Origin: Candidatus Moraniibacteriota bacterium
GTDB lineage: Bacteria > Patescibacteriota > Minisyncoccia > Moranbacterales > GWC2-37-73
Assembly: GCA_035390125.1 (NCBI GenBank)
Contig: DAOOTD010000002.1
Coordinates: 233,908-297,907, forward strand
Direction: 5' to 3'
Length of the DNA stretch: 64,000 bases
Shown: positions 1-64,000 of the stretch, in pieces
Layout: every line of letters starts with the position of its first letter
Numbering within the stretch: the stretch's first letter is position 1
Notes under the pieces: model-generated
Told to the model about the DNA's origin: nothing
Database searches by the model: none
Seen by the model: the letters and a program-made list of their open reading frames with translations, nothing else
Translations under genes and position numbers: made by a program

Positions 1-998
1 AAGATTCTAAGGGGGTTATTGCTATAGGTAGGGCTGATGGCGAAGTAGTAGAAGATGACATCAATAGAGTTATTTCTGAAGCCCAAAATATTTCATTGCC
101 AATAAACAAGGAAATAGTTCATATAATTCCCCGAAAATATAGGCTTGATGATCAGGATAATATAAAAAATCCATTAGGCATGAAAGGAGTTCGTTTAGAG
201 GTTGATGCTCTAGTTATTGAAAATAGCACTACTAATATAAAGAATATAAGTAAATGTTTATATCAGACAAATATTGAAATAGAGGATGTTATTTTAGAAC
301 CTTTATCTGCAGCAAAATCTGTACTTAGCAAGAAACAAAAGGAACTTGGCGTAGTGCTTATCAATATGGGAGGAGGTACAACATCTATGGCTGTATATGA
401 AGAAGGAGATCTTATCCATACTGCAATTTTACCTATAGGAGCAGGACATATAACTAACGATATAGCAATTGGACTAAGAATTCCAATAGATATGGCAGAG
501 AAAATAAAGCTTGAATATGGCAGCGCTGTTACTCGAGATATTAGCAAAAAAGAAGGAATAGATCTTGCACAAATAGGCTCCAATGAAGAAGGTATAATAT
601 CGCGTTATCATGTTGCAGAAATTATCGAAGCTAGACTTGAAGAAATATTTTTGTTAATAAAAAAAGAATTAATTTTAATAGGCAGATCAGAACTTCTTCC
701 ATCAGGTGCAGTTTTGGTCGGCGGAGGTGCTAAGATGGTACATGTCATAGATTTAGCAAAAGAAAAATTAGGACTTCCAGTCCAGGTAGGATTTCCATCA
801 GGATTTGGAGGAATATTGGACAAAGTAGATGACCCTTCTTTTTCTACGGTGTTAGGTCTTGTTTTGTGGAATCAAGAGCAGAGAGAATATAAAGAAGGTG
901 GATTATCTAATAAATTAAAAAAGCTCGATCCTTTTTCCAGTAAAGGTGGAGAAACTTTTGAAAGAATAAAAAATTTATTTGAAAAATTTCTGCCCTAG
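1..998 (+). CDS. ftsA: Cell division protein FtsA (5' truncated by window edge)
   Basis: The reading frame is open from position 3 through the listed 96..998 ORF. The product has an actin/HSP70-fold FtsA-like sequence and lies immediately upstream of ftsZ. Confidence 0.8.
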   Translation, partial: DSKGVIAIGRADGEVVEDDINRVISEAQNISLPINKEIVHIIPRKYRLDDQDNIKNPLGMKGVRLEVDALVIENSTTNIKNISKCLYQTNIEIEDVILEPLSAAKSVLSKKQKELGVVLINMGGGTTSMAVYEEGDLIHTAILPIGAGHITNDIAIGLRIPIDMAEKIKLEYGSAVTRDISKKEGIDLAQIGSNEEGIISRYHVAEIIEARLEEIFLLIKKELILIGRSELLPSGAVLVGGGAKMVHVIDLAKEKLGLPVQVGFPSGFGGILDKVDDPSFSTVLGLVLWNQEQREYKEGGLSNKLKKLDPFSSKGGETFERIKNLFEKFLP

Positions 999-1024
999 AG
1001 GCAAGAAGTATTTAAAATTGACTC

Positions 1025-1053
1025 TTGACATAAAATAGGTAATTGTGATAAAT
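1025..1053 (+). promoter_or_regulatory. Putative sigma70 promoter (TTGACA-N17-ATAAAT) for ftsZ
   Basis: TTGACA at 1025-1030 with an A/T-rich -10 about 17 nt downstream. There is a long AT-rich leader before ftsZ. Confidence 0.3.
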
Positions 1054-1224
1054 TAAATTACTAAAACAAATATAAAAATATTCCCATTCGTTAGTGTTTT
1101 GTGGGTTTTTTGTTAAATTAGCTATTTTAATGGGTAAATAAAAATAAAAGGTTGCATTTTCGGTTAAAAATAACTTTAAATTTATTTTGATTATTGGCTA
1201 TAAGCCACTGATCACTAAAAAAAT

Positions 1225-2436
1225 ATGGCGGAAATAAAACCAGATATTGAAACATTTGCTAGGATAAAAGTTGTAGGAGTTGGAGGATCAGGAAATAACG
1301 CTATCAGTAGAATGATTGATTCTAAGATAAAGGGCGTTGAATTTGTTGCAATTAATACTGATGCGCAGGCTTTACATCATTCAAAAGCTTCAGAGAAAGT
1401 TCATATTGGGAAAAATCTAACCAAAGGTTTGGGTGCAGGAATGAATCCTGAGATTGGGCGTCAAGCAGCAGAAGAAAATAGAGATGAAATACAAGATGTT
1501 CTTAAAGGAGCTGACATGGTTTTTGTGACTTGTGGCTTAGGTGGAGGAACAGGTACTGGTGCAGCGCCTGTTGTTGCAGAAACAGCTAAAGAGCTCGGCG
1601 CACTTACTGTAGCAGTTGTAACAAAACCTTTTGCTTTTGAGGGAGCACAGAGGAGAGTTATTGGAGAAGAAGGACTGCAAAATTTAAAAGATAGGGTAGA
1701 TACTCTTATAACAATTCCAAATGATAAACTACTTTCTATTATTGATCGTAAAACTACCCTGATTAATGCTTTTAGAATAGTGGATGATGTATTAAGACAA
1801 GGTGTACAGGGTATTTCAGATCTTATAACTAAGCCAGGAATTGTTAATGTAGATTTCGCTGACGTTCGCGCAATTATGCAAGATTCAGGAAGTGCCTTGA
1901 TGGGAATTGGAACGGCCAGTGGAGAAAACAGAGCGGCTGAAGCAGCTAGGATGGCAATTAATAGTCCTCTTTTAGAATTGTCTATTGATGGAGCAAAAGG
2001 AGTTTTATTTAATATTTCTGGTTCAAGCGATTTAGGAATGCTTGAAATAAATGAGGCTGCAAATATAATAACAGAAAGCATAGATCCTAATGCAAAAGTT
2101 ATCTTTGGAGCAGTTATTGATGATCAAGTTAAAAAAGGAGAAATCAATGTGACTGTTGTCGCCACAGGTTTTGATGCCGAACAGGCTAGCAGTAAATCTT
2201 TGTTTCAGAAGACATTACCAAATCGAACAAACATAGAAACGAATAATAAAAAAGAAGAAACAGGTGAATTTAAAGAAACCGTAACTTTTCCCTCAAAAAA
2301 TATATTTGAATCAAAAATGATAATTGAAGAGAAAATACAGCCACGTTCAAGCAATTCTCCCGCTGAATCTAAAGAAAATAATAATGAGGATGAATTGGAA
2401 ATCCCGGCTTTTATAAGAAGAAAAATGGAAAAGTAA
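1225..2436 (+). CDS. ftsZ: Cell division GTPase FtsZ
   Basis: Tubulin signature GGGTGTG, N-terminal VGVGGSGNN motif, and a C-terminal EIPAFIRRK peptide. Confidence 0.95.
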
Positions 2437-2456
2437 CTATATACAATAAATATATA

Positions 2457-2487
2457 AACAGGAGCAATAAACTCCTGTTTTTTATTT
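2457..2487 (+). terminator. Rho-independent terminator after ftsZ
   Basis: AACAGGAG-caataaa-CTCCTGTT hairpin followed by TTTTTTATTT. Confidence 0.6.
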
Positions 2488-2573
2488 ATGTTAAATTCAT
2501 GCCGTTGTGATTTTTACAATAAAAATAAAAAGTAATATGTTTAGACATTATTAATTTACATAAAGGTTGGGTC

Positions 2574-2602
2574 TTGCATGGATTTTTGACTTGTGGTATA
2601 AT
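2574..2602 (+). promoter_or_regulatory. Promoter TTGCAT-N17-TGgTATAAT upstream of nrdR
   Basis: -35 TTGCAT at 2574-2579 and an extended -10 TGGTATAAT at 2594-2602. Confidence 0.45.
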
Positions 2603-2613
2603 GAATTAATAGT

Positions 2614-2629
2614 ACACAATATATAGTGT
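2614..2629. promoter_or_regulatory. NrdR-box-like 16-bp palindrome ACACAATATATAGTGT
   Basis: Near-perfect match to the NrdR operator consensus (acaCwAtATaTwGtgt). It sits between the -10 element and the nrdR start. Confidence 0.5.
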
Positions 2630-2666
2630 AAAAACTATTAAATCATTAAAATAACTAAATAAACAT

Positions 2667-3116
2667 ATGATTTGTCCATTTTGCGGACATAGCGAGACTA
2701 AAGTCGTTGATTCCCGCGACACTAATGACGGAAAAGCCATTCGTCGGCGCAGAGAATGCGAAAAATGTGAAACTCGTTTCAGTACCTATGAAGAAATGGA
2801 GATTATGAAATTGACTGTCATTAAGCGCGACGGAAGTAAACAAGAATATGATCGTAGTAAGATTGAAATCGGTATTCGTAAATCTATCGAAAAAAGACCA
2901 GTCAGTGAAGATAAAATCGAGAAATTGGTTGGTGACATAGAATACGAGATTCAAGCTAAAGAATCAAGTGAAATCACTAGTAAAGAAATAGGTAAGATAG
3001 TTCTAGAAAAACTTAAGGAAATAGATGATGTGGCTTATATGCGTTTCGCCAGTGTATATAAAGATTTCAAAAGTGCAGATAGCTTCCGAAAAGAAGCGGA
3101 AAAGCTGGAGACTTAA
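2667..3116 (+). CDS. nrdR: Transcriptional repressor NrdR
   Basis: N-terminal zinc ribbon MICPFCGHSETKVVDSRD...CEKCETRF followed by an ATP-cone. Confidence 0.9.
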   Translation: MICPFCGHSETKVVDSRDTNDGKAIRRRRECEKCETRFSTYEEMEIMKLTVIKRDGSKQEYDRSKIEIGIRKSIEKRPVSEDKIEKLVGDIEYEIQAKESSEITSKEIGKIVLEKLKEIDDVAYMRFASVYKDFKSADSFRKEAEKLET

Positions 3117-3189
3117 ATTTTTATCTTTATAATATAAAAAACAAAAAAATTATTTGTAACCTACATAATTCTTAGGGGAGAAAAATGAT

Positions 3190-5379
3190 ATGAAAAAACA
3201 AAAAAAAGTAAAAAAAACAAAAGAAGCTGAAATAAAGGTGAAAAAAACAAGAGTGAAGAATCAGATCAAGAAAATTGTAAAGCGCAGTGGAACCGTAGTT
3301 TCTTTTGATAAGAAAAAAATCATAATTGCTATAAGTAAAGCTTTTGTCGCAACTGGAGAAGGAAGCGCTAAAGATGCAAAAAAAGTAACAGAAAAAGTTT
3401 TACGGCTTTTAAATAAGAATTACAAAAAAGGTTACATTCCCAGCGTGGAACAAGTGCAGGATGTTATAGAAAGGGTTTTAATGGTTCTTGATTTTGAGGA
3501 AACTGCAAAAGCTTATATCCTTTACCGCGAACAGCACAGAAAAATCCGTGAAACAGAAGAATCTCTAGATGAAGCCGTAAGTTTGGTAGATAAATATATT
3601 CAAGAAATAGACTGGAAAGTCAAAGAAAATGCTAACATGGCTTACTCTCTCCAAGGTCTTAATAATTACATAGCATCCATAGTTAGCAGTAAGTATTGGA
3701 TGAATCGTGTATATACAAAAGAAATAAGAGAAGCACATGAAGGGGGAGATTTCCATATTCATGATCTGCAACTAATCGCGGCTTATTGCTGTGGCTGGGA
3801 CCTTCAAGATCTAATCCGTCGTGGTTTTACGGGTGTTCCAGGTAAAGTAGCCTGTAAACCAGCTAAACATTTTGGTAGTCTCTTGGGACAGATGGTTAAT
3901 TTTATTTATACTCTTCAAGGAGAGGTTGCTGGAGCTCAGGCATTTTCTAATTTTGACACTTTGCTAGCTCCTTTTGTACGTTATGATAAATTGACTTATA
4001 CAGAAGTCAAGCAACAAATACAGTCTTTTGTGTTCAATATGAATGTTTCTACACGCGTTGGTTTTCAAACTCCTTTTTCAAATATAACTATGGATATTAC
4101 GCCTCCAAAAACATTAGCTAAAGAAGCTGTAATTATAGGAGGAGTAGCACAAAAAGAAACTTATGCTGATTTTCAGGAAGAGATGAATATGATTAATCGT
4201 GCTTTTGCGGAAGTTATGACAGAAGGCGATGCCAGTGGCAGAATTTTTACTTTTCCCATCCCGACATATAACATAGGCAAAAATTTTGATTGGAATGATA
4301 ATAGATTTGATGCTATTTGGGAAATGACAGCCAAATATGGAATCCCGTATTTTGCGAATTTCGTAAATTCAGACATGGATCCTGATGATGCGCGTTCAAT
4401 GTGCTGTCGATTAAGATTAGATAACAGAGAGCTTCATAAGCGCGGAGGTGGATTATTCGGTGCTAATCCTCTGACAGGTTCAGTAGGTGTGGTTACTATT
4501 AATATGCCGCGCTTAGGATATCTTTCTAAAAACAAAAAAGAATTTTTCAAAAGACTTGATGATCTTATGGATTTAGCAAAAAACAGTCTGGAAACTAAAA
4601 GAAAGTTAGTCGAGGGCCTGACAGAAAGAGGTTTATATCCATATACCAAGTTTTATCTTGATGCAATAAAAATGCGTCGTGGCCAATATTGGGCTAATCA
4701 CTTTTCTACTATTGGTTTGGTAGGCATGAACGAAGCCCTAATGAATTTGATTGGGAAAGATGTAACAACTAAAGATGGCCAGAAATTAGCTGAAGAAATA
4801 CTTGTGCATATGCGCGAAAGGATTGTTAGCTACCAGGAAGAAACAGGTAATTTATATAATTTAGAAGCAACTCCAGCTGAAGGAACAGCATATCGTTTAG
4901 CACGTATAGACAGAGAAAAATATCCGAAAGTTATTTTCGCTAATAATGATGCTGTTAAAAACAATGGGTTGGAACCTTATTATACAAATTCATCACAGCT
5001 GCCTGTTCAATTTACAAAAGATATTTTCGAAGCTCTTGATCTGCAGGAAAATTTGCAGACAAAATATACAGGAGGAACAGTTTTGCATGGGTTTTTAGGA
5101 GAACGTATTTGGGACATAGGAATGGTAAAAAAACTTGTAAGGAAAATTGCAGAAAACTATGCACTTCCTTACTTTACTTTATCGCCTACTTTCAGCATCT
5201 GTCCGGTACACGGTTACCTTCCAGGAGAACAGCCAATTTGTCCTAAATGCGTGGTTGAACAGAAAACAGAAATTTACTCTAGGGTAGTGGGTTATATCCG
5301 CCCAGTGCAGCAGTGGAATAAGGGTAAACAAGCCGAATTTAAGGATAGGAAAGAATTTATAGTTACAGAAATAAGCTAA
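3190..5379 (+). CDS. nrdD: Anaerobic ribonucleoside-triphosphate reductase (class III RNR)
   Basis: 729 aa. C-terminal Zn ribbon (CPVH...CPKC) followed by the glycyl-radical motif RVVGY. Confidence 0.9.
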   Translation: MKKQKKVKKTKEAEIKVKKTRVKNQIKKIVKRSGTVVSFDKKKIIIAISKAFVATGEGSAKDAKKVTEKVLRLLNKNYKKGYIPSVEQVQDVIERVLMVLDFEETAKAYILYREQHRKIRETEESLDEAVSLVDKYIQEIDWKVKENANMAYSLQGLNNYIASIVSSKYWMNRVYTKEIREAHEGGDFHIHDLQLIAAYCCGWDLQDLIRRGFTGVPGKVACKPAKHFGSLLGQMVNFIYTLQGEVAGAQAFSNFDTLLAPFVRYDKLTYTEVKQQIQSFVFNMNVSTRVGFQTPFSNITMDITPPKTLAKEAVIIGGVAQKETYADFQEEMNMINRAFAEVMTEGDASGRIFTFPIPTYNIGKNFDWNDNRFDAIWEMTAKYGIPYFANFVNSDMDPDDARSMCCRLRLDNRELHKRGGGLFGANPLTGSVGVVTINMPRLGYLSKNKKEFFKRLDDLMDLAKNSLETKRKLVEGLTERGLYPYTKFYLDAIKMRRGQYWANHFSTIGLVGMNEALMNLIGKDVTTKDGQKLAEEILVHMRERIVSYQEETGNLYNLEATPAEGTAYRLARIDREKYPKVIFANNDAVKNNGLEPYYTNSSQLPVQFTKDIFEALDLQENLQTKYTGGTVLHGFLGERIWDIGMVKKLVRKIAENYALPYFTLSPTFSICPVHGYLPGEQPICPKCVVEQKTEIYSRVVGYIRPVQQWNKGKQAEFKDRKEFIVTEIS

Positions 5380-5413
5380 GGGGATATTAATAAAAAATAA
5401 TAATAAAAAAAAT

Positions 5414-5674
5414 ATGAAAAAATATATATGCCATGACTGCGGTCGCATAATAGAAAACAATGAAGAGTATATGCCTTATAAAATTAATAATGAAGTATAC
5501 AATAAATGCAAGAATTGCCACCAAAAAGATCCAGCTTTGCACAATTTTAGGAAAACAGAAATTTACTCTAGGGTAGTGGGTTATATCCGCCCAGTGCAGC
5601 AGTGGAATAAGGGTAAACAAGCCGAATTTAAAGACAGGAAAGAATATGCTGTTGACAATGTGGCCTGTTGTTAG
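5414..5674 (+). CDS. Small stand-alone zinc-ribbon + glycyl-radical domain protein (NrdD C-terminus paralog)
   Basis: 86 aa. CHDCG...CKNCH Zn ribbon followed by TEIYSRVVGYIRPVQQWNKGKQAEFKDRKE. This tail is identical to the NrdD C-terminus and is encoded by a 95-nt near-identical repeat. Confidence 0.6.
   Translation: MKKYICHDCGRIIENNEEYMPYKINNEVYNKCKNCHQKDPALHNFRKTEIYSRVVGYIRPVQQWNKGKQAEFKDRKEYAVDNVACC
5551..5645 (+). repeat. 95-bp direct repeat (second copy); first copy at 5262..5356, 2 mismatches
   Basis: Read directly: gaaaacagaaatttactctagggtagtgggttatatccgcccagtgcagcagtggaataagggtaaacaagccgaatttaa is identical in both copies. Confidence 0.9.
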
Positions 5675-5746
5675 AAATAAAAAGAAAAAAGATAGCGGGG
5701 CAATATCTTAGGGGGTATTGCCCTGAATTGACTTTAAATTTTATTT

Positions 5747-6451
5747 ATGAAAATCGGAGGCTATCAAAAATTAACGCTTATTGATTATCCGGGGATTATT
5801 GCAACCACCCTCTTTACTGTAGGCTGTAGCTTTCGCTGTCCTTTCTGTCATAATCCTGAATTAGTGCTTAGATCAAATTTTGTTTCAGGTACAGAGAAAA
5901 AAGAAAAGGAATTTTTTGAATTTTTGAAAAAAAGAAAAGGAAAAATTGAAGGAGTATGCATTACCGGAGGAGAACCAACAATCCAGCCGGATATTATTGA
6001 TTTCATAAAAAAAATAAAAGAATTTGGATTCTTAGTTAAATTTGATACTAATGGGACTCGGCCGGATATCCTAAAAAAACTTTTAGACTTGAAGCTTTTG
6101 GATTTTGTGGCTATGGATATTAAAAATCAGCTTAAAAAATATGATAAAACAGTAGGAATGAAGGTTGATAAAAAAAGAATAAAACTAAGCGTTAATCTGA
6201 TATTGAATAGCAGGGTTCCATATGAATTTCGAACTACAGCTGTGCCGGGAATTCACAACGAAGAAGATTTTCTGGAAATTGCCAAATGGATCAAGGGGGC
6301 AGAGGCTTATTATTTGCAGGAATACAGGGAAAAAATTATTTTAGATCCGAAATTGAAAAATAAAACTAAAGGTAAAACGCTGGATTTGAAAAAAATAAAA
6401 AAATCAATTGAGAAGAATTTCAAGAAAATAGGGATAAGAGAGAATAATTAA
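5747..6451 (+). CDS. nrdG: Anaerobic RNR activating enzyme (radical SAM)
   Basis: CxxxCxxC radical-SAM motif CSFRCPFCHN. Located immediately downstream of nrdD. Confidence 0.8.
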   Translation: MKIGGYQKLTLIDYPGIIATTLFTVGCSFRCPFCHNPELVLRSNFVSGTEKKEKEFFEFLKKRKGKIEGVCITGGEPTIQPDIIDFIKKIKEFGFLVKFDTNGTRPDILKKLLDLKLLDFVAMDIKNQLKKYDKTVGMKVDKKRIKLSVNLILNSRVPYEFRTTAVPGIHNEEDFLEIAKWIKGAEAYYLQEYREKIILDPKLKNKTKGKTLDLKKIKKSIEKNFKKIGIRENN

Positions 6452-6499
6452 ATGCATAAAGCATAAAATATTTTATGCTTTAAGATTAGCTATATATCA

Positions 6500-6724
6500 A
6501 TGCGTATATACATAAAAGCTTCCCCACGATCCTCCAAGAATGAGGTTGTACAAATTTCCGAAGGGGAATATAAAGTAAAATTGAAAGCTGCGCCGATTAA
6601 TGGACGGGCTAACCTAATGCTAATAGAAGTTTTGGCTAAATATTTTAAAATTCCGAAAAAAATAATTAAAATTGTCGGAGGGAAAAGTGCAAAAATAAAA
6701 ATAATTGATATAATTGACGCATGA
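6500..6724 (+). CDS. DUF167 / YggU-family small protein
   Basis: KASPRSSKNEV...KAAPINGRAN...IVGGKSAKIKII pattern typical of the YggU family. Confidence 0.55.
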   Translation: MRIYIKASPRSSKNEVVQISEGEYKVKLKAAPINGRANLMLIEVLAKYFKIPKKIIKIVGGKSAKIKIIDIIDA

Positions 6725-8184
6725 CCAAATCACGCGTCTTTTTTATTGTCCTAATTTCTTTCTTAGTAGGAATTTTTATCCGCTCTTTTTTTGAATTAAA
6801 TCAAAGTGTATATTTCTTACTGCTGATTTTCTCTATAATATTCTTGGGGGTCTTTTATAAAAATAAAATAATAATCGTAGTTCCCTTTGTTTTATTATTT
6901 TTTACGTTTGGAGCCTGGTACACGGATAATAAGCTTAAAAAAATAAATTATTTGCTGCTTGACAATGTTGAATTTTATGGGAAAGGAATTGTTGAAAAAG
7001 TTTCTCCGAATACTTTTGGTCATAATTTAATAGTAAAAGTAGAAGATTCGCTTTCTGATAAAGCAGGAATTTCTTTACTAATCCAGATTCCAAAATATCC
7101 CGAATATTTCTATGGCGATGAAATGGAAATTTATTGCATTGTCAATAAAATAGAAAATAGAAATAAAGAATTTGACTACAGAATGTACATGGCCAAAGAA
7201 GACGTTTTTTATTCTTGTGAAAAAACAAAAATAAAAAAAATAGGTGAAAATAAAGGAAATATTCTTTTGGGCAATATTCTAAAAATAAAAATCCTTTTTG
7301 AAAATAATATCCGTGCTGTTATCCCGCAGCCTGAAGGATCTTTAGCAAGCGGACTTTTATTCGGTGGTAGCAGTGAATTGTCTAAGGAAATACAAAATGA
7401 TTTTTCTCGAACCGGTATGACGCATATCGTGGCTGTTTCTGGATATAACGTTACAATTATCGCAGAGTACTTAATCTTTCTTGGTCTTTGGCTGGGAATG
7501 TGGAGAAAAAACGCTGTTTGGCTTGCAATTATTGGAATAATTGTTTTCGTAATTATGATCGGTTTTCCTTCTTCAGCAGTCAGGGCTGGAGTTATGGGAG
7601 GCATATTGCTTTGGGCTATGAAAAACGGACGATTAGCTAACTCCCAAAACGCCATTGTTTTTGCGGCAACAGTAATGCTGTTGATTAATCCATTGCTTCT
7701 GAGATGGGATATTGGCTTTCAGCTTTCTTTTTTAGCAACTTTAGGAATTGTAGAAACATCCACTTTTTGGGAAAAAAGTTTCATCAAAAAACATAAAGCC
7801 TTGGGAATTTCGGAAATAATCGCAATGTCGCTCAGTGCTCAGATTTTTGTTTTGCCAATTATCGCGTATAATTTTCATATAACGTCCCTAATTTCGCTTT
7901 TAGCAAATGTTTTGATTTTGCCCATAATTCCACTTTCCATGTTGCTGGTTTTTCTTGCATCTATCTGCGGATTTATTTTCTATGGAGTATCCTTGGTTTT
8001 CGCTTGGCTGGCTTTCGTTCCTCTGTTGTATGAAATAAAAATTGTGCAGATATTAGCCGGACTGCCATGGGCAAGCATAAAAATAGAAAAAATTAATATT
8101 TGGTGGTTTATAATATATTATTGTTCCTTATTAGGAGGGATATATTATTTAAAAAAACGCACATGCAAAATAACAGAAAAATAA
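6721..8184 (+). CDS. comEC: ComEC/Rec2 membrane channel portion (DUF4131 + competence domain)
   Basis: Multi-TM protein with the ComEC competence-domain motif GMTHIVAVSGYNV. It ends inside an A7 tract and overlaps the next ORF. Confidence 0.75.
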   Translation: MTKSRVFFIVLISFLVGIFIRSFFELNQSVYFLLLIFSIIFLGVFYKNKIIIVVPFVLLFFTFGAWYTDNKLKKINYLLLDNVEFYGKGIVEKVSPNTFGHNLIVKVEDSLSDKAGISLLIQIPKYPEYFYGDEMEIYCIVNKIENRNKEFDYRMYMAKEDVFYSCEKTKIKKIGENKGNILLGNILKIKILFENNIRAVIPQPEGSLASGLLFGGSSELSKEIQNDFSRTGMTHIVAVSGYNVTIIAEYLIFLGLWLGMWRKNAVWLAIIGIIVFVIMIGFPSSAVRAGVMGGILLWAMKNGRLANSQNAIVFAATVMLLINPLLLRWDIGFQLSFLATLGIVETSTFWEKSFIKKHKALGISEIIAMSLSAQIFVLPIIAYNFHITSLISLLANVLILPIIPLSMLLVFLASICGFIFYGVSLVFAWLAFVPLLYEIKIVQILAGLPWASIKIEKINIWWFIIYYCSLLGGIYYLKKRTCKITEK

Positions 8185-9032
8185 TTTATGGAATTATAAT
8201 TGGGTTGCTTGTATTATTTTTAATTTTAACTGGAATTATTTTTTCAGTGCAAAAAAATAATTTGCAGGTAGTTTTTCTAAATATTGGCCAAGGTGATGCC
8301 ATTCTGATTTCACAAGGAAAAAATCAAATTCTTATTGACGGTGGTAAAGATGGAAAATTGCTTTTGGAAAAGCTTGGAAAATATATTCCATTTTGGGATC
8401 GGAATGTCGAAATGATAGTTGCAACTCATCCAGACCAGGACCATATAGGAGGGCTTATTGAAATTTTGAATTCATATCATGTAGATTTGATTTTTAAGAC
8501 AAATGCAGAAAGCGAATCAGAGACATATAAAAAACTTGAAGAAGAAATTGCAAAAGAAAAATCGCAAAAAATTGAGGCCAAAAAAGGTATAAGCATAAAA
8601 TTGTCTGACAGTGTTACTGCCGACGTACTTTTTCCAATTGATTCGCTTACTGATACGATTGATGGAGCCAGCAATGACAACAGCGTTGTAGTTAAATTAA
8701 CTTACGGCATAAACAAATTTCTTTTTACTGGCGATCTTCCAAATACTCAGGAAACAAAAATTATAAATTCAGGTCAAGATTTAAATGCTCAAGTTTTAAA
8801 AGTTTCACATCATGGTTCAAAATATGCAACTGAAAATAATTTTTTGGGTGTTGTAAATCCAGCTGACGCTATTATTTCTGTTGGTAAAAATAATCAATAT
8901 GGTCATCCGAATCAGGAAGTTTTAAACCGTTTATTGCAGCATAAAATAAAAATTTTCCGGACTGATGAAATAGGGGATATTGTATATAAATGCGCAAATG
9001 CGGAAGCGCAATGCATGCAAGTTGCCAACTGA
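8163..9032 (+). CDS. comEC: ComEC C-terminal metallo-beta-lactamase domain (separate ORF, alternate frame)
   Basis: An N-terminal TM helix followed by the MBL motifs ATHPDQDHIGG and SHHGS. It is in frame with upstream sequence from 8100. Confidence 0.75.
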   Translation: MQNNRKIIYGIIIGLLVLFLILTGIIFSVQKNNLQVVFLNIGQGDAILISQGKNQILIDGGKDGKLLLEKLGKYIPFWDRNVEMIVATHPDQDHIGGLIEILNSYHVDLIFKTNAESESETYKKLEEEIAKEKSQKIEAKKGISIKLSDSVTADVLFPIDSLTDTIDGASNDNSVVVKLTYGINKFLFTGDLPNTQETKIINSGQDLNAQVLKVSHHGSKYATENNFLGVVNPADAIISVGKNNQYGHPNQEVLNRLLQHKIKIFRTDEIGDIVYKCANAEAQCMQVAN

Positions 9033-9080
9033 TTTTTTTTGTGATAAATTAAATTCTAATAAAGATTAATTTTTTTAAAT

Positions 9081-9686
9081 ATGAAAAATCCAGCCATAAA
9101 AGAAAGGACATTTGTCATCATAAAACCTGATGGCATACAAAGATCATTAATAGGAGAAATTATAAGAAGAATCGAAAGAACGGGTTTAAAGTTCACAGCT
9201 ATGAAGCTTGTTGTATTAGATGAAGATAAATTATGGAAACATTACAATAAGAATGATGAATGGTTTGAAAAAAAGGGAGGAAATATAGCTAAAGAAATTG
9301 AAGCCAAAAGGCTACCAGTGGAAAAACCAGCCATTGAATATGGCAAGGACATTCTGCGTCATTTAGTAGCTTTTATGACTTCAGGTCCTGTCATAGTAAT
9401 GATTGTTGAAGGCAATCAAGCGGTTGGAATTGTCAGAAAGATTGTTGGTGGAACAGAACCATTGTCTTCAGATATTGGAACTATTCGTGGAGATTTAACA
9501 ATAGATTCTTATGCCTTGTCTGGAATTGACGGAAGGGCTGTAAGAAACTTAGTTCATTGTTCAGAAAGTCCAGAAGAAGCAGAAAGAGAAATCGCTCTTT
9601 GGTTTAATGAAAATGAAATATTAAAATACAGATTAGTACAGGATCAAATTTTATATGATGTAAATCTGGACGGTATAATTGAATAA
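9081..9686 (+). CDS. ndk: Nucleoside diphosphate kinase (long variant with insertions)
   Basis: FVIIKPDG N-terminus, active-site NLVHCSES, 201 aa. Confidence 0.8.
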   Translation: MKNPAIKERTFVIIKPDGIQRSLIGEIIRRIERTGLKFTAMKLVVLDEDKLWKHYNKNDEWFEKKGGNIAKEIEAKRLPVEKPAIEYGKDILRHLVAFMTSGPVIVMIVEGNQAVGIVRKIVGGTEPLSSDIGTIRGDLTIDSYALSGIDGRAVRNLVHCSESPEEAEREIALWFNENEILKYRLVQDQILYDVNLDGIIE

Positions 9687-9702
9687 CTTTGCTTTTAATA
9701 TA

Positions 9703-9733
9703 AAAAAGCTCCAATTTATAGGAGCTTTTTTTA
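9703..9733 (+). terminator. Rho-independent terminator after ndk
   Basis: AAAAAGCTCC-aatttata-GGAGCTTTTTTTATT. Confidence 0.6.
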
Positions 9734-9828
9734 TTGCTCCAATTCTGATATGCTTTAGGCATAAGCCAGCTTTGCTTTTATTCTCGTGGGCATTGACACG
9801 CCGAATCCTAGCTAAAGCTTGGATAAGG

Positions 9829-9899
9829 CGGGGTGTAGTATACCGGTAGTACGCGTCCATGGGGTGGATGTAGACCGGGTTCAATTCCCGGCATCCCGA
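9829..9899 (+). tRNA. tRNA-Pro (anticodon GGG)
   Basis: Hand-folded cloverleaf. The acceptor is CGGGGTG paired with CATCCCG. The D arm is GTAT-ACCGGTA-GTAC. The anticodon arm is CGTCC-AT GGG GT-GGATG. The T arm is CCGGG-TTCAATT-CCCGG. The discriminator is A and no CCA is encoded. Confidence 0.65.
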
Positions 9900-9915
9900 C
9901 ATTAAAAATAAAACT

Positions 9916-10308
9916 ATGATTCAGCGCGCAGCAGTTATTGTGATAAAAAACAATAAAATACTTCTCATATATCGAAGAAGAAACAACTCTGAATATTTTG
10001 CAGTGCTGGGCGGACATATTGAAAATGGAGAATCTCCGGAAATTGCTGCTATCCGTGAATTGAGAGAAGAAACAAATTTGAATGCTGAAATTGACTATCT
10101 TTTTTTGGAAAATGAAGGCAATGGATGGCATAATTATTTTTTCATGGCAAAAAACATAAAAGGCGAGGCTACTTTTGGCGGAGAAGAACTTGAAAGAAAT
10201 AGCGAAGAAAATCATTATGAATTGAAATGGGTAGAATTATCCAAACTTTCTGAAGCCAATCTTTTACCAGTTGAAGTAAAGCAAAAAATTATCGAAAAAT
10301 TTATATGA
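9916..10308 (+). CDS. NUDIX hydrolase
   Basis: Nudix box GGHIENGESPEIAAIRELREETNL. Confidence 0.75.
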   Translation: MIQRAAVIVIKNNKILLIYRRRNNSEYFAVLGGHIENGESPEIAAIRELREETNLNAEIDYLFLENEGNGWHNYFFMAKNIKGEATFGGEELERNSEENHYELKWVELSKLSEANLLPVEVKQKIIEKFI

Positions 10309-10910
10309 CTTTTTTAAAACCTAAAAATAAATATACAATTGTTACTAAAAATATTATTCTTAATAATGAAAAAATTAAGTATACAATTCGCAGGCATAGA
10401 AAAGCAATAAGATTAAAAATAGCCATATCTTGTGATGGAAATTGTACAGTAACCTTGCCCTGGCGCTTAGGCTTATGGAATGCAGACGATTTTATCCGGC
10501 AAAATTCCAAATGGATTTTAGAGAAAACAGAAAAAATAAAAAAAATCAGCAACAATAACCTGCTTTTTCAGCAAAATAGGAAAGAATATCTTAAACTTAA
10601 AGAATATGCTAGAGATTTTGTCATAAAAAAAATCGAGAAACTTAATGAAGTTTATAAATTTGAATATAAAAAAATAATTATCAGAAATCAAAAAACAAGA
10701 TGGGGGAGCTGTAGTTCCAAGGGAAATTTGAATTTCAATTACAAAATAATATTTTTGCCGGAAGAATGTGTAAATTATATTATTGTTCACGAACTTTGCC
10801 ATCTTCGGGAATTTAATCATTCTGAAAAATTTTGGAATTTAGTAATGCATAATATTCCAGAATACAAAAAAATAAAAAAGCAAATAAAAGCTCTGCAGAA
10901 AGCTTTCTAA
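10305..10910 (+). CDS. YgjP/DUF45-like metal-dependent hydrolase
   Basis: HELCHLREFNHSEKFWNLV motif (HExxH...FW) near the C-terminus. Confidence 0.6.
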   Translation: MTFLKPKNKYTIVTKNIILNNEKIKYTIRRHRKAIRLKIAISCDGNCTVTLPWRLGLWNADDFIRQNSKWILEKTEKIKKISNNNLLFQQNRKEYLKLKEYARDFVIKKIEKLNEVYKFEYKKIIIRNQKTRWGSCSSKGNLNFNYKIIFLPEECVNYIIVHELCHLREFNHSEKFWNLVMHNIPEYKKIKKQIKALQKAF

Positions 10911-10968
10911 AGTTATTGATAATTCGCTTAAGTTATTCATTTTTTAATATAATATATTTATAAAAAAT

Positions 10969-11631
10969 ATGCATAAATTATTCTTAGATATTGAAACCTT
11001 ACCAGCAGATGAAGAAAAAAAAGAAACTTTAAAAATTCTTTTTGACAAAAAGCATGATGAATTTAGCCAGGAAAAATTCGATGACTTTCTGGTCAAGACC
11101 AGTTTTGACGGCGCTTATGGTCGCATACTTTGCATTGGCTATGCAGTGGATGATGAAAAGCCTAAGAATTTTTACAATGAAAATAATGAAAAAAAGACAT
11201 TGCAGGAATTCTGGGATTTAGTGAATGCGCTCAGTATAGCTCCGCGCAACGTACAGTATCCAGATTACGGACTTATTTTTGTCGGTCATAACGTCATGGA
11301 TTTCGATCTAAGATTTATTTATCAGCGTTCCATAGTTCTCGGAGTAAAGCCGGCTTATGAAATAAATTTTGCGCGATACAGAAATTATCCGATTTTCGAT
11401 ACTATGAAAGAGTGGGTTAAATGGAGCAATAATGGTGTTGGTTTGGAATATTTGGCTTTAGCACTTGGCGTACCCTCACCGAAAGATGGAATTGATGGAT
11501 CACAAGTTGCTGAATTCTACAAACAAGGAAAAATAAATGATATTCTTGAATATTGTAAAAGAGATGTTGAAACTGCTCGGGAAATATACAAAAAAATGAC
11601 TTTTGAAAAGACGTCAAAAACATTATTTTGA
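10969..11631 (+). CDS. Stand-alone PolB-like DEDDy 3'-5' exonuclease (RNase H-like fold)
   Basis: Exo I FLDIETLP, Exo II GHNVMDFDLRFIY, Exo III YCKRDVETAREIY. Confidence 0.55.
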   Translation: MHKLFLDIETLPADEEKKETLKILFDKKHDEFSQEKFDDFLVKTSFDGAYGRILCIGYAVDDEKPKNFYNENNEKKTLQEFWDLVNALSIAPRNVQYPDYGLIFVGHNVMDFDLRFIYQRSIVLGVKPAYEINFARYRNYPIFDTMKEWVKWSNNGVGLEYLALALGVPSPKDGIDGSQVAEFYKQGKINDILEYCKRDVETAREIYKKMTFEKTSKTLF

Positions 11632-11704
11632 GAAAATTTGTTATAAAATCATAGATATTTTGTATTATTGTCTGCAAGTATTAAAACTAGAGGAGGTGAT
11701 ATTT

Positions 11705-11917
11705 ATGAAAAAATTAAATGTGTTGGATTGGGTTGCTCTCGTGCTTGTAATTGTAGGGGCTGTGAACTGGGGTTTGTTAGGTTTATTTGGTTTTGACTTA
11801 GTGGCCGCCATTTTTGGCAGTATGTCATTATTGTCTAGAATTGTATATGGTCTGGTTGGACTTTCAGGAGTATACTTTATTTTTATAGTGAATATGTTGG
11901 GCAAAAAATCTGACTAA
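11705..11917 (+). CDS. DUF378-family small membrane protein
   Basis: GAVNWGLLGLFGFDLVAAIFG motif. A strong RBS GAGGAGGTG sits 6 nt upstream of the ATG at 11705. Confidence 0.6.
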   Translation: MKKLNVLDWVALVLVIVGAVNWGLLGLFGFDLVAAIFGSMSLLSRIVYGLVGLSGVYFIFIVNMLGKKSD

Positions 11918-11937
11918 ATGTTTTTTGGATCCAAAAA

Positions 11938-11976
11938 AGAAAAATTCCTAAGCTTCTGAGCGAAGGAATTTTTCTT
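11938..11976. terminator. Bidirectional terminator hairpin
   Basis: AAATTCCT-aagcttctgagcga-AGGAATTT flanked by A/T runs. It lies between convergent genes. Confidence 0.5.
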
Positions 11977-11992
11977 AAAATAATAGAAATAT

Positions 11993-12166
11993 TTATTTGC
12001 TTTTACTTTTGGTTTTTATACATTTTGTACAAATTTTTACTTTTTTGCCGTCAATTTTTTTAGTTTGAATATTGATTGCAAATTTTCTTCGGGTAGCTAT
12101 ATTTGAATGGCTTCGTGAATTTCCAAAAGTTGTTCCGCGGCCGCATATATTACATGCTCGACTCAT
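11993..12166 (-). CDS. rpmB: 50S ribosomal protein L28
   Basis: MSRACNICGRGTTFGNSRSHSNIATRRKFAINIQ matches the L28 consensus. The start was chosen at an internal Met of the listed ORF. Confidence 0.8.
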   Translation of the reverse strand: MSRACNICGRGTTFGNSRSHSNIATRRKFAINIQTKKIDGKKVKICTKCIKTKSKSK

Positions 12167-12262
12167 ATGTTTTTTTATAATAATAATTTGATTTGTTACG
12201 CATTTCATTGTATCATGCACAAAGGGTTTTGGCAAGAGTGGATTTGTATAATTTGAAAGAAT

Positions 12263-12961
12263 ATGGATTTAAATTCTATAATATTTATAGGTTTTTACAT
12301 TGCAATATTAGTGTATTCAATAATAATACACGAAGTTTCTCATGGCTTTGTAGCGCTTTGGCTTGGAGATCCTACTGCAAAATATGCAGGCCGATTAAAT
12401 TTAAATCCGGTTAAGCATGTAGATATATGGGGATCAATTATTGTTCCTGTAGCGATGTTTGTTATGTCAGGTTTTGCATTCGGATGGGCAAAGCCTGTTC
12501 CTTATAATCCATATAACCTTAAAGATCATAAATGGGGGCCACTGGCAGTAGCCTTGGGTGGTCCAGGATCAAATATATTTATTGCTCTTGTTGCTGCTAT
12601 TGCAGCTAAGATTATTTTTATTCCCATGGCAGTAAAAACAGCCATAATTAACGGAGTAAAAACTGCCTCATGGGAACAAATATCTGCTATAGTTTCAGGA
12701 TCATTTGGTTCAATATTTTTCGCTTTTTTAATGATTGTAATTTTTTGGAATGTGCTTCTAGCCTTTTTTAATCTCATCCCCTTTCCGCCACTGGATGGTT
12801 CTAAACTGCTTTTTACTATTTTTTCATTTAAGACAGAAACTATAATGATGATGGAGCAATACGGTTTTATGTTGTTAATTTTGTGCGTTATAATTTTTTC
12901 AGCGCCTTTAGGTTATTTTATTAATACTATGTTGAATATATTTTTCGGTATAGCAATATAA
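12263..12961 (+). CDS. M50 family (site-2 protease-like) zinc metalloprotease
   Basis: HEVSHG motif (HExxH) in the first TM helix; multi-TM protein. Confidence 0.65.
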   Translation: MDLNSIIFIGFYIAILVYSIIIHEVSHGFVALWLGDPTAKYAGRLNLNPVKHVDIWGSIIVPVAMFVMSGFAFGWAKPVPYNPYNLKDHKWGPLAVALGGPGSNIFIALVAAIAAKIIFIPMAVKTAIINGVKTASWEQISAIVSGSFGSIFFAFLMIVIFWNVLLAFFNLIPFPPLDGSKLLFTIFSFKTETIMMMEQYGFMLLILCVIIFSAPLGYFINTMLNIFFGIAI

Positions 12962-12995
12962 ATATAAAAATAGTACATTAAAAAGGAGGGAAGGA

Positions 12996-13493
12996 GTGAT
13001 GCGAAACAAAGAAATGGTTGTTGTTTTTCCTATAATTGATTTTGTATCCGAAAAATTTGTGTTGCTCGGAGAAAGACAAAAAGATCCATGGAAAAATCTA
13101 TTTTCCGGTTTCGGAGGAAATATGGAAGAAGGTGATGAGAATCCTTGCCAAAGACAGATTCTTGAACTTGAACAGGAAGCAGTAATAATAGCTAAAGAAA
13201 CGGATCTTATAAAGAAAGCTAAATTTTTTATTGATATAAAAGGAAAAGAACCAAAAACACTTCATGTCTATACCATTGATAAATTTTCAGGAGGAGGTAA
13301 GTGCACTGAAGAAATGCACCCAAAATGGTTTTCCTTTAGGAATCTTCCTATTCATAAAATGATCAAAGGGGATGAGTTTTGGGTTCCTGGGATTCTTGCT
13401 GGAGAATATTTGACCGGAACAATATTTCGGGATGAAAATCTTAATTTTCTCGATATTAAAGTTAAATTCGCCAGTCCTCGCTTTCTTCGTTAA
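12996..13493 (+). CDS. Hypothetical protein, possible degenerate NUDIX-like fold
   Basis: GFGGNMEEGDENPCQRQILELEQEA loosely resembles a Nudix box. Confidence 0.3.
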   Translation: MMRNKEMVVVFPIIDFVSEKFVLLGERQKDPWKNLFSGFGGNMEEGDENPCQRQILELEQEAVIIAKETDLIKKAKFFIDIKGKEPKTLHVYTIDKFSGGGKCTEEMHPKWFSFRNLPIHKMIKGDEFWVPGILAGEYLTGTIFRDENLNFLDIKVKFASPRFLR

Positions 13494-13676
13494 TTTAAAT
13501 AATTAATAGGGATGTCTTTTAAGTGGGCATCCCGTTTTATTTTAATATTGACACGTTTTAAAATATCGTTTATTATAATTTTGCTATTCAAAAAGCCGTT
13601 TTTATATAAGACGAAGATGCTACTTGTAGCACCTAGGTTTTAATTTTTAAACTTTAAGTTTTTGATTTTTTAGAAT

Positions 13677-14099
13677 ATGCCAACAATAAATCAGTTAATG
13701 AAGAAAAAAAGGAAATCTACATCCAAAAAAACAAAATCACCTGCTATAATGATGACTTTTAACACGCTTAAAAATAAACCAAAAAAAACAGTCAATCCTT
13801 TTAAGCGCGGAGTTTGCATTAAGGTTGGTACTACAACACCTAAAAAGCCAAATTCAGCGCTTCGAAAAATAGCTCGCGTAAAACTTACAAATGGCATGGA
13901 AGTAACAGCATACATTCCAGGAATTGGACATAATCTCCAAGAGCATTCAATTGTTATGATTCGAGGAGGACGCGTTAAAGATCTTTCTGGAGTGCGTTAT
14001 CATATTGTTCGCGGAGTACTTGATAGTGCCGGAACAGATAAAAGAAACAGAAGCCGTAGTAAATATGGAACTAAAAAACCAAAAATAAAAGCTGAATAA
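13677..14099 (+). CDS. rpsL: 30S ribosomal protein S12
   Basis: MPTINQL...[10 protein letters not shown] conserved S12 sequence. Confidence 0.95.
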
Positions 14100-14119
14100 T
14101 ATTTTAATTTAAGAAGAAA

Positions 14120-14587
14120 ATGGCAAGAAGAAAAAGAACATTTCAGAAAAAGTGGAAAGCGGACTCAAGATATGGAAATATTTTAGTGGGTCGTTTTATA
14201 GGCAATTTAGTGAAAAATGGAAAGCGTAATATTGCTGAAAAAATTATTTACGATTGCTTTGATATTATTCATGATCGAACTAAAAAGGGCGGACTTAATA
14301 TTTTTGAACAGGCAATTAAAAACGTTTCGCCACTTTTAGAGCTTAAATCAAAAAGAATAGGAGGAGCAAATTATCAAGTGCCAATACAGGTTAGCGGAGA
14401 AAGAAGGCAAACTCTTGCAATTCGCTGGATATTGACTGCTGTACGTTCACGTAAAGGTAAAAAAATGGCAGAAAAATTGGCTGATGAACTTATTGATGCA
14501 TCAAATAAAGTTGGAAGTGCAATAAAAAAGCGTGACGATACGCACAGAATGGCTGAAGCCAACAAAGCTTTTGCTCATTTTGCATAA
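14120..14587 (+). CDS. rpsG: 30S ribosomal protein S7
   Basis: S7 sequence; str operon position. Confidence 0.95.
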   Translation: MARRKRTFQKKWKADSRYGNILVGRFIGNLVKNGKRNIAEKIIYDCFDIIHDRTKKGGLNIFEQAIKNVSPLLELKSKRIGGANYQVPIQVSGERRQTLAIRWILTAVRSRKGKKMAEKLADELIDASNKVGSAIKKRDDTHRMAEANKAFAHFA

Positions 14588-14634
14588 TTTTTATACAAGA
14601 ACTTTTTTAATATAAAAGTAAAAGTTAATTAAGT

Positions 14635-16710
14635 ATGGCCAAGGACATTTCTAAACTGAGAAATATAGGTATTATAGCTCACATAGACGGCGGGAAAACA
14701 ACAACCACAGAGCGTATTTTATTTTATACTGGAATTACTCATAAAATCGGAGAAGTACATGAGGGTGAAGCAACAATGGACTGGATGGAACAGGAACGCG
14801 AACGTGGAATTACAATTACCAGTGCGGCTACGACTTGTTTCTGGAAAGAGCATCAAATTAATATAATTGATACTCCCGGACATGTGGATTTTACAGTTGA
14901 AGTAGAAAGATCGCTGCGGGTGCTTGATGGCGCAGTGGTTATTTTTGACGGAAAAGAAGGAGTAGAACCACAATCTGAAACTGTTTGGCGCCAAGCTGAC
15001 AAATATCATGTCCCGCGCATGTGTTTCGTAAATAAGATTGATAAGGAAGGGGCTGATTTTAATTTTGTCATGAAATCAATCTGGAATCGTTTGACTCCGA
15101 ATGCAGTAGCCATTCAAATTCCGATCGGAGAAAGAAGTGAATTTAGTGGTGTTGTTGATCTTATCAAAATGAAATCCTACACATTCGAAGGTAATATGGG
15201 AGAAAAAGTTGTAGAGAATGAAGTTCCAGCAGAGCTTTTGGAAAAAGCCAAAGAAATGCGAGAAAAGATGATTGAAAAAATTTCAGAAACAGATGATGCG
15301 CTAACTGAAAAATATCTGAATGGAGAAGAAATTTCTATTGAAGAACTCAAGACGGCGCTTCGCAAAGCGGTTATTGACGTAAAAATTGTACCTGTGCTTA
15401 CAGGAACAGCTCTTCGTAACAAGGGGGTTCAGTTAGTTCTAGATGCAGTTGTAGAATATTTGCCATCACCTATTGATATTCCTCCAGTTAAGGGGAATAG
15501 TCCGAAAGATGGAATAGAAATTGAAAGAAAAGCCGATAACAGTGAACCATTTTCAGCTTTAGCTTTTAAAATTGCTACAGATCCTTTCGTGGGTCAGCTG
15601 ACTTTCTTCCGTGTTTATTCAGGAACATTAAAGGCTGGGTCATATGTTATAAATTCAACCAAAGGAGAAAAAGAAAGGATCGGACGCATACTGCAGATGC
15701 ATGCTAATCACCGCGAAGAAATTCAGGAAATTTCTGCGGGTGGAATCGGCGCGCTTGTTGGACTCAAAAATACGACAACCGGAGATACTCTTTGCGATGA
15801 ACAAAACCAGATTATATTGGAAAATATTACTTTTCCAGAACCAGTTATTGATATTGCTGTTGAACCAAAAACTAAAGCTGATCAGGAGAAAATGGGAATG
15901 GCTCTCAGAAAATTGGCCGGTGAAGATCCAACCCTACGTCTTAGAACTGATGAAGAAAGCGGACAGACAATTATCTCTGGAATGGGAGAACTTCACCTAG
16001 ATATCATTATTGATCGCATGAAACGGGAATTTAATGTTGAAGCCAATATCGGTCAGCCGCAAGTTGCTTATAGGGAAACGATTAAAACAGAAGCGCAGGC
16101 GGAAGGAAAATATATTCGTCAATCTGGAGGACGTGGACAATATGGTCATTGCTGGCTAAAAGTTGAACCGCAAGAACCAGGTAAGGGTTATGAATTTGTT
16201 GATGAAATCAAAGGTGGAGTTATTCCCCAAGAATATATTAAGCCAGTTAATGCTGGAGTTAAAGAAGCTTTAGAAAATGGAGTCTTAGCTGGTTATCCAA
16301 TGGTAGATGTTAAAGTTACATTATATGACGGATCTTTCCATGAAGTCGATTCTTCTGAAGCAGCTTTTAAAATTGCTGGGTCTATGGCTGTGCAAGAAGC
16401 TGTAAAAAGAGCTAATCCAGTTATCTTAGAGCCAATTATGAAAGTTGTAGTTACAACGCCAGAACAATTCATGGGAGATGTAGTAGGAGACATAAACTCA
16501 CGAAGGGGAATGATAAAAGAGATCAATGATCGTGGAGAAGGTAATGCGAGAGTTAAAGAAATTGAATCAGAGGTTCCATTGGCAAATATGTTTGGATATG
16601 CAACACAAATGAGAAGCATGACTCAGGGACGAGCCAGTTACTACATGGAATTTTCACGCTACAGTGAAGTCCCAAAAAATGTAGCTGAGGGGATAATCAC
16701 GAAGAAATAA
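14635..16710 (+). CDS. fusA: Elongation factor G
   Basis: [10 protein letters not shown]1 motif and DTPGHVDF motif; 691 aa. Confidence 0.95.
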
Positions 16711-16784
16711 ACTTAAATATTTCATAAAAGCAACTTCACATGAGGTTGTTTTTTAAAGTAAAAAATCATGACTTTTTGAATATA

Positions 16785-16822
16785 GAAAAAGGAACACAAT
16801 TATTTGTGCTCCTTTTTAATTT
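16785..16822. terminator. Bidirectional terminator between fusA (+) and the phosphatase gene (-)
   Basis: AGGAACAC-aattattt-GTGCTCCT with T runs on both sides. Confidence 0.45.
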
Positions 16823-16859
16823 TGTTCTTTATAAGTATTTAACAATAAAGCCTTTTTTA

Positions 16860-17327
16860 TCACTTGGGAAATGGGTGATAAATCGCTTTGCTTACAAGCC
16901 ATCCCTGACCATAGCTTGTTTCACTTAAATAACCTTTATGACCAAATTTTTTTGCTACATGAGAAGCTAGTGCCGGAACGAGGTCAAGATGTGATATTCC
17001 GAGAAGAATAGTATTTTCACGAAGATTTTCGTCCAGAAGTTTTTTGACCTCATCAATATTTGGGAAATGGCCATTGTCTTCCCAGAGGCACTCTTTAAAA
17101 ATTACCATTGCAGCAGGAATACCCAGTTCTTCTGCAATAAGTTGCCCTCCCTGTTGGGCTCTTGGCGCCGTTGAACAAATAAGGGTCACAGGAAAATTAT
17201 TAACATTCATTTCTTTTATTTGCTGAGCAACTTTTATCATCTGTTCCCGACCCCTTTCACTTAAATTTCTACTGTCATCATAACTCCCATGTCGTATTGC
17301 TATAAAAACAGTATCGCTTTTTTCCAT
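16860..17327 (-). CDS. Histidine phosphatase family protein (PGAM/SixA-like)
   Basis: RHG motif (IAIRHGSYDD). An RBS AAAGGAGGG lies upstream of the chosen ATG at 17327. Confidence 0.6.
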   Translation of the reverse strand: MEKSDTVFIAIRHGSYDDSRNLSERGREQMIKVAQQIKEMNVNNFPVTLICSTAPRAQQGGQLIAEELGIPAAMVIFKECLWEDNGHFPNIDEVKKLLDENLRENTILLGISHLDLVPALASHVAKKFGHKGYLSETSYGQGWLVSKAIYHPFPK

Positions 17328-17522
17328 AAAACCCTCCTTTATTTTTTTTGGTACTATAATAAGTAAAATAAAATATTTTGTTAATGTCAAATAGGTATGT
17401 GTAAAGATATTACTAAAGCAATTGTTCTAAAAATAGCACGTACCAATGTAAACATAAAAAAGGCTTTTTTAAGGCAAAAACAAATATTATGAAAAGCAGG
17501 GCTTTAAATGCAGCTTTTTCTC

Positions 17523-17550
17523 TTGACAAGATTTTATAGTAGTGTAGAAT
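17523..17550 (+). promoter_or_regulatory. Promoter TTGACA-N16-TGtAGAAT for tuf
   Basis: TTGACA at 17523-17528 and an extended -10 TGTAGAAT at 17543-17550. A structured leader of about 150 nt follows. Confidence 0.45.
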
Positions 17551-17706
17551 GAATCATGTATCGAATTTTCCTTAAAAGGAATTTTTGTGTTTGCTTAAAA
17601 AAGAAATTTATTATATAGTAAATAAATAAAATTTAAAATAAATTATCTTAATTAATTACGCAACGTGAGGGCTATTAAAACCCTAAGCGTTAGCGAAAAA
17701 AATATT

Positions 17707-18900
17707 ATGGCAGCAGAAAAATTTGATCGCTCAAAACCTCATGTAAATGTGGGGACAATCGGACATGTTGACCACGGAAAGACTACTCTTACCGCGGCCA
17801 TTCTTCATTGTCTGAGTTTAAAAGGTTTTGCCAAGGAAAAAAATGTTAATGAAATTGATAACGCTCCTGAAGAAAGGGAACGTGGAATTACTATTGCTAC
17901 ATCCCACTGCGAATACGAATCTGATAAACGTCATTATGCTCATGTAGACTGTCCTGGGCATGCAGACTATATTAAAAATATGATTACCGGAGCAGCTCAA
18001 ATGGATGGTGCTATTCTCGTAGTTAGCGCAACTGATGGACCTATGCCTCAGACGAGAGAGCATATTTTACTTGCTCGCCAAGTAGGTGTGCCTGCAATTG
18101 TTGTTTTTATAAATAAAGTTGATATGGTAGATGATCCTGAGTTAGTTGATTTAGTTGAAGCAGAAATTCGTGAACTTCTAACTAAACAGGAATTTGACGG
18201 GGAAAATGCTGCTATTATACGTGGTTCAGCTATTAAAGCTCTTGAAACTAAATCAGTTGATGACGCTGATGCTAAGCCAATATTTGACCTAATTGATGCT
18301 TTAGATGCGCAAATACCAGATCCTGTTCGCGATACTGAGAAACCATTTTTGATGCCCATTGAAGATATTTTCTCAATTGAAGGTCGCGGAACAGTAGTAA
18401 CAGGAAGAATTGAACGTGGTACAATAAATATAAATGAAGAAGTTGAAATCGTTGGTCTTAAACCAAGCGCTAAAACAGTTGTGACTGGAATAGAAATGTT
18501 TAATAAATCACTTGATAAAGGACAGGCTGGAGACAACGCCGGACTTTTACTAAGGGGGATCAAAAAAGAAGATATTGAGCGTGGACAAGTTCTTGCAAAA
18601 CCAGGTTCGATTACTCCTCATTCTGAGTTTGAAGGAGAAGTATATATTCTTACAAAAGAAGAAGGCGGAAGGCATACTCCATTTTTCAAGGGCTATAAAC
18701 CTCAATTTTATGTTAGAACGACTGATGTGACTGGGGAGGTCATTTTGCCAGAAGGAACTGAGATGGTTATGCCTGGAGACACTATTCATTTAACTATAAA
18801 ATTGATTTCTCCTGTGGCTATGGAAGAAGGAATGCGCTTCGCGATTCGTGAGGGAGGAAAAACAGTTGGAGCTGGTGCAACGACAAAAATTATCAAATAG
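17707..18900 (+). CDS. tuf: Elongation factor Tu
   Basis: [28 protein letters not shown]; 397 aa from the internal Met. Confidence 0.95.
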
Positions 18901-19049
18901 TTTTGGATAAACCAAGCAGACATAATTAAAATTGTGTCTGCGAATGTTTACCCCGGGCGAGTATTTTTATCGAAAAAATTGTTTTATATTTTTTTAAAAG
19001 GGTAAATGAAATAATTTTAAAAAGTAATTTGTTATTTTATTAGAATTAG

Positions 19050-19385
19050 ATGGTAGGGAAAAAAACAGATTCAGAACAATTATCAAATCGGATCAGAATC
19101 AAAATCAAAGCGTATGATAATAAGGTTATTGATCAATCAGCGCGGAAGATTGTTGAGACAGCAGAAAGATCAGGATCTCGTATTACGGGTCCTGTTCCGC
19201 TTCCTACAGAGATCCATAAAATGACTGTTAATAAATCAACATTCGTTTATAAGGATGCAAGAGATCAATATGAAATGAGAATACACAAAAGACTCATTGA
19301 TATATGGAATCCTAACCAGAAAACTGTGGAAAACCTGACAAGTTTGGATCTGCCTGCGGGAGTTGATATTGAAATAAAAATGTGA
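19050..19385 (+). CDS. rpsJ: 30S ribosomal protein S10
   Basis: [23 protein letters not shown]...GPVPLPT. Confidence 0.9.
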
Positions 19386-19557
19386 CACAAGTAATTGCGG
19401 GTGCATAAGCAGTTTAATTTTGTTTAAAATCTCGCGATTATTTGTAAACTAGTTAAAGTCCGTTTAGGGCGGATACTCAACTAGCTAAGTCGGAAGTATT
19501 CCGACAAATGCTGGCTGAAAAGCTAGTTTTTTATTAGAAAAAAATTCAAAGAAAATT

Positions 19558-20121
19558 ATGGCAAAATATATACTCGGAAAAAAAATAGGAATGACCACAT
19601 TGTATGATAAAAATCAAGGAGCTTTAAATGTGACTCTTGTTGAGTGTCAACCAAATACAGTTTCCGTCCTAAAAAACAAGGAAAAAAATGGTTATAATGG
19701 AGTGCAATTAGAAATTTTAAAAACCAAAAATAAGGTTTATCGCAAGGAATTTCGTTTGGAAGAAGATCCTAAGAATGAGGTTGGTAGTAAAATCACTGTA
19801 GAAAATTTTCAGGTGGGTGACATAGTGAAAGTCAGCGGAATCTCAAAAGCTAAGGGTTTTCAAGGTGTTGTAAAAAGACACGGTTTCAAAGGTGCTCCAA
19901 AAAGCCATGGTCACAAGCATGATCTTAGAGCACCAGGATCAATCGGTGCACAGCAGCCGCAGCATGTTATTAAAGGAAAAAGAATGGCGGGAAGAACTGG
20001 AGGTAAAAGAGCAACAGTTAAAAATATGAAAATTGTGCATATAGATGTCGAGAAAAATATTTTGGCAATAAAAGGGGGAATCCCAGGTGTTTCTGGGAGA
20101 ATAGTTGAAATAAGAGGGTAA
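19558..20121 (+). CDS. rplC: 50S ribosomal protein L3
   Basis: L3 sequence; operon position. Confidence 0.9.
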   Translation: MAKYILGKKIGMTTLYDKNQGALNVTLVECQPNTVSVLKNKEKNGYNGVQLEILKTKNKVYRKEFRLEEDPKNEVGSKITVENFQVGDIVKVSGISKAKGFQGVVKRHGFKGAPKSHGHKHDLRAPGSIGAQQPQHVIKGKRMAGRTGGKRATVKNMKIVHIDVEKNILAIKGGIPGVSGRIVEIRG

Positions 20122-20141
20122 ATGTATTATATCCAATAATT

Positions 20142-20771
20142 ATGGCAAAGGTTGCAGTATACAATTTAGAAGGTAAAAAAATAGAGGATCTGGAAGTTTC
20201 AGACGCTGTGTTTGGTTTGAAATTAAACAATGAATTGCTTCATCAGGTTTTTATGATTATTTCAGGTAACCAAAGAAACTCTATAGCTCACACAAAAGGC
20301 AAAGGAGAAGTGGCTGGAAGTGGGAAAAAACCATTTAGACAAAAAGGTACTGGAAATGCAAGACAAGGTCAAAAAAGAAATCCTGTAATGAAGGGTGGAG
20401 GCGTTTCTTTTGGGCCAACTAAAGATAGAAATTTTAAGAGAGCTTTGAACAAAAAAATGAAAAGCAAAGCTCTGTGTGTTTCAATAAGTGATAAACTTAA
20501 TAATGGCAATTTGATAGCAGTTGACAGTTTTAAAATTGAAAAAAATAAAACAAAAATATTTGCTGAAGCTCTGAAAAATTTAGATATTAAAGGAAAAATA
20601 TTGGTTAGTTTTTTAGATAAGGAAAAGGATTTAATATTAGCCAGTAGGAATATTAGAAATATCAAAAATATAATGACTAAGGATTTAAATGTTATGGAGT
20701 TGTTGAATAATAAGTATTTGCTGGTCAGCAAAGATTCAATAAAGTATATAGAGGATAAATATAAAAAATAG
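20142..20771 (+). CDS. rplD: 50S ribosomal protein L4
   Basis: L4 sequence; operon position. Confidence 0.9.
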   Translation: MAKVAVYNLEGKKIEDLEVSDAVFGLKLNNELLHQVFMIISGNQRNSIAHTKGKGEVAGSGKKPFRQKGTGNARQGQKRNPVMKGGGVSFGPTKDRNFKRALNKKMKSKALCVSISDKLNNGNLIAVDSFKIEKNKTKIFAEALKNLDIKGKILVSFLDKEKDLILASRNIRNIKNIMTKDLNVMELLNNKYLLVSKDSIKYIEDKYKK

Positions 20772-20783
20772 GTAGAAAATTTT

Positions 20784-21146
20784 ATGGCAGAAAAAAAGGA
20801 AAAAAAACAACCAAAAGAGGTTATTGCAAAAAACAATAATATTTATATTAGTGATAATTCAGAAGTAGCCCGCAATGTTCTTGTTGAACCTTGGATTACA
20901 GAAAAATCTCATAATGGAATTATTGACAACAAATACACCTTTAGGATTTCTAAAGATGCAACAAAAAAACAAGTGAAAAATGCAATTGAAGGATTTTATA
21001 AAGTTAAAGTTGAAAAAATTAGCGTAGTTAATCTAAAGCCTAAATGGAGATCATATGGAAGATATGGAGGTAGTAAATCTGCTGTCAGAAAGGCGATAGT
21101 AACTTTAGAAAAAGGAGCTAAAATAGAATTATTTAGAGGAGTATAA
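20784..21146 (+). CDS. rplW: 50S ribosomal protein L23 (N-terminal extension)
   Basis: L23 core ITEKS...KAIVTLEKG; about 25 aa longer than usual. Confidence 0.85.
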   Translation: MAEKKEKKQPKEVIAKNNNIYISDNSEVARNVLVEPWITEKSHNGIIDNKYTFRISKDATKKQVKNAIEGFYKVKVEKISVVNLKPKWRSYGRYGGSKSAVRKAIVTLEKGAKIELFRGV

Positions 21147-21153
21147 TAAAAAT

Positions 21154-21984
21154 ATGGCGATAAAAATATATAAGAAAAATACAGCCGGAAGGAGAAATAT
21201 GTCGATTGTGAAACCGGATAATTTGACCGATAAAAAACCGGAAAAATATTTACTTTCACCGATAATTAAAAAATCAGGCAGATCTAATGGTAAAATATCC
21301 ACCCGACATCAAGGGGGAGGTCACAAGAGGCGATATAGATTAGTTGATTTCAAACAGCAAAAATTCGATATTTCTGGAAGAATAGTGGCTATTGAGAAAG
21401 ATCCTAATAGAAGTTCCCTTATAGCATTAGTTTCATATAAAGATGGAGATAAAAGATATATTTTAGCAACAGAAGAAATATCGGCAGGAGATCAAATTTT
21501 AACATCAGCCAATGCTCCTATAAAAAAGGGTAATAGGACATTATTGAAAAATATACCCTATGGAACAATTATTTCAAACGTTGAGTTGATGCCAGGTAAA
21601 GGCGGTCAAATTATAAGAAGCGCTGGAAGCGGAGCTATGCTAATGGCTATTGATGGAAAAATGGCTCAAATTAAAATGTCTTCAGGTGAAGTGCGTTTAA
21701 TTAGTGAGAATTGTTATGCTACAATCGGAAGAGTAAGTAATTTTGAACATAGTGCGGAAAGGATTGGAAAAGCCGGAAGAAATAGGTGGAAAGGGAAAAG
21801 ACCAGCGGTCAGAGGAAGTGCGATGAATCCCATAGATCATCCGCATGGAGGAGGAGAGGGTCGCCAGGGAGTAGGACTTAAATATCCCAAGACACCATGG
21901 GGAAAACCAGCATTAGGAAAAAAGACAAGGAAGAAAAAAAGATATAGTAATAAGTTTATAGTTAAAAGAAGATCTAAAAAATAA
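21154..21984 (+). CDS. rplB: 50S ribosomal protein L2
   Basis: L2 sequence including the HPHGGGEG motif. Confidence 0.95.
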   Translation: MAIKIYKKNTAGRRNMSIVKPDNLTDKKPEKYLLSPIIKKSGRSNGKISTRHQGGGHKRRYRLVDFKQQKFDISGRIVAIEKDPNRSSLIALVSYKDGDKRYILATEEISAGDQILTSANAPIKKGNRTLLKNIPYGTIISNVELMPGKGGQIIRSAGSGAMLMAIDGKMAQIKMSSGEVRLISENCYATIGRVSNFEHSAERIGKAGRNRWKGKRPAVRGSAMNPIDHPHGGGEGRQGVGLKYPKTPWGKPALGKKTRKKKRYSNKFIVKRRSKK

Positions 21985-22005
21985 GAATTCATTTTTGAAT
22001 AAATT

Positions 22006-22356
22006 ATGTCGCGAAGTCTAAAAAAGGGTCCATATGTAGATCCAAGGTTGCTCAAAAAAGTTACTGATGCAAAACCAGGAGCTGGAATAATTAAGACATG
22101 GTCAAGAGCATGTGTTATTGCACCTGAAATGATAGGGCATACCTTTGGTGTACATAATGGAAAGGAATTTATATCTGTATATGTGACTGAAGAAATGGTA
22201 GGCCACAGGCTAGGAGAATTTTCCCCAACACGTAAGTTTACAAGACATGGAGGAAAAATGCAGAAAGAATTGGAACTGGCTGCAAAACAAAAGGTGCAGG
22301 AAGCAGCTAAAGCAGCTAAAGAGGAAGCAGTAAGTAATGGGAAAGGGAAAAAATAA
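22006..22356 (+). CDS. rpsS: 30S ribosomal protein S19 (C-terminal K/A/E-rich extension)
   Basis: [13 protein letters not shown]-terminus; about 25 extra C-terminal residues. Confidence 0.9.
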
Positions 22357-22383
22357 TTATGATGTTAGAATTTTTAAAATATT

Positions 22384-22962
22384 ATGAAAGTTAAGGCAAC
22401 GCTAAAAAATTTAAGAATTTCTCCGAGAAAAGTACGTCTAGTCACAGGCAGTATTATAGGTATGGACTCAAATTCAGCCTTAGTTCAACTTAAGCATGTA
22501 GTTAAAAAAACAAGCGGAATATTGGAAAAACTTCTGATTAGCGCATTAGCAAATGCAGAAAACAATTTTGGTTTAGACAGAGATAATATGTTTGTAAGTA
22601 ACATAACTGTAGAAGAAGGTTCCAGACTGAAGAGATGGCTACCTAGGGCGCAAGGAAGAGCTACTCTTATTTTAAAGCGCACTTGTCATATTAAAATGGA
22701 GATTGAGGAAAGAGTAGAGGGTAAAAATAGGAAATCTAAGCAACAATTGGAAAAAGAACGTGCAAAACGTGAGGCAGAAAAAAAGAAAATTCTAGAAGAA
22801 AATGAAAAGAGGCTTGAAAAAGAAGAAAAAGAAAGGCAAAATGAAGAAATAAAATCTACAGAAAAATCTTCTGCAGAAAAGATGTTACCGAAAAGCGAGA
22901 CAGTAAAAAAAGGACAGGAAAAAGGTTTCTTAAAAAAAGTTTTTCAACGGAAATCAGTATAG
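22384..22962 (+). CDS. rplV: 50S ribosomal protein L22 with long K/E-rich C-terminal tail
   Basis: L22 core of about 110 aa, then about 80 aa of EKERAKREAEKKK-type low complexity. Confidence 0.85.
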   Translation: MKVKATLKNLRISPRKVRLVTGSIIGMDSNSALVQLKHVVKKTSGILEKLLISALANAENNFGLDRDNMFVSNITVEEGSRLKRWLPRAQGRATLILKRTCHIKMEIEERVEGKNRKSKQQLEKERAKREAEKKKILEENEKRLEKEEKERQNEEIKSTEKSSAEKMLPKSETVKKGQEKGFLKKVFQRKSV

Positions 22963-23063
22963 TTAAAGATTAAAAATCAAATACGAATAAATAGTATGGT
23001 TGTAGGTTTTATATGGAAAATATTAAAGTAGTGTGAATTATTAATTAGTATAGAAAATCAATC

Positions 23064-23711
23064 ATGGGACATAAAGTTAATCCAACAGGTCTGCGCCTCG
23101 GGATTACCACAACATGGAAATCACGATGGTTTGCAGGAAAAGATTATAAGAAAAAACTCAAAGAGGATGTTCAGATCCGTAGTTTTGTCATGAAGAAATG
23201 GAAAACAGCTGCAATAGCTGATGTTGAAATTGAACGCAATGCTAATACTCTAAATTTGATAATCAAAACATCTCGCCCGGGAGTTTTGATAGGTAGGGGG
23301 GGGACCGGAATTGGAGATATGATCAAAATCGTAAAAGATAAATTTTTTGCCGGTAAAAAGATAGATTTAAAAATCGAAGCTCAAGAAGTTAGGCAATTTG
23401 AAGAAAATGCTTCTTTAGTTGCTCAAAATGTGTCAGAACAATTAGAAAAAAGAATTCCATTTAGAAGGATTTTAAAATCGTCACTAGATCAGGTTGAAAA
23501 AAATAAGAACATTAAAGGAGTTAAAATTGAAGTATCTGGGCGCTTAGGTGGGGCTGAAATGTCCAGAAGAGAATGGCTCTCAAGGGGAACTGTGCCGCTA
23601 CACACACTTAGGGCTGATATTGATTTTGCTAGAGCGACTGCTTTTACAACATATGGAGCAATTGGAGTAAAAGTTTGGATTTATAAAGGAGAGATTTTTG
23701 AACGTGAGTAA
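23064..23711 (+). CDS. rpsC: 30S ribosomal protein S3
   Basis: MGHKVNPTGLRLG N-terminus with KH domain. Confidence 0.95.
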   Translation: MGHKVNPTGLRLGITTTWKSRWFAGKDYKKKLKEDVQIRSFVMKKWKTAAIADVEIERNANTLNLIIKTSRPGVLIGRGGTGIGDMIKIVKDKFFAGKKIDLKIEAQEVRQFEENASLVAQNVSEQLEKRIPFRRILKSSLDQVEKNKNIKGVKIEVSGRLGGAEMSRREWLSRGTVPLHTLRADIDFARATAFTTYGAIGVKVWIYKGEIFERE

Positions 23712-23775
23712 TTATGAATCAATGATAAATATATTAGGATGAATTCAATTAAAAATTAGATAAGTTTGCAAATAT

Positions 23776-24189
23776 ATGTTAATGCCGAAAAAAGTAAAAC
23801 ACAGAAAAATACACCGAGGCGGAGCCATCCGCGGGGTTGCAACCAAAGGAAATACGATAAGTTTTGGAAGTTTTGGGCTTAAAGCAATGACCTCAGGTTT
23901 AATTTCCGCCCGTCAAATAGAAGCAGCTCGTCGTGCTATGACAAGATACATAAAGCGTGGAGGAAAAATTTGGATTAGAATTTTTCCTGACAAGCCTATG
24001 ACAAAAAAGGGTGACGAAACTCCTATGGGTAAAGGTAAGGGTAGTGTTGATCATTTTGTAGCTAAAACAAAACAAGGCAGAGTTTTATTTGAAATGGATG
24101 GAGTTTCAGAAGATTTAGCTAGAGAAGCAATGCGTCTAGCATCTCACAAACTAAATGTAAAAACGAAATTTTTGGTTAAAGATAAATAA
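23776..24189 (+). CDS. rplP: 50S ribosomal protein L16
   Basis: [12 protein letters not shown]-terminus. Confidence 0.95.
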
Positions 24190-24190
24190 T

Positions 24191-24379
24191 ATGGACATCA
24201 AAGAAATTAGAAATATGAATATTGAACAGCTAAAAAAACTTGTTGAGGAAAAAAGATCACAGGTAGTTAAGCTTAAGTTTGATATTTCCGCCAAACAATT
24301 GAAAAATCATAGGCAATACAGAACTATCAGAAAAGATATATCTCAAATATTAACGATAATAAAAGAAGTTGAAAAATAA
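24191..24379 (+). CDS. rpmC: 50S ribosomal protein L29
   Basis: 62-aa helical protein in the canonical position. Confidence 0.8.
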   Translation: MDIKEIRNMNIEQLKKLVEEKRSQVVKLKFDISAKQLKNHRQYRTIRKDISQILTIIKEVEK

Positions 24380-24395
24380 CAAGGAAATCACAAAT

Positions 24396-24626
24396 ATGGA
24401 TAAAAAAATAGCCAAGAAAAAAGGAATAGTTATTAGTGATAAAATGGATAAAACAATCATTGTTGCTGTCCGTACCATGAAAACGCATCCGAAATATTTA
24501 AAGAAATATTTAGCAAAGAAAAAATATAAAGTTCATGATCCTGAGAATAAATTTAAAAAAGGTGATACAGTTGAGTTTGTCCAATGTAAACCCATAAGTA
24601 AAGATAAAAGTCATATAGTAGCATAA
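24396..24626 (+). CDS. rpsQ: 30S ribosomal protein S17
   Basis: GIVISDKMDKTIIVAV S17 core. The start could alternatively be 24369. Confidence 0.85.
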   Translation: MDKKIAKKKGIVISDKMDKTIIVAVRTMKTHPKYLKKYLAKKKYKVHDPENKFKKGDTVEFVQCKPISKDKSHIVA

Positions 24627-24668
24627 CATTTGTATAAGAAAAATATATTATAAATTCGATAAAATTAT

Positions 24669-25034
24669 ATGATTCAGGCAGAAACAAGATTAAAAGCAGC
24701 TGACAACACTGGAGCTAAAATAATAGAATGCTTTAAGGTTCTTGGCGGTACACGCAGACGATATGCTTCTATCGGAGATATAATTGTTTGCAGTGTTAAA
24801 TCAGCAGAACCAAGGGGTATGATTAAAAAAGGAGAAAAAGTACGTGCAGTTATTGTACGTCAGAAAAAGGCACTACGCAGAAAAGATGGGTCTTACATAC
24901 GTTTTGATGAAAATGCTGCCGTAATTTTAGAAGGAAAAGAACCTAAAGGAACTAGAATCTTCGGACCAGTTACAAGGGAATTGAGAGAAAAAGGATATAC
25001 AAAAATAATTTCATTAGCACCGGAAGTACTATAA
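24669..25034 (+). CDS. rplN: 50S ribosomal protein L14
   Basis: [17 protein letters not shown]. Confidence 0.95.
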
Positions 25035-25062
25035 AAATAATATTGAAGAAAATATAAATTAT

Positions 25063-25368
25063 ATGAGAATTAAAAAAGGCGATATAGTAAAGAAAATAAC
25101 AGGTAAAGATAAAGGAAAAGAAGGAAAAGTTATCCGTACCATTCCTGTTGAAAATAAAATTGTCGTTGAAAAGATGAATATAATAAAAAAGCATCAAAAA
25201 CCTCGCAGGCAGGGAGAAAAAGGTCAACGCGTGGAAATACCGGCGCCTTTTGATGTTTCGAATGCAATTCTTGTTTGTCCTGCATGTGGGAAAACAACCA
25301 GAGTTTCATATAAGTTTGTTAATGATAAAAAATTGCGTATCTGTAAAAAATGTAGTAAAGAATTTTAA
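25063..25368 (+). CDS. rplX: 50S ribosomal protein L24 with C-terminal C4 zinc ribbon
   Basis: KOW motif KKGDIVKKITGKDKGKEGKV; C-terminal CPACGK...CKKCSKEF. Confidence 0.85.
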   Translation: MRIKKGDIVKKITGKDKGKEGKVIRTIPVENKIVVEKMNIIKKHQKPRRQGEKGQRVEIPAPFDVSNAILVCPACGKTTRVSYKFVNDKKLRICKKCSKEF

Positions 25369-25383
25369 TACTATTTCTAAAAT

Positions 25384-25935
25384 ATGAACATAATTCCAAT
25401 AAGAGATAAATATTTTAATAAAGCTATATCTGAAATGAAGAAAAATTTCGGATATAAGAATGTTATGGCAGTGCCTAGGATTAAAAAGGTTATTGTTAAT
25501 GTTGGAATTGGAAAAATAGCCAAAGAAAACGATAAAATTGAAGAAGTCGTAAATTCAATTACTGCGATTACAGGACAGAAGCCTGTTAAAGTAAAAGCAA
25601 AAAAAGCTATTTCTGGTTTTAAAGTAAGAGAAGGCATGGAAGTCGGAGTAAAAGTGACTTTACGTGGAAAAAGAATGTGGCAATTTATTGATCGATTAGT
25701 TAGTGCAACTCTTCCGAGAACAAGAGATTTTCAGGGAATTAATATAAAATCAGTTGATAATGGTGGTAATCTCAATATAGGCATAAAAGAGCATATGATT
25801 TTTCCAGAAATTTCTCCTGAAAAAGTAAAATATACTTTTGGATTACAGACAACTATTTCAACAGATGCAAATTCACAAAAAGAGGGGCTGGAATTGTTTA
25901 AATTATTGGGTTTTCCCATAAAAAATGATAATTAA
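25384..25935 (+). CDS. rplE: 50S ribosomal protein L5
   Basis: L5 sequence. Confidence 0.95.
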
Positions 25936-25949
25936 TAAAGGATAATAAA

Positions 25950-26135
25950 ATGGCTAAGACATCCACATACGCTCGAGCAGAAAAAAAACCAAAGTTTTCA
26001 ACACGCATAGTGCGCCGTTGTTGGCGGTGCGGGCGGAAGCATGGATATATTCGTGCTTATGATATATGCAGAATTTGTTTTAGAGAATTAGCCAGTAAAG
26101 GAGAACTGCCGGGAGTTAAAAAAAGCAGCTGGTAA
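25950..26135 (+). CDS. rpsZ: 30S ribosomal protein S14 type Z (zinc-binding)
   Basis: 61 aa with [20 protein letters not shown]. Confidence 0.9.
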
Positions 26136-26202
26136 AAAAAAGTGCAATTAATATTATAAATAATAGATTTTTGAGTTTTAAATTTTGAATTAAATAAAGA
26201 AT

Positions 26203-26607
26203 ATGTTAGATCCAATAGCAGACATGCTTACAAGAATTAGAAACGCACAAAGAGCGAAACATAATGAAGTTTTAGTTCCTTTTTCAGCGTTGAAAATGTC
26301 TATTGCTGAAATTTTAAAGCAACGCAATTTTATAGAATCAGTTGAAAAAAAGACTGAAGGTAATTTTTCAATGTTGAAAATTATTCTAAAATATGACGTG
26401 CTTTCTAACACTGAAAAAAACCCTGCCATTAGGGAGATAAAAAGAATTAGCCGCCAGGGCCAAAGGATTTATGTTAAAAAAGATGGCATAAAAAGAGTTA
26501 AAAATGGATATGGTATTTCAGTGATATCAACATCAAAAGGGATTATGACCGGAGAAAATGCCAAAAAAATAGGATTGGGAGGAGAGATAATTTGTGAAGT
26601 TTGGTAA
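26203..26607 (+). CDS. rpsH: 30S ribosomal protein S8
   Basis: MLDPIADMLTRIRNA. Confidence 0.95.
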   Translation: MLDPIADMLTRIRNAQRAKHNEVLVPFSALKMSIAEILKQRNFIESVEKKTEGNFSMLKIILKYDVLSNTEKNPAIREIKRISRQGQRIYVKKDGIKRVKNGYGISVISTSKGIMTGENAKKIGLGGEIICEVW

Positions 26608-26629
26608 GATTATATAATTTATAATAATT

Positions 26630-27166
26630 ATGAGTAGAATAGGAAAAAAACCATTAATTATTCCCCAGGATGTAATAGTAACGATAGATAAAAATCTAGT
26701 TACTGTTAAAGGTTCTAAAGGTGCTCTTGAATTCGAACATAATTTCAATGTTTCAGTTAAAGTTGTAGAAAATAATGTTATTATCGAGAAAGAAGGGAAA
26801 AGCAAAGATACTCCTGCAATTTGGGGAACAACAGCTAGAATTATTGAAAATATGATTGAAGGAGTGTCGAAGGGATTCAAGAAACAACTTGAATTAAATG
26901 GTGTTGGTTTTCGCATGTCAGTTGCTGGCAAAAAAATTAATCTAGCCTTAGGATTTTCACACCCAGTTGTAGTTGATGTGCCTGAAGGCATAGATGTTTC
27001 GATAGAAGGCAACACTATGACTATATCAGGTATAGACAAGCATAAAGTTGGCCAATTCTCGGCAAATATCAGGGCATTTAAACCAGTAGAACCTTATAAA
27101 GGAAAAGGTTTTAAATATGTTGGAGAATATGTACGCAGAAAAGAAGGTAAAAAGTCAGCCAAATAA
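26630..27166 (+). CDS. rplF: 50S ribosomal protein L6
   Basis: MSRIGKKPLIIP. Confidence 0.95.
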   Translation: MSRIGKKPLIIPQDVIVTIDKNLVTVKGSKGALEFEHNFNVSVKVVENNVIIEKEGKSKDTPAIWGTTARIIENMIEGVSKGFKKQLELNGVGFRMSVAGKKINLALGFSHPVVVDVPEGIDVSIEGNTMTISGIDKHKVGQFSANIRAFKPVEPYKGKGFKYVGEYVRRKEGKKSAK

Positions 27167-27188
27167 AAAATATAAAGTATAGAAAGTT

Positions 27189-27539
27189 ATGATAAAGACA
27201 GAAAAAAAATCAAGCCGTTTGCAGAGGAAAAAAAGAGTTCGGGCAAAAGTCTTTGGAACCGCTGAACGTCCCCGTTTAGCTGTGTTTAAAAGTCTGCACG
27301 GGATATATGCGCAAGTTATTGATGATGCTAAAGGTAAAACCCTTGCTAGTGCAAGTCTTTCGGAAATAAAGAAAATTAAAAATACTATGGATGGTGCAAA
27401 GGAAGTTGGAAAACTTATAGCAAAAAAATGCATAGAGATTAAGATAACATCAGTGGTATATGATCGTGCAGGCTATAAATATCATGGTAAGATAAGATTT
27501 TTAGCAGAAGGTGCAAGAGAGGGTGGGTTAAAATTTTAA
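27189..27539 (+). CDS. rplR: 50S ribosomal protein L18
   Basis: L18 sequence. Confidence 0.9.
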   Translation: MIKTEKKSSRLQRKKRVRAKVFGTAERPRLAVFKSLHGIYAQVIDDAKGKTLASASLSEIKKIKNTMDGAKEVGKLIAKKCIEIKITSVVYDRAGYKYHGKIRFLAEGAREGGLKF

Positions 27540-27571
27540 TCAATAAATAACAAGATTGAATTGTTCATATT

Positions 27572-28072
27572 ATGAATAAGAAAAATAATAAAAAAAATAT
27601 ACGCCGAGAAAAGCCAGAATTCGAACAGAAACTTCTTGATTTGGCTCGCGTTACCCGCGTGGTAAAAGGAGGACGCAGATTCCGTTTTCGTGCAACCTTA
27701 GTTATAGGTGATAGAAAGGGGAAGGTTGGCGTTGGTGTTGCAAAAGGAGCTGATGTTTCTGATGCTATTCAAAAAGCTTATAATGACGCAAAAAAATCAC
27801 TTATTACAGTAAAGCTCTCAGGAAACACTATTTCTCATGATGTTAAAATGAAATTAGGAAGCGCTAAAGTTATGCTTAAGCCAGTATCAGAGGGACGTGG
27901 TGTAATAGCAGGAGGAGCTGTACGCGCAGTAGTTGATTTAGCCGGAGTAAGAGACATTGTTTCAAAATCTCTTGGTACCTCAAATAAGCTTAATGTAGCT
28001 AGAGCTACGGTTGCAGCTTTAAAAAGTTTAAAAAAACCAAAAATCAAAGAAAGTAAAGAAGAAAATAAATAA
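27572..28072 (+). CDS. rpsE: 30S ribosomal protein S5
   Basis: RVTRVVKGGRRFRFRA. Confidence 0.95.
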   Translation: MNKKNNKKNIRREKPEFEQKLLDLARVTRVVKGGRRFRFRATLVIGDRKGKVGVGVAKGADVSDAIQKAYNDAKKSLITVKLSGNTISHDVKMKLGSAKVMLKPVSEGRGVIAGGAVRAVVDLAGVRDIVSKSLGTSNKLNVARATVAALKSLKKPKIKESKEENK

Positions 28073-28093
28073 AATATTTTTCAGGATAATATT

Positions 28094-28540
28094 ATGCAAA
28101 TTCACCAACTTAAAATTAAAAAACGCAAGACTAAAAAAACGGTCGGCCGTGGCGGTAAAAGAGGAACATATTCAGGTCGTGGAAATAAAGGTCAAAAAGC
28201 AAGGTCAGGAGCACCAATTGATCCACTTTTTGAAGGAGGAAGATCTTCTTTAATCATGCGTTTGAAAAAAGTTAGAGGATTTAAATCTGTTAGTCTTAAA
28301 AAAAATGTAGTGAAACTCGATGCTCTTGAGAAATCATTTAAGGATGGGGATATAGTTTCTATGGAAAGCCTGATATCATCAAAACTTATAAAAAAATCTG
28401 ATAAAAAAAATAGTGTCAAAATTCTGGCTACAGGAATAATTAAAAAGAAACTTACAATTTCAAGTGGAATTTTTCTTTCACAAACCGCTAAAGATGCTAT
28501 TATTAAAGCAGGCGGGAAAATACAAAATTCAGAAAAATAA
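28094..28540 (+). CDS. rplO: 50S ribosomal protein L15
   Basis: VGRGGKRGTYSGRGNKGQKARSG. It lies 21 nt after rpsE, so there is no room for an L30 gene. Confidence 0.9.
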   Translation: MQIHQLKIKKRKTKKTVGRGGKRGTYSGRGNKGQKARSGAPIDPLFEGGRSSLIMRLKKVRGFKSVSLKKNVVKLDALEKSFKDGDIVSMESLISSKLIKKSDKKNSVKILATGIIKKKLTISSGIFLSQTAKDAIIKAGGKIQNSEK

Positions 28541-28606
28541 TTTTTTAGCTAATTGACAACTTTAAGAGAAAAAACTAATTCATAAAGGGGATTTAAAATC
28601 TTTCTT

Positions 28607-29878
28607 ATGTTAGAAAAAATAACGCAAATTTTCAAAGTACGAGAACTTAGAAATAAGATATTTTTTATATTGGTTATTCTTGTTATTTTTAGAATTGCAG
28701 CAAACATTCCTCTACCAGGAGTTAATGTTGATCAATTGCGCAGTCTTTTCGAAAGCAATCAGCTTCTCGGAATGCTGAATATATTTTCAGGAGGAGGTCT
28801 TTCGAATATATCTATTGTTATGCTTGGAGTTGGTCCATATATTACAGCTTCAATCATTATGCAGCTTTTAACTATGGTAGTTCCTCGCATTGAACAAATG
28901 TATAAAGAAGAAGGCGAGGCAGGAAGGCAAAAGTTTAATATGTGGACGAGATGGTTTACTGTTCCATTGGCAGCATTGCAGACATTCAGCATGATTACGC
29001 TTCTGCGTTCACAAAATGTCCTTCAGGTGACATCTGTTTATGATGTTGCAACTATTGTTATAGTAGCTACAGCTGGTACAATTTTACTTATGTGGCTCGG
29101 TGAACTTATAACCGAAAAAGGAATAGGCAATGGAGTGTCGCTCATAATATTTGCCGGAATCGTAAGCTCATTACCATCTGGTTTTTCACAAGTATTACTG
29201 ACTTTTGATTCAACTCAAATTTTTATATATGCTGCTCTTTTAATAGCAACTCTTATAACTATAGCTGGGATAGTTATGGTTACGGAAGGGCAACGCAATA
29301 TTCCAGTTTCCTATGCAAAACGAATTAGGGGAGATAAGACCTATGGAGGTGTGCAATCGCATCTTCCACTTCGTGTAAATCAAGCAGGCGTAATTCCAAT
29401 AATATTCGCTATGTCCATAATGCTCTTTCCCGGAATGATAGCCTCTTTTTTGATGAAGGTTAATAATCAATTCGTCGCTAATAGTGCCGAATTCATATAT
29501 AATCTTTTTCAGAACCAATGGTTTTATGGTGGACTTTATTTTTTGCTAGTTGTCATGTTTACATATTTTTATACAGCCGTAGTGTTTGATCCGGTTAAGA
29601 TTTCTGAGAATCTTCAAAAACAAGGCGGATACGTTCCTGGTATACGTCCTGGAAAAACAACGGCAGATTTTCTTTATAAAATCATGAACCGTATTACTCT
29701 GACGGGTTCAATTTTTTTAGGAGCAATTGCAGTCCTTCCTTTTGTTATTCAAGGTCTGACAAATATACAATTTATCAGGATAGGAGGTACAAGCATACTT
29801 ATAGTAGTAGCAGTTGTTATAGAGACAATAAAGCAAATAGAAAGTCAGTTAGTAATGAGAGATTACGAAGGATTTTAA
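28607..29878 (+). CDS. secY: Preprotein translocase SecY
   Basis: 10-TM protein with SecY signature regions. Confidence 0.95.
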   Translation: MLEKITQIFKVRELRNKIFFILVILVIFRIAANIPLPGVNVDQLRSLFESNQLLGMLNIFSGGGLSNISIVMLGVGPYITASIIMQLLTMVVPRIEQMYKEEGEAGRQKFNMWTRWFTVPLAALQTFSMITLLRSQNVLQVTSVYDVATIVIVATAGTILLMWLGELITEKGIGNGVSLIIFAGIVSSLPSGFSQVLLTFDSTQIFIYAALLIATLITIAGIVMVTEGQRNIPVSYAKRIRGDKTYGGVQSHLPLRVNQAGVIPIIFAMSIMLFPGMIASFLMKVNNQFVANSAEFIYNLFQNQWFYGGLYFLLVVMFTYFYTAVVFDPVKISENLQKQGGYVPGIRPGKTTADFLYKIMNRITLTGSIFLGAIAVLPFVIQGLTNIQFIRIGGTSILIVVAVVIETIKQIESQLVMRDYEGF

Positions 29879-29899
29879 AAAATAAAATTTGAGACGAAA

Positions 29900-30538
29900 A
29901 TGAATCTTATAATATTTGGTCCGCAGGGATGTGGTAAGGGGACACAAGCAGAAAAAATTTCCGAAAAATATAACCTTGTGCATATTGAAACGGGAAACAT
30001 TTTTCGTAAAATTGGTAGAGAGAATACATCCTTAGGCAAAAAAATCAGCATTTTAAATGAAAAAAAGGAAATGATTCCTGATGAAATAATGGTTGAAGTT
30101 CTTGGCAACGAGCTTAAAAAAGTTCCAGCCGAAAAAGGTATAATATTGGACAGCGCGCCAAGACTTACAAGTCAGATTACGCTCATAGAAAATATGCTGA
30201 AAAATATTAACAGGTCTATAGATAGGGCTATATCCATAACTCTGTCGCGTGAGGAATCTATAAAAAGAATAAGCAAACGTTACATCTGTCCTTCGTGTAA
30301 TAAGCAATTTATTTTAGGTGAAGATATAGAAAATAAAAACATGCCTTGTCCAAAGTGTGGCGATCAGATCAGGCAGCGTTTTGATGATACTCCGGAAGGT
30401 GTTAAAAAACGTCTTGATACATTTCAAAAAGTCACTGTTCCTGTCATTGAATATTACCGGAAAAAAGATATGCTTGTTGAGGTGGATGGCAGGCAAAGCG
30501 TAGAAAAAGTTTTTAAGGATATTATAGAAAATTTATAA
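29900..30538 (+). CDS. adk: Adenylate kinase with zinc-binding lid
   Basis: P-loop GPQGCGKGTQ; lid CPSC...CPKC. Confidence 0.9.
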   Translation: MNLIIFGPQGCGKGTQAEKISEKYNLVHIETGNIFRKIGRENTSLGKKISILNEKKEMIPDEIMVEVLGNELKKVPAEKGIILDSAPRLTSQITLIENMLKNINRSIDRAISITLSREESIKRISKRYICPSCNKQFILGEDIENKNMPCPKCGDQIRQRFDDTPEGVKKRLDTFQKVTVPVIEYYRKKDMLVEVDGRQSVEKVFKDIIENL

Positions 30539-30540
30539 AT

Positions 30541-31305
30541 ATGGGCATTTCAGTTAAAACCGAACAAGAAATTGCAATTATGCGAAAAGCTGGTCATATG
30601 CTGGCGGAAATCATGAAAGAGTTGGAAAAAGAAATCAAGCCTGGCATAGACACTTTGCAACTGGACAAGCTCTCTGAAGAGCTTGTTTTTGCGCGTGGTG
30701 CCAAGCCGGCTTTTAAAGGCTATGGAGAGGGCATAAATTTATTCCCAGCTACGATATGTGCTTCTCTGAATGATGAGGTTGTGCACGGCATTCCAAATCC
30801 AAGTAGGACATTAAATGAAGGTGATCTTCTTAAAATTGATATCGGTATTGAAATAGATGGATATTTTTCTGATATGGCGCGCACTTTTGCAGTTGGTAAA
30901 ATCAGTGACGAAGCTAAAATGCTTATGGAAATTACGGAAAAATCTTTTTGGAAAGGCGTAGCTAAATTAAAAGACGGTGCCAATCTCAGCGAATATTCTA
31001 AGACTGTGCAGAAAATTGTTGAAGCGGCAGGTTTTTCAGTGGTCAAGAACTTGGTCGGGCACGGAATCGGAAAAAAACTTCATGAAGAACCCCAGGTTTT
31101 GAATTATTTTGAAAATGGATACAGAGATGTTGTTTTAAAAAAGGGAATGACATTGGCATTGGAACCAATGGTTAATCAAGGCGATTATAAAACGGTTTTA
31201 GGAAAAGATGACTGGGTTTTTTCTACAGCTGATGGAAAACTTAGCGCGCATTATGAAAACACGATTTTGATTACGGAAAATGGAGTGGAAGTGTTAACAA
31301 AATAG
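30541..31305 (+). CDS. map: Methionine aminopeptidase type I
   Basis: MetAP fold sequence. Confidence 0.9.
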   Translation: MGISVKTEQEIAIMRKAGHMLAEIMKELEKEIKPGIDTLQLDKLSEELVFARGAKPAFKGYGEGINLFPATICASLNDEVVHGIPNPSRTLNEGDLLKIDIGIEIDGYFSDMARTFAVGKISDEAKMLMEITEKSFWKGVAKLKDGANLSEYSKTVQKIVEAAGFSVVKNLVGHGIGKKLHEEPQVLNYFENGYRDVVLKKGMTLALEPMVNQGDYKTVLGKDDWVFSTADGKLSAHYENTILITENGVEVLTK

Positions 31306-31402
31306 AGCACAAGAAATAAAAGGCGATAAAGTTTTTTTAAATAAAAACCCCCTCAATAGTCTATGACTACCAAGGGGGCATGGGCGGAAGGGCACAGAGG
31401 GT

Positions 31403-31672
31403 TTATTTTTTTGCCACTTCCTTAGATTTTTTTAGCTTATAATTTCCCTGTCTTGGCCACAGTAATATAGCCAAGAGAGCAAAAATAAAGAACATTAGCC
31501 AGGCCACATATGGAGGGCTGCTTAATAGGTAACCCTGCCACTTTTCTTCCATGTAAGTGTAGCATATGGCTTTAAATCCAAAGTACATAAGATACAAAGA
31601 AAATAATCCAAAGGCTACTGAGAATGCCCATTTAAAATCTCTAAAGTCTTTTTTATTCATAATTTCCTCCAT
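31403..31672 (-). CDS. Hypothetical small 2-TM membrane protein
   Basis: ORF with two hydrophobic helices. It interrupts the usual map-infA continuation. Confidence 0.35.
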   Translation of the reverse strand: MEEIMNKKDFRDFKWAFSVAFGLFSLYLMYFGFKAICYTYMEEKWQGYLLSSPPYVAWLMFFIFALLAILLWPRQGNYKLKKSKEVAKK

Positions 31673-31726
31673 TTTTAAATAACAATTATTTTATTTTTTA
31701 CTAGCCTTCAATACTAGCATAAATTT

Positions 31727-32158
31727 ATGAAAATGTCAATAGCTGGTCAAAATGAGGCTCTGATAGGGCACATTTTGGGCATAGATTTCGGTAAATCAAA
31801 AATAGGATTGGCTATAGCCGATGAAGAAACGCGGATGGCTTTTGCTTTGGACACATTTCTAAATAACAAAAATTTTTTCGAAAAACTGGATGAAATTGTA
31901 AAAAAAGAAAATGTAAAAACTATAATCATAGGCATAACAACTCATAATAAAGACATTAAGAGTGCAGAAGAAAAATCTGATTTTGCTGAAATGATTAAAG
32001 AAAAAACTGGGCTGCCGGTAATGTTTCAGGAGGAAATGTTTACAACTAAAATAGCTCAGGATAACATAAAAAAACACGGAAAAAAGAATATAAGCCAGTC
32101 AGACGATAAAGAAGCGGCTAGAATTATTTTACAGGAATGGCTGGACCAGAATCTCTAG
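31727..32158 (+). CDS. ruvX: YqgF/RuvX-like putative pre-16S rRNA nuclease (Holliday junction resolvase-like)
   Basis: ILGIDFGKSKIGLAIAD RNase H-like N-terminus. Confidence 0.75.
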   Translation: MKMSIAGQNEALIGHILGIDFGKSKIGLAIADEETRMAFALDTFLNNKNFFEKLDEIVKKENVKTIIIGITTHNKDIKSAEEKSDFAEMIKEKTGLPVMFQEEMFTTKIAQDNIKKHGKKNISQSDDKEAARIILQEWLDQNL

Positions 32159-32173
32159 AATCTCAAAATTTAA

Positions 32174-32192
32174 AACTTTCATTGAAAGTTTA
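32174..32192. promoter_or_regulatory. Perfect 9-1-9 inverted repeat AAACTTTCA-t-TGAAAGTTT upstream of a TGcTATAAT -10
   Basis: Read directly. The TATAAT is at 32214-32219. Confidence 0.3.
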
Positions 32193-32262
32193 AAGTTTTG
32201 GGATTTTATGCTATAATAAAGATAAGTTTAGTGTATTAAATAACAAAATAACTAAAAAAATA

Positions 32263-33033
32263 ATGAACGAAAACCAACCCTATTTATCAATAGTTATACC
32301 GGCCTACAAAGAGGGGGAGCGCATCGGTCAAAATCTTCTGGAAATAGAAAAGTTTCTATCAGTCAACAACTACAGTTATGAAATTATTGTAGTTGTGGAT
32401 GGATCTCCTGATAATACCGCTGAAATAGTCAGAAATTATTCTAATCAGATAAAAAACATCCGGCTGATCAATAATAAAGAAAATCATGGCAAAGGCTATG
32501 TGGTTAGGCAGGGTCTTCTTGAATCGAAAGGTAAATATGTGGTTTTTCTCGATGCAGATGGATCGACATCAATAACTCATGTAGAAAAATTTTTGCCCGA
32601 ACTAGAAAAAGGAGCAGATGTTGTTATTGGATCCCGGAAAATAAAAGGTTCCTTTATACAGGTTCACCAGCCCAAGTATAGGGAAATTATGGGAGAAGGA
32701 GGTAATTGGCTTATACGCATAGTCCTTGGACTTTGGAGTTTTCCAGACACACAGTGTGGGTTTAAAATGTTAACCAATAAGGCAGCACATGAAGTTTCTA
32801 AGCGTATGGTTGTTGATAGGTTTGGATTTGATTTTGAATTAATAATATTAGCCAAAAAACTTGGATTTAAAATAAAGCAAATGCCGGTACGTTGGCTGAA
32901 TGAAGAAGGTTCAACAGTAAGCCTAACCGGACCAAATGGTTTTATACAAGTATTAATTGATTTATTTAAGACAAAAGGAAGATTAATTGCTGGAAACTAT
33001 AAAATTAAGAAAATTAAACCATCAAATAAATAA
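32263..33033 (+). CDS. GT2 glycosyltransferase, polyprenol-phosphate sugar synthase-like (DPM1/GtrB-like)
   Basis: LSIVIPAYKEGERIGQNL, VVVDDGSPDNTAEIV, FLDADG. Confidence 0.8.
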   Translation: MNENQPYLSIVIPAYKEGERIGQNLLEIEKFLSVNNYSYEIIVVVDGSPDNTAEIVRNYSNQIKNIRLINNKENHGKGYVVRQGLLESKGKYVVFLDADGSTSITHVEKFLPELEKGADVVIGSRKIKGSFIQVHQPKYREIMGEGGNWLIRIVLGLWSFPDTQCGFKMLTNKAAHEVSKRMVVDRFGFDFELIILAKKLGFKIKQMPVRWLNEEGSTVSLTGPNGFIQVLIDLFKTKGRLIAGNYKIKKIKPSNK

Positions 33034-33082
33034 TTCAGATTTTTTAATATTGATCTGATTTAATAAGGATAAAAAACAAAAA

Positions 33083-34105
33083 GTGCCTAAAACAAAGATA
33101 AAAAAGAAAAATATTGCGGCATCTGAACTCAGACAGGATCTGGTTTCTGGCGATTGGGTTGTTATTGCGACAGGACGGGCTAAACGTCCGGACGATTTTG
33201 CTATTTTTCAAAGGATTCAAGATGATAAAGGTATAGAAAAATGTCTCTTTGAAGATCCAGTAGCCTCTGGGCAAGAAAAAGATGTGCTTATATATAAAAA
33301 GTCTGATGACGAATGGACACTCAGAGTTTTTCCCAACAAATATCCATCTTTTTGCAGTGTTAGTTTAGTAAAATCATTGGCAGAAGGTCCATATTTTGCT
33401 ATGCCGGGAGCTGGCTATCACGAAATAATAGTTACTAGAGACCATTACAGACAGCTGGCTCTTATGAATACCATTGAAGTTGCAGAAGTATTCGATGCTT
33501 ATCAAGAAAGATTTATAGATCTGATGAATAAAAGGAATGTAAATTATATTGCAATTTTCCATAATCATGGAAAAGAGGCTGGCGCATCAATATCTCATCC
33601 GCACTCACAGCTTATGGCCATTCCGGTAGTGGCACCTTATATAAAGTTGGAATTAGATGGAGCCGAGCAATACTACAGGAGCAATAAACATTGCGTATAT
33701 TGCATAATGGCGGAATATGAAAGTATTGAAAAAAAACGGGTAGTTTTTGAAAACGAAGAATTCATTGCATTTTGTCCTTTTGCCTCAAGAGCCGCATTTG
33801 AAGTTTGGGTTATGCCGAAAAAACACAGCCCATATTTTGAAAGGATTACCGATGATCAGAAAATAAAATTAGCGGAGGTTTTTCAAAAAGGATTGGGATC
33901 AATTTATAAAGCTCTTAATGATCCACCATATAATTTTTATATCCATACTTCGCCATGCGACGGAAGAGACTATGCTCATTTTCACTGGCATATTGAAATT
34001 TTGCCGCATACCGCAACTTGGGCGGGATTTGAATTGGAAACCGGCATTGAAGTTTCTACGATTCAACCGGAAATAGCGGCGGAATTTCTCAGAAAACAAC
34101 TTTAA
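33083..34105 (+). CDS. GalT-family (HIT superfamily) hexose-1-phosphate nucleotidyltransferase
   Basis: HPHSQ histidine triad variant and a CVYC Zn site. Confidence 0.65.
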   Translation: MPKTKIKKKNIAASELRQDLVSGDWVVIATGRAKRPDDFAIFQRIQDDKGIEKCLFEDPVASGQEKDVLIYKKSDDEWTLRVFPNKYPSFCSVSLVKSLAEGPYFAMPGAGYHEIIVTRDHYRQLALMNTIEVAEVFDAYQERFIDLMNKRNVNYIAIFHNHGKEAGASISHPHSQLMAIPVVAPYIKLELDGAEQYYRSNKHCVYCIMAEYESIEKKRVVFENEEFIAFCPFASRAAFEVWVMPKKHSPYFERITDDQKIKLAEVFQKGLGSIYKALNDPPYNFYIHTSPCDGRDYAHFHWHIEILPHTATWAGFELETGIEVSTIQPEIAAEFLRKQL

Positions 34106-34115
34106 AATATATTTC

Positions 34116-34595
34116 ATGCATGATTTTATAATAAATTTTTTTTCCAATTTTCCCAAAGAACTCGCAACTTTTATAATTGCCCTTATTCCTATAACTGAAC
34201 TGCGTGCCTCAATCCCATTGGCAGTGAAAATTTATAACCTAACGCCGGCAGCTGCCTGGTTCTATTCCGTAGCTGGAACATATTTTGCCATGGTGATCAT
34301 AGTTTTATTGTTGGATCCAATATCTAAGTTGCTTTCCAGATATATATCCTTTTTTGCCAAATTTTTCAAATGGCTTTTTGAACACACGCGCAAAAGAACG
34401 GGCAGCAAAATGGAAAAATACGGAGAATGGGCAATTTTTATTTTGGCAGCGACACCGATTCCGTTTCTGGGCGGAATGACAGCAGCCCTGGCTTCTTTTG
34501 TGTTTGGCATTGTGCTTAAAAAATCACTGCCTCTTATGCTTTTCGGAACAATGGTTTCGGGGATAATAGTTCTAGGCTTGACTGTGTATTTTTAA
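34116..34595 (+). CDS. Small membrane protein, possibly COG2426 / small multidrug export-like family
   Basis: 4 TM helices; ITELRASIPLAV motif. Confidence 0.35.
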   Translation: MHDFIINFFSNFPKELATFIIALIPITELRASIPLAVKIYNLTPAAAWFYSVAGTYFAMVIIVLLLDPISKLLSRYISFFAKFFKWLFEHTRKRTGSKMEKYGEWAIFILAATPIPFLGGMTAALASFVFGIVLKKSLPLMLFGTMVSGIIVLGLTVYF

Positions 34596-34610
34596 TAAAA
34601 ATAAAAATTT

Positions 34611-35384
34611 ATGAAAAAGATAATAGTTGGAAACCTGAAAATGAACCTACTGAGCTCTGCTGAACGCAAAAAATATTTTGAATTGTTTAAAAAAGAATTA
34701 AAAAAAAGGAAAATAACAAATGCCGAGTTTGTTTTATGCCCCCCATATGTCCATGTCGAATCTTTTGTTAAAGAGTTGAAAGCAAAAAATATTTCAATCG
34801 GATCTCAAAATATTTTTTGGGAAGAGAAAGGTCCATATACGGGAGAAATTTCTGTGCCGATGATAAAGAATATGGGAGGGGAATATGTAATTCTTGGGCA
34901 TAGTGATCGGAGAAAATATTTTTTTGAAAATGATGATAAGATAAATTTAAAAATTCATGCTGTTCTGAAGAATGGATTGAAAGTTATTCTTTGTGTTGGT
35001 GAAAATGCCGAGGAAAAGAAAAATGGAAGTGGAGAGGCGGTAATTTTTGAACAATTAAAAAATTGCTTAAACAACATAAATACTAAAAAAATAGCTGATG
35101 TCATAATTTGCTATGAACCGGTCTGGGCCATAAGTTCAAATAATCCCAATCGTTTGCCAGTAATTGATGAAATAATGAGTGCAAAAATATTGATAAAAAA
35201 ATTTTTAATTAGAAAATATAAATTAAAAGTTGCCGAAAAAGTAAAAATTATTTATGGCGGTTCGGTTTTTCCTGAAAATATAAAAGAAACATGCATAGAG
35301 CCGGGCATGGACGGAGTTTTAGTCGGAAAAGAAAGCCTTAATCCTTTGAATTTCATTAAAATGGCTGAAACAATTGATAAATAA
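34611..35384 (+). CDS. tpiA: Triosephosphate isomerase
   Basis: VGNLKMN, GHSDRR, CVGE, EPVWAI motifs. Confidence 0.9.
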   Translation: MKKIIVGNLKMNLLSSAERKKYFELFKKELKKRKITNAEFVLCPPYVHVESFVKELKAKNISIGSQNIFWEEKGPYTGEISVPMIKNMGGEYVILGHSDRRKYFFENDDKINLKIHAVLKNGLKVILCVGENAEEKKNGSGEAVIFEQLKNCLNNINTKKIADVIICYEPVWAISSNNPNRLPVIDEIMSAKILIKKFLIRKYKLKVAEKVKIIYGGSVFPENIKETCIEPGMDGVLVGKESLNPLNFIKMAETIDK

Positions 35385-35399
35385 ATAATACAAAAACAT

Positions 35400-36305
35400 A
35401 TGATTACATCTGTTAAAGAAATTTTAAACAAAGCTCAAAAAGGCGGATATGCAGTCGGAGCATTTAATACGACAAACCTGGAAACTACAAGAGCTATTAT
35501 TGATGCTGCCAAAGAAATGAATAGTCCGGTTATTATTCAAGTGACTGAGAAAACATTGGAATATGCAGGTGGTCGTGCCATATTTCAGTTAATAAAAAAT
35601 TGTGCAGAATTTTATGCCCCTGATATTCCAATTGGTATCCATCTCGATCATGGTAGAAATTTAGAAATAATTGAACGTTGTGTTGATGTGATAGGCTTTA
35701 ATTCGGTAATGTATGATGGTTCGAGGAAAGCCTATGAAGATAATGTGCTTGCAACAAGAAAAGTTGTTGAATTGTATCATAAAAAAAATGTATGTGTTCA
35801 AGGAGAATTAGGGAGTGTTCCTTATATTGGTGAAACTTCAATGGCTGGTGAAATTGATTGGGATAAATATATGACTGATCCCGATCAGGCTGCAGACTAT
35901 TATTGCCGTACAGGCATAGACGCTTTAGCTGTGGCTATCGGTAATGCGCACGGATTCTTTAAAGAACGCAAGGAACCGGATTATGAACGACTTGAAGCTA
36001 TTCATAAAAAAATTCCCATACCGCTTATTTTACATGGGGCGTCCGATTGGGAAAACGGTAAAGTAAAGGAAGTAATTGCACGCGGTGTATGTTGTTTCAA
36101 CGTAGATACAGCCATAAGGTTGTCTTTTATAAATAGTATTGTTAAAATGGCGCGCCAGCAGAATGATATATCTTTTGATATAAGGAAAGTTTTGGGTGAT
36201 GCTCAAGAAGCTGTAAAAAATGCAGTCAAAGAAAGGATCCGCTATTATGGCAGTGAAGGAAAAGCTCCGGGAAAAGAAAAAATTGAATGTGTTGATCATT
36301 CATAA
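35400..36305 (+). CDS. fba: Class II fructose-bisphosphate aldolase
   Basis: GGYAVGAFN, HLDHG. Confidence 0.85.
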   Translation: MITSVKEILNKAQKGGYAVGAFNTTNLETTRAIIDAAKEMNSPVIIQVTEKTLEYAGGRAIFQLIKNCAEFYAPDIPIGIHLDHGRNLEIIERCVDVIGFNSVMYDGSRKAYEDNVLATRKVVELYHKKNVCVQGELGSVPYIGETSMAGEIDWDKYMTDPDQAADYYCRTGIDALAVAIGNAHGFFKERKEPDYERLEAIHKKIPIPLILHGASDWENGKVKEVIARGVCCFNVDTAIRLSFINSIVKMARQQNDISFDIRKVLGDAQEAVKNAVKERIRYYGSEGKAPGKEKIECVDHS

Positions 36306-36349
36306 AAATAAGTCCGGAAAAATAATGCATACAGCAATACCTGAAAAAT

Positions 36350-37117
36350 ATGAAAAAACAAAAAGTAGCCATTGTGAGCCTGTCATCTTGTAAGGGATGT
36401 CAATTTGCTTTGCTTAATTTGGGAAAAAAATTTATTGATATCATGAAGAATGTTGAAATTGTTGATTTTGATTTGTTTAAAATTAATAGTAACTCAGAAT
36501 TAATATTGGATATAGGTTTTGTTGAAGGTAACCCAATAACGGAAGAAGATAAAAAAACACTAATATCTCTCAGGGAAAAAAGCAAAAAATTAGTTGTTTT
36601 AGGAAATTGCGGAGCAATGGGAGGAATTCCAGAAATAAAAAATTATCGTGAACAAAAACAATCAGCCAAACACTTTTATAGATATATACACGGCATAAAA
36701 GATGAGCCAATTAAAGAAATTGATAATTTTGTAAAAGTTGATTTTACTTTCCCTGGTTGTCCGATTAGCGGAGAAGAATTTCTAGAATATTTTCCAATTA
36801 TTTTAGAAAGTGCAATTTCTAGCAAAGATTTTCCAAAAATTCCGGATAAATCGGTTTGCATACAATGCAGAGCAAAAGGAAACAGGTGTTTGCTTTTAGA
36901 TAAAAAACCGTGTTTTGGTTCAATGATTTTGGGCGGTTGTGATGCTGTGTGTCCTAGCTATAATATGCCATGCCAAGGTTGTCGGGGATTGCGTCCTTCA
37001 ACTAACATAAAAGAGGTGCGTGAATCTTTAAGAAACATAATAAATGATGAAGAATTCGAAAATATATCTGAGATATATGGTTTAAGGGATGATATAGAAG
37101 CAAAGGAAAAAAAATAA
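36350..37117 (+). CDS. [NiFe]-hydrogenase small subunit (group 3-like) with extra C-terminal Fe-S cysteine clusters
   Basis: CKGCQ proximal-cluster motif, GNCGAMGG, FPGCPISGEEF, and a C-terminal CIQC...CxxC...CPSYNMPCQGC region. Confidence 0.7.
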   Translation: MKKQKVAIVSLSSCKGCQFALLNLGKKFIDIMKNVEIVDFDLFKINSNSELILDIGFVEGNPITEEDKKTLISLREKSKKLVVLGNCGAMGGIPEIKNYREQKQSAKHFYRYIHGIKDEPIKEIDNFVKVDFTFPGCPISGEEFLEYFPIILESAISSKDFPKIPDKSVCIQCRAKGNRCLLLDKKPCFGSMILGGCDAVCPSYNMPCQGCRGLRPSTNIKEVRESLRNIINDEEFENISEIYGLRDDIEAKEKK

Positions 37118-37121
37118 AAAT

Positions 37122-38384
37122 ATGTCTCTAAACATAAATTACATCGCGAATATCGAAAGTCAAACCGATATTATATCGGAAATTATTAAAGGTAATCTGA
37201 GGAGCCATAAATTGCGATTATTGAGGGATTCTCGTATTATCGAAAATGTCATAATAGGCCGGTACTACAAAGAAATGCCTACTATTGTCCAAAGAATTTG
37301 CGGAAATTGCTCAGTTTCTCATAATATGGCATCCATTAAGGCTATTGAAAAAGCCATGAAAATTGAGGTTAGTGAAGAAACAATAAAGTTTAGAAAAATT
37401 ATAGAATGTGCCCAATTTATTTATTCTCATTCTTTCAATCTTTTTATTCTGTCGGTAGTTCATTCTATGAATATTGAAAATGAATTACAATCAGCTGATG
37501 AATACAGTGAAGAAACAAAAAAAATTCAAAAAATAAGAGAATATGGAATTGAGATCATAAATTTAATAGGTGGAAGAACAATACACCCACTGACAAATGA
37601 AGTTGGGGGGTTTAAAAAAGTTCCAACAAAAAATGAAATAAAAAATCTTATATCAAAAGGAGAAGAAATACTGCCGGCAATGATAGAAATAGCTGATTTT
37701 TTTAAAAATATAAAATTGCCTAATTTTAGTCGGCCAACAGAATACATTTGTCTTAAAAGTAATGGAGAATACGCTATGTATGATGGAGACGTTGTTTCTA
37801 ATAAGGGATTATATGTAAGCAAAAATGATATTGAAAACAATTTTTATGCTTTTCACCGTCCAAAGGAAATTATTAAAAGAATCAATCCGGACAGCAAAAC
37901 GAGTTATATGGTCGGGGCTATTGCCAGGGTCAATAATAATTATGATAAGCTTTCAAATAATGCAAAAAGATATTTAGAATCATTGAATTTTAACAAAATG
38001 GACTATAATCCATTTCATAATATTTTATACAAAGCAGCTGAAATCATACATTGCATTGAGGAATCAACAAAATTATTAAGAGAAATTGCTAATGTAGACT
38101 TTACAGGTGCACTAACTAAAGAATACACTGTCCAAGAAGGTAGAGCAGCGGCAGCTATTGAAGATCCGCGAGGAACATTGTATTATTGGGTTGATATAGA
38201 TGCTAAGGGTTATATAAAAAATATTAATATTATTACGCCAACGGCGCAGTTCTTGTCTAATCTTGAAGATGATATTTCGGTTTTTATTCCTGGGATAAAA
38301 AATGTTAGTGAAAAAGAAAAAGAAAAAAAGATTCGCGCATTTATTCGGGCATATGATCCTTGCATGGGTTGCATAACGCGTTAG
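37122..38384 (+). CDS. [NiFe]-hydrogenase large subunit
   Basis: N-terminal RICGNCSVSH (RxCGxCxxxH). The C-terminus is DPCMGCITR and ends without a cleavable extension. Confidence 0.8.
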   Translation: MSLNINYIANIESQTDIISEIIKGNLRSHKLRLLRDSRIIENVIIGRYYKEMPTIVQRICGNCSVSHNMASIKAIEKAMKIEVSEETIKFRKIIECAQFIYSHSFNLFILSVVHSMNIENELQSADEYSEETKKIQKIREYGIEIINLIGGRTIHPLTNEVGGFKKVPTKNEIKNLISKGEEILPAMIEIADFFKNIKLPNFSRPTEYICLKSNGEYAMYDGDVVSNKGLYVSKNDIENNFYAFHRPKEIIKRINPDSKTSYMVGAIARVNNNYDKLSNNAKRYLESLNFNKMDYNPFHNILYKAAEIIHCIEESTKLLREIANVDFTGALTKEYTVQEGRAAAAIEDPRGTLYYWVDIDAKGYIKNINIITPTAQFLSNLEDDISVFIPGIKNVSEKEKEKKIRAFIRAYDPCMGCITR

Positions 38385-38440
38385 ATATATAAGATTAAAA
38401 TAAGCTTAAAATTTAATATTTTAAAAAATAACTGAAAAAT

Positions 38441-39433
38441 ATGTTAAAAATAGCAATAAATGGTTTTGGACGAATAGGCCGTCCTTCATTCAAGATTGCC
38501 TTTGAAAAAGAAGATATGGAAGTAGTCGCAATTAATGATCTTACTGATATAGAAACAAGTGCTCATCTGCTTAAGTATGATTCTTCTTACGGAATATATG
38601 TTAGGAGAGTTTCTGCAGACAGAGAAAATAATGAAATAATAATAGATGGCAAACCCATTAAGTATTTTTCTGAAAAGGATCCAACCAATCTCCCGTGGGA
38701 TAAATTGGAAGTTGATGTGGTGCTTGAATGCACGGGAGTTTTTCTTGATCAAATCTCAGCGCAAAAGCACATTGATGCTGGTGCTAAAAAAGTTGTTATG
38801 TCAGCTCCGCCAAAAGACGAAACGCCAGTGTACCTATTGGGTGTAAACGAGAAGGAGTATAAAAATGAATCAATTATTTCTAACGGATCTTGTACTACCA
38901 ATTGCTTGGCGCCAATGATAAAAGTTCTTGATGATTTATGCGAAGTTGAACAAGGTTTTATGACAACTACCCATTCCTATACTAATGACCAGAACTTATT
39001 GGATCTGCCCCATAGAGATTTGAGACGCGCCAGAGCTGCAGCTATGAGTATTATCCCGACAACCACTGGAGCTGCTAAAACGGTCGGCAAGGTTCTGACT
39101 CACCTCAAAGGAAAGCTGGACGGCATTGCTTTAAGAGTCCCAACTCCTGTTGTTTCGATTGTTGATTTTATTTGTACAGTCAAAAATCCGAAAAATATAG
39201 AAGAAATTAATGAAGCTTTTGCTAATGCTTCCAAGGGAGAGTTAAAAGGTATTTTGGATGTCACAAAAGAAGAATTAGTTTCTATAGATTATAAAATGAA
39301 TCCACATAGCGCTATTGTAGATTTGCCGCTGACTATGTCTCAGGGAAAAATGGTTAAAATAGTCGGGTGGTATGATAATGAATGGGGATATTCCAATAGG
39401 CTAGTAGAAACGGCTGAATATATTTCTAAATAA
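38441..39433 (+). CDS. gap: Glyceraldehyde-3-phosphate dehydrogenase
   Basis: INGFGRIGR; SCTTNCLAP active site. Confidence 0.95.
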   Translation: MLKIAINGFGRIGRPSFKIAFEKEDMEVVAINDLTDIETSAHLLKYDSSYGIYVRRVSADRENNEIIIDGKPIKYFSEKDPTNLPWDKLEVDVVLECTGVFLDQISAQKHIDAGAKKVVMSAPPKDETPVYLLGVNEKEYKNESIISNGSCTTNCLAPMIKVLDDLCEVEQGFMTTTHSYTNDQNLLDLPHRDLRRARAAAMSIIPTTTGAAKTVGKVLTHLKGKLDGIALRVPTPVVSIVDFICTVKNPKNIEEINEAFANASKGELKGILDVTKEELVSIDYKMNPHSAIVDLPLTMSQGKMVKIVGWYDNEWGYSNRLVETAEYISK

Positions 39434-39525
39434 TTTTTCCCTATATAAGCCTTTTTATAGAATAATGATTTGACAATCTATTTGTTTTTGCTATTTTTTA
39501 GTTAGAATAAAGTACTTAAAAATAA

Positions 39526-39652
39526 GCGGGGTGGGAATAATTGAAAAAACAAAAGCAGCAAAAAATGTTCTAAATCAATTAAAAGCTCTTTTGACAGGAA
39601 GAGCTGCGATTCAGTAACGGAGAAGCTAAGAAGTGTTTCCAGCCCGCTTTTT
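39526..39652 (+). ncRNA. Candidate structured RNA / elaborate terminator (unassigned)
   Basis: GCGGGGTGGG at the 5' end pairs with CCAGCCCGC at the 3' end, followed by TTTTT. An internal perfect hairpin AGCUCUU-uugacagg-AAGAGCU is present. No ORF. Confidence 0.2.
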
Positions 39653-39781
39653 AAAAATTTTAAGGAGGGATAAGTTAATCATTAATATGATTATATTTCC
39701 CTCCCGATTTACTCCAATAATCAAGTGCTTCAATGTAGGCGCTTTTTATATTTTGACCTCCTTTTTGTAAATTAAAAAACA

Positions 39782-39790
39782 TGGTACAAT
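39782..39790 (+). promoter_or_regulatory. Extended -10 TGgTACAAT upstream of smc
   Basis: Read directly. Confidence 0.3.
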
Positions 39791-39864
39791 ATAATAAATT
39801 ATAATTAACTGTTTTAGAAAGATGCTATAAAAATGGCTCTTTGGTTTTGTGCTTTAATTTTTTT

Positions 39865-42180
39865 ATGTATTTAAAAAAAGTTGAAATATCAGGATTTAAA
39901 TCTTTTGCCAACAAAGTCACACTGGAATTTTTGCCAGCGGGAAATTTTAATAGTGACTCCAAAAACAAAGGCATAACTTCTATTGTCGGACCTAATGGAT
40001 CAGGAAAGTCTAATGTGGCAGATGCAATAAAATGGGCCATGGGGGAACAGTCCATGAAAACGCTTCGTGGCAAAAAATCAGAAGATGTTATTTTTGCTGG
40101 TTCGGGAACAAAAGCCAGACTGTCTAGTGCGCATGTTTCTCTTTATTTTGACAATAAAGATAAGCGTATTCCTTTGGAATTTTCTGAAGTCGAAATATCT
40201 AGGAAGATTTACCGTAGTGGAGAATCAGAATATCTTATTAATGGCAGTAAGACTCGACTTATTGATGTTGTCGATTTATTAGCCAAAGCCGGCATAGGAA
40301 AAGAAAGTTACTGTGTTATCAATCAAGGCATGTCAGATGCTTTTCTAAATGCATCTTCCATAGATAGGCGCAGTGTTCTGGAAGATGCAGCCGGAGTGAA
40401 GCAATATCAGATTAAAAAACAGCGAGCAGCTAAGAAAATTGATTGGACCAGAGAAAACATGGAAAGGGTAAGTGGGCTTATACGCGAAATAGAACCTCAT
40501 CTAAAGATGCTTAAGCGCCAGGCGCAAAAAGCCCAGCAAGGAAAAGAAATTGCAGAGAAACTCAAAGAAAGACAAAATAAACTATTTTCTTTTTTGTGGC
40601 ACCAATTTCAGTTAGAACAGGAACAATTTTCACGGGAAAAAGATAGCCTTGGAGCTTTAATGATGAATACGCAGAGGGAAGTAGATAAGATAAATGATGA
40701 ACTAAGTAAGGAATCGGCTGATGCACAGGAATCAAAAAAACAAAATGAGTTAGAGAAAAAACAGTCGGAAATAAGGCAAAAAATAAATGAAATCGAACGA
40801 GAGCTTATTATTTCAGAGGGGCGCATTGTAGTTGAAAAAGAAAAAATGGCCAGCCAAAAAATAATAGAAATTATTCCGGTTGATCTCAAATATGTTCAGG
40901 AAAAAATTAAACATATCCGTGAAGCACAGGAAAGATTGATAAAAGAAGTTGAAGGAGCAGAAAGCCTAGAAGAATTGCAAGATATTAAAGAGCATGCACG
41001 GGCTATCCAACAGCAGTTGCATGATTTATATGAAGAATCAGGAAAAGGAGAAGTTTCAGTAAAAAAGGATAATTCAAAAGAAACGCAGGAAATTCAAAAT
41101 AAAATCAACGAGTTGGAAAATAAGAAAAAAGATCTACTTAGCTCAGAAAATAAATTAAAAACCGAACTTGAAAAAACAGAAAAGGAAATAAACCAAGAAA
41201 TGCAGAAAGCAAAGGAGTTGAGAGAAAGATTTTTCCAATTAGAACGTGAATCCAGAAACAAACAGGAGCAACTTTCTGGCCTAAAAGACCAATTTAATGA
41301 AGCAAAAATAAAATTAGCTAAGATAGAGGTTCGTGAGGAGGATTTAACCAATGAAATAAAGAATTCTCTCAAACAGGATCCAGGCGAACTCAAATATGAC
41401 GGCCAATCTGTAGAAAAAGAAATATTGGAACATGAAATAGAGCGCTTGAAGATGCAAATGGAACAAATCGGAGGAATTGATCCGATGATTGTTCAGGAAT
41501 ATAACGAAACAAGTGCCCGTTTCGATTTTCTTACCCAGGAGCTCAAAGATTTGGCTGATGCTTTAATATCATTAGAAGCTGTTATAAAAGAGATGGATCA
41601 GCGTATAAATTCCGAGTTTGAAAAAGCTTTTGAACAGATCAACAAGGAATTCACAAAATATTTCCGGACTATTTTTGGAGGTGGCAATGCTTATCTGACT
41701 AAAATTAAAATTCCTCCGCGTGGCGTTTATGAAGAAAAAAATAACGAAAATCAAGAAAATATTGAAGAAGTTGAAAATGAGGAAGAAAAAAAAGAAGAAA
41801 AAAGATATGAAATTGGCATTGACATTTATGCCTGCCCTCCGGGCAAGAAAATTGCCAATCTGCCCATGCTTTCTGGTGGAGAAAGGTCTTTGACGGCTCT
41901 AGCATTATTATTTGCCGTTATCTCATATAATCCACCGCCATTCGCCATCCTGGATGAAGTTGAAGCTGCACTTGATGAAGCTAACTCCAGAAGGTTTGGA
42001 AAAATTTTGCAGGATCTTTCTGATTCGACCCAGTTTATAGCTATTACTCATAACCGCGAAACTATGCGTCAGTCAGCTCTATTATATGGTGTGACAATGG
42101 GAGAGGATGGAATTTCAAAACTGCTTTCAGTAAAGATTGACCAGGTTGATCAGAGTGGAGAAATTATTCCAAAAAAATAG
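39865..42180 (+). CDS. smc: SMC-family chromosome partition ATPase, short form without recognisable hinge
   Basis: N-terminus FKSF...GPNGSGKSN...WAMGEQS; C-terminus LSGGERSLTALALLFAV...ILDEVEAALD. Only about 770 aa, with coiled coil in between. Confidence 0.75.
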   Translation: MYLKKVEISGFKSFANKVTLEFLPAGNFNSDSKNKGITSIVGPNGSGKSNVADAIKWAMGEQSMKTLRGKKSEDVIFAGSGTKARLSSAHVSLYFDNKDKRIPLEFSEVEISRKIYRSGESEYLINGSKTRLIDVVDLLAKAGIGKESYCVINQGMSDAFLNASSIDRRSVLEDAAGVKQYQIKKQRAAKKIDWTRENMERVSGLIREIEPHLKMLKRQAQKAQQGKEIAEKLKERQNKLFSFLWHQFQLEQEQFSREKDSLGALMMNTQREVDKINDELSKESADAQESKKQNELEKKQSEIRQKINEIERELIISEGRIVVEKEKMASQKIIEIIPVDLKYVQEKIKHIREAQERLIKEVEGAESLEELQDIKEHARAIQQQLHDLYEESGKGEVSVKKDNSKETQEIQNKINELENKKKDLLSSENKLKTELEKTEKEINQEMQKAKELRERFFQLERESRNKQEQLSGLKDQFNEAKIKLAKIEVREEDLTNEIKNSLKQDPGELKYDGQSVEKEILEHEIERLKMQMEQIGGIDPMIVQEYNETSARFDFLTQELKDLADALISLEAVIKEMDQRINSEFEKAFEQINKEFTKYFRTIFGGGNAYLTKIKIPPRGVYEEKNNENQENIEEVENEEEKKEEKRYEIGIDIYACPPGKKIANLPMLSGGERSLTALALLFAVISYNPPPFAILDEVEAALDEANSRRFGKILQDLSDSTQFIAITHNRETMRQSALLYGVTMGEDGISKLLSVKIDQVDQSGEIIPKK

Positions 42181-42330
42181 ATAATCCTTTTATCCTGTAT
42201 GGGTTAAAATTTCCTGACTATTGACAAAAAGGCAAATAAGCTATTCCAAATATTTAAAAAAAGCTGTATAATCAAAGTATGCATGAGTCACATGCAAAAT
42301 TAATAATAATTAATTAAATAATAAAAAGTT

Positions 42331-42612
42331 ATGGCAAAAATGACGAAGTCACAGGTTGTGACAGCTTTGTCTGAAAAAACAGGCTTGGCAAAAAAAGAGG
42401 TTGCTGGATTTCTTGACAATCTCTCAGCACTTGCTTACGGAGAAGTAAAAAAGAATGGAGAATTTGTTCTCCCAGGTTTTGGAAAAATGGTAAAAGCAAA
42501 ACGCAAAGCTAGAGTAGGAGTTAATCCTGCAACTGGAGAAAAGATCCAAATTGCCGCAAAAACTGTGGTTAAGTTCCGCTTGGCAAAAGCTGCAAAAGAA
42601 GCAGTTCTTTAG
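42331..42612 (+). CDS. hup: DNA-binding protein HU
   Basis: HU/IHF fold; GFGKM...RKARVGVNPATGEKIQIAAK. Confidence 0.9.
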   Translation: MAKMTKSQVVTALSEKTGLAKKEVAGFLDNLSALAYGEVKKNGEFVLPGFGKMVKAKRKARVGVNPATGEKIQIAAKTVVKFRLAKAAKEAVL

Positions 42613-42636
42613 GTCTTGAGCTTTTTGATATATACA

Positions 42637-42670
42637 AAGCCCTTATTTTCATAAGGGCTTTTGTTTTTTA
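42637..42670 (+). terminator. Rho-independent terminator after hup
   Basis: AAGCCCTTAT-tttc-ATAAGGGCTTTTGTTTTTT. Confidence 0.65.
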
Positions 42671-42762
42671 TTGTTTTTATGATATAATTTAAGCTAGAAA
42701 ATATTATTTTTTAATAATTTCAATGTAAATTTGTTTTAATAATTTTGCATTGTATTAAAAAA

Positions 42763-45141
42763 ATGAATACAAAAATCAGTTTTGTAACTTTATTTTCAGT
42801 CTTATCACTTGTTCTTGTTTGTGGAATTTTTCTTCCCATAAAAACAGTAAATGCCGCGGTTGGTTCTTTTTCTTGTTCTGATTATCAAACTGCTCCTACT
42901 GGTTCTGGCTTCGGCTATATAACGCTTTGGAATAATAAAATTACAGGAACAATAACCAGTTCTGTTAGTCCAGGAGGAACCGTAACAGTTTATTTGAAAG
43001 ATATATCCTATACGGGTACAGGCTCGCAGGAATGGCATAAACCAGTATATGGCACTATAGGTGGAGTTCAGAGATCTTTTACTGGATCAAACCAAGCAGT
43101 ACCTGGCAGTGGCTATCTTCCTTATTTTGAAAGTACTCAAACTTTTCCTGCTCCCTCTACTCCGGGAACTTATACATTACAATTAACAAGTAGCTGGGAT
43201 GGAAGAAATTTATGTTCCTGTTCTTCCTGCAGTGCTGGTACTTTTACAGTTACTGCTCCTGCCTACTGCACTTTGCCTTGGGGAGGAACAATATCAAACG
43301 GCGCCTCAGTTTATGCTTATTATTATCCTTCAGTTGCCTGTGGCTTAGATTGTGCTAATTACCGTCAGACACGAACTTGCAATAATGGAGTTTTGAGTAA
43401 TTCAAATACTTATCAAAGTTGCTATACACAGGCTTGTGCTTCATGCAGTCTCCCTTGGGGCGGAACCGTGGCTCATGGCGGTTCAGTGACTGCCTACGCT
43501 TCAGGTTCAGTTCCTTGTGGATCATCCTGCACCAGCCAGACTAGAACCTGCAGCAATGGAACACTTAGTGGTTCATATACTAATTCAAGTTGTAGTGTAG
43601 CAGCTTGTGCCTGCAATCTACCCTGGGGAGGCACATTAACTCATGGCGGTTCAGTGACTGCCTACGCTTCAGGTTCAGTTCCTTGTGGATCATCCTGCAC
43701 CAGCCAGACTAGAACCTGCAGCAATGGAACACTTAGTGGTTCATATACTAATTCAAGTTGTAGTGTAGCAGCCTGTGCTTCCTGTACTTCACCCTGGGGC
43801 ACAACTGTAGTTCATGGCAGTTCTATTACTGCTTATCTTTCCAATTCAGCTGCAACATGTACTAGTCAGACAAGGACATGCAACAATGGAACATTAAGTG
43901 GTTCATATATATACCAAACTTGTACACGTTCTTGTACTTTGCCCTGGGGCGGAACAGTGGCTAGCGGTTCTTCTTTTACTGCCTATCAATCAAGTTCAGT
44001 GCCTTATGGGTCATCCTGTGTCAGCCAGACCAGAACCTGTACTGATGGAACATTAAGTGGTTCATACTCTAATCAAACTTGCAATGTAGCAGCCCCAGCT
44101 TCATGCAGTCTCCCTTGGGGCGGAACCGTGGCTCATGGCGGTTCAGTGACTGCCTACGCTTCAGGTTCAGTTCCTTGTGGATCATCCTGCACCAGCCAGA
44201 CTAGAACCTGCAGCAATGGAACACTTAGTGGTTCATATACTAATTCAAGTTGTAGTGTAACACCCTGCCCTTGCACCTTGCCTTGGGGAGGAACCCTAGC
44301 TCACGGAAGCTCAGTAACTGCTTATTTGTCCAGTTCAGCTGTAACCTGCACCAGTCAAACAAGAACATGCAATAATGGAACACTTAGCGGTTCATATACG
44401 TATCAAAGCTGTTTACGCTCATGCGCTATACCTTGGGGCGGAACAGTAGCTAGCGGTTCTTCTTTTACTGCCTATCAATCAAATTCAGTTCCTTGTGGAT
44501 CATCCTGCACCAGCCAGACCAGAACCTGCACTAATGGAACACTAACTGGTTCATATTCCAACAGAACTTGCAGCGTAGCACCTTGTCCTTGTACTTCACC
44601 TTGGGGTACAACCGTGGCTCATGGCAGTTCTATCACTGCCTACTCCTCAAGTTCAGTAGCCTGCGGATCATCCTGTGATAGTGTCAAACAAAATAGAACC
44701 TGCACCAATGGAGTCTTGAGCGGAACAGCCACCAACCAAAACTGCAGCGTAGCACCTTGTCCCTGCACCACGCCTTGGGGCACAACTGTAGCTAGCGGCA
44801 GTTCAGTCGACGCCTATAAAGACAGCTATGCACCTTATGGATCAGAGTGTGTCAAAGAAACTAGACAATGCACGGATGGAAGCTTAAATGGTTCCTATAC
44901 CAACCAGAGCTGCTGTCAGGCAGATAACTGCGAGCAAAGAACCTGCCAAGGCAAGCAATGCAATAATGGCTGCAAGCTTATGGATGGCGTCAAAACTGAC
45001 GGTGCCTGCTGTGTCTCAAATGGTTGTGAAAAAAACACCTGCAAAGGCAAAACTTGCGATAATGGATGTATTTCTAACGCCTATGGAACCAAGAAATGTT
45101 CCGGCCCAGTAGGCCCAGGCATTTGGACGGAGATATATTAA
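42763..45141 (+). CDS. Secreted cysteine-rich tandem-repeat protein (about 10 repeats of about 47-57 aa) with a Cys-rich C-terminal domain
   Basis: Signal peptide MNTKISFVTLFSVLSLVLVCGIFLPIKTVNA. Repeats follow C-x-LPWGGTVAHGGSVTAY-x6-CGSSCTSQTRTC-x-NGTLSGSY-x4-C. The C-terminus is CCQADNCEQRTC...CKGKTCDNGC. Confidence 0.7.
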   Translation: MNTKISFVTLFSVLSLVLVCGIFLPIKTVNAAVGSFSCSDYQTAPTGSGFGYITLWNNKITGTITSSVSPGGTVTVYLKDISYTGTGSQEWHKPVYGTIGGVQRSFTGSNQAVPGSGYLPYFESTQTFPAPSTPGTYTLQLTSSWDGRNLCSCSSCSAGTFTVTAPAYCTLPWGGTISNGASVYAYYYPSVACGLDCANYRQTRTCNNGVLSNSNTYQSCYTQACASCSLPWGGTVAHGGSVTAYASGSVPCGSSCTSQTRTCSNGTLSGSYTNSSCSVAACACNLPWGGTLTHGGSVTAYASGSVPCGSSCTSQTRTCSNGTLSGSYTNSSCSVAACASCTSPWGTTVVHGSSITAYLSNSAATCTSQTRTCNNGTLSGSYIYQTCTRSCTLPWGGTVASGSSFTAYQSSSVPYGSSCVSQTRTCTDGTLSGSYSNQTCNVAAPASCSLPWGGTVAHGGSVTAYASGSVPCGSSCTSQTRTCSNGTLSGSYTNSSCSVTPCPCTLPWGGTLAHGSSVTAYLSSSAVTCTSQTRTCNNGTLSGSYTYQSCLRSCAIPWGGTVASGSSFTAYQSNSVPCGSSCTSQTRTCTNGTLTGSYSNRTCSVAPCPCTSPWGTTVAHGSSITAYSSSSVACGSSCDSVKQNRTCTNGVLSGTATNQNCSVAPCPCTTPWGTTVASGSSVDAYKDSYAPYGSECVKETRQCTDGSLNGSYTNQSCCQADNCEQRTCQGKQCNNGCKLMDGVKTDGACCVSNGCEKNTCKGKTCDNGCISNAYGTKKCSGPVGPGIWTEIY
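43260..44890 (+). repeat. Coding tandem repeat array with nucleotide-identical blocks
   Basis: Blocks of about 130-160 nt occur at about 43441-43600, 43630-43760 and 44101-44260 and read identical or near-identical. Confidence 0.8.
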
Positions 45142-45213
45142 TTACTAGCAGTTTTTAATTTAGAAAGTCAATATTTTATTATCTAGTTAAAAATAATTAT
45201 TAAAAATAAAAAA

Positions 45214-45768
45214 ATGAAAAAAATTATTATCTCAATTTTTTTATTAACGGGAGGAATGGTTGTTTTATCAGGCTGTTCTCAGTATCAAACAAGCCAAAAT
45301 AATCAGGCAACAAAAATAATTTCTGAAAAATCAAAAGTTAATCAGGCATCTGAAGCAGAAGGCTATCTGGTTGTTGATGAAATAAAAATAAAGCTGCCTC
45401 CTGATTGGAAAATAGAGAAAAAAGAATCAGATAAAATTTATATAAAAGATAATAAATTGGAAACAGAATATAACACGCTCCTTACTGTTAAATTTGAAAA
45501 GAATCCTCCGGCTATGCTCGATGATTACAAAAATGGAAAAAATATCGGATTCGATAACATGAAAGATGAAAAAAATGAAATATTCAAAAATGCTTGTTCT
45601 GGAATTGCTTGTAATGGAATTATTTCTGATGGTAATATTTACTACCTTGTTTGGGCAGTGGAAACCGATCAACCTGCTCCTGAAAATCTAAAAGGGAGTT
45701 GGGAACCAGAGCATCATTTCAACACGGATAACATCTGGGAAATGCTTAAAAATATAATCGTTCAATAA
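45214..45768 (+). CDS. Hypothetical lipoprotein
   Basis: Signal peptide plus lipobox LSGC; downstream of the repeat protein. Confidence 0.55.
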   Translation: MKKIIISIFLLTGGMVVLSGCSQYQTSQNNQATKIISEKSKVNQASEAEGYLVVDEIKIKLPPDWKIEKKESDKIYIKDNKLETEYNTLLTVKFEKNPPAMLDDYKNGKNIGFDNMKDEKNEIFKNACSGIACNGIISDGNIYYLVWAVETDQPAPENLKGSWEPEHHFNTDNIWEMLKNIIVQ

Positions 45769-45801
45769 TATTGAAAATAAGAAGCTTATTCTTAATAAAA
45801 T

Positions 45802-45826
45802 AAAAACCCCTAAAATAGGGGTTTTT
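45802..45826 (+). terminator. Rho-independent terminator
   Basis: AAAAACCCCT-aaaat-AGGGGTTTTTG. Confidence 0.65.
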
Positions 45827-45838
45827 GCATTAAATTCT

Positions 45839-45866
45839 TGACAAAATTTATAATTCGGATATACTG
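45839..45866 (+). promoter_or_regulatory. Promoter TTGACA-N16-TATACT for rpsP
   Basis: Read directly. Confidence 0.4.
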
Positions 45867-45953
45867 GATAAGTACTAAAAATCGGCCTAAATAAGGGCAA
45901 AGAAGGGAGTATTGATGATACTCAATAATTTGTTTACAGCAAAAATATAAAAT

Positions 45954-46433
45954 ATGTTAGCAATTAGATTTGAAAGAGTTGGAAGAAAAAATAAAGCTCA
46001 ATTCAGAATTGTGCTACAGGAACACACTGTCGCTCCGGGAGGGCGTCATGTTGCTGTGCTTGGAAATTATGATCCACATCAGAAAAAAGCTGTTTTTAAG
46101 GCAGAAAAAATAAAGGAATGGATAGCAAAAGGAGCCCAGGTTTCTGATAGTGTTTATAATCTTTTTATTAGAGAAGGTGTTATTGAAGGAAAGAAGCGGT
46201 CAATAAAAATGGAAAAACCAAAAACTAAGGAAATCCCAGCTGAGCCAGTTGAAGAAGAAGCAAAGACAGAAGAGCCTAAAGTTGAGGAAACCAAATCCGA
46301 GAATCCTGTTGCTGAAATTAAAGAAGAAATAAAGACTGAAGAGCCTAAAGTTGAAACTGTTAAAGAAATAATTGCTGAAATTAAAGAAGAAGTAAAACCT
46401 GAAGAACCTAAGATTGAGGAAGCTGTTAAATAA
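45954..46433 (+). CDS. rpsP: 30S ribosomal protein S16 with K/E/P-rich repeat C-terminal extension
   Basis: MLAIRFERVGRKNKAQFRIV core, then EEPKVE/EIKEE repeats. Confidence 0.85.
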   Translation: MLAIRFERVGRKNKAQFRIVLQEHTVAPGGRHVAVLGNYDPHQKKAVFKAEKIKEWIAKGAQVSDSVYNLFIREGVIEGKKRSIKMEKPKTKEIPAEPVEEEAKTEEPKVEETKSENPVAEIKEEIKTEEPKVETVKEIIAEIKEEVKPEEPKIEEAVK

Positions 46434-46585
46434 GATATTTGGAAAATTTAATATAGTAAGTCCGCAGACAATGGGAGGCTGTAAAAAAGCGTAATACCCA
46501 TCGAGGAATATCAGAAACATTTTAATGTTTTTGGTAACAAAGGTCGATCTGTGGAAACGCAGATTTTTTAATTGCAAATAATATC
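46434..46585 (+). promoter_or_regulatory. L10 leader region with intrinsic attenuator hairpin (46547..46572)
   Basis: AUCUGUG-GAAA-CGCAGAU followed by UUUUUU immediately upstream of the rplJ start; about 150 nt leader. Confidence 0.4.
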
Positions 46586-47107
46586 ATGTTAACAAAACAA
46601 CAAAAAATTGAACTCGTAAAAAATTTGACCGAAAAGATTAAAGTTGCAAAAACAGCTGTTTTTGTCGATTTTAAAGGACTTAAAGTAAAAGATTCAACTG
46701 ATCTTAAAAAAGCTTTAAGAGCTGAAGGAGTAGATTATGTGGTAGTTCGCAAAACGCTTCTTGATATAGCGCTTAAAAACGCTGGAATTAAAGGAATAAG
46801 CACAAAAACAATGGAAGGACAGGTAGCTTTGTCTCTTTCTAATATTGATGAAGTGGCTGGAGCTAAAATAATCGATAAATTTGCCAAGACAAATGAAAAT
46901 ATTAAAATGTTGGGAGGATTTCTTGGCGAACAGATTATGGATGCCGCTGAAGTCAAAGCTTTGGCAAAAATTCCATCTAGAGAAGAGCTTTTAGCAAAAC
47001 TTGTTGGAACACTCAATGCACCTGTTAGTGGGTTCGTGAATGTTTTGGCAGGAAATTTGCGAGGTTTGGTTCAGGTTCTTAATGCGATAAAAGAACAAAA
47101 AGCGTAA
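46586..47107 (+). CDS. rplJ: 50S ribosomal protein L10
   Basis: L10 sequence. Confidence 0.9.
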   Translation: MLTKQQKIELVKNLTEKIKVAKTAVFVDFKGLKVKDSTDLKKALRAEGVDYVVVRKTLLDIALKNAGIKGISTKTMEGQVALSLSNIDEVAGAKIIDKFAKTNENIKMLGGFLGEQIMDAAEVKALAKIPSREELLAKLVGTLNAPVSGFVNVLAGNLRGLVQVLNAIKEQKA

Positions 47108-47143
47108 GTTGATTAATTAAAATAATTTAAAATACTAAACAAT

Positions 47144-47551
47144 ATGACTGAAGAAAAAAAAGAAGTAAAAGTTCCTGCAAAATTTGAAAAAATTGTTGCA
47201 GAAATTGAAAAAATGAGCGTGCTTGATCTTTCGGAATTAGTGAATATTCTGGAAGATAAGTTTGGTGTAAGTGCGGCTGCTCCAATGATGATGGGAGCCA
47301 TGCCAGCAGCCGGAGGTGCTGCTGAAACAGCTGAAGAAAAGTCTGAATTCGATGTCGAATTAACTTCAGCCGGAGCTCAGAAAATCAACGTGATTAAGGC
47401 TGTTCGTGAAATTACTGGGCAAGGCCTTAAGGAAGCAAAAGACTTGGTTGATGCAGCTCCAAAGATGGTGAAAGAAAAAGTTGCTAAAGCACAAGCTGAA
47501 GAAATTAAGAAAAAATTGGAAGAAGCTGGTGCCACAGTAACATTAAAATAA
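47144..47551 (+). CDS. rplL: 50S ribosomal protein L7/L12
   Basis: Ala-rich hinge and a conserved C-terminal domain. Confidence 0.95.
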
Positions 47552-47574
47552 TTCTGCATTTCAATTCAAAAATT

Positions 47575-47598
47575 AAACCCCGATTAATCGGGGTTTTT
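47575..47598 (+). terminator. Rho-independent terminator after rplL
   Basis: AAACCCCGAT-taat-CGGGGTTTTTG. Confidence 0.7.
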
Positions 47599-47651
47599 GA
47601 TATTATTATAAAATTAATAGGCGGATAATTTGCAAATATGCAAAGTCTGTC

Positions 47652-47679
47652 TTGACAATAAAAAAATTTCTTATAAAAT
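47652..47679 (+). promoter_or_regulatory. Promoter TTGACA-N16-TAAAAT (hsp20)
   Basis: Read directly. The same architecture recurs at 48384..48411 upstream of htrA. Confidence 0.45.
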
Positions 47680-47684
47680 AATAA

Positions 47685-47711
47685 TTAGCAGTCTATGACT
47701 GTGAGTGCTAA
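47685..47711. promoter_or_regulatory. CIRCE element (HrcA operator) TTAGCAGTC-N9-GAGTGCTAA
   Basis: One mismatch to the consensus TTAGCACTC-N9-GAGTGCTAA. It lies directly downstream of the -10 and upstream of hsp20. Confidence 0.75.
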
Positions 47712-47847
47712 TTATTAAATTTACAATTTCTTCTGAATATTTTTAGTTTAAAATAAGTATAAAAATATAGAATTAAAAATAATCAAGATAATTTATTGTA
47801 ATAATTGATATAAGGAATAAAAATTTAGAAAGGAGGTGAGAATCATT

Positions 47848-48255
47848 ATGACAAGAGGATTAATGCGATGGTCTCCTATGTGGGACATGGAAAAAATTTT
47901 CGATGATGGTTTATGGGAAGGGAATGATTTTTCTCCAGCTATTGATGTTAGCCAAGACAAGGATAATGTTATTATAGAAACATCTCTTCCTGGTATCGAT
48001 CCTGATAAAGTTGATATCTCAGTAGAGAATGATGTTCTCACTATTTCAGGACATACTGAAGAAAAAAAGGAGACTAAGAGAGAAAACTATTACCGCAAAG
48101 AAATAAGAGAAGGATCTTTTTCTCGCTCCATAATTCTGCCAATGGGAGTTAAAGCTGATCAGGCGGAAGCGAGCTATGAAAAAGGTATCCTTATGGTTTC
48201 TTTGCCTAAAGCTGATGAAGCCAAGCCGAAAAAGATTTCCATTAAAGCCAAATAG
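47848..48255 (+). CDS. Small heat shock protein (Hsp20/alpha-crystallin family)
   Basis: Alpha-crystallin domain; an RBS AAAGGAGGTG lies 9 nt upstream of the ATG. Confidence 0.85.
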   Translation: MTRGLMRWSPMWDMEKIFDDGLWEGNDFSPAIDVSQDKDNVIIETSLPGIDPDKVDISVENDVLTISGHTEEKKETKRENYYRKEIREGSFSRSIILPMGVKADQAEASYEKGILMVSLPKADEAKPKKISIKAK

Positions 48256-48383
48256 TTTTTTCACAGGTTGCTTGATTCATCAAGCAACCACATGAAAAAA
48301 GTATATTTTTTAGCATTTAATTGAGAAAAATTTGTCCAAAAATTGATTAATGATAATAACAAAAAAATAATTTTAACTTTGTA

Positions 48384-48411
48384 TTGACAGTTAAAAAATT
48401 TTTTATAAAAT
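48384..48411 (+). promoter_or_regulatory. Promoter TTGACA-N16-TAAAAT (htrA), without CIRCE
   Basis: Read directly. Confidence 0.4.
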
Positions 48412-48477
48412 AGTAGTTGAAGAATCGCATATTCAAAATACTGGTTCTTTTATATAATAAATTTTAATATAAAAAAT

Positions 48478-49764
48478 ATGCAAATAAAAAATAATTTCAA
48501 TCTTTCTGCGAAAAAAATGTTTGCCTTATTAATTATTTCAGCCTTAATTGGTGGAGGAATTATTTATTTAACTTTTGACAATATTTCAAAGGGAACTAAA
48601 AAATATCAAGAATGGAAAAATGAAAAACAAGTCGGATTTTTTGAAAAATTAAGAGATAATTTTAAAACAAAAGAACCAAAAAACATGCAGTCTGTTAAAA
48701 TAATTGATGAACAGTCACAAGTAATCGAAGTTGTCAAAAAGGCCTCTCCGGCAGTTGTGAGTATAGTAGCTTCAGCGCAAGTGCCAAAATTTGAAACTTA
48801 TTTTGAGGATCCTTTTTTCGGTGATGATTTTTCATCTTTTTTTAATTTTCGCATTCCACAGCAACGTCAAAATGGCACTGAAGAAAAAAAGATCGGCGCT
48901 GGAACCGGATTTGTAGTTTCTTCCGATGGATATATCATAACCAATAAGCATGTGGTTAATGAAGAAGATGCTGATTATACCGTTTATCTTAATGATGAAA
49001 AAAATCGTGGCGAGAAAATAAAAGCTAAAGTAGTGGCACGCGATCCAAAAAATGATTTGGCAGTTTTAAAAATTGACAAAAGAGATTTGCCATTTTTAAC
49101 CTTTAGTGATTCTAGCCATTTGCAAGTTGGACAAACAGTAATTACTATCGGTTATGCCTTAGGAGAATTCGACAACACTGTCAGTAAAGGAGTCATTTCT
49201 GGCTTATCAAGGTCTATAACGGCTGGAGGCGGATTCACAAAAACCGAAGAACTAAAAAATTTGATTCAAAGTGATGCAGCTATTAATCCTGGAAACTCAG
49301 GAGGTCCCATGCTAGATATTGAAGGAAATGTGATTGGCATTAATGTGGCTATGGCTAATGCCGAGAATATTGGCTTTGCTATTTCTGGAAATGAAGCTAA
49401 AGCCGTTTTTGAAGAAGTAAAAAACACGGGCTCAATAAGTAAAAAAGAAACTGCATTTTTGGGTGTCAGGTATGTGTTAATTGATGAAAAGTTAAAAGCT
49501 GATAATAATCTGCCATACGAATATGGCGCATTAGTGGCACGCGGAGAAGCCAGAACTGATTTAGCCGTTATTCCGGGTTCGCCAGCTGATAAAGCAGGCA
49601 TAATGGAAAATGACATTATTTTGGAGGTTAATGGTCAAAAAATAACAAAAAGAAATCAACTTTCTGATTTAATTGCCACAAAAAAACCCAACGAAGAGAT
49701 AAATTTGAAAATTTATCATAAAGGCGAAGAAGAGGATTTGAAAATAGTCTTAGGAAAAAATTAA
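48478..49764 (+). CDS. htrA: HtrA/DegP-family serine protease with PDZ domain
   Basis: GTGFVVSSDGYIITNKHVV, NPGNSGGPM; N-terminal TM helix. Confidence 0.85.
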   Translation: MQIKNNFNLSAKKMFALLIISALIGGGIIYLTFDNISKGTKKYQEWKNEKQVGFFEKLRDNFKTKEPKNMQSVKIIDEQSQVIEVVKKASPAVVSIVASAQVPKFETYFEDPFFGDDFSSFFNFRIPQQRQNGTEEKKIGAGTGFVVSSDGYIITNKHVVNEEDADYTVYLNDEKNRGEKIKAKVVARDPKNDLAVLKIDKRDLPFLTFSDSSHLQVGQTVITIGYALGEFDNTVSKGVISGLSRSITAGGGFTKTEELKNLIQSDAAINPGNSGGPMLDIEGNVIGINVAMANAENIGFAISGNEAKAVFEEVKNTGSISKKETAFLGVRYVLIDEKLKADNNLPYEYGALVARGEARTDLAVIPGSPADKAGIMENDIILEVNGQKITKRNQLSDLIATKKPNEEINLKIYHKGEEEDLKIVLGKN

Positions 49765-49802
49765 AAAAATTTCGTCGATCAATGAAGGCATGGTTAAAAT
49801 TT

Positions 49803-49837
49803 AAAAATCGCCCTTAAAATCTGGGCGATTTTTTTTA
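49803..49837 (+). terminator. Rho-independent terminator after htrA
   Basis: AAAATCGCCC-ttaaaatct-GGGCGATTTTTTTT. Confidence 0.65.
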
Positions 49838-49849
49838 TTGTATACAAAG

Positions 49850-49921
49850 TTGGGGAGGAGGGATTCGGACCCCCGCATGCCAGGACCAAAACCTGGTGCC
49901 TTACCGCTTGGCTACTCCCCA
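49850..49921 (-). tRNA. tRNA-Gln (anticodon TTG)
   Basis: Reverse complement is UGGGGAG-UA-GCCA-AGCGGUAA-GGCA-C-CAGGU-UU UUG GU-CCUGG-CAUGC-GGGGG-UCCGAAU-CCCUC-CUCCCCA-A. The U1-A72 pair is typical of bacterial tRNA-Gln. Confidence 0.75.
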
Positions 49922-50000
49922 ATAAATAAGCTTTTAGCTAGCTAATGAAAATAATTCACCCCATTAACAAAAAGCTAAAAAGATAATTAAAATAACAAAG

Positions 50001-51617
50001 CTATTCAATTACCGTACCACCCATCATATCCAAAGCTTGAGTTAAAAGAGAACTGGTTTTTCTTGGTTTTTTTTCTTCTTTTGCAACTTCCTTATTTTTT
50101 ATCCCTGCTTCTTGAGTTGTAAAAGCCTTGATGCATAAATGGAACCCTAAGATTTTAGCAAAAACAGATTCCATTGTCAATCTATTGTCATTATCATTTA
50201 GTTTGTCTTTATGAAAGGGAAATCTAGCTGCAATACTTACAGTTCCTTTCTCAGCTTTAAAGGGATGGCAGCTTTGCAAAATGGCCGAAAGGCTGTGATT
50301 AATTGGTTTTATTTCTTCTACAAACTGTTTCCAATATTTGTTTATATCTTCGATAGTTAAATCAGAATTTTTTGATATGATATAATTTTTATCATTTTTT
50401 AATGACGAGGCTGATGTGTTAATATCACTTTGGGCATTATCAGATTCTGAATCCCTCGAAGCAATTTTTCTTATTGACGGAATATTTTTTATTTGATCTT
50501 TATCGTGAACATTTTCATTTTTATATCCAAATCCAATAGCTTTAACAATAGCCATTTCTAAAGGAAGTTGTGGAATAAAGGAAGATTTTATTTTTCCCTG
50601 TATTTCCATAAAACACTGTATTATAAAAAGCAATTTTTCAGGATCTTGATCTTCACTCTGTTTTATTAAATGAGCAACTTGTTCTTTTGTAAGCTCGAAT
50701 GAAAAAAGTTTAGAAAGTTTTTCATCGACAATAACCAGCATCAGTTGACGCAAATAATTTAGAAGTGATTTATTAAATACATCAAGATCATAACCTTCCT
50801 GTGAAAGACTATTTATCAGTCCAATAGATTCAGTTGAATTCTTGTCCAAAATATATCCGACCAACTTTTCTAACGATTGGCGTTGAGAAGTTCCTAAAAT
50901 TTCCTCAACTTCCTTGGCGGTTATTTTTTTATTTTCCAGTGACATAACTTGCGACAAGAGTGATTCTGCATCACGCATTCCGCCTTCAGCAGAAATAGCA
51001 ATCATTTCTAAGGCTTCTTTTTCTATTTCAATTTTTTCACTTTTTGCAATGAGTGAAAGTTTTTTTATGATATTATCAACCGGCAAACGCGCAAAATCAT
51101 AACGCTGGCAACGGGAAATTATTGTTTCAGGCACTTTATGAATTTCGGTGGTGGCTAAAATAAAAATTACATGAGCAGGCGGCTCTTCCAGTGTTTTGAG
51201 CAGGGCATTAAAAGCCCCAGTTGAAAGCATATGGACTTCATCAATTATGTAAACTTTATATTTTGCTTGGGAAGGAGGAAATTTAACATTTTCTCTTAAT
51301 TCTCTTATGTTATCAACTCCCGTGTTTGAAGCGGCATCTATTTCAAAAATATCTAGAGATCTGCCTTCGTTTATGCTTTTACAGATATCGCATTTCAAAC
51401 AAGGTTCTGTGCCTTTAATATTTTGGCAATTTATTGCACGAGCAAAAATACGAGCCAAAGTTGTTTTACCGGTTCCGCGAGGTCCCGTAAAAAGATAAGC
51501 ATGGCCGATCCTGTCATTTTTTATGGCATTAGAAAGTGTCTGGACTATATGTCCTTGCCCTATTACATCCGAAAATGTAAGTGGTCGATATTTTCTATAT
51601 AAAGCGACTGATGACAT
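50001..51617 (-). CDS. dnaX: DNA polymerase III subunit gamma/tau
   Basis: YRKYRP...GQ...HAYLFTGPRGTGKTT AAA+ clamp-loader N-terminus. Confidence 0.9.
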   Translation of the reverse strand: MSSVALYRKYRPLTFSDVIGQGHIVQTLSNAIKNDRIGHAYLFTGPRGTGKTTLARIFARAINCQNIKGTEPCLKCDICKSINEGRSLDIFEIDAASNTGVDNIRELRENVKFPPSQAKYKVYIIDEVHMLSTGAFNALLKTLEEPPAHVIFILATTEIHKVPETIISRCQRYDFARLPVDNIIKKLSLIAKSEKIEIEKEALEMIAISAEGGMRDAESLLSQVMSLENKKITAKEVEEILGTSQRQSLEKLVGYILDKNSTESIGLINSLSQEGYDLDVFNKSLLNYLRQLMLVIVDEKLSKLFSFELTKEQVAHLIKQSEDQDPEKLLFIIQCFMEIQGKIKSSFIPQLPLEMAIVKAIGFGYKNENVHDKDQIKNIPSIRKIASRDSESDNAQSDINTSASSLKNDKNYIISKNSDLTIEDINKYWKQFVEEIKPINHSLSAILQSCHPFKAEKGTVSIAARFPFHKDKLNDNDNRLTMESVFAKILGFHLCIKAFTTQEAGIKNKEVAKEEKKPRKTSSLLTQALDMMGGTVIE

Positions 51618-51728
51618 GTTTTTATGTATATGTTTAGGTAATTTTTCTCTTTCTGCTATTGTAGCACCTTGTCTGCAAAAACAAAACTCCCCAAATCAGG
51701 GAGTTTATGGTGCAATAAAAAACATTGT

Positions 51729-52388
51729 TTATTTTTTAAAAACCCAGAGCTTATAGCCAATAAAATTCCAGACTAATCCAGCGATGCTTCCGAATGCGGC
51801 TCCTATCAATCCAAGTTGGTCAGAAGAAAGACCAACTAATGAACCTATTATTATCTTAAAAACTATAGAGGCCACAAAAACATTAATCAAGAATCCAATA
51901 ATACTAACTGCAAAAAATTGTATAAATTCCGAGCGTGTTTGTTTTTTGTTTTGCTGCTCAAAGGTCCAATATTTATTCCAAAAATAACTATTAATATTTG
52001 CAATTATAAATGAAATAGATTTATAAAGTGAATAGAAAGTTATAGCTCCAATAAGAGATGTTTTTGAATCAATGTTTAAAAACAATCTAAAAGCAAACGT
52101 CAAAAGTGCGAGAAATCCAATATCTACCAGTGTGTTCAAAATTCCTATGAGTCCGAATTTTGCAATTTGATAGATAATGGGTATTTTTTTTCCTATAAAA
52201 AAAGCTATCCGAAGACCTATGGGTGTGGCTAAAAGAAAAAAGGGGATTATAACTAGGGCAAATTTTGAATAAATATAGGGGTTGGCGGCTTTGAGTATTG
52301 GAAGAAATAATAATCCTATAAACAAACCAGCGACTAAGGCTAATTTATAATCTCTTTGCGTTATCCTGATTTTGTTTGGTTTTTTCAT
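51729..52388 (-). CDS. GtrA-family membrane protein (polyprenol-phosphate-sugar flippase-like) with N-terminal 2-TM extension
   Basis: C-terminal LVWNFIGYKLWVFKK; GtrA-like 4-TM core. Confidence 0.55.
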   Translation of the reverse strand: MKKPNKIRITQRDYKLALVAGLFIGLLFLPILKAANPYIYSKFALVIIPFFLLATPIGLRIAFFIGKKIPIIYQIAKFGLIGILNTLVDIGFLALLTFAFRLFLNIDSKTSLIGAITFYSLYKSISFIIANINSYFWNKYWTFEQQNKKQTRSEFIQFFAVSIIGFLINVFVASIVFKIIIGSLVGLSSDQLGLIGAAFGSIAGLVWNFIGYKLWVFKK

Positions 52389-52400
52389 AAATATTTTTTA

Positions 52401-53144
52401 TTAAGCTTGTGCTGCAATTTCTTTTTCCAGTTCATCTATTTCGGATGTCCATTCGTCCTCAATATCTTCTTTTTTAGGAACCGATTTTTCTTCCAAAGAA
52501 ATTTCATTATTCGAATCTTTTTTCCAAGAATTGAATCCTCCGTCTGCAGGAAGCTTTGTTTTCTTCTCCTTTTTTTGGTCAGAAAATCCATGACCCCCTT
52601 TAGAAATGACATTTTCAATTGCAGCCCAGGAAGAATCGACTTCTCTTGGGATCATAACAACCACTTCATCTCCTGGTTCAGCCTTAAAATAGGTTATAGA
52701 AGCTAGCAAAACCTTAAATGCCTTACCTTCTGAGAATATAAAGTAATTTCCTTTTTCGTCCTGGCTTACGATTCCAATAACGCTTTTACGCTGAGCCGGT
52801 CCGATTTGCTTATATATGAAAGACCCGTCAGGAGTTATTGTAAGCTTCAGGACATCTCCTTCAACGAGTTTTGATTTAGATGCGTAGTTAGCAGGTACAG
52901 GATATTGTTTTCCATCTGTTCCGATCATGACTTGTCCATCAAAGGTGCCTTCAACTATGTTGCCTTCCACTTCATCCTCAGCTTTCTTTTTGCGTCCAGT
53001 TTTTTTCTTACCTTCCAATTGAAGCAGCATAGCTTTTGCGCTTTGCATGGTTTTTTCAGCATTAAGCATCATCTGGCGCAACATTTCTATCTTATGAGCT
53101 TTTTCATTTTCGCTTAGCTCGCTTATTTTTTGATTTTTTGCCAT
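52401..53144 (-). CDS. Hypothetical protein (N-terminal coiled coil, acidic C-terminus)
   Basis: ORF only; no recognisable motif. Confidence 0.35.
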   Translation of the reverse strand: MAKNQKISELSENEKAHKIEMLRQMMLNAEKTMQSAKAMLLQLEGKKKTGRKKKAEDEVEGNIVEGTFDGQVMIGTDGKQYPVPANYASKSKLVEGDVLKLTITPDGSFIYKQIGPAQRKSVIGIVSQDEKGNYFIFSEGKAFKVLLASITYFKAEPGDEVVVMIPREVDSSWAAIENVISKGGHGFSDQKKEKKTKLPADGGFNSWKKDSNNEISLEEKSVPKKEDIEDEWTSEIDELEKEIAAQA

Positions 53145-53427
53145 TTTTGTTTTAAACGGTAACAATCCAGGAACCCCCCTAAAGTGTCACCCGTATTTTG
53201 ATATTTGTTTTTATGCTGAAATTATATAATATATCCCTAAAATAGGCAACTGGCTTAAAAAGAATAAATATAAGCACAAAAAATTATCTTGAATATATAG
53301 CCGATAAATAGTAAAATAACAATGCAATGAAAAAAGTCTTTTTAAGGTAAATAAATTTTAGTTAAATAATTTCTGTTTAAATGCTGATATTGCTTATAAA
53401 TTATTTTAATAAATATTAAAATCCAGC

Positions 53428-55962
53428 ATGCTAAAAATAAACGGACTAAGCGAAAAAGAAGCAAAAAAACGCTTAAAATTAGAGGGTTACAACGAGCTTC
53501 CAAATAAAAAAGAAGATGGCATTTTTTATATTTTAGAAAAGATATTAAAAGAGCCAATGTTTATGCTCCTCATAGCTTGCGCAGTTTTTTATTTATTTTT
53601 AGGAGACACAAAGGAGGCCATTATATTAGCAAGCTCTATTTTTATTATTATAGGCATAGATTTTTATCAGGAGCGAAAAACAGAGAAAGCCCTATTAGCC
53701 TTGCGGAACTTATCTAGTCCCCGTGCTTTGGTTTTGCGTGATGGCAAAAGAGAAAAGATTTCTGGACGTGAAGTAGTTAGGGGTGATATTATTTTTATTT
53801 CAGAGGGTGACCGTGTCCCCGCCGATTCTATGGTTTTGCAATCAACTAGTCTTGCTGTTGATGAATCGTTATTAAGCGGAGAATCTGTGCCAGTGCATAA
53901 ATCTATTTGGGATGGGAAAATTAAATTCGGAAGGCCTGGAGGAGACAATACTCCTTTTATCTTCAGCGGGAGTATGGTTATCAGCGGACAAGCCATGGCC
54001 AGAGTTATAAATATAGGTATAAATACGGAAATCGGTAAAATTGGGAAATCATTATCAACGCTAAAAACAGAAAGAACAGATTTACAAAAACAATCTGCTT
54101 CTCTGATAAAATTATATGCATCTATAGGAATGTTGCTTTGTTTTTTGGTTTTTATTGCTTATGCAGTTACTCAGCAGGACATCGTAAATGGATTGTTGGC
54201 TGGATTGTCACTGGCTATGTCGGTTTTGCCTGAAGAATTTGCAGTTGTTATGACAGTTTTTTTAGCCTTGGGAGCTTGGCGCATATCTAAACATAATGTG
54301 CTTACCCGTAGAATTCCAGCAGTTGAAACTCTGGGCGCTACTACGGTTTTATGTGTTGATAAAACCGGGACTCTGACTGAAAACATGATGACAATAAAAA
54401 ATCTTTGGATAAAGGGCAATATTTTTAATTTGAAGGATAAAAATGAATTTTTCGGTGACGAATGTCAGGAATTAATAAAGTATGGTTTACTTGCCAGTTC
54501 GTTAAGTCCATTTGATCCGATGGAAAAATCCATACAAAAAACTGCCGAAAAAATATTAAAGAAAAAAGATTTCATTAATAATAAGTGGGTTCTTAGAAAA
54601 ACTTACTCTTTGTCGAGTGATTTTTTAGCTATGTCTCATGTCTGGAGTTTTTCAGGTGAAAAAAAATATTTAATCGCTGCCAAAGGCTCCCCAGAGGCGA
54701 TTTTGGATCTTTGCCATTTAAACCAGCAAGAAAAAAATGAAATTGAATTGGGTGTAGAAACAATGGCGGGTAATGGTCTGAGAATAATCGGTGTTGCAGT
54801 TGCTGATTTTGAAGGTGATCTTCCCCGAAATCAGCATGAATTTAAATTTAAATTTGTTGGACTGTTGGGTTTTAGTGATCCATTAAAAAAGGAGGTTGCG
54901 CAAGCTGTTCAAGAATGTCGTAATGCCGGCATAAAGATCATTATGATAACTGGAGACTATATGTCTACTGCTAAAAAAATTGCTCAAGAAGCGGGGATTT
55001 ATAATGGGGGCCAAATTATAATCGGACAAGAATTGGAAAAGATAAGTTCAAAAGAATTAAGGAAAATAATAAGCAAAGTAAATGTATTTGCGCGGACCAT
55101 GCCAGAACAGAAATTAAAAATAGTTGAAGCGCTGAAAGCTAATGGTGAAATTGTTGCTATGACGGGAGACGGAGTAAATGATGCGCCAGCCCTGAAAGCT
55201 GCCAATATTGGAATAGCAATGGGTGGCAGAGGAGCTGATGTTGCCCGTGAAGCTTCATCACTTGTTTTATTGGATGATAATTTTACATCTATAGTTAAAG
55301 CTATACGAATGGGGAGGAGAATATATGAAAATCTAAAAAAGGCTACAGTTTTTATTTTCGCTGTTCATTTGCCTATAGCTAGCTTGGCTGTTTTTCCTGC
55401 TATTTTGAATTTACCCCTGGTTTTGATGCCTATTCATATAGTTTTTTTAGAAATGATTATTGATCCGGCTTGTTCTATTGTTTATGAATCTGAAAAAGAA
55501 GAAAAAAACATTATGAATAAACCTCCGAGAAAATTAAATAGCAAGCTGATGGACAACTACGTTTTGGCGAATGGTTTTGTCCAAGGGATAAGTGGGGCAT
55601 TAGCAGTTCTAGTTGTTTATTGGATTGCTTATGCACAAGGATATGAGGTTGAAAAAATACGTGCCTTGGCATTTTTTGCTTTAGTAATTTTCAACTTAGC
55701 GCTGATTTATATAAATAGATCAAGATCGAAATTATTTTTTTCTATAATAAAAGAAAAAAATGTAGCTGCTTGGTGGATTACTTTCGGGACATTTTTATTG
55801 CTAGTTTTGTCATTGTCCTTTCCGTTTATGATGGATATCTTCCATTTTTCCAGCGTAAATTTAAAAGAAATCGCAGTTCCCATCCTTTCTGTAATAGTTG
55901 CAATCGCAATGGCAGAATTTTTAAAACTGTTCTTTTTAAGAAAGCATAGTGAATATTTGTGA
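53428..55962 (+). CDS. P-type cation-transporting ATPase (type II, Ca2+/Mg2+-like)
   Basis: CVDKTGTLTEN phosphorylation motif; TGDGVNDAPALKAANIGIAMG; 10 TM helices. Confidence 0.9.
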   Translation: MLKINGLSEKEAKKRLKLEGYNELPNKKEDGIFYILEKILKEPMFMLLIACAVFYLFLGDTKEAIILASSIFIIIGIDFYQERKTEKALLALRNLSSPRALVLRDGKREKISGREVVRGDIIFISEGDRVPADSMVLQSTSLAVDESLLSGESVPVHKSIWDGKIKFGRPGGDNTPFIFSGSMVISGQAMARVINIGINTEIGKIGKSLSTLKTERTDLQKQSASLIKLYASIGMLLCFLVFIAYAVTQQDIVNGLLAGLSLAMSVLPEEFAVVMTVFLALGAWRISKHNVLTRRIPAVETLGATTVLCVDKTGTLTENMMTIKNLWIKGNIFNLKDKNEFFGDECQELIKYGLLASSLSPFDPMEKSIQKTAEKILKKKDFINNKWVLRKTYSLSSDFLAMSHVWSFSGEKKYLIAAKGSPEAILDLCHLNQQEKNEIELGVETMAGNGLRIIGVAVADFEGDLPRNQHEFKFKFVGLLGFSDPLKKEVAQAVQECRNAGIKIIMITGDYMSTAKKIAQEAGIYNGGQIIIGQELEKISSKELRKIISKVNVFARTMPEQKLKIVEALKANGEIVAMTGDGVNDAPALKAANIGIAMGGRGADVAREASSLVLLDDNFTSIVKAIRMGRRIYENLKKATVFIFAVHLPIASLAVFPAILNLPLVLMPIHIVFLEMIIDPACSIVYESEKEEKNIMNKPPRKLNSKLMDNYVLANGFVQGISGALAVLVVYWIAYAQGYEVEKIRALAFFALVIFNLALIYINRSRSKLFFSIIKEKNVAAWWITFGTFLLLVLSLSFPFMMDIFHFSSVNLKEIAVPILSVIVAIAMAEFLKLFFLRKHSEYL

Positions 55963-56278
55963 AAAATATATGCGGAATTATGCAAAAATAGGAGGAAAAA
56001 AAGGGAGGCCAGCCTATAGGACACCCTCGTCATTTAAAATGAAGGTTATTCAAGTTGTGAGCAAAATTCCTAAGGGTAAAACTATTGCATATAAACAAGT
56101 GGCAAAATTAGCCGGAAACCCAAGGGCTTGCCGGGCAGTAGGAAATATTTTAAACAAAAATTATGACGCAAAAATACCATGCCATAGGGTGATCAGAAGT
56201 GATGGGAGTATTGGCGGGTACAACAGAGGAGCTGGAAAAAAGAAAAAAATGCTAAAAGCAGAGAATGCGATTAAATAA
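55949..56278 (+). CDS. Short methylated-DNA-protein-cysteine methyltransferase (MGMT C-terminal domain only)
   Basis: Active-site IPCHRVI with the helix-turn-helix VAKLAGNPRACRAVG. Overlaps the ATPase stop by 14 nt; alternative start at 56039. Confidence 0.65.
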   Translation: MNICEKYMRNYAKIGGKKGRPAYRTPSSFKMKVIQVVSKIPKGKTIAYKQVAKLAGNPRACRAVGNILNKNYDAKIPCHRVIRSDGSIGGYNRGAGKKKKMLKAENAIK

Positions 56279-56330
56279 AATCTGTTTTTGTGTTAATATA
56301 AAAATGTAATTTTTTATTAAATAAAATTTT

Positions 56331-56594
56331 ATGGAAAATTTTCTATTGGAAAATTTATGGATTGTTATTCTTATAATTGCGTGGTCAATCCCGTGGAAAG
56401 GAATTGCTTTATGGCGGTCGGCCAGAAATGGACATCTAGCCTGGTTTGTAGCGCTCTTATTTATCAATTCTATGGCGATTTTGGATATTATATATATTTT
56501 AATATTTAGCAGAAGCAAGCGGGAAATCAGCGAAAATCCAGATATGAAAATACAAAAAAATCAGGATTTCATGCGCAAAAATAAATTCGTTTAG
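56331..56594 (+). CDS. Hypothetical small membrane protein
   Basis: Two TM helices with WKGIALWRSARN between them. Confidence 0.35.
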   Translation: MENFLLENLWIVILIIAWSIPWKGIALWRSARNGHLAWFVALLFINSMAILDIIYILIFSRSKREISENPDMKIQKNQDFMRKNKFV

Positions 56595-56599
56595 TTTTT

Positions 56600-57181
56600 A
56601 TGCCAGTTAAAAATAATTCAGAAAAAATGTTGGCATCAATATTATTGTCAGGCGGGATTGGTGTTTTTCCGACTGATACTCTTTATGGGGTTGTAGGCAG
56701 TGCACTTAGCAAAAAATCGGTTGAGCGGATTTATAAATTGCGAAAAAGAGAATCCAAAAAACCGATGATAATCTTGATTTCATCAGTTAAAGATTTGAAG
56801 ATTTTTGGGATAAGAACAAATTCTAAACAGAGAGATATCCTAAGAAAACTCTGGCCCGGAAAAATAAGCGTAATTTTTGATTGTCCGCTGAAAAAATTTT
56901 CACATCTTCACCGAGGCACAAAAACCTTAGCTTTGCGTCTGCCGAAGGATAAATGGCTGATAAGTTTTTTGAAAAAAACTGGACCGTTGGTGGCTCCCAG
57001 TGCTAATATTGCAGGAAAAAAACCAGCTGAAAATTTTGCTGAAACAAAAATTTTTTTTAGAGAAAAAGTAGATTTTTATGTTGATAAGGGAAAGTTAAAA
57101 TCAAAACCTTCGACTCTTATAAAAATTGATAAGAAGGGCAAAATAGAAATTTTGCGCCAAGGCGCGGCAAAAGTTAAGTAG
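56600..57181 (+). CDS. tsaC: L-threonylcarbamoyladenylate synthase (YrdC/TsaC domain)
   Basis: GGIGVFPTDTLYGVVGSA and KxR motifs. Confidence 0.8.
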   Translation: MPVKNNSEKMLASILLSGGIGVFPTDTLYGVVGSALSKKSVERIYKLRKRESKKPMIILISSVKDLKIFGIRTNSKQRDILRKLWPGKISVIFDCPLKKFSHLHRGTKTLALRLPKDKWLISFLKKTGPLVAPSANIAGKKPAENFAETKIFFREKVDFYVDKGKLKSKPSTLIKIDKKGKIEILRQGAAKVK

Positions 57182-57192
57182 TTTTTCCTTTA

Positions 57193-57714
57193 TTGACAAA
57201 GATAGCGTATAATGCTATTTTTTTAAGTTGTTTAAAATTAAAAAAAGAAAGGGGGAATGATCAAGTGAGTGAAGAAACAATGCAAAATGTTGATTTTTTA
57301 ACTTTATTGAAAGGCAAGATAGAATTGGAAGTTGAAGGTTGGCAAAAACAAATAAAAAGACTGGACGCTCTGAAATCACTTCCTCAATTTTTGGACATCT
57401 TTTCTTCGGAAGAAATAATGAAGCTCAACAAGGAGCAAAGAGCTATGCTTGACATGGTAGATATTCTTCGTGAAGCCAAGGATAAAATTTTATCGGAAGA
57501 AATAAGTCCGAAAAATGCCGGAGAATTGGATAGTATCCTTAAGCTGTCAAAAATGGGGAGACTCAAGGCTAAAAATTTAGTCAGAGAAAAAGCTCCCAAA
57601 GTTTTTCAAATAAAACTGAATTTTTTCCATTTTCTTTTCCATCCATGCCTATCTTTTAAATTTCTAATTTTAAAGATTATGCATAAAAAGTGGGAAAAGA
57701 AAAACAAAAAATGA
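57193..57714 (+). CDS. Hypothetical protein (start uncertain; GTG 57264 or ATG 57281 more likely)
   Basis: ORF only. An RBS AAAGGGGGA precedes the GTG at 57264. Confidence 0.3.
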   Translation: MTKIAYNAIFLSCLKLKKERGNDQVSEETMQNVDFLTLLKGKIELEVEGWQKQIKRLDALKSLPQFLDIFSSEEIMKLNKEQRAMLDMVDILREAKDKILSEEISPKNAGELDSILKLSKMGRLKAKNLVREKAPKVFQIKLNFFHFLFHPCLSFKFLILKIMHKKWEKKNKK

Positions 57715-57724
57715 GAAAAATATC

Positions 57725-57766
57725 CAAAAAATCGCTTAACCTTAAATAGGTTAAGCGATTTTTATT
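57725..57766. terminator. Bidirectional terminator with 16-bp stem
   Basis: AAAAAATCGCTTAACC-ttaaat-AGGTTAAGCGATTTTT between convergent genes. Confidence 0.6.
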
Positions 57767-57785
57767 TATATCTCTATGAACTTGA

Positions 57786-58418
57786 TCAAATTAGGATTAA
57801 AATTATAACCAGGGAAAATGAAAGCAAAAGAAACAGAAAAGAAACTGCATAAAGGTAATAATGTTTCAAAAACCAGGGTTTGTATTGAGAGATTCTTTGG
57901 TTAAGTTCCCCGATATCTTGCAAGATATTCTGGTTTTTATAAACTGGCCTTATTGAATAGGGCTGGTTTTCTTCTTCTCCTATTTTGAAAAATTGAAGAC
58001 TTTTAGCATTGTCTTTAATAGACAAAAAAGTGGCCATAAGGCAAAATTCTTTTTTTTCAGAATCTGATATCGGATCAAATTTAAATTCATATAAATTTTC
58101 CGTATTAAAAAAAGAACCCTTTAATTCTCCTTCGCGCAGAATTTTTTGGCAATTTTCATCGGCGATTTTCATTTCTACCTTGTCGCCATTTTTATATTTT
58201 ATGCCGGGACTGCGAAGTAATACTTCAACCTTTGAAAGGTTGCTTCTTTGTGCAGTAAATTTATGAATGAGTGTTTCTTGCGGCCAAATTTTTACAACTA
58301 ATCCTTTTTTAAGGTAAATGCTTGGTTCAGGAAAATAAAGGAGAGTTGAAAATTTCCAAAAAACAGCAAAAAACATTGCTATTGCAAAAACTATTAATAA
58401 TTTTTTAGAAATTTTCAT
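57786..58418 (-). CDS. Hypothetical membrane-anchored protein
   Basis: TM helices at the N- and C-terminus; no motif. Confidence 0.35.
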   Translation of the reverse strand: MKISKKLLIVFAIAMFFAVFWKFSTLLYFPEPSIYLKKGLVVKIWPQETLIHKFTAQRSNLSKVEVLLRSPGIKYKNGDKVEMKIADENCQKILREGELKGSFFNTENLYEFKFDPISDSEKKEFCLMATFLSIKDNAKSLQFFKIGEEENQPYSIRPVYKNQNILQDIGELNQRISQYKPWFLKHYYLYAVSFLFLLLSFSLVIILILI

Positions 58419-58424
58419 GTGTTG

Positions 58425-59909
58425 TTATAGATAGTATCTGAAAATTATATTGTTAAAAATTATATATAGCATGAATGTCATCATCAGAACCAGGCCAATA
58501 ATAAGAGAATATTCAAAATATTTTTGTCCATTAGAGGCTGATCCGTCTCGGGCGAATATTTTCTCCAGAAGAATTCCAAGTCCAGTGAAAACTAAAATAA
58601 TATGCGAGGTCAGATTCGGGATGAAATATCTTCCGGGAGTTCCAGTTTCAATGTGGCCATCATTATTATGAAAAAACATCCAATCGGCAAATCTTATTCC
58701 AAGCTGAAGCAATGCGAGCATTATTAAGAGAAAAACAATGTATTTTTTTTCAGGCAGATGTGAAAACTTTTTTTTCGAAAAGATAAAAAATGCAATTCCG
58801 ACAGCCGCAATAGCCTGGATAAGCCAGATTATATTGGTTCCATTACTGATACCCCAATTTTTTGTCCATGACAACATGCCCCAATAAGTCCTTGATGACA
58901 AGCCAAATCTGCCTATGGTAAGAGTTTTTGACAAATAATCCTTTACAGAAATAAATAGGTTGCAAATATTGGATATATTGTCAGGAAGATATTTTTTAAA
59001 ATAAATCAGAAGAGAAGCTGTTATGCAGGCAAAAATAAAAAGTGCGATATATTTTATTTTTCTGTTTTTATTCTTTACTTTTTCGTATAAAAAATACATA
59101 AACAACAGGGCAGCTCCTATCAAAAGAACAGATGCGGTCGGTTTAGTCAAAATTCCCAAAAAAACCGAAACAATAATCAGGAAAATATTTTTCCAATTCG
59201 GTCCGTTTTTCAGAGCCAAGATGCCTCCGAGTGTAAAAAGTGCAAACGTCAAAATCAGCAAAGCATCAGAATTTATGGTTGCATAATAGATCGAAAATCT
59301 TGGCTGGAAAGAAACAATAGCTGTCAAAAGCAAACTGTTTTTTGCGGAAAAACCGATATTTTTCGCAATTAAATAAGAAAATAAAATAAAAAGTGTTCCC
59401 AAAAAAACTGAAAAAATTCTAATCAGGTAATAACGGACAAGAATATTTTGATTGCCGAAACTTTTTTCTATGACGGTCAACAGGTTATGATATATTGATT
59501 TTTTGCCTACTTTGTTTGGAGGATAATATTCATTGTATTGATGCCAATCATTATTGATTATCTTATATTCATTTTTTCCATCATGGCCTTGGATAAAAGA
59601 AAAGGTATTGTAAAGATATTCAGTTGCATTGTCATAATCGATAGCCTTAGCTGTTTCTAATACTTCCTGAGAATAATTAAATTTTTGGATTGAATTTTTG
59701 TCTTCTACTTTTCTTTCAACAATAGGCCAAGTTACAGGTCGCTGTTCTGATAGATACTGGATGCTACTGTAATGCCTGGCTTCGTCTTGACCAACAAAAA
59801 TAGGCGTTATGGATGCCAAAAAAACACCTTTCAGAAAAAAGATAGTCAAAATAAGCGCTAAAATAGAAACTGGTTTCTTGAAAAAGGCAAAAAATTGAAA
59901 TTTTTCCAT
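58425..59909 (-). CDS. GT-C fold membrane glycosyltransferase (ArnT/PMT-like, GT39/GT83-type)
   Basis: Polytopic protein. The first extracytoplasmic loop carries the VGQDEARHY DE motif typical of GT-C enzymes. Confidence 0.55.
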   Translation of the reverse strand: MEKFQFFAFFKKPVSILALILTIFFLKGVFLASITPIFVGQDEARHYSSIQYLSEQRPVTWPIVERKVEDKNSIQKFNYSQEVLETAKAIDYDNATEYLYNTFSFIQGHDGKNEYKIINNDWHQYNEYYPPNKVGKKSIYHNLLTVIEKSFGNQNILVRYYLIRIFSVFLGTLFILFSYLIAKNIGFSAKNSLLLTAIVSFQPRFSIYYATINSDALLILTFALFTLGGILALKNGPNWKNIFLIIVSVFLGILTKPTASVLLIGAALLFMYFLYEKVKNKNRKIKYIALFIFACITASLLIYFKKYLPDNISNICNLFISVKDYLSKTLTIGRFGLSSRTYWGMLSWTKNWGISNGTNIIWLIQAIAAVGIAFFIFSKKKFSHLPEKKYIVFLLIMLALLQLGIRFADWMFFHNNDGHIETGTPGRYFIPNLTSHIILVFTGLGILLEKIFARDGSASNGQKYFEYSLIIGLVLMMTFMLYIIFNNIIFRYYL

Positions 59910-60005
59910 AACTAAAGTATACTTTAACTATTATCATAAGGCAATAAAAATGGCTATATATTCCATAAAATAATTGAATTTTAATCTTTTAACTTTAAAT
60001 ATTTT

Positions 60006-60065
60006 ATGAAAATTCTCGTAACCGGTGGTGCCGGCTTTACCCGCCCGCATCGCCAGCGAGCATAG
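60006..60065 (+). pseudogene. Orphan 5' fragment of an NAD-dependent epimerase gene (MKILVTGGAGF then out of family)
   Basis: ATGAAAATTCTCGTAACCGGTGGTGCCGGCTTT encodes the Rossmann N-terminus with GC-richer codons than the intact paralog at 60366. It breaks after GGAGF into GC-rich sequence, with a stop at 60063. Confidence 0.5.
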
Positions 60066-60329
60066 AAATGATATGTATTACACATATATTCTAGAAAGTA
60101 GCAAGGATAAAAACCTGTATATAGGATGGACGAATGATTTAAAAAAACGTTTCGAAAAGCATAATGCAGGAAAAGTTTTTTCAACAAAAATAAGAAGGCC
60201 ATTTGAATTAATATATTACGAGGCTTGTCTATCCAAGGAGGCTGCAATAAAAAGAGAAAAATATTTTAAAACAGGTTTTGGTCGTAGATTCTTAAAGAAT
60301 AGACTTGCTGGCTCGCGTGGCGGGCGGGT
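60039..60329. mobile_element. GIY-YIG cassette bounded by GC-rich inverted ends (ACCCGCCCG ... CGGGCGGGT)
   Basis: 9-bp perfect inverted repeat at 60039-60047 and 60321-60329, plus about 22 bp of GC-rich flanks that are atypical of the AT-rich surroundings. Confidence 0.35.
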
Positions 60330-60345
60330 AGGATCTAATATTTAA
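60073..60345 (+). CDS. GIY-YIG nuclease family protein (YhbQ/UPF0213-like)
   Basis: YYTYILES...KNLYIGWTNDLKKRFEKHN GIY-YIG motif. Confidence 0.8.
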   Translation: MYYTYILESSKDKNLYIGWTNDLKKRFEKHNAGKVFSTKIRRPFELIYYEACLSKEAAIKREKYFKTGFGRRFLKNRLAGSRGGRVGSNI

Positions 60346-60365
60346 AAAACTAAATTTTAAAAAAT

Positions 60366-61322
60366 ATGAAAGTATTGATAACAGGAGGAGCTGGCTTTAT
60401 CGGTTCTCATATAACTAAAAAACTGCTCAAAAGAGGCGACAGCGTTGTTTGCATTGATAATTTCAATGATTATTATTCTCCGGACATAAAAGAAAGGAAT
60501 GTCGAACCCTTTTTGGAAAATCCCAATTATAAGCTATATCGTGGTGATATTGCGGATTATGAAATGATGAAAAACATTTTCGAATCGGAAAAAATTGAAA
60601 GAGTTTGCCACTGTGCCGCCAGAGCCGGCGTGCGGGCCAGCATTGAAAACCCCTTTATTTATGAAGAAACTAATGTGAAAGGAACCCTTAATCTGCTTCA
60701 TTTGTCAAAAGAATTTAAAATTGAAAATTTTGTTCTATTCAGCACTTCTTCGGTGTATGGTGAAACAGAAAAGATACCATTTTCTGAAAAAGATGAAGTT
60801 AATCCAATTGCTCCTTATTCCGCGACCAAAATGGCGACCGAAATTTTAGGAAAAGTTTACCATCATGTGCACGGACTTAATGTTAATGTGATTCGTCCCT
60901 TTAATGTCTATGGCCCAAGTGGAAGACCGGATATGATTCCTTTCAAATTTACGCGCCTTATTGACGAGGGTGGGGAAATCACCAAATTCGGCGATGGAAC
61001 AATGAAACGTGATCACACTTATATCGATGATTTTGTGGAAGGAACTGTTTCGGCCATAGATAAAATTTTCGGTTTTGAAGTTTTTAATCTCGGAAATTCC
61101 AATCCGGTGGAGCTTAATCATTTCATAGAAGTAGTGGAAAATCTTCTAAGGAAAAAAGCGAAAATAAAAAATGTTCCAACTCCTTCGACAGAACTGCCGA
61201 TAACCTATGCCGATGTTTCCAAAGCCAAGGAAATGCTGGGCTATGAACCGAAAGTAAAAATTGAAGAAGGAATGAAAAGATTCGTGGAATGGTATCAGGA
61301 AAATAAAAAATTATACAAATAA
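60366..61322 (+). CDS. NAD-dependent nucleotide-sugar epimerase/dehydratase (extended SDR)
   Basis: TGGAGFIGSH Rossmann motif; YSATK catalytic YxxxK. Confidence 0.85.
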   Translation: MKVLITGGAGFIGSHITKKLLKRGDSVVCIDNFNDYYSPDIKERNVEPFLENPNYKLYRGDIADYEMMKNIFESEKIERVCHCAARAGVRASIENPFIYEETNVKGTLNLLHLSKEFKIENFVLFSTSSVYGETEKIPFSEKDEVNPIAPYSATKMATEILGKVYHHVHGLNVNVIRPFNVYGPSGRPDMIPFKFTRLIDEGGEITKFGDGTMKRDHTYIDDFVEGTVSAIDKIFGFEVFNLGNSNPVELNHFIEVVENLLRKKAKIKNVPTPSTELPITYADVSKAKEMLGYEPKVKIEEGMKRFVEWYQENKKLYK

Positions 61323-61367
61323 CATATTTAAAAATAACTTTTCTTAAAGAATAATTCCCAGTAAAAT

Positions 61368-62324
61368 ATGAAAAAAATATTTTTTTGGCCTAGGTTTATT
61401 TTGTCTGCAAATAGATATATTAATAAAAAAATAAATCATATCTTCTATCATATAAAAATAAAAATAGGAAATATTTTTTGCAATTATTGCTGTAGCGGCA
61501 TAAAACTTGCTTATTATAATGGTGTACCAAATTTTGGTGACTTATTAAACAAAGATATAATGAAATATTTGGGGGTTAATTATTGTTGTACAAGTTTTCA
61601 TAAATCAAATTTGTTGGCTATCGGAAGTATCTTAGGAGAAATTACTACTAATAATGATGTAGAAAAATTATCTAATCATGGCATCATAAATATTTGGGGA
61701 TCAGGTTTTATTAAAAAAGAGACATTAAGTAAAGAACATTTTATAAAAAACGTTAACATACATGCTTTAAGAGGAAATCTTTCAAAAAGTAGATGTGAAA
61801 AAATTTTAGGTTTTAATCTTAACAATATTGCACTTGGAGATCCGGGATTGTTAGCGGCAAGAGCTATTAAGTTTGATAATGTAGAAAAAAAATACGACGT
61901 TGGTATTGTTCCACATTATGTAGATAAAAATAGTAAGTTTTTAAATAATATAAAATTAAATCATAAAAGTTATAAAATTATAGATGTACAAGATGATACA
62001 AAAAAAGTATGCAAGGAGATAAATGAATGTAAACTTATTTTATCTTCAGCTATGCATGGACTAATTGTATCGGATAGCTATGGTATTCCTAATAAATGGA
62101 TTAGATTATCCGATGATGTTTTCGGTGGTGATTATAAGTTTAACGATTATTATTCTGTTTTTGATATTGCAGGAGTCAATCCGGTTGACTTGAGAAAAAA
62201 ATATATTATTGATAAAGATATAGATATATTTATTGATAATTATCAAATAAAAAAAGAAGAAGTTTCTAATATTTGTTTAAGATTAGAAGAATCTTTCTCT
62301 TATTTATATAAGAATAAAAAATAA
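61368..62324 (+). CDS. Polysaccharide pyruvyl transferase-like protein
   Basis: N-terminal YNGVPNFGDLLN motif (N-x-GD-x-L) typical of the family. Confidence 0.45.
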   Translation: MKKIFFWPRFILSANRYINKKINHIFYHIKIKIGNIFCNYCCSGIKLAYYNGVPNFGDLLNKDIMKYLGVNYCCTSFHKSNLLAIGSILGEITTNNDVEKLSNHGIINIWGSGFIKKETLSKEHFIKNVNIHALRGNLSKSRCEKILGFNLNNIALGDPGLLAARAIKFDNVEKKYDVGIVPHYVDKNSKFLNNIKLNHKSYKIIDVQDDTKKVCKEINECKLILSSAMHGLIVSDSYGIPNKWIRLSDDVFGGDYKFNDYYSVFDIAGVNPVDLRKKYIIDKDIDIFIDNYQIKKEEVSNICLRLEESFSYLYKNKK

Positions 62325-62395
62325 TTTTTTATTTGATCATTTTTTGAGTAAATCTTATTATTATAACGATTTATATTATCAAGATAAAGCCGATA

Positions 62396-63679
62396 ATGAT
62401 TTATATTATTAAAAAAATGATACGCAATATTTTATTAAAATATGGGGAAAAAATAGGGATAGATCTTCCATATTTTGTTAAGCATGGATTTTTTGCGACT
62501 ATGAGGCAAATTGTCGATTTATTGGCTGGATTATTGCTTGCGATTATGTTTGCAAGGTTTGCGACAAAGGATGTTTTTGGTCATTATCAATTTGTCATTG
62601 CAATTTTTTCCATAGTTTCAATTCTTTCTTTGCCGGGACTTAATACTTCAGTCGCTAGATCGGCAGCAATTGGAAAAGACGGGGATTATAAAAATGCTGT
62701 AAAAAAAAGTTTTATATATAGTCTCTGGGGTATTCCCATTTTGTTTATTATCGGAGTTTTTTATTATTTGACACAGAGCCAAGAATTGGGAATAGCTTTT
62801 GCGATCTCCTCATTTTTTTTCCCTCTTTTTTATGCTCCCAATACCTGGGGATCTTTTCTTCAGGGAAAAGGAAGATTTGATGTTTTCTTTAAGTTTGGAT
62901 CAACCCAGTCAATAATCAATGCAATCATTACAAGCATTGTGGTATTTTTAAACCAAAATAACTTATTACCGATAATATTTACTTATTTTATTACATACAC
63001 TATTTTTAATGCTGCATATTATTTTAAAAGTTTTAAATATGTCGAAAACGACGAAAAAGATCCAGATGCTATAAAGTATGGAAAATTTTTGACAATCATG
63101 AATATTTTTCAGTTGTTGGCTGAAAATGTCGACAAAATAATAGTGGGTCTATTAATGCCGGCATCAAGTCTGGCGGTATATGGGGTAATTTCTATGATAC
63201 CGGTAAGACTAAAGAATGTGTTTGGGTATATATTGAATATAACTTTTTCTAAAATAGCTTCTAAAAATATTGATATTAAAGATTTATTTAAAAGTAACAA
63301 AAAACTTCCATACATTATTTTATTTATGAGTATCTTAATAGGACTTATATATTACGTTTTGATTGAAAAGATAAGTTATTTGTTTTTTGGCAACGGATAT
63401 TCAGATTTTTATCAATACTCAAAAATTTTTACAGTCTTTATGATGTTATTATTGCCATACTCCTTGCTATATATATATGCAAATGCGAAAAAAATGGTTA
63501 AACTTATAAAATCCATATATCCGTTTTTCTTTTTTATCAAATTAATTGTCACAGTAATATTTGTCTATTTTTGGGGGTTGGTCGGGGCTGTAATTGCATA
63601 TAACATTAACGCTTTTATTTTAATATGTTTGTATTTGATTTATATAAACAGAGATAGTAAAAAACTAGGAACGTTTTAA
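62396..63679 (+). CDS. Polysaccharide biosynthesis flippase (Wzx/MOP superfamily)
   Basis: About 12 TM helices; 427 aa; context among glycosyltransferases. Confidence 0.6.
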   Translation: MIYIIKKMIRNILLKYGEKIGIDLPYFVKHGFFATMRQIVDLLAGLLLAIMFARFATKDVFGHYQFVIAIFSIVSILSLPGLNTSVARSAAIGKDGDYKNAVKKSFIYSLWGIPILFIIGVFYYLTQSQELGIAFAISSFFFPLFYAPNTWGSFLQGKGRFDVFFKFGSTQSIINAIITSIVVFLNQNNLLPIIFTYFITYTIFNAAYYFKSFKYVENDEKDPDAIKYGKFLTIMNIFQLLAENVDKIIVGLLMPASSLAVYGVISMIPVRLKNVFGYILNITFSKIASKNIDIKDLFKSNKKLPYIILFMSILIGLIYYVLIEKISYLFFGNGYSDFYQYSKIFTVFMMLLLPYSLLYIYANAKKMVKLIKSIYPFFFFIKLIVTVIFVYFWGLVGAVIAYNINAFILICLYLIYINRDSKKLGTF

Positions 63680-63704
63680 TATTAAATTGTATATAATTTA
63701 AAAA

Positions 63705-64000
63705 TATGGCAGATGCAAATGATTATTTCATATACATTATTATCCCCACCTATAATCGTGAAAAAATGATAAAAAGAGCTCTTGATTCTGTTATTTCACA
63801 GTCATTTAAAAATTGGAAAGCTATAGTTGTTGATGATGGATCAACGGATGGAACAAAGTTGGTAGTCAATGAATACTCAGAAAAAAACAAAGATAAGATA
63901 ATTTATAAATATAAAAAAAATGGCGGATCCGGCAGTGCGAGAAATTTAGGCATAGAAACCGTTTTAGCTGAAAATCCGAGCGATAACGCATTGATTTCTT
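63705..64000 (+). CDS. GT2 glycosyltransferase (3' truncated by window edge)
   Basis: YIIIPTYNREKMIKRALDSVISQSF...VVDDGSTDGT; the ORF runs off the end. Confidence 0.75.

Follow-up and report, generated by a model that had tools for sequence, protein, structure and literature searches.

An 86-amino-acid protein that is a free-standing glycyl-radical domain is encoded directly 3' of nrdD, the gene for the catalytic subunit of the class III ribonucleotide reductase (RNR), in a genome of Candidatus Moraniibacteriota bacterium. It is likely that this mini-protein is a replaceable, radical-bearing spare part for NrdD, in which the logic of GrcA/YfiD has been moved to RNR. This function is inferred from genomes and there is no biochemistry to support it. 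A GrcA-like logic had been claimed from the sequence alone, and an action in trans is now supported because there are genomes with tail-less NrdDs, homologues in PerR-like and oxidative-stress neighbourhoods, and solitary copies in phages. All glycyl-radical enzymes are irreversibly destroyed by oxygen, through cleavage of the backbone at the radical glycine. Reviews up to June 2026 know of a spare part for pyruvate formate-lyase (PFL) alone (GrcA/YfiD; Y06I in phage T4), and Andorfer et al. name the question of spare parts beyond PFL as open. The mini-protein is put forward here as the first strong candidate for a spare part of a glycyl-radical enzyme other than PFL, its function being inferred from genomes. 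The claim that no equivalent is established for NrdD held in these reviews and in the literature searched (on NrdD together with GrcA, on spare parts for it, on its split or truncated forms, and on ANMV-1), where no stand-alone NrdD radical domain is described. None is reported by Dwivedi et al. (2013) either, where the split phage nrdD genes are mostly intron or homing-endonuclease cases.

The nrd locus and the mini-protein gene

The window, which is the whole stretch of 64,000 nucleotides analysed, contains the nrd locus on its forward (+) strand. The locus begins with nrdR (2667..3116), encoding the 149 aa transcriptional repressor of RNR genes (Pfam Zn_ribbon_NrdR and ATP-cone). A NrdR-box-like 16-mer, ACACAATATATAGTGT, was read from the sequence 38 nt upstream of nrdR (2614..2629, + strand), with a promoter-like TTGACT-16-AATAGT site directly upstream of it. 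The 16-mer is a putative NrdR box, by its likeness to the consensus acaCwAtATaTwGtgt (Rodionov and Gelfand 2005). The 729 aa NrdD (3190..5379, + strand; ATP-cone and NRDD domains; Pfam NRDD E 1e-198; NCBIfam NF006126 1083 bits) is complete. It has its ATP-cone, the MCCR finger loop (aa 404-407, nt 4399-4410), the CxxH...CxxC zinc site (C671, H674, C684, C687; nt 5200-5250), and a glycyl-radical tail of its own, with the glycine at G701 (codon 5290-5292).

The mini-protein gene (5414..5674, + strand), recognised as an ORF with a Pfam NRDD match, follows nrdD after a spacer of 34 nt. The only terminator-like hairpin lies 3' of it, where a GATAG box is followed by a 13-bp stem (element 5691..5725, hairpin 5696-5725, + strand) with a folding energy of -22.6 kcal/mol (z = -4.3). 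This element is at the same position in 10 loci, with compensatory changes in 7 of the 13 pairs, and an Rfam search returned no family for the hairpin. Beyond it is nrdG (5747..6451, + strand), encoding the 234 aa radical-SAM activase of the class III RNR (Pfam Radical_SAM and Fer4_12; NCBIfam NrdG2 TIGR02495, 213.9 bits, cut-off 131). The mini-protein gene sits in an NrdR-controlled nrd operon without an oxygen-specific regulator. This suggests that the mini-protein is probably constitutive here, unlike an induced repair factor.

The N-terminal half of the mini-protein is a predicted zinc ribbon (C6-H-D-C9 ... C32-x-x-C35-H; nt 5429-5518), the four cysteines of which do not vary in either of two alignments, of 38 and of 33 members. 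It is followed by the glycyl loop SRVVG56Y, in which the presumed radical glycine G56 (codon 5579-5581) is equivalent to G701 of NrdD. The protein ends in a cysteine pair, C85-C86 (nt 5666-5671), that is conserved in 108 of 120 Moranbacteria-type members and is lacking from the tail of NrdD itself. The Pfam NRDD model is matched only over its last positions (510-562 of 562; E 3e-14, 52.9 bits, cut-off 26.2). The mini-protein therefore resembles NrdD in having a glycyl motif after a four-ligand zinc site, metal binding being inferred from sequence, yet has neither the barrel nor the finger-loop cysteine and scores 43 bits with TIGR02487 against a cut-off of 326. In databases the ORF bears just the name 'anaerobic ribonucleoside-triphosphate reductase', as a fragment would; given its length and this score, the label is a misnomer. 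In the AlphaFold monomer the ribbon is predicted with a pLDDT of about 77 and the glycyl loop, at less than 50, is predicted to be disordered. A profile search of the PDB found no match at E <= 0.01, and in a single-sequence search Thermotoga maritima NrdD was matched at no better than E 1.4, the best matches being unrelated C2H2 fingers.

The earlier note had placed the end of nrdD at 5379 and the 86 aa ORF with its own ribbon ahead of nrdG, which the gene calls and domain matches uphold. It had also recognised that the second repeat copy might be an assembly artefact or the ORF a pseudogene left from a second nrdD. Neither is the case. Window positions 5101-5800 are matched with zero mismatches by contigs from JGI 3300025706, ENA ERZ27257480 and JGI 3300025902, which reproduce both copies of the repeat described below and both differences between them, and the exact mini-protein sequence is present on 13 contigs. 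Because the DNA is identical in three independent metagenome assemblies, an artefact is ruled out to the extent of the tools used. The homology search that had been suggested for small ORFs like the NrdD C-terminus revealed a conserved family in related genomes. The family has 955 + 155 database matches (hundreds of clusters), nearly all of 80-113 aa, and of the 955 matches to the window protein the best 120 are all within this range with 60-86% identity. More than 200 homologues share the reading frame and a similar length (mostly 86-88 aa), and eight residues of the N-terminal part are kept among them.

The mini-protein gene is under purifying selection, with pN/pS of 0.36 in the ribbon half (pN 0.30, pS 0.84) and 0.17 in the tail (pN 0.14, pS 0.83), synonymous sites being saturated. 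A profile of the N-terminal CHDC...KCxxC ribbon, searched against 1.84e9 representatives, returned 82 clusters of 47-146 aa, save one unrelated repeat protein, and no full-length NrdD was among the matches. Full-length NrdDs bear a CPVHGY...CPKC ribbon instead. Where BLAST alignments seemed to extend into the ribbon, the NrdDs concerned had the ordinary CPxHGY...CPxC type, and full-length NrdD was rejected as the source of the CHDC ribbon. The conserved frame and length, the selection, and a private ribbon absent from full-length NrdD exclude a pseudogene or decaying remnant of nrdD.

Gene conversion of the shared glycyl-radical tract

The glycyl-radical loop is encoded by a direct repeat of 95 nt, the first copy within nrdD (5262..5356, + strand; K692-E722) and the second within the mini-protein gene (5551..5645, + strand; K47-E77), 289 nt away. 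The copies are identical at 93 of 95 positions. The initial 81 nt are the same, as had been claimed, and are followed by two synonymous third-position mismatches, 5343/5632 (AAG/AAA, Lys) and 5346/5635 (GAT/GAC, Asp). A 50-nt core of the repeat has two exact occurrences in the window, where 0.00 are expected from shuffles. The 31 encoded residues, KTEIYSRVVGYIRPVQQWNKGKQAEFKDRKE, are identical between residues 47-77 of 86 in the mini-protein and 692-722 of 729 in NrdD. The earlier note had described these as the last 31 residues; the identity held, yet the stretch is terminal in neither protein, the mini-protein continuing to the end YAVDNVACC and NrdD to FIVTEIS.

The same codon is used at 28 of 30 positions with identical residues, whereas unconverted genomes share the codon at about 48% of such positions (binomial P 1.5e-7). 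Within genomes, the nucleotide identity of NrdD tail and mini-protein is 0.97 in the window and 0.95, 0.87, 0.85, 0.84 and 0.83 in others (six lineages in all), while between genomes it is about 0.70. The NrdD tail and the mini-protein have thus undergone gene conversion independently in several lineages. The family is old, the ribbon half has diverged and only the 95-nt tract is homogenised, which together argue for gene conversion. Of the two origins that had been offered for the repeat, gene conversion held and recent whole-gene duplication did not, since the similarity is limited to the tract and similar tracts are independent elsewhere. The claim that the N-terminal half has diverged was also correct, the ribbon belonging to an old, distinct family.

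Homologues in other genomes and in phages

In six sister genomes (L003, L004, L007, L008, L009 and L012) the NrdD adjacent to the mini-protein has an intact core of ~700 aa, with an identical DARSMCCRLRLD finger loop and the zinc site, and its glycyl motif is lost or decayed (e.g. TEVFLKVGEE, or TVYLKVVMAD-stop and VEVVRKVCC-stop). Exactly one SRVVGY motif is present per tail-less locus, in the mini-protein. These loci were examined over 4.7-12 kb, with only 5.7, 6.3 and 4.7 kb available for L003, L007 and L012. A glycyl domain hidden in other frames of the tail-less nrdD genes, as a sequencing frameshift would leave, was looked for and none was found. The six fall in 3 or more separate places on a neighbour-joining (NJ) tree of NrdD cores, representing at least three independent losses. 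Genomes on this tree without the mini-protein retain the NrdD tail, and none lacks both. Since the mini-protein is the sole radical domain in some genomes, its role there is that of an obligatory subunit and not of a spare. A split RNR, with a catalytic chain that lacks its C-terminal module, is therefore present in these six genomes and not in the window. Mini-protein and NrdD tail coexist in lineages that separated deeply, Moranbacteria, Minisyncoccus and Paceibacteria among them.

In Desulfuromonadales-like, CPR and archaeal genomes nrdD has been split independently, each time at this boundary. These cases also suggest that the domain tolerates being a separate chain, if the split genes, unchecked for assembly error and pseudogenisation, are functional.

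In other CPR genomes the homologue is away from nrdD, directly 3' of and overlapping a Fur-family gene. The product of this neighbour scores best with PerR models (80-103 bits, versus 57 or less for Fur/Zur), although the PerR assignments are below the NCBIfam curated cut-offs. The genes that come next encode rubrerythrin, desulfoferrodoxin, Fe/Mn-SOD or hemerythrin. For the Desulfobacterota homologues the neighbourhood is mostly uninformative; one Desulfobacterales MAG has an unlinked mini-protein gene (L016) alongside a complete nrdD-nrdG locus (L053).

Some 35 IMG/VR contigs (~35) carry the mini-protein gene alone. In one phage (L108) it is flanked by head-morphogenesis/tail-tube genes on one side and the tape-measure gene on the other, and in another (L090) it adjoins RuvC and SbcC-like genes. 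Among GenBank phages (INPHARED) there is a single small-ORF example, in ANMV-1.

Proposed function, rival readings and known systems

In the spare-part reading, the mini-protein would be transcribed together with nrdR and nrdD, and NrdG would install a radical on its Gly56. Activation is inferred; as the 31 residues around Gly56 and NrdD Gly701 are identical, NrdG should not distinguish the two substrates by local sequence. The zinc ribbon may then dock the mini-protein onto NrdD, and the glycyl loop would enter the barrel of an NrdD that lacks its own radical domain, or whose radical domain oxygen has cleaved at the glycine. The inferred rescue is that insertion of the loop would restore the radical relay from glycine to the cysteine of the MCCR finger loop. 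Because NrdD is complete in the window genome, the mini-protein there would be a second, replaceable copy, and gene conversion would keep the spare identical to the original. Support for the rescue of oxygen-cleaved NrdD is indirect and inferential, coming only from the natural tail-less NrdDs and the oxidative-stress clusters. There are points against this reading. Oxygen-cleaved NrdD retains its own zinc ribbon, leaving the docking of a second one unexplained, and a pure spare-part role does not explain the conserved terminal cysteine pair.

A two-piece enzyme is a possible alternative, in which the mini-protein is the constitutive radical subunit of a divided class III RNR, or of a fission under way, and nothing about it is oxygen-specific. 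The NrdD tail in the window would then be a redundant copy heading for loss, as in the sister genomes. The six tail-less NrdDs with a mini-protein are consistent with this, as are the signals for co-transcription with nrdD, the absence of a stress regulator at the window locus, the clean nrdD fissions elsewhere, and the precedent of a split class II RNR, NrdJa/NrdJb (PMC9669993). However, both copies persist across the deeply separated lineages named above, the window tail is intact and held identical by gene conversion rather than decaying, and some lineages have dropped the mini-protein and retained the tail. Nor would a plain subunit explain the clusters with PerR-like, rubrerythrin and SOD genes or the phage copies. 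This rival and the spare-part reading share a trans-acting mechanism and differ only in biological purpose.

It is very unlikely that the mini-protein is a regulator or decoy, titrating or chaperoning NrdG, storing or buffering the radical, or blocking the NrdD barrel, with the terminal cysteine pair and private ribbon serving that separate role. An identical glycyl loop would compete for NrdG, and the invariant H7, D8, Y22, K31, L42 and N44, like the C-terminal cysteine pair, have no counterpart in the NrdD tail. Such a role cannot, however, account for the genomes whose NrdD is itself without a glycyl site, because the enzyme would be dead there unless the mini-protein supplied the radical. 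To our knowledge there is no precedent for such a role. That the ORF is non-functional, whether duplicated in assembly or left over from a second nrdD in decay, can be all but dismissed. Near-identical direct repeats of 95 nt set 289 nt apart are a pattern that assemblers can generate, and the database label treats the ORF like a fragment. Against this are the three identical assemblies and 13 contigs, a repeat shorter than a typical read, the hundreds of homologues with conserved length, start and frame, the purifying selection, and a private ribbon never seen in full-length NrdD.

A bolder reading, which seems unlikely, is that in these lineages the mini-protein is the preferred, exchangeable radical 'cartridge' for class III RNR, functionally unlike the NrdD tail, deployed by cells under the control of PerR and supplied by phages. 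The CHDC ribbon and cysteine pair would then add a capability absent from known glycyl-radical domains. Thiols might pass reducing equivalents on to the MCCR-type active site, or else the radical might be protected or quenched when oxygen is present. The C-terminal cysteine pairs of class I and II RNRs deliver reducing equivalents. If this were true, phages would bring cartridges that sustain host dNTP synthesis.

Returning to the spare-part reading, the closest parallel is GrcA/YfiD of E. coli (IPR011140, Pfam Gly_radical), likewise a small protein that amounts to little more than a large glycyl-radical enzyme's radical domain, and likewise coexisting with its complete parent, here an 86 aa ORF beside a 729 aa NrdD. 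The expected role of GrcA is replacement of the domain destroyed by oxygen (PMC8683613, PMC13450708). GrcA uses the activase of its parent; use of NrdG by the mini-protein is inferred from the identical 31 residues and the adjacent nrdG. The parents differ, being PFL for GrcA and class III RNR for the mini-protein. A Pfam scan of the mini-protein at E <= 0.1 gave NRDD and two sub-threshold zinc-ribbon-type matches only, with no Gly_radical (PF01228). Membership of the GrcA family is therefore rejected and the mini-protein is an analogue. It has a zinc ribbon where GrcA has a disordered N-terminal half. Also unlike GrcA, its gene is inside the operon of the parent, it is the sole radical domain in some genomes, and rescue is undemonstrated. 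The GrcA homologue Y06I of T4 shows that phages likewise carry a stand-alone radical domain without an adjacent parent enzyme, although Y06I is PFL-type and the phage copies found here are NrdD-type, none of which has been studied.

The C-terminal domain of NrdD has the same four-ligand zinc site followed by an RVxGY-type loop. The radical glycines are Gly580 in T4 NrdD and Gly681 in E. coli NrdD, and structures are available (PDB 1H7A/1H79; T. maritima 4COI/4U3E). The mini-protein differs in being a separate polypeptide, in its ribbon signature (CHDC, a spacer of 22-36 residues, KCxxC), not seen in full-length NrdDs, and in its extra terminal cysteine pair. In NrdJa/NrdJb of Pseudomonas aeruginosa a C-terminal zinc-finger module is a separate chain encoded adjacently (Crona et al. 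2015, in PMC9669993). This resembles the genomes with tail-less NrdD and a mini-protein, whereas the catalytic chain in the window is not truncated; it also belongs to another RNR class, and its module serves reductant delivery rather than being a radical site.

The candidate concerns an essential enzyme, RNR being required by anaerobes at each round of DNA synthesis. The tail-less NrdDs provide a natural control, as they could work only with the mini-protein. With such small proteins, and a carrier already in culture in Minisyncoccus archaeiphilus (PMC12281837), where the protein is 92 aa, the system is testable. If the spare-part reading is true, it would account for the tolerance of oxygen pulses in CPR bacteria that have small genomes and depend on NrdD, add a new phage auxiliary gene, and give enzymologists a minimal substrate for NrdG. 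It would also correct a widespread mis-annotation, in which small ORFs labelled 'anaerobic ribonucleoside-triphosphate reductase' are taken as evidence of a complete RNR (PMC4372165). The 'nrdD' of the ANMV-1 virus (AJP62049.1; Paul et al. 2015, PMC4372165) belongs to the same small-protein family, with a CHDC...KCPKC ribbon and MYSRIVGYLRPVNQWNKGK. As it is 144 aa and has no catalytic barrel, the family had been seen there but gone unrecognised.

The class III locus and its repeated tract

A low-GC CPR bacterium is the source of this compact class III ribonucleotide reductase (RNR) locus, and a protein identical to the mini-protein has the NCBI source name 'Candidatus Moranbacteria'. On the forward strand, ftsA, ftsZ and a terminator are followed by a promoter-like site and the 16-mer ACACAATATATAGTGT (2614-2629), which is NrdR-box-like by its fit to the consensus. 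Then come nrdR (2667..3116), nrdD (3190..5379; 729 aa, with ATP-cone and NRDD domains and an MCCR finger loop), the 86-aa mini-protein gene (5414..5674), a conserved hairpin (5696-5725) and nrdG (5747..6451; NrdG2 type). Lying 3' of the promoter-like site and 5' of nrdR, ACACAATATATAGTGT could indicate an autoregulated nrdR-nrdD-mini transcript, a tentative inference from its sequence.

A direct repeat links nrdD (5262-5356) to the mini-protein gene (5551-5645), with 93 of 95 nt identical. Its first 81 nt have no mismatch, as the earlier note had reported with exact coordinates, and both later mismatches are synonymous third positions. The 50-nt core occurs only twice in the 64 kb, where chance predicts no such pair. 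At the protein level the tract gives 31 identical residues (NrdD 692-722, mini-protein 47-77), including the presumptive radical glycine (NrdD G701, mini-protein G56). These had been described as the last residues of the mini-protein, which did not hold: the tract is internal in both, continuing as YAVDNVACC in the mini-protein and FIVTEIS in NrdD. The claim that the N-terminal half has diverged did hold, the two genes having no sequence relation 5' of the tract and different zinc sites (CPVHGY-x9-CPKC in NrdD versus CHDC-x22-CKNC in the mini-protein). An assembly artefact, considered in the earlier note, is very unlikely, since contigs (assemblies rather than reads) of three samples from two data sources reproduce, without mismatch, a 700-base stretch containing the two repeat copies and their two differences, and the exact mini-protein is present on 13 contigs.

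A family of free-standing radical modules

Searching 5.8 billion proteins with the mini-protein gave 955 hits. Every protein among the top 120 has 80-113 aa (86-88 in most), with identities of 60-86%, and comes from Moranbacteria, Parcubacteria or Patescibacteria; a more distant member as query found 155 additional small proteins. The family has eight invariant residues in its N-terminal half (C6, D8, C9, Y22, K31, C32, C35, L42) and an invariant SRVVGY...RP..QW...K..E..DR in the tail. For 13 Moranbacteria-type genes, pS is ~0.84 (saturated), against pN values of 0.30 for the ribbon half and 0.14 for the tail; purifying selection acts on both halves. With this selection, conserved lengths and invariant residues, the gene is not a decaying nrdD remnant, the outcome that would have refuted the earlier note.

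An HMM of the ribbon half only, run exhaustively against 1.84 billion representatives, retrieved 82 clusters of 47-146 aa throughout, except for one unrelated repeat protein. Full-length NrdDs of the same and other phyla have the ordinary CPxHGY...CPxC ribbon, thus the mini-protein ribbon is private to free-standing proteins. By these sequence comparisons, the family is a long-standing paralogue of the C-terminal domain of NrdD. A recent duplicate of nrdD is ruled out, the ribbon half being a separate old family.

Because the family is old, the 97% nucleotide identity between the two tails here, limited to 95 nt, is secondary. The same codon is used at 28 of 30 identical residues, compared with ~48% in genomes without recent conversion (P ~1.5e-7). 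NrdD tail and mini-protein tail of one genome are also unusually similar in five further lineages (identities 0.95, 0.87, 0.85, 0.84 and 0.83), over a between-genome background of ~0.70, and L001 and L010-L013 stay at background (0.73-0.76), so conversion is recurrent and lineage-specific. Gene conversion keeps the spare loop matched to the resident loop and hence, by inference, to the same barrel and activase. Of the two origins offered for the identity, recent duplication or gene conversion, only the latter has held.

The mini-protein corresponds to the C-terminal domain of NrdD, made as its own chain. It is not a member of the GrcA/YfiD family, as its only Pfam match is NRDD, without Gly_radical, nor is it an NrdD enzyme, scoring 43 bits against the full NrdD NCBIfam model with a cut-off of 326. 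NCBIfam has no model for it, and source labels on family members read full enzyme or hypothetical. Most Moranbacteria-type members (108 of 120), as opposed to only 25 of 119 Paceibacteria-type ones, have a Cys pair at the C-terminus (CC, CxC or CxxC; here at 5666-5671). The NrdD tails next to them lack it; elsewhere, some few full-length NrdDs do end in such a pair (L035, RCKCTF; L049, LSCCA). In the AlphaFold monomer the ribbon is moderately confident (pLDDT ~77) and the glycyl loop is disordered. Such predicted disorder might be expected if the loop folds upon insertion, but is no proof of it.

Stand-alone copies are found on ~35 IMG/VR contigs, with nrdD, nrdG and PerR absent within 4 kb; the viral loci comprise L089-L120 (IMG/VR) and L170 (ANMV-1 virus, KP703175.1). 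PHROG matches confirm a viral context for the three contigs with informative neighbours. Some copies lie within modules of structural genes: in L108 the copy is flanked by a tape measure gene and, on its other side, by genes for PmgB-like head morphogenesis and tail tube proteins. In L090 it adjoins RuvC-like and SbcC-like genes, and in L089 an RNA ligase gene is nearby. The 144-aa ANMV-1 member (L170:2249-2683) was published as 'nrdD', a full oxygen-sensitive RNR (PMC4372165), which it cannot be because the catalytic barrel is missing. Phage T4 Y06I, a PFL-type radical domain without its enzyme, is paralleled by these NrdD-type copies.

NrdD with and without its own radical site

In a survey of one genome per GTDB species, three contexts were found. 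Type A, nrdR-nrdD(complete)-mini-nrdG, is present here, in nine more species and in the cultured Minisyncoccus archaeiphilus. Type B (L003, L004, L007, L008, L009 and L012) is the same operon with an NrdD lacking the radical site. The ORFs of these NrdDs are intact (693-774 aa), and the proteins share 70-82% identity with the NrdD here and retain the zinc site and an identical finger loop, DARSMCCRLRLD. Beyond the zinc site come, for example, ...CPKCVIEQKTEVFLKVGEEEL..., ...TVYLKVVMAD-stop or ...VEVVRKVCC-stop, ends that resemble decayed remnants and stop at about the O2-cleavage point. No glycyl motif is hidden in other frames of the type B loci, and in each (4.7-12 kb examined) the single glycyl motif is that of the mini-protein. 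Unless these six species have a dead RNR, their radical must come from the mini-protein, acting in trans.

Type B occupies at least three separate positions in a neighbour-joining tree built from NrdD cores without bootstrap. The NrdD tail is retained in each of the genomes that lost the mini-protein (L032, L056 and L080), and none in the tree set lacks both; either copy is dispensable, but not the two together. This pattern is the mark of interchangeable parts, again from sequence alone.

The nrdD gene is split at the zinc ribbon in Desulfuromonadales-like genomes (L041, L058, L059, L066, L077), CPR (L055, L061) and an archaeon (L043). The body ends ...CPVHGYIAGEHFxCP..-stop, and a 45-100-aa ORF starts M-x-x-K-C-x-x-K-TEVYSRVCGFFRPVQQWNKGK, or M-x-x-K-C-x-x-K-TEVYSRVCGF... 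in the Desulfuromonadales-like genomes, which would place the fourth zinc ligand on the small chain. Its recurrence in independent MAGs makes true gene fission the probable cause of the split, and such clean fissions may also point to a radical domain acting in trans. Elsewhere nrdD is broken into two ORFs inside the catalytic core (L006:3779-5960, L079:3848-5984, L061:804-2950), possibly through frameshifts, pseudogenes or sequencing errors. Two NrdD ORFs are unusually long (L044:2419-6186, 1255 aa; L068:3121-6258, 1045 aa), with several hundred extra core residues; going by ORF length only, inteins are the likely cause.

In type C, the homologue in other CPR genomes is away from nrdD and nrdG, directly 3' of, and overlapping, a Fur-family gene. 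PerR models fit that gene best (80-103 bits, below curated cut-offs; Fur/Zur <= 57), and one database gene call, P0227, has Fur and NRDD Pfam domains in one protein. Genes 3' of the homologue encode rubrerythrin and desulfoferrodoxin (L033), Fe/Mn superoxide dismutase (L014, L087, L088), rubrerythrin (in L018 and, where an Rrf2 gene precedes the homologue, in L031) or hemerythrin (L030). These neighbours are evidence that the module is connected with oxygen damage. Several CPR loci have small unannotated ORFs (37-85 aa, some Cys-rich) between the PerR-linked gene and the SOD gene (L014:5219-5476; L087:4337-4495; L088:4976-5089). In one Desulfobacterales MAG, an unlinked copy (L016) coexists with a complete nrdD-nrdG locus (L053), a layout like that of E. 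coli pflB/grcA, with the radical domain unlinked and the parent enzyme complete. The remaining Desulfobacterota copies are extended at the N-terminus, and the genes around them are uninformative.

Proposed function and flanking sequences

The gene, its selection, a glycyl loop identical to that of NrdD and an adjacent activase gene are observed; the steps that follow are inferred. Co-transcription with nrdR-nrdD from the NrdR-box promoter is inferred from the layout, because the 34-nt spacer has no terminator and a terminator-like hairpin is found only 3' of the mini-protein gene. From comparative genomics, NrdG would generate the radical on G56, the ribbon would dock the module on NrdD, and the loop would enter a barrel whose own radical domain is missing or cleaved and pass the radical to the MCCR finger loop. 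For an NrdD that retains its own zinc ribbon, the proposal leaves the docking site of a second ribbon unspecified. In this genome, the mini-protein is likely to be a spare made alongside the enzyme, its loop held identical by gene conversion, a reading based on comparative genomics without biochemistry.

Alternatively, the mini-protein could be the regular radical subunit and the NrdD tail a relic, with the same trans mechanism serving another purpose. This is unlikely and ranks below the spare part: both copies coexist across deep lineages, the NrdD tail here undergoes homogenisation, not decay, and oxidative-stress clusters and phages contain unlinked copies.

The spare-part reading, by analogy with GrcA/YfiD, was that of the earlier note; comparative genomics supports it, with activation, docking and rescue inferred. 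Its remark that no established NrdD equivalent of GrcA is known held in the literature searched, where no paper describing the mini-protein was found. Field statements of 2021 and June 2026 give spare parts as known for PFL alone (PMC8683613, PMC13450708). The interest is high because the system bears on spare parts beyond PFL, a question that the field itself calls open, and is directly testable, with small proteins, natural tail-less NrdD partners and one cultured carrier (M. archaeiphilus).

Directly 3' of the mini-protein stop codon and 5' of nrdG, a AAAAGATAG box is followed by the 13-bp hairpin (together 5691-5725). Both are in the equivalent position in L001, L003-L006 and L008-L011, making ten loci with this one. 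The hairpin base is GGGGCRA...TYGCCCY, with compensatory changes in 7 of 13 pairs and a weak U-tract; it matches no Rfam family. M. archaeiphilus has a canonical terminator in its place. The hairpin may be a partial terminator setting the ratio of nrdD/mini to nrdG, but such a role does not account for the conserved GATAG.

ComEC is usually one three-domain protein. Here, at 6721-9032, it is two overlapping ORFs, one with DUF4131 and Competence domains (6721..8184) and one with the metallo-beta-lactamase domain (8100..9032), and the split gene calls recur in an independent assembly.

Follow-up and report, generated by a model that had tools for sequence, protein, structure and literature searches.

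A hydrogenase alpha-delta pair inside a glycolytic gene cluster of Candidatus Moranbacteria: a familiar enzyme type with a possibly shifting role

Gene order and transcription of the locus

In the window, by which we mean the whole 64-kb stretch of DNA analysed here, two genes for the subunits of a [NiFe] hydrogenase lie among genes of glycolysis on the + strand. The cluster starts with tpiA (34611..35384) for triose-phosphate isomerase (PF00121, E 1e-72) and continues with fba (35400..36305) for a class II fructose-bisphosphate aldolase (PF01116, E 1e-85; TIGR01859, E 3e-84), the genes for the hydrogenase small subunit (hydS, 36350..37117) and large subunit (hydL, 37122..38384), and gap (38441..39433) for a type I, NAD-type GAPDH (PF00044 and PF02800; TIGR01534, E 9e-122, above the cut-off). 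The spacers between these five genes measure 15, 44, 4 and 56 nt. The host, a tiny, uncultured Candidatus Moranbacteria bacterium that is abundant in digester samples (JGI 3300025706 and 3300009776), belongs to the Candidate Phyla Radiation (CPR), whose members are thought to be obligate fermenters with poorly understood ways of disposing of reductant. The large subunit is 100% identical to the NCBI entries HOW60757.1 and HRZ33356.1, both annotated as Candidatus Moranbacteria.

In a consensus scan, none of the spacers from tpiA to gap contained a terminator-like site, and the sole + strand match within this span is located inside fba, at 36108. The first such site 3' of the cluster in the same scan is a hairpin with a T-run (39723..39744, +) in the 407-nt spacer that precedes smc. 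Promoter-like matches occurred at chance level (41 observed versus 38 expected), and Rfam models identified two tRNAs and an L10 leader in the window but nothing in the 407-nt spacer. Co-transcription with the glycolytic genes, suggested by a sequence-only reading of the window, fits both the short spacing and the absence of intervening terminator-like sites, and we infer that tpiA, fba, both hydrogenase genes and gap probably form a single transcript. The arrangement is not due to chance, because tens of species share this gene order; in the compact form described below, all ten loci examined have the five genes in this order.

Relationship of the two subunits to known hydrogenases

The small subunit is a delta-like protein of 255 aa that matches PF01058 (E 2e-18) and contains the cysteines for the proximal, medial and distal clusters expected of a [NiFe] small subunit. 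It carries the motifs SCKGCQ, GNCGAMGG and PGCPISG and eight further Cys at positions 170-211. The codons of the proximal-cluster residues (C14, C17, C87 and C137; 36389..36760, +) align with the SCYGC, GACAVQGG and YGCP motifs in the delta subunit of Pyrococcus furiosus soluble hydrogenase I (SHI), and those for the medial and distal [4Fe-4S] clusters (C170, C173, C180, C188, C197, C201, C208 and C211; 36857..36982, +) align with SHI delta as well. All 12 residues are invariant in 69 out of 69 Moranbacteria small subunits. The ligands for three [4Fe-4S] clusters suffice for a wire that reaches the protein surface. SHI delta is also the best PDB match (9nez_A, E 3e-31), and the best NCBIfam matches are the sulfhydrogenase models ShyD and HydD (E 2.5e-37 and 9e-37), both far under their equivalog cut-offs.

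The large subunit, an alpha-like protein of 420 aa, scores above the cut-off of PF00374 (E 2e-24). Its N-terminal Ni-Fe ligand motif RICGNCSVSH (residues 58-67 with C60, C63 and H67; 37293..37322, +) aligns with RICSFCSAAH of SHI alpha, its EDPRG motif with the pendant (canopy) arginine R350 (38160..38174, +) with EAPRG, and its C-terminal ligand motif DPCMGCITR (residues 412-420 with C414 and C417; 38355..38381, +) with DPCISCS(VH). The window protein retains the four Ni-Fe cysteines, R350 and its Asp partner D412, so that the reservation that a proper alignment might reveal missing Ni-binding cysteines can be dropped. Across both subunits, all 4 + 12 metal-binding cysteines match in the alignment to the solved structures of SHI alpha and delta, which bears out the sequence-only reading of a two-gene [NiFe]-hydrogenase module, including its open reading frames and motifs. 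As that reading also noted, the protein has no C-terminal extension: the stop codon (38382-38384) directly follows DPCMGCITR, and all 79 of 79 Moranbacteria large-subunit orthologues end at the same position. Since the subunit is encoded at mature length, no endopeptidase is needed.

By sequence and fold, the nearest relatives of the pair are group 3b hydrogenases and not group 2 enzymes. The large subunit matched the sulfhydrogenase models HydA and ShyA (E 7e-50 and 5e-48, both under the cut-off) better than FrhA (3e-30) or VhuA (3e-27), and in the PDB it matched SHI alpha over residues 3-418 (E 1.3e-44), the next class following at 6e-31. No group-2 family was present among the best NCBIfam or PDB matches. 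An AlphaFold model of the large subunit had a mean pLDDT of 68, which is moderate, with a probably mis-modelled N-terminus, and was used for fold assignment only; in Foldseek its best match was SHI alpha (9nf0_H, TM 0.70, E 7e-17), and all top 50 matches of the model were [NiFe] or [NiFeSe] large subunits. The affinity to SHI and SHII stays well below equivalog level, with 170 bits for HydA against a cut-off of 880 and 129 bits for ShyD against 460. The cleavable C-terminal extension of group 3b is absent from the window protein, and no genes for the beta (Fe-S) and gamma (FAD/NAD(P), 2Fe-2S) subunits of the group 3b heterotetramer were present in 84 kb around the pair.

The closest known system is the pair of alpha and delta subunits of SHI, the 'sulfhydrogenase' of group 3b. 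The two pairs share the four Ni-Fe cysteines, the EAPRG-type arginine, the 12 delta Fe-S cysteines and the subunit sizes of approximately 420 and 255 aa. They differ in that identity is only about 26%, that the window pair lacks beta and gamma genes, and that it resides in a glycolytic cluster of a bacterial CPR host. The SHI precursor chain (428 aa) has four more C-terminal residues, which are missing in the window protein, while the 419-aa SHI chain ends at His. A heterodimer of SHI alpha and delta has been engineered as a 'minimal hydrogenase'; it retains activity, makes no use of NADPH and receives its electrons from pyruvate:ferredoxin oxidoreductase (POR) (PMC3200332), and its structure has been solved (PDB 9e15). 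The window pair would represent a natural group-3b enzyme of the same alpha-delta-only composition.

The combination of two subunits with a missing C-terminal extension also occurs in group 2b sensors, and the sequence-only reading had offered a sensing hydrogenase as an alternative. An H2-sensing (regulatory) hydrogenase that controls glycolytic gene expression would place low demands on catalysis and could tolerate the changes in the active-site shell described below. However, neither the window nor the sister loci encode a histidine kinase, a PAS protein or any other signalling partner, and the extension is missing throughout the Moranbacteria clade, also from enzymes that are hyp-linked and have their catalytic motifs intact. 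Together with the group 3b affinity, this leaves a sensor function very improbable.

Maturation and partner genes in Moranbacteria loci

The window and 10 kb on each side of it (approximately 84 kb) were searched for accessory genes by Pfam annotation of open reading frames, a Cys-motif scan and tblastn, and no hyp, diaphorase, ferredoxin or endopeptidase genes were detected. The absence of diaphorase, hyp and endopeptidase genes that the sequence-only reading had reported for the window thus extends to the flanks, in which a look-up of edge proteins identified housekeeping genes only. In tblastn, Moranbacteria HypA, HypC, HypD, HypE, HypF, NuoE, NuoF, HydE, HydG and superoxide-reductase queries gave no match at E < 0.1, and queries with an [FeFe]-like protein, DUF6390 and a 225-aa family likewise retrieved nothing from the window. 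HypB and the endopeptidase were covered by Pfam annotation, without a dedicated query. No gene for pyruvate:ferredoxin oxidoreductase or any other electron partner was seen in the approximately 84 kb. A flavodoxin-like gene is located about 3 kb before the window start, a position that does not indicate a partnership with the hydrogenase pair.

A comparison of 80 GTDB species loci and additional loci shows that the position between fba and gap has been inherited across approximately 80 Moranbacteria species. In most of these species, the site additionally carries hypC, hypD, hypE, a truncated hypF (hypF') and a short hypA-like gene; in many, hypC-hypD-hypE-hypF' lie between fba and the small subunit gene, and the hypA-like gene follows the large subunit gene in all 66 of the 66 loci outside the compact form that have downstream sequence. 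Outside the compact subclade, gap is located at most 6 kb downstream in 47 of 55 loci and fba at most 10 kb upstream in 25 of 44. The large subunits encoded by these hyp-bearing (P-type) loci resemble the window protein in length (420 aa), in the missing extension, in the position relative to fba and gap and in 55-65% sequence identity, while they differ in the motifs (CGICPVVH ... DPCISCAVH) and in the hyp genes within the same island.

The window belongs to a derived, compact (S-type) subclade without any accessory genes at the locus, a form present in 10 of 10 S-type loci examined; genomes of this type include GCA_013335735.1, DAIUDF01, CAZCMV01 and JAKLIO01. The hypA-like gene was absent from four of four compact loci with at least 1.5 kb of downstream sequence in the set of GTDB loci plus window, and five additional S-type loci likewise yielded no call. 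A GAPDH neighbour-joining tree places the compact loci inside hyp-bearing lineages; the tree is rough and did not recover them as one clade. A single origin is suggested by two shared sequence characters, namely CS[VAT][AVS]H in place of CPVVH in the large subunit and a 5-aa insertion in the small subunit, which is absent in one compact locus (L050). The hydrogenase pair thus already stood between fba and gap when the Moranbacteria began to diversify and has remained there; at first it was accompanied by hypC, hypD, hypE, hypF' and the short hypA-like gene, all of which the subclade of the window lost from the site, leaving tpiA-fba-hydS-hydL-gap at operon spacing. The sequence-only reading had considered that the pair might turn out to be conventional subunits merely adjacent to glycolysis if a conventional hydrogenase operon with partner and maturation genes were found. 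This was the case in part, in that other Moranbacteria have hyp genes at the same site, whereas the window's own locus has none; the 'embedding' in glycolysis is therefore the remnant of an ordinary hydrogenase/hyp island, long established between fba and gap.

Absence of hyp genes from the locus does not prove their loss from the genome, since a related genome (L174) has an unlinked hypC-hypD pair. A HypD profile search gave no hit on known contigs of the lineage among the matches listed (the best 120, to E 1e-176). A metagenome scan with the window GAPDH for further loci of the compact clade matched generic GAPDHs with 50-57% identity. The 225-aa family and DUF6390, each encoded 3' of hypC in loci without hypDEF, showed no similarity to each other in BLASTP. 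Genes downstream of three further loci that appeared HydG-like were discarded, as the motif match was to histidyl-tRNA synthetase.

The Moranbacteria pair resembles the CPR 'hyd1' and 'hyd2' hydrogenases, which are CPR-specific, related to group 3b and accompanied by a small subunit and sometimes a nearby hypC (Jaffe et al., 2020; PMC7304191). With 255 aa, the window small subunit is of full length, like that of hyd1 (mean 250) and unlike that of hyd2 (mean 164). For some hyd1 cases, Jaffe et al. (2020; PMC7304191) had already described the beta and gamma subunits as 'not detected at all', whereas none was recognised in any of approximately 90 Moranbacteria loci. The position between fba and gap, the missing extension and the fast-evolving subclade without hyp genes were not found in that study (PMC7304191) or by a literature text search.

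Selection and possible function

Relative to GAPDH, dN in the S-type subclade was 2.7 for the large and 2.5 for the small subunit, compared to 1.07 and 1.12 elsewhere. The window large subunit differs at 42 of 158 columns (27%) that are at least 97% conserved in the 74 other orthologues, and the small subunit at 11 of 98 such columns, whereas GAPDH, FBA, TIM, GalT and SMC differed at 0-2.5% only in the same test. Among S-type large subunits, 16-27% of otherwise conserved columns are changed, with the exception of L050 (5%). A disproportionate share of the changes falls within the N-terminal 51 residues (odds ratio 2.7, p 0.036); the N- and C-termini of the large subunit engage HypA during maturation (PMC12134894). 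The other 74 orthologues read RICGICP[VI]VH at the N-terminal ligand motif, and at the arginine motif EAPRG is invariant among the 74 GTDB orthologues that do not belong to the compact subclade. All 102 P-type protein clusters that were parsed retain the pendant arginine, a strictly conserved residue of [NiFe] large subunits. Of the 16 S-type clusters, five have R, six have Q (including P0002 and P0060) and five have K at this position, so that 11 have lost the arginine, and two S-type clusters have Asn in place of its Asp partner. In E. coli enzymes, exchange of this arginine for lysine leaves only 0.4-10% of the activity (PMC10430524). Arg350, Asp412, Glu12 and His67 are all retained in the window protein, as they are in the two Arg-type proteins nearest to it (P0029 and P0037).

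Within the S-type subclade, dN/dS ranges from 0.07 to 0.19, indicating purifying selection; at an unsaturated dS of 0.39-0.48, for example, it was 0.07 for the large and 0.105 for the small subunit. Decay into pseudogenes was rejected, as in all ten S-type loci the open reading frames show neither disruption nor variation in length, and dN/dS is approximately 0.1. Judged from these substitution patterns, selection on both subunits appears relaxed and shifted, yet still purifying. Since selection is relaxed and many sister lineages have lost the catalytic arginine, hydrogenase activity in the subclade may be low, or the role of the pair may be drifting away from H2 turnover. One chromosomal site thereby offers a built-in comparison between lineages that kept the hyp genes and have a frozen active-site shell and those that lost them and have a varying shell with Arg replaced by Gln or Lys. 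This contrast makes it testable how far a [NiFe] hydrogenase can be stripped down and which properties stay under selection when efficient H2 catalysis has become dispensable.

We consider it most likely, with a probability of roughly 0.5, that the pair is an alpha-delta-only hydrogenase working with ferredoxin or pyruvate:ferredoxin oxidoreductase rather than with NADH, possibly with a reduced or shifting function. In that case, the two gene products would form the catalytic alpha/delta core of a group-3b-type [NiFe] hydrogenase located in the cytoplasm. Because a flavin/NAD(P) module is lacking, the heterodimer would, by analogy to engineered SHI alpha-delta, exchange electrons with a low-potential carrier such as ferredoxin or flavodoxin, or directly with pyruvate:ferredoxin oxidoreductase. 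Reductant from fermentation could in this way leave the cell as H2, and maturation of the enzyme would rely on hyp genes elsewhere in the genome.

The sequence-only reading had instead tied H2 turnover to the reductant generated by GAPDH. An NAD(P)H-linked hydrogenase that re-oxidises this NADH through a beta/gamma- or HoxEFU-type diaphorase encoded elsewhere would agree with the adjacency of the pair to gap. The closest characterised enzyme, SHI, is NADPH-linked, and some CPR group-3b clusters contain beta and gamma genes, sometimes in non-adjacent positions (Jaffe et al., 2020; PMC7304191). However, the hydrogenase pair itself encodes nothing that binds NAD(H), the SHI alpha-delta core alone cannot use NADPH (PMC3200332), and no beta- or gamma-type gene was recognised in the approximately 90 loci of the Moranbacteria clade or in the 84 kb around the window. 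In eight or nine Moranbacteria loci, genes for NuoE, NuoF and an Fe-S/[FeFe]-like protein lie between fba and hypC; this trio seems to form a HydABC-type unit of its own and occurs in none of the compact loci. Thermodynamics also disfavours the production of H2 from NADH, except where H2 is kept very low. Taken together, a link to NAD(P)H seems unlikely for the window pair, and the annotation 'group 3b hydrogenase' in CPR genomes need not imply NAD(P)H-linked H2 production or sulfur reduction.

Less probable than the ferredoxin-linked hydrogenase, but a good deal more plausible than the NAD(P)H-linked enzyme, is an Fe-S protein that descends from a hydrogenase, has scarcely any H2 activity or none, and, once its own maturation genes had gone, was retained for another redox role: electron transfer, redox sensing or regulation linked to the glycolytic operon. 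This is favoured by the missing hypA-like gene in those compact loci that could be checked, by the rate increase that is specific to the hydrogenase and affects both subunits, by the altered conserved columns and by the replacement of the pendant arginine, while the low dN/dS and the retention of all 16 cysteines indicate that something is still under selection. On the other hand, the window protein and its two nearest Arg-type relatives preserve Arg350, Asp412, Glu12 and His67, a Ni-Fe site is the simplest explanation for the four retained Ni-Fe cysteines, the hyp genes may be located elsewhere, as the unlinked pair in L174 illustrates, and no alternative partner or function was identified. 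It is conceivable, though less probable than the ferredoxin-linked enzyme, that the S-type pair has lost its maturation machinery and, in most members, the catalytic arginine, and that, under purifying selection and with all 16 metal-binding cysteines, it is in transition to another redox protein connected with glycolysis, acting as a very slow H2 valve or having no role in H2 metabolism, possibly with a non-canonical or Hyp-independent metal site. A parallel to such repurposing would be provided by the CPR group-4 'Ehr' proteins and the HoxV/HupK scaffold proteins, in which members of the [NiFe] large-subunit family have been kept without normal H2 catalysis (PMC7304191; PMC12134894). The CPR Ehr proteins lost metal-binding cysteines (Jaffe et al., 2020; PMC7304191), whereas the large subunit of the window keeps all four together with the arginine.

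A sulfhydrogenase-like core between fba and gap

The genome belongs to Candidatus Moranbacteria within the Candidate Phyla Radiation (CPR/Patescibacteria) and has a low GC content of about 33%. Between fba and gap, it encodes the small (255 aa, 36350-37117, +; PF01058, E 2e-18) and the large subunit (420 aa, 37122-38384, +; PF00374, E 2e-24) of a [NiFe] hydrogenase, confirming the sequence-only reading on this point. NCBI entries HOW60757.1 and HRZ33356.1 are 100% identical to the large subunit. Upstream lie tpiA (34611-35384, +) and class II fba (35400-36305, +), downstream follows type I gap (38441-39433, +), and the four successive spacers from tpiA to gap measure 15, 44, 4 and 56 nt. The tight packing described earlier is thus real, and this spacing suggests co-transcription of the five genes. 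A hairpin scan detected no terminator-like structure between the genes from tpiA to gap; the first one 3' of gap was found at 39723-39744 (+), inside the gap-smc spacer. This spacer (39434-39840) is unusually long with 407 nt, had no match in Rfam and contains a promoter-like TTGACA-16-TATTTT at 39470; promoter-like matches occurred at chance level.

The top curated families for the pair were the sulfhydrogenase subunits of Pyrococcus furiosus (HydA, E 7e-50; ShyA, 5e-48; ShyD, 2.5e-37; HydD, 9e-37), which clearly outscored F420-reducing and Mvh-type subunits while staying far below the equivalog cut-offs. The closest solved structures were the alpha (E 1.3e-44, residues 3-418 aligned) and delta (E 3e-31) subunits of P. 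furiosus soluble hydrogenase I (SHI). A moderate AlphaFold model of the large subunit (pLDDT 68) had SHI alpha as top match (TM 0.70), and the deposited alpha-delta heterodimer 9e15 was among its structural matches. Alignment to SHI alpha places all four Ni-Fe ligands, C60 and C63 in RICGNCSVSH and C414 and C417 in DPCMGCITR, and aligns EDPRG with the EAPRG that carries the pendant arginine. The additional Fe-S cysteines noticed in the small subunit proved to belong to a set of twelve (14, 17, 87, 137, 170, 173, 180, 188, 197, 201, 208 and 211) that align with the ligands of the three [4Fe-4S] clusters of SHI delta.

The P. furiosus precursor is four residues longer at the C-terminus and its 419-aa form terminates at His, whereas the stop codon of the window gene directly follows the DPCxxCxxR motif, leaving no extension to be cleaved. 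Since 79 of 79 Moranbacteria orthologues examined end at the same position, the lack of a cleavable tail characterises the clade as a whole; the sensing function that had been considered for an extension-less enzyme appears very improbable.

The window had already been described as lacking diaphorase, hyp and endopeptidase genes; none of these (including beta/gamma subunits) and no HoxEFU-type, ferredoxin or rubredoxin gene occurs in the 64 kb or in 10 kb on each side. The remaining genes have housekeeping functions (ftsA/ftsZ, nrdD, ribosomal protein operon, secY, smc, cell-envelope genes). The sole small redox carrier candidate nearby is a flavodoxin-like protein of 154 aa (L007:7043-7507), encoded roughly 3 kb ahead of the window and without a link to the hydrogenase. 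The only stretch of raised GC content (0.39-0.40 versus ~0.33) contains a gene (42745-45141, +) whose 798-aa product has a signal-like segment at the N-terminus, 70 cysteines, repeats of about 50 aa (C.LPWGGT..HG.SVTAY..SV.CGSSC.SQTRTC.NGTLSGSY) and no Pfam match. A ribosomal protein L10 leader RNA (RF00557, 47.9 bits) precedes rplJ/rplL at 46444-46578 (+).

The same site in other Moranbacteria

Scanning one genome per GTDB species yielded 80 loci. Every one of them comes from a metagenome-assembled genome of Moranbacteria or Parcubacteria, and they have a strikingly conserved order: galT-like, small exporter, tpiA, fba, an island, gap, then amidohydrolase/murD or smc. The island comprises the two subunit genes and, outside a compact subclade that includes the window, further genes. 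In the non-compact loci, gap is located no more than 6 kb downstream in 47/55 and fba no more than 10 kb upstream in 25/44. Given enough flanking sequence, all 66 of these loci have a HypA-like gene directly 3' of the large subunit, and 26 of 44 have hypC upstream. Also frequent are hypD (GPGCPVC/GFETT motifs; PF01924, E 8e-118), hypE (C-terminus PRIC) and a truncated hypF that retains the Kae1-like half. In view of this conserved order and hyp content, the fba-gap interval has long been home to a conventional hydrogenase-plus-maturation island in the Moranbacteria lineage. A conventional operon, which would speak for ordinary subunits, is therefore found at this site in relatives, and not at the window's locus.

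The HypA-like protein (about 90 aa; L045:11307-11582, L004:9325-9600), whose gene is missing from the window's subclade, has an MHD N-terminus and no zinc-finger cysteines; its weak match to PF01155 is limited to the N-terminal domain. The shortened HypF (~400 aa, PF17788 and PF22521) comprises the C-terminal half without acylphosphatase, zinc-finger and YrdC-like domains; in L086 (7839-9050, -) and 36 further loci, its gene lies within the island on the opposite strand. Optional inserts between the subunit genes include a PDDEXK protein or, in ~17 loci (L004:6951-7964, L001:6594-7571), an M10 zinc metallopeptidase that starts with a membrane/signal segment; the peptidase has no obvious substrate because the large subunit lacks an extension. 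In L071 (3341-3721) and 17 further loci, a gene for desulfoferrodoxin (superoxide reductase) is found between those of the large subunit and the HypA-like protein, which suggests a link of the hydrogenase to oxygen-stress defence in some Moranbacteria. Between fba and hypC, L056:4117-7389 and 7-8 other loci encode NuoE-like, NuoF-like and 464-aa [FeFe]-hydrogenase-like proteins, the latter with an Fe_hyd_lg_C domain in which DYCP replaces TSCCP; this trio may be either a second hydrogenase-like unit or a diaphorase beside the [NiFe] genes. A bAvd-like gene and a reverse transcriptase, resembling a diversity-generating retroelement, lie between large subunit and gap in L001:10730-12175.

In loci without hypDEF, HypC fused to a HydE-like radical-SAM/BATS protein (L004:1231-3970, L049:5419-8158, L078:7551-8945) adjoins a HydG-like protein (CX2CX22C motif), both directly upstream of the small subunit, an arrangement that may point to a hybrid pathway for making the Fe-CO/CN unit; our literature search retrieved no paper on this arrangement. 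Alternatively, hypC is followed in such loci by a 225-aa family without Pfam match (L055:225-902, 13 loci) or by DUF6390 and an EamA transporter (L031:6487-7212, 3 loci); BLASTP detected no similarity between the 225-aa family and DUF6390.

Relaxed constraint in the compact subclade

The compact form (tpiA-fba-small-large-gap-smc) comprises the window, the GTDB loci L028, L030, L032 and L050, and five loci found via homologues (L089, L090, L091, L172, L173). Both hypC and the HypA-like gene are missing. In three compact loci, one or two additional small ORFs separate the subunit genes (in L173, one for a PDDEXK protein), and no further accessory genes were found within 10 kb on either side. 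Their large subunits (S-type) read CS[VAT][AVS]H where the others (P-type) have CPVVH, and a 5-aa insertion in the small subunit is common to all but L050. The compact state is derived, as these loci nest among hyp-bearing lineages in a rough GAPDH tree.

We scored columns conserved in at least 97% of the 74 other orthologues, with neighbouring housekeeping genes of the same genomes as control. In the large subunit, 42 of 158 such columns (27%) are changed in the window and 5-17% in its compact relatives, compared to a leave-one-out median of 0.6% in the other orthologues; for the small subunit, the values are 3-11% in the compact clade including the window and 0%. The same clade changed 0% of such columns in GAPDH, 0-1% in FBA and GalT, 0-4% in TIM and 2-4% in SMC. 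With GAPDH as reference, dN amounts to 2.7-fold (large) and 2.5-fold (small) within the subclade and to 1.07 and 1.12 in other Moranbacteria; dN/dS of the large subunit is about 0.12 versus 0.05. Selection on the S-type pair is clearly still purifying: the closest pair, L028/L030, has dN/dS of 0.07 and 0.105 at unsaturated dS, all ORFs are intact and all 16 Cys are retained. Shifted positions in the large subunit are enriched in the first 51 residues (10/25, odds ratio 2.7, p 0.036), depleted in residues 161-340 and also present at 415, 416 and 418-420 inside the C-terminal motif. Since both termini interact with HypA during maturation (PMC12134894), this distribution would be consistent with the disappearance of the neighbouring genes hypC and HypA-like.

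The active-site shell varies as well. Among the best 120 homologue clusters (104 P-type, 16 S-type), the P-type has the pendant arginine in 102/102 parsed clusters and the C-terminal His in 104/104; in the S-type, the pendant position carries Arg (5 clusters), Gln (6) or Lys (5), and the Asp of DPC is Asn in two. The GTDB orthologue L032 ends in DVCANCAIN. This arginine has been described as strictly conserved in [NiFe] hydrogenases, and its exchange for Lys in E. coli Hyd-1/Hyd-2 lowered H2 oxidation to 1-10% and H+ reduction to 0.4-2% (PMC10430524). The window protein and its relatives P0029 and P0037 (EDPRG ... TR) retain Arg350, Asp412, Glu12 and His67. The weaker constraint, together with an arginine that varies among sister lineages, implies that the pair may have little activity or a changing function; that it is a repurposed Fe-S protein is a possible, less probable alternative to a working enzyme.

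Electron partners and maturation

Hydrogenases related to group 3b are known from CPR bacteria, with hyd1 (small subunit ~250 aa; beta/gamma subunits present, though sometimes undetected) and hyd2, whose small subunit is truncated (Jaffe et al., 2020, PMC7304191), and a 2024 study modelled four-subunit 3b complexes of Berkelbacteria and Moranbacteria. The window pair itself is an expected CPR hydrogenase; it resembles hyd1 in subunit size but differs in that beta/gamma are missing throughout its clade. Partnership with an unlinked diaphorase seems rather unlikely. In our literature search, which covered a minority of subscription papers so that an earlier mention is possible, no paper described the location between fba and gap, the lack of an extension or the fast-evolving subclade without hyp genes. 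What is unusual, and testable, is the presence of hyp-linked frozen versus hyp-less drifting orthologues at one chromosomal site.

The pair is an alpha/delta core in which every metal ligand is present, and no NAD(P) module is encoded in its vicinity. It presumably forms a heterodimer that would exchange electrons either with a low-potential carrier or, without an intermediate, with pyruvate:ferredoxin oxidoreductase (POR). An engineered SHI alpha-delta heterodimer was highly active with methyl viologen, did not use NADPH and, together with POR, produced H2 from pyruvate without any carrier (PMC3200332). In view of the weakened constraint and of the arginine exchanges in sister lineages, we give a working ferredoxin/POR-linked hydrogenase a probability of only about 0.5. 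Co-expression with tpiA, fba and gap would couple hydrogenase abundance to glycolytic flux; the link to glycolysis would then be regulatory and not, as proposed from the sequence, a direct biochemical one through the NADH of GAPDH. Maturation would rely on hyp genes elsewhere in the genome. Unlinked hyp genes do occur in related genomes: in L174:8675-11020, hypC, a gene for a 220-aa unknown protein and hypD stand amid housekeeping genes, more than 10 kb away from any hydrogenase structural gene.

Follow-up and report, generated by a model that had tools for sequence, protein, structure and literature searches.

Tandem arrays of repeats that are identical at the DNA level and change in unit number by recombination are familiar from the repeat stalks of Gram-positive bacteria, such as alpha C and Rib of group B streptococci and the G5-E arrays of SasG/Aap. 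Among the closest known systems are also the FnI ("finger") modules that occur in fibronectin, in tPA, and in factor XII, together with the FnI-like subdomain of VWC. The Myxococcus cysteine-rich repeat (TIGR02232/DUF4215) is a bacterial, extracellular, tandem repeat of about 40-50 aa. In the CPR (Patescibacteria), mechanisms of host recognition beyond type IV pili are largely unknown (PMC12206443).

Here, we describe a gene of a CPR bacterium, Candidatus Moranbacteria, located in a 64,000-nt stretch of DNA that was analyzed as a whole (hereafter, the window). The encoded protein consists of a signal peptide, an all-beta N-terminal domain of about 137 aa, ten tandem cysteine-rich units, and a unique cysteine-rich tail (Table 1), in agreement with the preliminary description of a secreted, cysteine-rich protein with about 10 tandem repeats, the signal peptide being read directly from the sequence. 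The length of 798 aa given there holds for translation from the TTG at 42745 but not from the ATG at 42763, the start used by NCBI, which yields 792 aa, and the epithet "giant" was an overstatement, considering that three other ORFs in the window comprise 729-844 aa. Cysteine accounts for 8.7% of the protein (69 residues, alongside 135 Ser and 111 Thr), compared to only 0-4.7% in the other window ORFs of at least 120 aa. Neither the whole protein nor single units, the N-terminal domain, or the C-terminal module produced any meaningful match in Pfam or NCBIfam, and when the profile, the full protein, and the tail were compared with the sequences in the PDB, only cyanovirin-N was retrieved, at non-significant values (E 2.9-6.1), a relationship that we reject as chance. 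Horizontal transfer, suggested by the GC content of the gene (45% vs 34%), was rejected as well because the excess sits at codon positions 1 and 2 (GC12 0.52), driven by the Gly/Ala/Cys/Ser/Thr content; GC3 is 0.315, slightly above that of the neighboring genes (0.20-0.30).

Table 1. Features of the repeat protein gene and its surroundings (positions within the window)
Feature	Positions	Strand	Remarks
Intrinsic-terminator-like hairpin, end of upstream HU gene	42636..42661	+	11-bp stem, then T-run
Extended -10-like box TGATATAAT	42680..42688	+	read from sequence; putative promoter function
Replaced 5' cassette (leader, signal peptide, N-terminal domain, unit 1)	42689..43431	+	blastn vs ortholog
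ORF from upstream TTG	42745..45141	+	798 aa
Same ORF from ATG	42763..45141	+	792 aa; start in NCBI records
Sec-type signal peptide MNTKISFVTLFSVLSLVLVCGIFLPIKTVNA	42763..42855	+	putative, read from sequence; predicted cut after VNA
N-terminal all-beta domain, putative variable "head"	42856..43266	+	~137 aa; no family assigned
Unit 1	43267..43443	+	59 aa; most divergent; part of replaced 5' cassette
Unit 2	43444..43611	+	56 aa; type A, six Cys
Unit 3	43612..43782	+	57 aa; type A
Unit 4	43783..43932	+	50 aa; short type without optional Cys pair
Unit 5	43933..44103	+	57 aa; Tyr at optional Cys25, no linker Cys
Unit 6	44104..44271	+	56 aa; type A; used for AlphaFold2 model
Unit 7	44272..44421	+	50 aa; short type
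Unit 8	44422..44589	+	56 aa
Unit 9	44590..44763	+	58 aa
Unit 10	44764..44913	+	50 aa up to last core Cys
Exact 162-nt block	43438..43599	+	identical to 44098-44259
Exact 133-nt block	43472..43604	+	identical to 43640-43772
Exact 128-nt block	43640..43767	+	identical to 44132-44259
168 nt (one unit) missing from 9-unit allele	43472..43639	+	JGI assembly 3300025715 (L029)
C-terminal Cys-rich module	44914..45138	+	two 20-21-aa half-repeats (44914-44973, 45007-45069) + 23-aa tail ending IWTEIY
Downstream lipoprotein	45214..45768	+	lipobox LSGC; weak PsbP_2 match (28.2 bits, cutoff 27)

Searched in all six frames with the unit profile, which was built partly from the window's own units, the window as a whole gave exactly ten matches (E 1e-20 to 1e-29), none of them outside this gene, which is single-copy there. 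Units 1-9 measure 50-59 aa from start to start, and Tandem Repeats Finder reports a period of 168 (7.5 copies) within a higher-order period of 489 (2.4 copies, 81% matches). Four core cysteines (positions 1, 29, 36, and 50) are joined by an optional fifth and sixth (25 and 55); Cys25 and the linker Cys occur together in 123 units and are both missing from 859, with only one of them present in 21. Losses of core cysteines are rare and show no co-loss pattern among the family units, hence no core disulfide pairs were derived from them. Each unit of the target contains one Trp and one Arg, the sole conserved Trp following Cys1. The AlphaFold2 model of one repeat, unit 6, is of high confidence (pLDDT 96.2), and in it, the unit takes the form of a small module organized around a beta-sheet; a Foldseek search of this model against the PDB found nothing at E<=0.001. 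The units presumably form disulfides, and the array would be rigid.

All ten units match, at the E values given above, the profile of a large, unnamed repeat family of prokaryotes, which is represented neither by a Pfam or NCBIfam model nor by a solved structure. The family consensus is C-x-[LF]-[PN]-[WG]-G...HG-x-S-x-x-A-[YF]...C-x-S-[QE]-x-R-x-C-x-N-G-x-L-S-G...C, with C1, C29, R34, C36, G39, L41, G43, and C50 as the conserved positions. More than 1,232 homologues were identified, every one unnamed or "hypothetical", and among 1.84 billion representatives, 3,747 clusters are matched at E<=1e-3, 2,587 at E<=1e-10, and 964 at E<=1e-30. A well-characterized bacterial repeat family, the identity that would have undone the preliminary description, did not emerge: the family units match nothing in Pfam or NCBIfam and have no sequence relative in the PDB, and the literature on the motif, on repeat proteins of Bdellovibrio or Moranbacteria, and on the "SPM domain" yielded nothing relevant. 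PF26745 "SPM", which is precomputed on five homologues, was considered as a name for the repeat but discarded: it is confined to proteins whose C-terminal extension reaches about 200 aa or more, and the other 115 lack it.

In 231 proteins of the family, we counted 1,977 units (median 8 per protein, maximum 42), with tandem arrays of 4-43 units, P0121 having 43 matched stretches; by a crude test, 150 of the 221 homologues that look complete have a hydrophobic leader at their N-terminus. In these proteins, the arrays occur in fusion with He_PIG Ig domains, RCC1 and SBBP propellers, fn3, Laminin_G_3, collagen, PG_binding_1 (one homologue), pilin N_methyl leaders, and true TSP1_ADAMTS domains. A genome scan with a narrower alignment, and therefore biased towards the PWGG subtype, detected the family in many Patescibacteria, Bdellovibrionales, Micavibrio, Omnitrophota, and Woesearchaeota. 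The family is also present in free-living-looking taxa, Allochromatium and Hyphomonas, so that the family cannot be tied firmly to an episymbiotic or predatory way of life.

The preliminary description likened the units to thrombospondin type-1 repeats (TSRs). Taken literally, this would make them divergent members of that group, homologous to the TSRs of animals and apicomplexans and sharing their Trp-Arg layered three-strand fold. The units are, like TSP1, extracellular, cysteine-rich, and tandem, with a C-x3-C...QTRTC pattern and a C-x4-C-P ending, and locally, C-GSS-C-TSQTRT-C resembles CSVTCGGGVQxRxRxC; hhalign aligns 26 columns with human TSP1 TSR3 (a hand-entered sequence), Arg34 reaches 95% conservation across the family, and true TSP1_ADAMTS domains share proteins with the arrays in P0025 and P0055. 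However, the whole protein matches no Pfam family even at E<=10, and neither TSP_1 (PF00090) nor TSP1_ADAMTS (PF19030) matches any of 71 single units at that threshold, whereas the same library detects the TSP1_ADAMTS domain of P0025 (31.2 bits), which lies after the array, outside the units. The hhalign probabilities stay below 10%, at 9.9% against human TSR2-3 (likewise entered by hand) and 0.4% against the bacterial TSP1 domain of P0025. Unlike TSP1, the target units have neither a WxxW nor an RxR ladder but a single Trp, which is subtype-specific (W 19%, N 50% in that column across the family), the co-occurrence of Cys25 and Cys55 misfits the C1-C5/C2-C6 scheme of TSRs under the sequence alignment, and no fold similarity of the unit to solved TSR structures was found. 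The thrombospondin reading is largely refuted, and homology of this kind seems highly improbable; a tempting but wrong "eukaryote-like TSP1" annotation is hereby corrected.

At the nucleotide level, units 2, 3, and 6 are set apart, with whole-unit identities of 92-97% as against 56-82% for the other pairs, and the identity of three repeats that had been noticed at the outset was confirmed in the form of exact blocks of 128-162 nt (Table 1), which, by their sequence, are predicted substrates for gene conversion and unequal crossover. Within the 128-nt core, paralogues in the same genome differ at 0-1 sites, orthologues at 4-5, and the same four substitutions relative to the orthologous contig L001 appear in units 2, 3, and 6. 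Such parallel change between near-identical genomes supports the concerted evolution that had been postulated. The accompanying proposal, change of repeat number by recombination, is likely: one independent assembly carries a 9-unit allele, exactly 168 nt shorter and encoding a protein of 736 aa (P0237), in which the missing stretch falls inside the identical block. In the strain comparison, 14 SNPs fell within the gene and none within 5.9 kb of flanking sequence (p=2.5e-8). Furthermore, nucleotide similarity to the ortholog is undetectable in the 5' cassette, whereas both flanks are 97-98% identical; at the protein level, identity to the ortholog is 41% in the N-terminal region, 65% in unit 1, and 96-99% in units 2-10, and one cassette breakpoint sits at the edge of the array.

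Could the identity of units 2, 3, and 6, their parallel substitutions, and the 9-unit allele be products of short-read assembly, that is, of repeat-edge reuse, bubble popping, or collapse? The exact blocks equal or exceed typical k-mers and reads in length, the contig L001 is covered at only 2.7x and contains several split genes, and the window and contig L030, with identical flanks, differ at two sites in unit 6, which could be one assembler's popped bubble; de Bruijn-graph simplification could yield part of the perfect identity of the three units as well as the 9-unit allele. Nevertheless, the same 10-unit order recurs in at least four independent assemblies (ENA contigs of 313,947 and 352,663 bp, GCA_022709545.1, and a 375,607-bp contig), and L030 resolves copy-specific SNPs, so that the copies can be told apart. 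The unit-specific 5' ends and linkers of the three units are assembled distinctly within their overall identity, and the correspondence of units with the ortholog stays one-to-one. An origin of these patterns in assembly appears quite unlikely.

The replaced cassette is bounded upstream by the -10-like box, the last conserved element before similarity to L001 is lost, blastn colinearity stopping at 42688. The terminator-like hairpin behind the HU gene, which has a homologous counterpart in L001, implies an independent transcription start for the target gene. The N-terminal domain, of which two alleles are known, is probably an Ig-like beta-sandwich, according to a model of low confidence (pLDDT 62). 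Neither for the head nor for the tail did searches turn up a relative, but some of them missed even the parent protein and are thus uninformative. The second cysteine-rich module that had been described at the C-terminus is indeed present; it has no Pfam or PDB match, its half-repeats follow the pattern CC-x4-C-x4-C-x4-C-x3-C, twice, and among the 231 family proteins, it was found in P0001 and P0002 only. A lipoprotein gene does follow, as stated in the preliminary description, but the two genes are not neighbors in the orthologous locus, where synteny stops at the target stop codon, and consequently, the lipoprotein is probably not a functional partner and was rejected as such. With no + strand terminator between the two genes, it may be co-transcribed with the target here. 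No conserved neighboring partner gene is known. PMT-like and GtrA glycosylation genes are located elsewhere within the window.

The best explanation of these findings as a whole, and a moderately probable one, is that of an exported, disulfide-stabilized, modular extracellular protein with a recombining array and a role in attachment or recognition. The Candidatus Moranbacteria cell would export this protein through the Sec pathway, and the ten disulfide-stapled units of about 56 aa would form an elongated stalk or rigid spacer that presents the N-terminal beta-sandwich head, with the unique cysteine-rich tail at the other end. Intragenic recombination would reshape the array, accounting for the homogenization of three units and the one-unit-shorter allele, and the 5' cassette, head included, is swapped between near-identical genomes. 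Most likely, the protein would then serve to attach the cell to another cell or a surface, or to recognize it, with the head as the specificity determinant. It is reasonable to infer that the protein acts as an adhesin or host-interaction factor: as judged from sequence and models, an export signal, a tandem stalk, and a distinct terminal domain are all in place. Of the elements of a cell anchor, the sequence contains no LPXTG motif, C-terminal TM segment, lipobox, SLH, or cell-wall-binding domain, and therefore, the protein could be released rather than displayed.

If released, it might act at a distance as a soluble factor (for instance, a lectin, an inhibitor, or a scaffold for toxin delivery) instead of as a cell-bound adhesin. 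Apart from the lack of an anchor motif at either end once the signal peptide is removed, small modules rich in disulfides are characteristic of stable secreted proteins, and there is non-significant similarity to cyanovirin-N (E 2.9) and to Sushi/FnI binding modules. However, the cyanovirin match is just that, not significant, no enzymatic or toxin domain was detected, and arrays as long as those of the family are more typical of spacers than of soluble effectors, which makes this possibility decidedly unlikely. A structural component of the envelope or matrix, namely, an S-layer-associated fiber, a sheath, or a biofilm scaffold, with no specific partner and with variability driven by phage or grazer pressure, is equally compatible with the architecture and the export signal. 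The very high Ser/Thr content (31%) together with glycosylation genes in the window, the status of the gene as a variation hotspot, and PG_binding_1 in a homologue would also fit such a role, whereas the missing SLH, cell-wall-binding, or anchor domain and the single copy in the window would not. Moreover, the heads in the family are diverse and of binding type (lectin-like domains, propellers, pilin leaders), so that recognition fits better than bulk structure, and we regard a purely structural role as unlikely, though not implausible.

Beyond the preferred reading of an attachment or recognition protein, it is conceivable, albeit doubtful, that the unit represents an ancient, undescribed prokaryotic disulfide-rich fold family, possibly a deep relative of FnI, VWC, or Sushi, that forms the stalk of host-attachment fibers and pilus-tip proteins in episymbiotic or predatory CPR, DPANN, Bdellovibrionota, Micavibrio, and Omnitrophota; here, the array would serve as a homology anchor for swaps of the host-recognition head. 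No principle is overturned by these observations, secreted tandem-repeat proteins with homogenized repeats being already familiar. What they provide is a concrete domain family, structurally well predicted and without a name in current libraries, for which a seed alignment is now at hand, and which is recurrently fused to extracellular binding heads and pilin leaders. Strain-level recombination in the target gene marks the N-terminal head as a likely specificity element and the protein as a testable candidate for surface interaction.

How, then, does this protein compare with the known systems? FnI modules are characterized by an adjacent C-x-C and 1-3/2-4 disulfides; the target spacing is, instead, C1-x27-C29-x6-C36-x13-C50, and the fn1 and FnI_RECK HMMs do not match the target protein or its single units, although sub-threshold, partial FnI_RECK matches appear in two homologues (P0050, 27.8 bits, cutoff 30; P0112, E 0.0098). 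Sushi (CCP/SCR) modules possess a conserved Trp between Cys3 and Cys4 that is missing in the target units; the Sushi HMM has no match in the target, 1 of 71 units touches Sushi_2 (E 0.047), and structural scores of the unit vs Sushi are very weak. With the Myxococcus cysteine-rich repeat, the target family shares the extracellular location, the richness in cysteine, the unit size, and a patchy distribution that includes deltaproteobacterial lineages; the motif of that repeat is different, and neither TIGR02232 nor DUF4215 matches the target in NCBIfam or Pfam. The Gram-positive stalks have an unrelated fold, no disulfides, and LPXTG anchors, and only three of the ten target units are homogenized. 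Like those stalks, the protein nonetheless combines a signal peptide and a variable N-terminal region with small beta modules in tandem whose DNA sequences are identical or almost identical, and as in them, unit number appears to change by recombination and the array may act as a spacer that projects the head.

The tandem units of the cysteine-rich protein belong, we conclude, to a prokaryotic family that is large and real but lacks annotation, and whose members are small, disulfide-rich beta modules. A search with the full protein returns more than 1,232 homologues; none has a name beyond 'hypothetical', almost none carries a precomputed Pfam domain across its array, and 120 of 120 homologues among the matches listed contain 4-15 units. 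Searching 1.84 billion representatives exhaustively with the profile recovered 3,747 clusters at E<=1e-3, 2,587 at 1e-10 and 964 at 1e-30, with 43 matched stretches in one family protein. The unit is defined by the conserved positions C1, G6, G12, A17, Y/F18, C29, R34, C36, G39, L41, G43 and C50, and can include an optional cysteine pair, one member at position 25 and the other in the linker, near position 55. Across 1,003 units, both of these cysteines are present in 123, neither in 859 and one in 21, a co-occurrence that argues for a third disulfide joining them; in the target, units 1, 2, 3, 6, 8 and 9 have the pair, and units 4, 5, 7 and 10 do not. Structure prediction of a single repeat, a check proposed in the preliminary description, was carried out: the AlphaFold2 model of unit 6 (71-sequence alignment) has a mean pLDDT of 96.2, with 56 of 56 residues at or above 90, and consists of two main beta-strands (residues 14-18 and 31-37) and short beta-bridges. 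In a Foldseek comparison of this model with solved structures, nothing reached E<=0.001, the best TM-score being 0.43, for domain V of beta2-glycoprotein I, and PDB sequence searches gave nothing significant. The module appears to be undescribed, without a Pfam or NCBIfam model or a solved structure, and a literature search on it found no paper. The name 'SPM' (PF26745), precomputed on five Bdellovibrio-type members (P0037, P0068, P0082, P0090 and P0112) in a match that the local Pfam copy did not reproduce, was rejected for the repeat, as it probably denotes a C-terminal domain of 200-290 aa.

The possibility that the units are true relatives of the thrombospondin type-1 (TSP1) repeat, as the preliminary description had proposed, is largely refuted. 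Against Pfam-A, the whole protein matches no family at E<=10 and 71 units scanned individually match no consistent family, and NCBIfam returns only noise for the target. The identical Pfam library finds a genuine TSP1_ADAMTS domain in the homologous protein P0025 (31.2 bits, residues 598-654), where it comes after the array, which ends at residue 595; in P0055, the same domain likewise comes after the array (residues 817-867, 23.3 bits, just under the cutoff). Profile-profile alignment of the unit gives a probability of 0.4% against the bacterial TSP1 domain of P0025 and of 9.9% against human TSP1 TSR2-3. The tryptophan that had been taken as a TSP1 sign is instead the mark of a subtype: among 1,940 distinct family units, its column holds Trp in 19% and Asn in 50%, and Arg34 is conserved in 95% of units whichever residue fills that column. 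The TSP1 resemblance is a local pattern, unsupported by the Pfam, profile-profile or Trp-column tests. P0055 combines TSP1_ADAMTS with a prepilin N-methylation leader and is, in itself, a case of bacterial TSP1 on a pilin-like protein.

The gene is real, as originally described, with 798 aa counted from a TTG start, or 792 aa from the ATG used in two NCBI records, both annotated 'hypothetical protein' (HRZ33352.1, HOW60761.1); 'giant' overstates its size, other ORFs in the window reaching 729-844 aa. In NCBI the target is filed under Candidatus Moranbacteria, as are the L10, L7/L12, S16 and HU proteins of the window, which derives from a genome bin of that group. A typical Sec leader, MNTKISFVTLFSVLSLVLVCGIFLPIKTVNA (read by eye), opens the protein and is followed by an N-terminal region of ~137 aa and then by ten tandem units; units 1-9 measure 50-59 aa start to start, and unit 10, counted to its last core Cys, has 50 aa. 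The second cysteine-rich module noted at the C-terminus is a 75-aa tail with two CC-x4-C-x4-C-x4-C-x3-C half-repeats; it is shared by just two of 231 family proteins, P0001 and P0002, and is without a match in Pfam or the PDB. The word-indexed homologue search with the N-terminal 138 aa or the C-terminal 77 aa missed the parent protein itself, so that 'no homologue' for these segments is not evidence of absence. The protein contains 69 Cys (8.7%) and 31% Ser+Thr, and Cys makes up 0-4.7% of all other window ORFs of at least 120 aa. Tandem Repeats Finder detects repetition every 168 nt with a super-period of 489 nt, and a six-frame scan of the window with the unit profile finds exactly the ten target copies and none elsewhere. 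The GC content is 45% against 34%, an excess carried mostly by the first and second codon positions and thus reflecting amino-acid composition; GC3, 0.315 against 0.20-0.30 in adjoining genes, offers no clear sign of recent transfer. The lipoprotein gene reported to follow is indeed there, with no + strand terminator-like site in between, but at the orthologous locus an arginyl-tRNA synthetase gene replaces it, so the pairing is not conserved. Farther upstream, NiFe hydrogenase genes, assigned from Pfam marks on the syntenic genes of the orthologous contig L001, lie between glycolytic genes (aldolase, TIM, GAPDH), the small subunit containing 4.7% Cys. The SMC_N-family protein has 779 aa (771 aa in relatives' gene calls), which is short for a bacterial SMC.

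Features of the repeat-protein locus and its surroundings (window positions)
Feature	Position	Strand	Remark
NiFe hydrogenase small and large subunit genes	36350-38384		
SMC_N-family protein gene	39841-42180		
HU terminator	42636-42661		upstream of target
Extended -10-like box	42680-42688		between HU terminator and target
5' cassette	42689-43431		leader, signal peptide, head, unit 1
Target ORF	42745-45141	+	TTG start; ATG at 42763
Starts of units 1-5	43267, 43444, 43612, 43783, 43933	+	
Starts of units 6-10	44104, 44272, 44422, 44590, 44764	+	
Exact block, 162 nt	43438-43599 = 44098-44259		
Exact block, 133 nt	43472-43604 = 43640-43772		
Exact block, 128 nt	43640-43767 = 44132-44259		
Segment missing from L029	43472-43639		168 nt
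SNPs in L030 and L029	44173-45058		14 sites
Lipoprotein gene	45214-45768		lipobox; borderline PsbP_2 match; downstream of target
GtrA-like protein gene	51729-52388	-	
PMT-like membrane protein gene	58425-59909	-	protein O-mannosyltransferase family

The exact nucleotide repeats in units 2, 3 and 6 were borne out, and comparison with L001 (ERZ2648158 NODE_2008, from a different sample, 2.7x coverage) argues for their concerted evolution, as had been surmised. The two contigs are 97.2% identical across 9.6 kb upstream and 98.1% identical across 43432-45131, and the ortholog has ten units corresponding one-to-one to those of the target, with units 2-10 96-99% identical. Within the 128-nt core of units 2, 3 and 6, there are 0-1 differing sites within a genome versus 4-5 between orthologous copies, and four substitutions relative to L001 are common to the three units (43513/15/18/42, with equivalents at +168 and +660); paralogues closer than orthologues are the signature of this process. 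L001 contains split or truncated genes (TIM in two ORFs, ArgRS and IleRS split, the hydrogenase large subunit 299 versus 420 aa, HU 41 versus 93 aa), probably sequencing or assembly errors, and single-base differences to it therefore need care.

Two further assemblies, L030 (GCA_022709545.1) and L029 (JGI 3300025715), show 0 differences from the window across 5.9 kb of flanks and 14 SNPs in the target, 12 of them synonymous, which points to the 3' part of the gene as a hotspot of strain-level variation (Fisher p=2.5e-8 against the flanks). At 44173 and 44178, unit 6 differs from units 2 and 3 in L030 and L029, so that in the window unit 6 appears to have been converted recently. Of the 12 SNP sites outside unit 6, 11 are shared by the window and L001 and are different in L030 and L029, a pattern suggestive of import into these strains of a tract from a third lineage. 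Repeat number probably varies as well, as the proposed comparison across related genomes suggests: L029 lacks exactly 168 nt inside the block common to units 2 and 3, leaving 9 units and a 736-aa protein. The perfect identities could have an assembly origin, with graph simplification exaggerating copy identity or collapsing a unit, given that all compared sequences are short-read metagenome assemblies and L001 combines low coverage with several split genes; however, ten units are present in each of at least four assemblies, and copy-specific SNPs are resolved in L030, both of which speak against a pure artefact.

Recombination also appears to reach the head, the N-terminal all-beta domain. The 5' cassette has no blastn similarity to L001, the two heads share 41% protein identity, and the ortholog's own first unit looks more like units 5 and 8; the breakpoints fall just past the -10 box and at the array edge. 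Synteny with L001 ends at the target stop codon (45141/45142; L001 12374 onward), and nothing in the 8.6 kb that follows the ortholog matches any part of the 64-kb window by blastn. The molecular mechanisms of host recognition in CPR/Patescibacteria are largely unknown (PMC12206443), and the cassette-like replacement of the head is a useful pointer to function.

The genome scan used a narrow PWGG-type pattern that biases the taxon list. On this list the distribution is patchy, and episymbiotic and predatory lineages appear to be well represented. The groups with the unit include many lineages of Patescibacteria and others: Parcubacteria, Moraniibacteriota, Kaiserbacteria, Paceibacterota, Saccharibacteria and Peribacteria among Patescibacteria; Allochromatium, Hyphomonas and others among proteobacteria; and Bdellovibrionales, Micavibrio, SAR324, Omnitrophota and one Woesearchaeota bin. 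In homologues, the array is fused to He_PIG Ig domains, RCC1 and SBBP propellers, fn3, Laminin_G_3, collagen repeats, PG_binding_1, a prepilin N_methyl leader and TSP1_ADAMTS, a repertoire that is extracellular throughout and fits the array as a spacer bearing varied binding heads. Within the target's candidate phylum, a 637-aa protein (locus L007, 2404-4317, Candidatus Moraniibacteriota) presents a different architecture on the target-type unit: its N-terminus is hydrophobic and pilin-like, and it has further segments containing Cys, two units of the PWGG type and a long C-terminal domain rich in Gly.

In the mechanism that we propose, the target would be an exported fibre stapled by oxidized cysteines, in which the array may act as a stiff spacer and the N-terminal sandwich as the specificity element, and it would bring about contact with a surface or another cell. 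The analysis directly shows the architecture, the family, the confident unit model, the extracellular fusion partners and the recombination pattern; export, Cys oxidation, stiffness and adhesion are inferred. The target has no anchor motif, and the rival readings are a structural envelope or matrix protein and a released soluble binder. Glycosylation of the stalk is conceivable; the protein has 15 N-x-S/T sequons, and genes for GtrA-like and PMT-like proteins lie nearby. The units share with FnI and Sushi domains the general class of small disulfide-rich beta modules, membership of either family not being shown, and the protein as a whole is of an already known kind, the secreted tandem-repeat proteins with homogenised repeats.
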